Part shown: positions 1 through 10,866 of the stretch, piece by piece | Layout of the letters: each line of letters starts with the position of its first letter | How positions within the stretch are numbered: the stretch's first letter is position 1 | Source of the DNA: Chlamydiota bacterium | Lineage (GTDB): Bacteria; Chlamydiota; Chlamydiia; Chlamydiales; SM23-39 | Direction: 5' to 3' | Assembly: GCA_038534095.1 (NCBI GenBank) | Contig: JBCAXK010000048.1 | Location: forward strand, 1 to 10,866 | DNA length: 10,866 nucleotides | Notes under the pieces: generated by a model | Databases searched by the model: none | What the model saw: only the letters and a program-made list of their open reading frames with translations | Told to the model about the DNA's origin: nothing | Translations under genes and position numbers: made by a program

Positions 1-332
1 CTTTGAAATCTAGTGATCGATCTCACGCTTTGGACGAAAAAAATAGCAAAAAACAACTAGAAAACAACGACAATACGGGAGAGGGGAGCCCTCCTTTGAA
101 ATCTAGTGATCGACCTCACGCTTTGGACGAAAAAAATAGCGAAAAACAACTAGAAAACAACGACAATACGGGAGAGGGGAGCCCTCCTTTGAAATCTAGT
201 GATCGATCTCACGCTTTGGACGAAAAAAATAGCAAAAAACAACTAGAAAACAACGACAATACGCGAGAGGGGAGCCCTCCTTTGGTATCTACTGATCGAT
301 CTCACGCTTTTGAAGAAAAAAATAATAAAAAA
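1..332 (+). repeat. 93-bp in-frame tandem repeat, at least 3.5 copies
   Basis: Units start at 1, 94, 187 and 280. Copy 2 differs from copy 1 at 2 positions and copy 3 at 1 position; copy 4 is partial and degenerate. The array probably continues upstream of the window. Confidence 0.95.
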
Positions 333-512
333 GAGGAAAATTCTCTTGGGTCCTTTTTTTCTAACAATTTTATAGAAAATCCGAGTGCGAAGCAGAAATC
401 TTTACAAAAAGCTGCATTTAGGAGGCTCTTAGAGCAGGTCGTAAGCAATTCTGGAGATAACCAAAACCAGGCAGCACCTCAAGGAGAGGGAGCTCCTCCT
501 CTTGTTCCCTAG
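3..512 (+). CDS. 3' part of a low-complexity tandem-repeat protein (5'-truncated by window edge), possible effector or surface protein
   Basis: The frame is open from the window edge, so the TTG at 3 is an internal Leu codon. It has 3.5 copies of a 31-aa unit (LKSSDRSHALDEKNSKKQLENNDNTGEGSPP), is hydrophilic and probably disordered, and ends at TAG 510-512. Confidence 0.75.
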   Translation: MKSSDRSHALDEKNSKKQLENNDNTGEGSPPLKSSDRPHALDEKNSEKQLENNDNTGEGSPPLKSSDRSHALDEKNSKKQLENNDNTREGSPPLVSTDRSHAFEEKNNKKEENSLGSFFSNNFIENPSAKQKSLQKAAFRRLLEQVVSNSGDNQNQAAPQGEGAPPLVP

Positions 513-639
513 GGTTCTCGAGGAGATAGCGGTCCTGATAAGGTAGATGAATATACGGATCCCTTCCCAGCAAGCGTATACACCGGCCTTTTATGATTTG
601 TAATCATTTTTAGACATAGGGCCTTATAGCTAAAGGTTG

Positions 640-1650
640 ATGCTTTTGATAAGACTTTCACGAATTATTTTGTCAATTCGCTCTTGTATGCAAAAGGAAA
701 AAAGCTGGCTCCATCCGCTGCTTTTTATTTGCAGCCGCTTTTATTTAGCCGGGGCCTTTTTCCGGAAACGGCTTTATACACATCTTTTTTCTCCATTTCG
801 CTCTTCTGCTTTTGTGATTAGTGTGGGGAGCCCCGTTGCTGGTGGGAGTGGCAAAACGCCCATTGTGCTTTGGCTTTTACAACATATTGGTTCTGAAAAA
901 TGTGCGGTGATCACTAGAGGATACCGTAGTAAAGGAGAGAAGGCCAAGCGTCCTTTGATTGTGGAAGAGCACAACCCTGATCAATTTGGAGATGAAGCGG
1001 TCCTCATCAAAAAGAAAGCTCCCCACGCGATGGTGATTGTGGGGAAAAAGCGGAGTAGAAGCTTACGTATTGCCGAAAAGCGGAAGAAAATTGCTATTCT
1101 AGATGATGGCATGCAACATTGGCCAGTAGATAGAGACGTAGAAATTGTCACTGTAAAAGAGGAGGACCTTCAACCTCCAGAAAGGTATCTTCCTCGAGGG
1201 TTCCTTCGGGAACCTTTCACCTCTTTTGCAAGGGCTGATTTAGTATTTTTTGAGGGGAAAGAGACAAAGCCGATCAAAAAATACACAAAAGCGCCTATTG
1301 TTCACATTGAAAGGGTATTGGAAGAGCCTCTTCTTTCTGATGGTTCTTTATGCGAGATAAGAAGAGGGAGCCTTTTTTGCGCGATTGCCCGCCCTGAATC
1401 GTTTTTAGCATCGGTAAAAAAGCTTGGATTTTCCGTAGTGTATCACCAGTTTTTTGCAGATCATGACCCTTTTTCTAAGAGTCAGATAGAAAATCTTTGG
1501 AAAGAAAATACAAAGCATGGTGGTCATGTCCTTTTTTGCACAGAAAAAGATTGGGTGAAAGTACCAAAAATCGAAGGTATTCCTATTGCTTATTTCCCTT
1601 TAAGCTTACGAGTAATCAAGGGAATAGAGCACGTTAATAAATTTATTTAA
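640..1650 (+). CDS. lpxK: Tetraacyldisaccharide 4'-kinase (lipid A biosynthesis)
   Basis: Motifs VISVGSPVAGGSGKTP (P-loop), TRGY, GDEA, ILDDGMQH, LPRGFLREP, FADH and CTEKD. The start is ambiguous (TTG 637, ATG 640 or ATG 688). Confidence 0.95.
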   Translation: MLLIRLSRIILSIRSCMQKEKSWLHPLLFICSRFYLAGAFFRKRLYTHLFSPFRSSAFVISVGSPVAGGSGKTPIVLWLLQHIGSEKCAVITRGYRSKGEKAKRPLIVEEHNPDQFGDEAVLIKKKAPHAMVIVGKKRSRSLRIAEKRKKIAILDDGMQHWPVDRDVEIVTVKEEDLQPPERYLPRGFLREPFTSFARADLVFFEGKETKPIKKYTKAPIVHIERVLEEPLLSDGSLCEIRRGSLFCAIARPESFLASVKKLGFSVVYHQFFADHDPFSKSQIENLWKENTKHGGHVLFCTEKDWVKVPKIEGIPIAYFPLSLRVIKGIEHVNKFI

Positions 1651-1742
1651 AATCTAAAAAATTTATTAAAAATATAAATACAATATTATTAATAATAAAA
1701 AAAATGTTATTTTATATAATATATTATTAATTAAGATTTATA
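1651..1742 (+). promoter_or_regulatory. Extremely AT-rich spacer, probable promoter region of the USP effector gene
   Basis: Only 4 G/C in 92 nt; TATAAT at 1715-1720; no clear -35 box and no Shine-Dalgarno before ATG 1743. Confidence 0.5.
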
Positions 1743-3746
1743 ATGAGTATTTTAAAATCCATTGATCCGCCTAATAGGTGGTCTGATCCCTTGTATTATC
1801 TTCCAGGCATTAGCGGAATTGTTGCCATCATTGATACGGTACAAGATGTTGCTTTGAGATTCTTTGCGTGCTGCGTTCCTGTTACAGAGGCTGCTTTGGA
1901 GGTAGATGGATCTCCTATAGAACAATCGGCGCAAGGCAAGAATAATCCGTCTCTACGAAATACGATAGAAAAGCGCGCTCTTGCTTTATTGCCTGGGATT
2001 GGTAACCTTCTGATTTATCTCTATTATACTCCATGTAGCTTACATCCTCGAAACCAGCCATCTACTGCTCTAGAAATCGATAGGCTAGAACGTGGGGAGG
2101 TGCGAAGTCAGGAAGAGGCATTCGCAGATCCTAAAAAGGGGCAACTCCTCAAACGCACCTCATTGAGGAGAGCGCCTTCTCCTCTGCCGTTTTGTGCACT
2201 TAAGAAAAATCAACATGCTCAAAAAGATCCGGTTCTAGATCATAAAACAAGTCTGATATCCAGTAAAAATCTGTGTTCACCTGCGCCAATGACTCCTGCT
2301 ATTGGGAAGATGCAAAAAGCATGGATAGGGACGCAAGATCAGGGAAAAAAGATCCAAAAGAGCGCGCCGTCTAAGATTGCTCAGCAAGATCCGCTTCCAT
2401 CTTTCCCCTCTCATCAAAAAAAGGGCGTTCTTCACCCCCTTACTAGGGAACAGCAAATGGGGAAGATTCGGCCAAAAAGGAGATCCTCTTGTTTAAAAAT
2501 TATGGCGCAGTTTGATGCCAATGACAGAGCTTTTCTTCAGAAGACTATGGGGAAAATAGCTAACTCCAAAGTGATTAAAAATCAGCCTCTCTTACAATCT
2601 GATTCGGAAAAGCCTAACCCAAAAATAGACCCGATCGAGCAAGATTTTGGCCCTCTTTCGCAAGGCAATGAGGCAAGTGTACCAGTAACATCCAGGGTCA
2701 CTACGTTCATCAGAAATCCTGGTCACCAAACGTGCTGGGCTCTTACTGCTCTACACATAGGCATGTTTACAGACCCCTACCTCGCCCAGGAAATAAAGAC
2801 GTTTCTTGAACAAGCCCATGAACAATCACGAGATCATTCGCGGATAGCTGCTCTCGCGAAAATCATTACTAAGTATGAACAGCACGTGGGGGGATCGATC
2901 GATATTGCAGAAGAACTACAAACTGTGTTTGCGGACCTTGTGCAAATTTATGATCAAAACGGCGTATCAGAAACGCGGAAAGATCAAATCCTCACAACGC
3001 AGCTATCGACAGCAGAAATGCTACAGGGGCTGTTTTCTCTCTTTGAGAGAAATCACATCAATATAGAACACCTAAAAACAAGTCATACCTATCTCATGAA
3101 CGACGGCGTGGCAACCAATCCTAGTGATTTTACGGTCATCCCGATCAACTTGATCAAACAAAAGCATCAACCACCCGAAGCGCCTTTATCGATAGAAACC
3201 TTGATCGATGAGCAGCTTGCTTTTACAACGCTGCCAGATACGCTCCATTTTAGAATGGTGAGAGAATACCCAGAAGATCAACACTCTGTGGAAGTGCAGC
3301 CTCGACCAGAAAAGAGCTACTCACTCACTGCTCTAAAGAGAACAAGTGAGGGAGACAAAGGATCAAAAAAGAGCAAAGAGCCGCGCGTATTTGTGAAAAA
3401 GTATGTTCCCAATCCCATCTTTTTCCCATCAAATGACGGAGCGATCGGCATCTCTTCGAAGGAGATCTCTAAAAGAGCTACTGACGGGCAAATGGAAGTT
3501 GCTTGCTATCATAAGCCTAAATCTTATGAGCTACAAGCCTTTGCGATACACGGCAATATTCATGGTGATGCTCAAACAACCATAGGACCTTTGACCTCTT
3601 GCCACTACGTTTCTTGCGTAAAAAAAGGCTCGCAGTGGTTTTTCATCAATGATGATGTCGCTACGCCCATCTCAGATGAAGAAGCAATGAGACGATTCAG
3701 AAGATGCGCAACAGCTACGTTCAAAAAAGTAAAAAACGCATTGTAA
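1743..3746 (+). CDS. Putative secreted effector: N-terminal hydrophobic anchor plus USP-family (peptidase C19-like) deubiquitinase domain
   Basis: Cys box FIRNPGHQTCW (C331, nt 2733); QQDAxEFL-like box QLSTAEML; LPDTLHFRMVR (LPxxLxIxLKR-like); His box YELQAFAIHG...CHYVSCVKKGSQWFFINDDV (H621, N636, D637). The N-terminus has two hydrophobic segments, YYLPGISGIVAII and RALALLPGIGNLLIYLYY. Confidence 0.85.
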   Translation: MSILKSIDPPNRWSDPLYYLPGISGIVAIIDTVQDVALRFFACCVPVTEAALEVDGSPIEQSAQGKNNPSLRNTIEKRALALLPGIGNLLIYLYYTPCSLHPRNQPSTALEIDRLERGEVRSQEEAFADPKKGQLLKRTSLRRAPSPLPFCALKKNQHAQKDPVLDHKTSLISSKNLCSPAPMTPAIGKMQKAWIGTQDQGKKIQKSAPSKIAQQDPLPSFPSHQKKGVLHPLTREQQMGKIRPKRRSSCLKIMAQFDANDRAFLQKTMGKIANSKVIKNQPLLQSDSEKPNPKIDPIEQDFGPLSQGNEASVPVTSRVTTFIRNPGHQTCWALTALHIGMFTDPYLAQEIKTFLEQAHEQSRDHSRIAALAKIITKYEQHVGGSIDIAEELQTVFADLVQIYDQNGVSETRKDQILTTQLSTAEMLQGLFSLFERNHINIEHLKTSHTYLMNDGVATNPSDFTVIPINLIKQKHQPPEAPLSIETLIDEQLAFTTLPDTLHFRMVREYPEDQHSVEVQPRPEKSYSLTALKRTSEGDKGSKKSKEPRVFVKKYVPNPIFFPSNDGAIGISSKEISKRATDGQMEVACYHKPKSYELQAFAIHGNIHGDAQTTIGPLTSCHYVSCVKKGSQWFFINDDVATPISDEEAMRRFRRCATATFKKVKNAL

Positions 3747-3918
3747 GCTAGAAAACGATTCAAGTGCAGAGCTCTTTGATAGGAAGGTTCTCCCTATTTT
3801 TGATGATTTCTAGACCTTGAGAGGGAGGAAACACATGGGGCTTGCGGCTGAAGGAATAAACGGCCTTTCTAATATCCTGTGATCGATGAGCTCTTTGTGA
3901 GAGAAACAGCTAGAGCTC

Positions 3919-4674
3919 TTATTTTTTTAAGATGATGCAAAGGCTATCGTAAAAATGCATGGAATCGATATGCGCTTTCGTATACGAAAGGGAAGCTTTT
4001 AGCTCGGGAGACAGTTTCCTGTGGTCAGCGATACCTGTTCTTGCTCCCACAAAATTGAGATCGTGAATCAATCCTTGTAAAAATGTGATGGCAGACTTTT
4101 CTCCTGGAATCGGAGATTCGGCAGATCCTGCGTCAGATCCTCCGTAATTTTTCCAGTAGGAGGTGTGCAAATCTTCGATGATGTACATGCCGCCACTTTT
4201 CACGTGGGGAAATAATTCAAGAAAACTGGTGATCTGCTGATTGGCAACATGTCCGCCGTCATCGATGATGATGTTGAAATCACCGCCCGAGTCTTTCATC
4301 ACCTTGCGCAAATCGAGCGCATTTGCTTGATCGGCTAAGTGGTAGGTAGAACGGGTAGAAAAATAGTCTATCCGGTCAAAACTACTATCTATGAAATGGA
4401 GGGTGCCTTTTGGGAAATAACGTTCCCAAAACTGGACACTTTGACCGTGCAAAATGCCGATTTCTAAGAATTTGATTGGCTGATTGCGCAAAGAAGCAAA
4501 GTATTTGGAGTAGACCCTCATGTAATCATGATATAGGGAACTTTTTGCCGTTCCTGCTTCTACAGCAAGCTGGTCCATAAAGGTGTATTCAGAAAGAGCA
4601 GAAGGGGATCTAGGGTTTAAGTAAGAGTAACCAAAAAGACAGAGAGAGCTTAAGAAAAAGTATTTTGCAATCAT
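3919..4674 (-). CDS. Class I SAM-dependent O-methyltransferase, MycE/TylE-like sugar methyltransferase family
   Basis: Motifs GTAK...HDY..VY..YF, FLEIGILHGQS..FW..YFP, DQA, FNIIIDDGGH and GGMYIIEDLHTSYW; short hydrophobic N-terminus. Confidence 0.85.
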   Translation of the reverse strand: MIAKYFFLSSLCLFGYSYLNPRSPSALSEYTFMDQLAVEAGTAKSSLYHDYMRVYSKYFASLRNQPIKFLEIGILHGQSVQFWERYFPKGTLHFIDSSFDRIDYFSTRSTYHLADQANALDLRKVMKDSGGDFNIIIDDGGHVANQQITSFLELFPHVKSGGMYIIEDLHTSYWKNYGGSDAGSAESPIPGEKSAITFLQGLIHDLNFVGARTGIADHRKLSPELKASLSYTKAHIDSMHFYDSLCIILKK

Positions 4675-5006
4675 AAGAACGGGCTAAAAATTTTTTAAAA
4701 AGCATACTAGCTCTGGCACCAGCATTTTTCAAGAAAATATTGCATGCAAAATGGGTTATCAAGATCGAGACCTCTTTTTTTGCTGACTAAAAAAGCCCCT
4801 CGATGGATAAAAGGAAAACAACAAGCAAGTATAGGGGGGTAAAATCGCAGGAGTTTCAGGCAATTTAGGGATGGCGAGCTGTGCTACTTTTAGGAAGATG
4901 GCATAGGGGCGCTTTATTGCAACCGTTTTGAAGAGTATAGAGGAGCTTGCAAGATCGCCAAGAAAGAGCCTTTATGGAAATTCCAGCTCTTCATAAAATG
5001 GATTTG

Positions 5007-6125
5007 ATGAACGAAAATATTGAATCCCTATCTATCTGTCTTCCAAAAATAGGAGAAAGCATCACCGAAGGTACGGTGGTTGCTTGGCTCAAGAAAGTGG
5101 GAGATCTTGTTGAAAAAGATGAGCCTTTAGTAGAAATTGCGACCGATAAAATCAATACAGAAATCCCGTCGCCAGCTAAGGGTTTTTTAGAGGAGATCAT
5201 CGCTCCCGTAAACGGGCGGGTGGAAGTGGGTAAACCTCTTTGTCTCCTTCGACAAGAAGCGTTATTGCAAGAAGAAACGCCCTTCTTTAGCCCGGCTGTG
5301 CTGCGTATAGCGCAAGAACATCAGATCAGTATGAGCGACTTAGAATCGATTCCTAGAAAGGGTCAGAGGCTGAGTAAAAAGGATCTAGAGCAGCACTTAA
5401 GCGCTTATCAAGAGGAAAAAATTGTGCAAGAGGGGGATAAAAAAATTCCCATGACCCCCCTTCGTAAAACGATTGCCGAGAATATGGTCCGCTCATTTTA
5501 CGAAGCTCCCCAAGCATCTTTAGTGATCGAAGTGGATGTAACACCAATTTTACAAATCGTAGAGAGAGAAAAAGAAGCATTTTTTCAAGAACATCAGACC
5601 AAACTCACCATCACCCCGTTTTTTGCCAAAGCGCTGATTGCAGCCGTAAAGACGTATCCGCTGATGAACGCTTCTGTGGAAGGGGATACGGTGATCATGA
5701 AAGAATCTGTGAACCTTGGGATCGCCGTTAGTGTGGAAGAGGGAATCTTTGTGCCGATCATCAAACAGGCAAGTGCTCTATCTTTTGTTGCCCTATCTAG
5801 AGAAATTGCTTTACTCGTAAAAAAAACAAGGCAGCGTGCATTGTCTGCAGATGAAACAGAAAATGGTTCGATCACATTGACGAATTTTGGGATGGGAGAG
5901 GTCCAGATTGGGATTCCTATCCTCCGTTATAAAGAGGCTGCGATTCTAGGAATTGGAGCCATAGAAAAAAAAGTCGCTGTTTTAGAGAACAATTCTTTTG
6001 GCATTCGATCGAAAGTCCATGTATCTTTAACTTTTGATCACCGGATAATTGATGGTATGTATGGGTGTAAGTTTTTGCAAGAAATCAAACAACAACTCGG
6101 AAGCGCAGATAGGTGGCTTTCGTGA
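5007..6125 (+). CDS. sucB: Dihydrolipoamide acyltransferase, E2 of a 2-oxoacid dehydrogenase (chlamydial sucB_2 type, likely branched-chain E2)
   Basis: Lipoyl domain LPKIGESITEG...EIATDKINTEIPSP, subunit-binding FSPAVLRIA, and catalytic TFDHRIIDG. ATG 5007 was chosen as the start nearest the lipoyl domain; ATG 4974 or 4998 are also possible. Substrate specificity is inferred from position next to kdsD. Confidence 0.9.
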   Translation: MNENIESLSICLPKIGESITEGTVVAWLKKVGDLVEKDEPLVEIATDKINTEIPSPAKGFLEEIIAPVNGRVEVGKPLCLLRQEALLQEETPFFSPAVLRIAQEHQISMSDLESIPRKGQRLSKKDLEQHLSAYQEEKIVQEGDKKIPMTPLRKTIAENMVRSFYEAPQASLVIEVDVTPILQIVEREKEAFFQEHQTKLTITPFFAKALIAAVKTYPLMNASVEGDTVIMKESVNLGIAVSVEEGIFVPIIKQASALSFVALSREIALLVKKTRQRALSADETENGSITLTNFGMGEVQIGIPILRYKEAAILGIGAIEKKVAVLENNSFGIRSKVHVSLTFDHRIIDGMYGCKFLQEIKQQLGSADRWLS

Positions 6126-6126
6126 G

Positions 6127-7080
6127 ATGATTGGGACGCTGTTACAACACCAAAAGCAGTACATCGATCAATTTTTTGATCAGATCGATCTGGATCAAGC
6201 AGCAGAAATTTTAGCAAAGTTGTACAACACAAAAGGAACGCTTGTTTTTACAGGCGTAGGGAAAAGTGGAATCATTGCAAACAAACTCGCAATGACCTTT
6301 CTATCTACTGGTACAAAAGCGCTTTATTTGCCCTCAACCGATGCTATGCACGGCGACTTGGGCCTTTTGGATCAAGATGACGTATTGATCTTGCTGAGCA
6401 AAAGCGGTAATACCGAAGAGCTCATTCGTCTGTTGCCATTTGCTAAGAATAAGAAAGTATGGACGATTGCTCTTGTGTCGAATCGGAGCGGAAAACTGTA
6501 TGAGCAGTGCGATCTTTCTGCCTATCTACCCGTAGAGAAAGAGCTGTGCCCTTTTGATTTGGCCCCAACTACTTCTACAGAGGTGCAGCTCATGTATGGG
6601 CACCTCTTAGCTGTTGCGATGATGAAAAAAAAGAAGTTCACTCGGGGCGATTTTGCAAAAAACCATCCCGCGGGCTCGATTGGGAAAAAGCTTTCACTGA
6701 CTGTAGAAGATGTGATGCGCAAAGGGGAAGAGCTCCCTTTGTGCTCTTTTGGAGAAAAGTTGCTTCATCTTCTATGTCGCTTATCTGAGAAAAAATCGGG
6801 TTGCCTGTTCATCACCAACGAACGTAGAGAGCTTTTGGGCATTTTTACCGATGGAGATCTGCGAAGAACCGTCGAGATGTTTGGTCATCAAGCTCTTGAA
6901 AAGCCGATTGAAGAGGTAATGACTACATCGCCCCGCTTCACTACCAAAGCGGTGCTCGCGGTAAGCGCTTTGCAGAAAATGGAGGAAAAAGTCGATGGCG
7001 GGATTACTGTGATGCCTGTTCTTGAAGAGGGGAGGCTCATCGGCATGGTCCGGCTTCACGACATTTTACAAGCTCTTTGA
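6127..7080 (+). CDS. kdsD: Arabinose-5-phosphate isomerase, KdsD/KpsF/GutQ family (SIS plus CBS domains)
   Basis: Motifs TGVGKSG, AMHGDLG, SKSGNTEE, ELCPFDLAPTTST, NHPAGSIG and GIFTDGDLRR. ATG 6127 lies 1 nt after the E2 stop, suggesting translational coupling; the ORF-track start at 6049 overlaps E2. Confidence 0.95.
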   Translation: MIGTLLQHQKQYIDQFFDQIDLDQAAEILAKLYNTKGTLVFTGVGKSGIIANKLAMTFLSTGTKALYLPSTDAMHGDLGLLDQDDVLILLSKSGNTEELIRLLPFAKNKKVWTIALVSNRSGKLYEQCDLSAYLPVEKELCPFDLAPTTSTEVQLMYGHLLAVAMMKKKKFTRGDFAKNHPAGSIGKKLSLTVEDVMRKGEELPLCSFGEKLLHLLCRLSEKKSGCLFITNERRELLGIFTDGDLRRTVEMFGHQALEKPIEEVMTTSPRFTTKAVLAVSALQKMEEKVDGGITVMPVLEEGRLIGMVRLHDILQAL

Positions 7081-7638
7081 CTTTTTTGAGGGGAGCTTTG
7101 TAGAAAGGAGCTCCTTGATTGGTGGGTATGGCTCGATTTCTTGGAGGGTTTTTTCATAAAAATAGGGGAAAAATAGATCGCATCCATAGGCCTTTGAACG
7201 CTTTTGAAAGGCTTTTAACGAAAAATCGGGATGATGCATCACAAGGTGTTCCTGAAAAGGGACCGACAGAAGGATTGCGATTCCATACCTCGAGCCCTTC
7301 TCTTCATAAGTGATCTTTCCGATCACATTGATTGGCAAGCTAAGAACGTGTCTTCCTTGAAGTTTGTAGGTGAGCATTTTCTCAGAAAAAATGAGTTCAT
7401 CACACCGTTTTTTCGAAGAAGAAAGGGCGTAATACCGATAGGCATACCATCCTGTGAGTAGAAGGGTTATCGCTCCGATGCCCATTGCGATGAAGCCAAG
7501 TTCCCTTTTAAGTAGCATTTGTCCGATGACTAAACTACCCAACAATAGAGAGGCTCCTAGAGCGCAAGCTAAGCACATCGCTCGAAACAGCCGTTTTCTT
7601 AAGATAGGATGGGGCTTTGTTTGGATCGTTACATGCAT
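7066..7638 (-). CDS. Hypothetical membrane protein (two N-terminal transmembrane helices and a soluble C-terminal domain)
   Basis: 190-aa ORF filling the gap, with hydrophobic segments AMCLACALGASLLLGSLVIG and LGFIAMGIGAITLLLTGWYAY. Its 3' end overlaps kdsD convergently by 15 nt. Confidence 0.75.
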   Translation of the reverse strand: MHVTIQTKPHPILRKRLFRAMCLACALGASLLLGSLVIGQMLLKRELGFIAMGIGAITLLLTGWYAYRYYALSSSKKRCDELIFSEKMLTYKLQGRHVLSLPINVIGKITYEEKGSRYGIAILLSVPFQEHLVMHHPDFSLKAFQKRSKAYGCDLFFPYFYEKTLQEIEPYPPIKELLSTKLPSKKSKSL

Positions 7639-7640
7639 AT

Positions 7641-7668
7641 TTGCAATATAACAAAGTTGTTGTAGATT
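7641..7668 (+). promoter_or_regulatory. Possible sigma66/sigma70-type promoter for nhaD
   Basis: TTGCAA (7641-7646), 16-nt spacer, TAGATT (7663-7668); same hexamers as the rRNA promoter candidate. Confidence 0.35.
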
Positions 7669-7739
7669 GGGTAAAATTTTCTGTAAAACGTGCGTTAAAA
7701 AAAACAGTTGCGTAGTCTGCAGATAAAAAGGGGGAAAGT

Positions 7740-9014
7740 ATCTGGCTTGCGATTCTGGTCACCTGCATCTTTCTATTGGGCTACTGTGCGATCATTTTTG
7801 AGGGGAGTCTTAAGATCAATAAAACGGCCAGCGCATTGCTGATGGCCAGCGTATTATGGAGCCTTTTTTTTCTCTATGGACCTCTCACCACTGCAAAAGT
7901 TACCGAAGAGCTGAGTCATTACTTAGGAGAGGTTGGTCAGATCATATTTTTCCTTCTCGGAGCAATGACCCTTGTGGAGTTGATCGATGCTCACCGGGGT
8001 TTTACGATCATCACAGATCTCATTCGGACAAGAAAAAAACAGAAGATCCTTTGGCTTGTTGGTTTCATGACCTTTTTCCTCTCCTCATTGCTCGACAACC
8101 TAACCACCACGATTGTTATGACCTCGCTCCTCAGAAAACTTGTTCGAGAGAAAAAAGAGCGCTGGCTTCTGGGGGCTAGTGTAGTGGTTGCTGCTAACGC
8201 AGGGGGAGCTTGGACGCCCATTGGAGATGTGACAACAACCATGTTATGGATTGGCCATCAGGTAACAACATGGTTTATTATGAAAACCCTATTTTTCCCC
8301 AGTCTTGTCTGTTTGTTGATCTCCTTAACCGTTTTAGGGAAGGAGCTGAAGGGTAGTTACGAGGTTTTGCTAGAGAAAGAGGGGGAGATGATAGAGCCGG
8401 GCGCGTATCCCATCTTTTTTTTGGGCCTAATAGCGCTCTTGTTTGTTCCCCTTGCTAAGGAGTGGATCGGACTCCCTCCATTTATGGGCATTTTACTAGG
8501 CCTTGGAGCGCTATGGCTCGTTACGGATCTTGTTCACAAGCAAGATGAAAAAAGGAGTTACTTGCAAGTTCCACATATTTTAACCAGAATCGATACATCT
8601 GGCGTGCTTTTTTTTCTAGGGATTTTACTAGCGATCAATGCCTTAGAAATCATGGGCCTTTTAGCTCTCTTAGCCTCTTATTTTCAAGCGCACTTACCGA
8701 GTTTTTCGTTTGTTGCTCTTGTGATGGGGTTTCTTTCTTCCATCATCGATAACGTGCCTTTAGTTGCGGCTACTATGGGCATGTACCCTTTAGCGCAGTA
8801 TCCAACGAACGATGTTCTGTGGGCGATGATTGCTTATACAGCAGGTACTGGAGGAAGTCTTCTGCTCATCGGTTCAGCAGCGGGAGTTGCTTGGATGGGA
8901 ATAGAAAAAGTCGATTTTCTTTGGTATTTTAAGAAAGTTTCTTGGGGGGCTTTGCTGGGATATTTAGGGGGTTTTGGAACGTATTTGTTTCTCCGCTTTG
9001 TTGGAATCGCGTGA
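7740..9014 (+). CDS. nhaD: NhaD-family Na+/H+ antiporter
   Basis: Motifs GY.AIIFE...KINKTASALL, FFLLGAMTLVELID, LDNLTTTIV, AANAGGAWTPIGDVTTTMLW, SSIIDNVPLVAA and GTGGSLLLIGSAAGVA. The frame extends upstream of the TTG at 7776 to complete helix 1; the proposed start is ATC 7740 after the SD-like AAGGGGG. Confidence 0.93.
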   Translation: MWLAILVTCIFLLGYCAIIFEGSLKINKTASALLMASVLWSLFFLYGPLTTAKVTEELSHYLGEVGQIIFFLLGAMTLVELIDAHRGFTIITDLIRTRKKQKILWLVGFMTFFLSSLLDNLTTTIVMTSLLRKLVREKKERWLLGASVVVAANAGGAWTPIGDVTTTMLWIGHQVTTWFIMKTLFFPSLVCLLISLTVLGKELKGSYEVLLEKEGEMIEPGAYPIFFLGLIALLFVPLAKEWIGLPPFMGILLGLGALWLVTDLVHKQDEKRSYLQVPHILTRIDTSGVLFFLGILLAINALEIMGLLALLASYFQAHLPSFSFVALVMGFLSSIIDNVPLVAATMGMYPLAQYPTNDVLWAMIAYTAGTGGSLLLIGSAAGVAWMGIEKVDFLWYFKKVSWGALLGYLGGFGTYLFLRFVGIA

Positions 9015-9027
9015 GAAACGCTGTATG

Positions 9028-9062
9028 AAAAAGGCAGCCTCTTTGAAGAAGCTGCCTTTTTT
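9028..9062. terminator. Bidirectional rho-independent terminator between nhaD and the convergent porin gene
   Basis: AAAAAGGCAGC-ctctttgaagaa-GCTGCCTTTTTT: GC-rich stem flanked by an A tract and a T tract. Confidence 0.9.
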
Positions 9063-9077
9063 GGTAAGTGCTTTGCG

Positions 9078-10178
9078 TTAAAAATCAAACATCACTCGGA
9101 GAGAGATACCACTTAAATTGAGATCTCCTCGAGATACGGTATCGTTGACAAACGTTCCAGCGGGATTGTTGCTAAACAGTTTTCGTATCTGGTTTTGGTC
9201 ATACCAAGTATGGAATTCCCATAAAGCTTGTAGCCTTACGTAGTTTTGCATATCGTTGAAATGCGTTCCCCAAGCAACTCCAACTTGTAGTTCCAAGTTT
9301 GAGCTATTTCGGTAAAAGCTGCTATCAAAGGCGTAGCTTGCTGTTTCAAACGGAAGATTCTCTGAAACATCGAACTTTGAATAGAGTAGGGAAGTGCTTG
9401 AGTTGGCAAGCAATTGAAATCCCGATCCCATTGACCATTCAGAGTTGACGCCCATCCGGGTTCCAACGCCCCAAAAATTGTTACGATCTACGCGAAATTT
9501 TGTATCGAAACTTCCAGCATATCTTGCGACATAGTTTTGATCGATCCAGGCCGCTCTAAGTCCAAAAAATGGGGATAAAACAACGTACCGGCTCACATGA
9601 AAAGGCTTGCCTAAAGCGATGTCAAGCACATTCAATTTCATTTCCCACCTTTGCGAAGCGTCAGTATCATCAAGGGTAGGGGCTTGCGTAGGAATCCACT
9701 GAGGGATAATCAAACCAGTTCTTTCGGTTGTTCCGTTCACATCTTGATTGGTGTGAAACCACATCCATTGTACATCAAGGTTCCACGCATCACGACTTAA
9801 GACGCATCCAAGGCCAATGCGCGCTCCATAATCCCAATCATAACTATTGTGATCAGATGAAAAGCTCAGCACCTTTCCCCCTGAAAGCGATGATCCGATA
9901 ACGTTGGAAGCGTTGGTGTCAACAATTCCGTACACTAGTCCATCTTGCATGGGTTGCATGGCAAGAAAATCTCCATAAAAATAAAAATCGTTAGGGCAAG
10001 CTAGATTCATATCTTTTGGATAAAGAAAAGCAAAGGGGCCAGGTTTAGGCTCTTCACAACAAATGTTTTTGGGAGCAGGATCGCAGGGTCCTTGCGGCAT
10101 TGCGTAGGCACAGGTGGTGGCTAGCAAGGACAATGCACAGGATGCGATCGCGTATCTCCACGACAAATTTTTAGTCAT
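9078..10178 (-). CDS. MOMP-like / Lpg1974-family beta-barrel outer-membrane porin
   Basis: Signal peptide ending CAYA; motifs FYFYGDFL, WDYGARIGLG, DAWNL...W, LSPFFGLRAAWIDQ, FWGVGTRMG and GDLNLSG...FDF with terminal Phe. GGAGA lies 6 nt upstream of ATG 10178. Confidence 0.88.
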   Translation of the reverse strand: MTKNLSWRYAIASCALSLLATTCAYAMPQGPCDPAPKNICCEEPKPGPFAFLYPKDMNLACPNDFYFYGDFLAMQPMQDGLVYGIVDTNASNVIGSSLSGGKVLSFSSDHNSYDWDYGARIGLGCVLSRDAWNLDVQWMWFHTNQDVNGTTERTGLIIPQWIPTQAPTLDDTDASQRWEMKLNVLDIALGKPFHVSRYVVLSPFFGLRAAWIDQNYVARYAGSFDTKFRVDRNNFWGVGTRMGVNSEWSMGSGFQLLANSSTSLLYSKFDVSENLPFETASYAFDSSFYRNSSNLELQVGVAWGTHFNDMQNYVRLQALWEFHTWYDQNQIRKLFSNNPAGTFVNDTVSRGDLNLSGISLRVMFDF

Positions 10179-10486
10179 ATACAATCTCCGAGTTTACTTC
10201 AGTTAAATAGCTAGCTTTAGCCTTGTGTAAACAAGCAAAATATACGGTCACAAACCATATCGCTATTTCATCTCGACAATAAGTAGTTCAATTTTAAATT
10301 GGCAATAATTTTTTTTATGAAAGAGTTTGTTCCTGGAAAAAACAGCTAACAAGAGTAGCTTATGATAGAACAATGCGATATGAGCAAAGCGGCAAATCAG
10401 TGCGTACAAAAACGACACATTTTTCCGATAAATCGTCAAAAGAGTGCAGAGAAACAAACGCCCGTTTCTCCCTGCTTCCCCAGGGG

Positions 10487-10550
10487 AAAAGAGAAAAAAA
10501 GAAAAAAAATTAGCAGAGGTGTTGCAAGTAATTCAGATCTCTAGTAGATT
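10487..10550 (+). promoter_or_regulatory. Putative rRNA operon promoter with upstream A-tracts (UP-element-like)
   Basis: TTGCAA (10522-10527), 17-nt spacer, TAGATT (10545-10550); A-tracts at 10487-10509; about 185 nt upstream of the 16S gene. Confidence 0.65.
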
Positions 10551-10595
10551 GTTAGTATCTTTTAAACGCAAAGTGACTGCGAGACAAAAGGTAAA

Positions 10596-10628
10596 GACAA
10601 CGAAGATTGTCGGTCGATATTTAACAAT
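10596..10628 (+). promoter_or_regulatory. rRNA leader antitermination signals (boxB-like hairpin and boxA-like sequence)
   Basis: Hairpin GACAA-cgaaga-TTGTC (10596-10611) followed by CGATATTTAACAAT (10615-10628), resembling boxA TGCTCTTTAACAAT. Confidence 0.5.
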
Positions 10629-10643
10629 AGAATAAGAACGCTA

Positions 10644-10698
10644 TGCAAATCTTCTTCATGAAGATTTGTGCGGACAAGAAATTAACATTTCTTGTTTG
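10644..10698 (+). other. Two adjacent stem-loops in the pre-rRNA leader
   Basis: CAAATCTTC-ttcat-GAAGATTTG (10646-10668) and ACAAGAAAT-taac-ATTTCTTGT (10674-10695). Both extend by G-U pairs only as plus-strand RNA. Confidence 0.7.
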
Positions 10699-10778
10699 TC
10701 AACGTACAAAATAATAATATATAGATCAAATTCTCAGTAAAAAAATTTGATATATATATTATTATTTTGTACGTTGAC
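10698..10778. repeat. 35-bp inverted repeat (34/35 matches) with an 11-nt spacer, overlapping the 16S 5' end
   Basis: Left arm 10698-10732 GTCAACGTACAAAATAATAATATATAGATCAAATT; right arm 10744-10778 AATTTGATATATATATTATTATTTTGTACGTTGAC; spacer CTCAGTAAAAA. Confidence 0.97.
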
Positions 10779-10866
10779 GGCGTGGATGAGGCATGCAAGT
10801 CGTACGAAATAGTAGTAATGCTATTTAGTGGCGGAAGGGTTAGTAATACATGAATAATCTGCCTTT
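10735..10866 (+). rRNA. rrs: 16S ribosomal RNA, 5' fragment (runs off the window); first ~40 nt aberrant
   Basis: CGGCGTGGATGAGGCATGCAAGTCG...TTAGTGGCGGAAGGGTTAGTAATACAT..ATAATCTGCC is the chlamydial 16S 5' region, with an exact Chlamydiales signature at 10778-10794 and a V1 hairpin at 10807-10826. The start is estimated from AATTTGAT at 10744. Confidence 0.95.

Follow-up and report, generated by a model that had tools for sequence, protein, structure and literature searches.

A palindrome across the 16S rRNA start of a Chlamydiota genome assembly is very probably a fold-back chimera

The palindrome that spans the start of the 16S rRNA gene in this Chlamydiota assembly is very probably a laboratory or assembly chimera and not the organism's gene, a reading to which we assign a probability of roughly 0.88. 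The window analysed here (10,866 nucleotides, nt) is the entire contig C48 (JBCAXK010000048.1) of genome G000 (GCA_038534095.1), which comprises 1.62 Mb in 87 contigs and is 96.6% complete. At the native locus, a canonical chlamydial 16S start comes after an ordinary leader; the window differs from it by a single reverse-complement block put in place of native sequence. We favour an artefact because the normal gene is seen when this organism is sequenced in other runs; as contigs drop rare variants, this leaves room for a minority allele in vivo.

As it stands in the contig, the inverted repeat has 35-nt arms (10698-10732 and 10744-10778) with one mismatch (10724 versus 10752) and an 11-nt spacer, in agreement with the 35-bp palindrome across the 16S 5' end that the initial annotation had described. 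The span 10698-10778 is the longest short-range inverted repeat of the window. Chance origin was ruled out by folding, both for DNA (10698-10778, z = -12.9) and for RNA (10660-10866, z = -10.3), with none of 200 shuffles equal in either case. The Rfam family SSU_rRNA_bacteria (RF00177) matches positions 10741-10866 on the plus strand, where the match is ended by the contig end, and its alignment confidence is low across the right arm. Meanwhile, the canonical chlamydial 16S start motif sits on the minus strand. A functional 16S 5' end calls for the strands that helices 1 and 2 contribute to the central pseudoknot, which are essential for 30S function (helix definitions and essentiality from PMC8201178), and in the window these positions are replaced.

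Every difference between the window and the native locus is accounted for by a single reverse-complement copy. The window is native up to 10723, continues with a copy of the leader arm, the loop and the first 16S bases, and is native again from 10775-10779. A four-point fit gave five exact solutions with switch-point order 3-1-2-4, in which a copied block of 51-55 nt replaces 47-51 native bases. The native leader forms a quasi-palindrome with the 16S start, comprising an 8-bp inner stem and an outer pairing of 9/12; folded as DNA, the native sequence forms the inner stem and not the outer one. The contig lacks eighteen native 16S bases, among them strands of helices 1 and 2, and has a duplicate of the leader in their place.

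Both junctions lie at short natural stretches of complementarity. Upstream, the outer part of the left arm (10698-10723, plus strand) is genuine rRNA leader, identical in run X1 and collinear in the same-genus genome G001. The chimeric block (10724-10778, minus strand) then begins, as placed by all five fit solutions and by record 5 of run X2. Junction 1 falls at 10724 (plus strand), just after the prefix common to the window and X1, which ends at 10723; the base at 10724 is the last native base copied past the inner stem, and one mismatch is followed by eight pairs. The left half of that 8-bp stem between leader and 16S start occupies 10725-10732 (plus strand), as seen in the native DNA fold, and has a 7-nt equivalent in G001. 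Next comes the inverted 11-nt spacer (10733-10743, minus strand), identified by repeat search, run comparison and fit, which places the canonical 16S start on the wrong strand. In the right arm (10744-10778, plus strand), copied leader stands in place of helix 1 and the 5' strand of helix 2, according to Rfam, the fit and PMC8201178. Junction 2 (10775-10778, plus strand) is a 4-nt exact microhomology that closes the 9/12 outer quasi-palindrome, and the suffix common with X1 begins at 10775. The right arm presumably also displaces the 5' strand of helix 3, given where we take that helix to lie. Beyond it, the 16S 5' region (10779-10866, plus strand) is genuine, matching RF00177 without any difference from X1 until the contig ends 88 nt past the right arm.

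These boundaries refine several earlier claims. Divergence had been said to stop exactly at the end of the right arm, and it does end there, within the 4-nt microhomology. The canonical start had been placed on the minus strand at 10723-10737; the strand holds, and the block begins at 10724 instead, because X1 and X2 read GATCC at the 16S start and the T at 10723 thus belongs to the leader. That the minus-strand copy explains both the spacer and the single arm mismatch is borne out, the mismatch arising because junction 1 lies one base outside the natural 8-bp stem. The 9/12 outer complementarity of the proposed ancestral quasi-palindrome was also recovered, while the native sequence quoted after the start motif differs from that in the runs.

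Two of the six public runs listed, X1 and X2, hold the stretch, and both carry the canonical 16S start on the plus strand at contig level, which was the initial annotation's own test for a chimera. X1 covers 9900-10866 in a single contig of 10,911 nt at a depth of 20.5. Relative to the window over this span it shows 17 substitutions plus gaps, all inside 10724-10774 and together spelling the canonical start, and no listed difference elsewhere. X1 may be the source sample of the G000 genome and for that reason does not count as independent. X2 comes from another study and a slightly different strain (7 of 492 letters differ upstream), with no cover at 10428-10559. Its record 5 reads leader to 10697, then 10778 to 10724 on the minus strand, then canonical 16S, the same reading as X1. 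Runs X3 and X4 gave short matches only, from other organisms, and a search of metagenome contigs with the leader sequence returned no match. The palindromic form is absent from the 15 run records listed, which are contig-level data from which rare variants are dropped. Likewise, data beyond the assembly yielded no switched allele, the X1 and X2 contigs being canonical at a level where rare alleles are invisible. Separately, record 6 of X2 shows a second leader variant on window 10593-10674 that diverges after 10674, and two 16S variants occur at 10775-10866; these could come from another strain or species, or from an additional operon.

The window can be rebuilt as the overlap of two single fold-backs that share exactly 10724-10778 (55 nt). 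In fold-back A, the top strand turning at the 8-bp inner stem (junction 1) reproduces the window up to 10778; in fold-back B, the bottom strand turning at the 4-nt microhomology (junction 2) reproduces it from 10724. Native sequence plus these two fold-backs supply all 56-letter words of the window, with one word missing at 57 letters and 22 missing at 78 letters. As two single fold-backs suffice, stitching by an assembler is possible and no molecule with both junctions is needed. The template-switch mechanics proposed in the initial annotation are thus right, with an exact fit to order 3-1-2-4, and the double switch in one molecule is dispensable.

We suggest that fold-back molecules would arise during library preparation or amplification, as they may have at many other G000 contig ends. 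A de Bruijn assembler might then join two of them via the shared 55-nt word, a step that we favour slightly. A word length of 55 is a common assembler setting. The contig-end overlaps are 77 nt, which suggests that the last assembly round used longer words, and at that length two single fold-backs leave 22 words of the window without supply. Stitching would therefore need a join carried over from a shorter-word round, as assemblers may do. Alternatively to stitching, one molecule may have switched twice in vitro, which we hold tentatively as a possible route. The chimeric route may have survived because it avoids the greater part of the conserved 16S start, a stretch in which the true route can tangle with other chlamydiae in the sample. 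At least 56 letters are common with relatives' 16S starts in 5 of 42 relatives for the native reading and in 0 of 42 for the window reading, and the longest common stretch is at most 34 letters for the chimeric route versus up to 67 for the true one. Two points at the junctions count against a chimera: strand extension at junction 1 would have to start from a mismatched end, and no outer stem forms in the native DNA fold. We found no description in the literature of an assembler stitching two fold-backs, though one may still be published.

Known library and amplification chimeras resemble the proposed products in part. The PDSM chimeras (PMC10908179) likewise involve near-perfect inverted repeats of at least 8 bp with the intervening sequence reverse-complemented, but they are read-level artefacts of human capture libraries, whereas the present product is part of an assembled contig, with two junctions. 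Most chimeras from multiple displacement amplification (MDA) are inverted (PMC10945365), and they include inversions primed, as proposed here, at complementary stretches of 2-21 nt in nearby DNA (Lasken and Stockwell 2007, PMC1855051). However, typical MDA products have one junction and the window has two.

Similar structures occur at other contig ends of G000. Of its 14 exact inverted repeats of at least 20 nt, 13 lie within 200 nt of contig ends, a zone holding 2.2% of bases, and 9 reach the very end. By tile, such repeats occur in 15 of 174 end tiles versus 2 of 2987 internal tiles. The end frequency does not differ significantly from that at G001 contig starts (1 of 60; Fisher p = 0.078, with C83 and C84 each entering the count once per end). 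Assemblies are broken by genuine long repeats as well, and the repeat at the end of C9 sits at a multi-copy element, so end enrichment alone proves little. We compared five contig ends with G001, of which C2, C6 and C44 had a homologue and C12 and C70 did not. In all three ends with a homologue, the arm or inversion was missing from G001. At C6 and C44, the gene is collinear with G001 up to a terminal arm that G001 lacks. At the C2 end, part of a UvrD-helicase/PD-(D/E)XK gene, which we take to be RecB-like, lies inverted between 27-nt arms that match perfectly, with a second jump after it, whereas the sequence in G001 runs on without a break; scanned by itself against Pfam, the inverted piece matched no family. 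This arrangement repeats the arm, inverted spacer, arm layout of the 16S site in an unrelated gene. One mismatch followed by at least eight pairs just inside the arms was seen in 4 of 11 events examined, the 16S site included.

Further observations concern these and other ends. The inversion at C2 (81570-81772 of the contig; 1271-1473 of locus L060) affects the nuclease region, and after it comes a direct copy, 60 nt long, of DNA from upstream; this end is probably a second chimera of the same kind as the 16S site. Fold-back arms of 33-74 nt lie at or near the ends of C6, C12, C30, C44, C67, C69 and C70, and a fold-back also occurs at C84. C73 is one whole-contig palindrome with arms of 1580 nt. 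The fold-backs at C6, C12, C30, C44, C67, C69, C70, C73 and C84 are likely artefacts.

The best-surviving rival to a chimera is a real inter-strand template switch in replication (order 3-1-2-4), carried by a cell lineage of the sampled population in a dead or silent rRNA copy that was assembled by chance. Switches of this order leave the spacer inverted between the arms of an inverted repeat (Loytynoja and Goldman 2017, PMC5453318), and yeast REG2 offers an example of arm conversion accompanied by inversion of the spacer (PMC8604942). The geometry here is exact, its perfect arms and inverted spacer from one reverse-complement copy being identical in outcome to the published four-point switch. 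One event would cover all differences, and rare alleles go unseen in contigs. Nevertheless, we consider the rival unlikely. The events of PMC5453318 were verified in reads as heritable alleles, whereas here both runs holding the organism are unswitched and none is switched. Template switching also maintains rRNA hairpins (Monttinen and Loytynoja 2022, PMC8794818), likewise perfecting a stem in an rRNA gene, but there the structure is retained and switches that break it seldom reach fixation, while the change in the window destroys the 16S start and is absent from other runs. The change also removes the pseudoknot strands, essential per PMC8201178, and the same signature appears at C2 in an unrelated gene.

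The rRNA gene count also speaks against this rival. G000 yielded a single 16S start, a single 23S end and a single 5S gene, which suggests one operon, though rRNA repeats often collapse in assemblies. A 16S family search of the genome itself gave no match even though cmscan detects the truncated start in the window; as the search misses a start that cmscan finds, this null has no bearing on rRNA copy number. More doubtful still is the further proposal that the quasi-palindrome of leader and 16S start is an in-vivo template-switch hot spot, with a chlamydial subpopulation carrying a 16S gene whose central pseudoknot is destroyed.

Relatives bear on a second rival, in which this 16S is genuine, works and is specific to the lineage, its 5' end having been remodelled or carrying a palindromic insert that can be removed. 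In G001, the left arm is plain leader, followed by a short stem and loop and then the canonical 16S start. The family search matched 53 of 102 genomes and returned 30 loci; 40 of 43 distinct 16S starts were canonical, the exceptions being the window and loci L005 and L015, and the longest exact repeat was at most 9 nt in all but the window. Wider scans added at least 119 and at least 107 loci, from which duplicates and three loci with too little upstream DNA were dropped. Among the matches listed, 116 of 117 and 99 of 99 distinct chlamydial-type starts were canonical (215 of 216 together, although the two sets may overlap each other), and the longest exact repeat was 11 nt versus 26 nt in the window. 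The chlamydial start motif also occurs in named Chlamydiota records. Although Rfam still aligns the region at low confidence, a functional variant is very improbable: X1 (the same organism), X2 (a near strain) and G001 are all canonical, so a second operon of this form would be needed, and none of the 216 other starts among the matches listed has a repeat of 12 nt or more. An intervening sequence or conserved variant was likewise ruled out by the canonical X1 and X2 and by the other chlamydial starts.

Of the two other exceptions, L005 (G034:C23) is a 16S copy of chlamydial type in which the first conserved motif is missing and no long repeat is present, while the other copy of that genome (L013) is canonical; L005 may be a truncated copy or a misassembly. 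L015 (G036:C324) is a non-chlamydial-type 16S in a chlamydial genome bin and is probably contamination.

Last, a reversible, phase-variable inversion that turns the rRNA operon on and off is scarcely credible despite the inverted spacer between repeats, given that 18 native 16S bases are gone with a leader duplicate in their place, so that flipping the "flippable segment" of the initial annotation back could not restore the gene, that a scan of 9 window proteins revealed no recombinase (the contig stops 88 nt downstream of the right arm), and that no run showed two spacer orientations between perfect arms, which contradicts it at contig level.

The native stem from which junction 1 of the proposed chimera was seeded is weakly kept, reaching at least 7 nt in 6 of 41 starts scored (window included; 7 nt in G001). 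In pre-16S rRNA of E. coli, part of the leader folds in competition with helix 1 of the 16S (PMC8201178), and this 8-bp stem may be a structure of that kind.

The genes flanking the rRNA site are unremarkable and encode LpxK, a 2-oxoacid dehydrogenase E2, an SIS-CBS protein, a CitMHS-type transporter and an outer-membrane protein, with Pfam matches in 7 of the 9 window proteins scanned. Positions 1-332, in an open frame at 3-512, hold a tandem repeat with a 93-nt unit, present in about 3.5 copies that are 93-97% alike; relatives of this repeat lie at the end of contig C74, and the X1 contig also appears to start within it. A 667-aa protein (1743-3746) has a C-terminal ubiquitin hydrolase domain (UCH, PF00443) and a low-complexity N-terminal half, and from this domain content looks like a host-directed deubiquitinase effector. 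The E2 gene (4947-6125) and the longest SIS-CBS frame (6049-7080) overlap by 77 nt, and the true SIS-CBS start probably lies further downstream than 6049. In the leader, 10515-10562 is nearly identical in G001 and contains a -35/-10-like pair (10522-10527 and 10545-10550, spacing 17 nt) that is probably the rRNA promoter, albeit below the threshold of a consensus promoter scan, which found no excess of sites (4 versus 2.5 +/- 1.4).

The initial annotation had left the origin open between in vivo, amplification and assembly; canonical runs and fold-backs elsewhere favour a library or assembly chimera. As biology, the palindrome is very probably without significance, and its value is a lesson in quality: a fold-back chimera can mimic a textbook template-switch mutation to the base in a 96.6%-complete reference genome. 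The chimera presumably also removes part of the usual 16S forward-primer site. Perfect palindromes within a few hundred bases of G000 contig ends should be distrusted, namely those at C2, C6, C12, C30, C44, C48, C67, C69, C70, C73 and C84. If the in-vivo reading were true, the stem between leader and 16S start would be mutationally costly to a group that has few rRNA operons.
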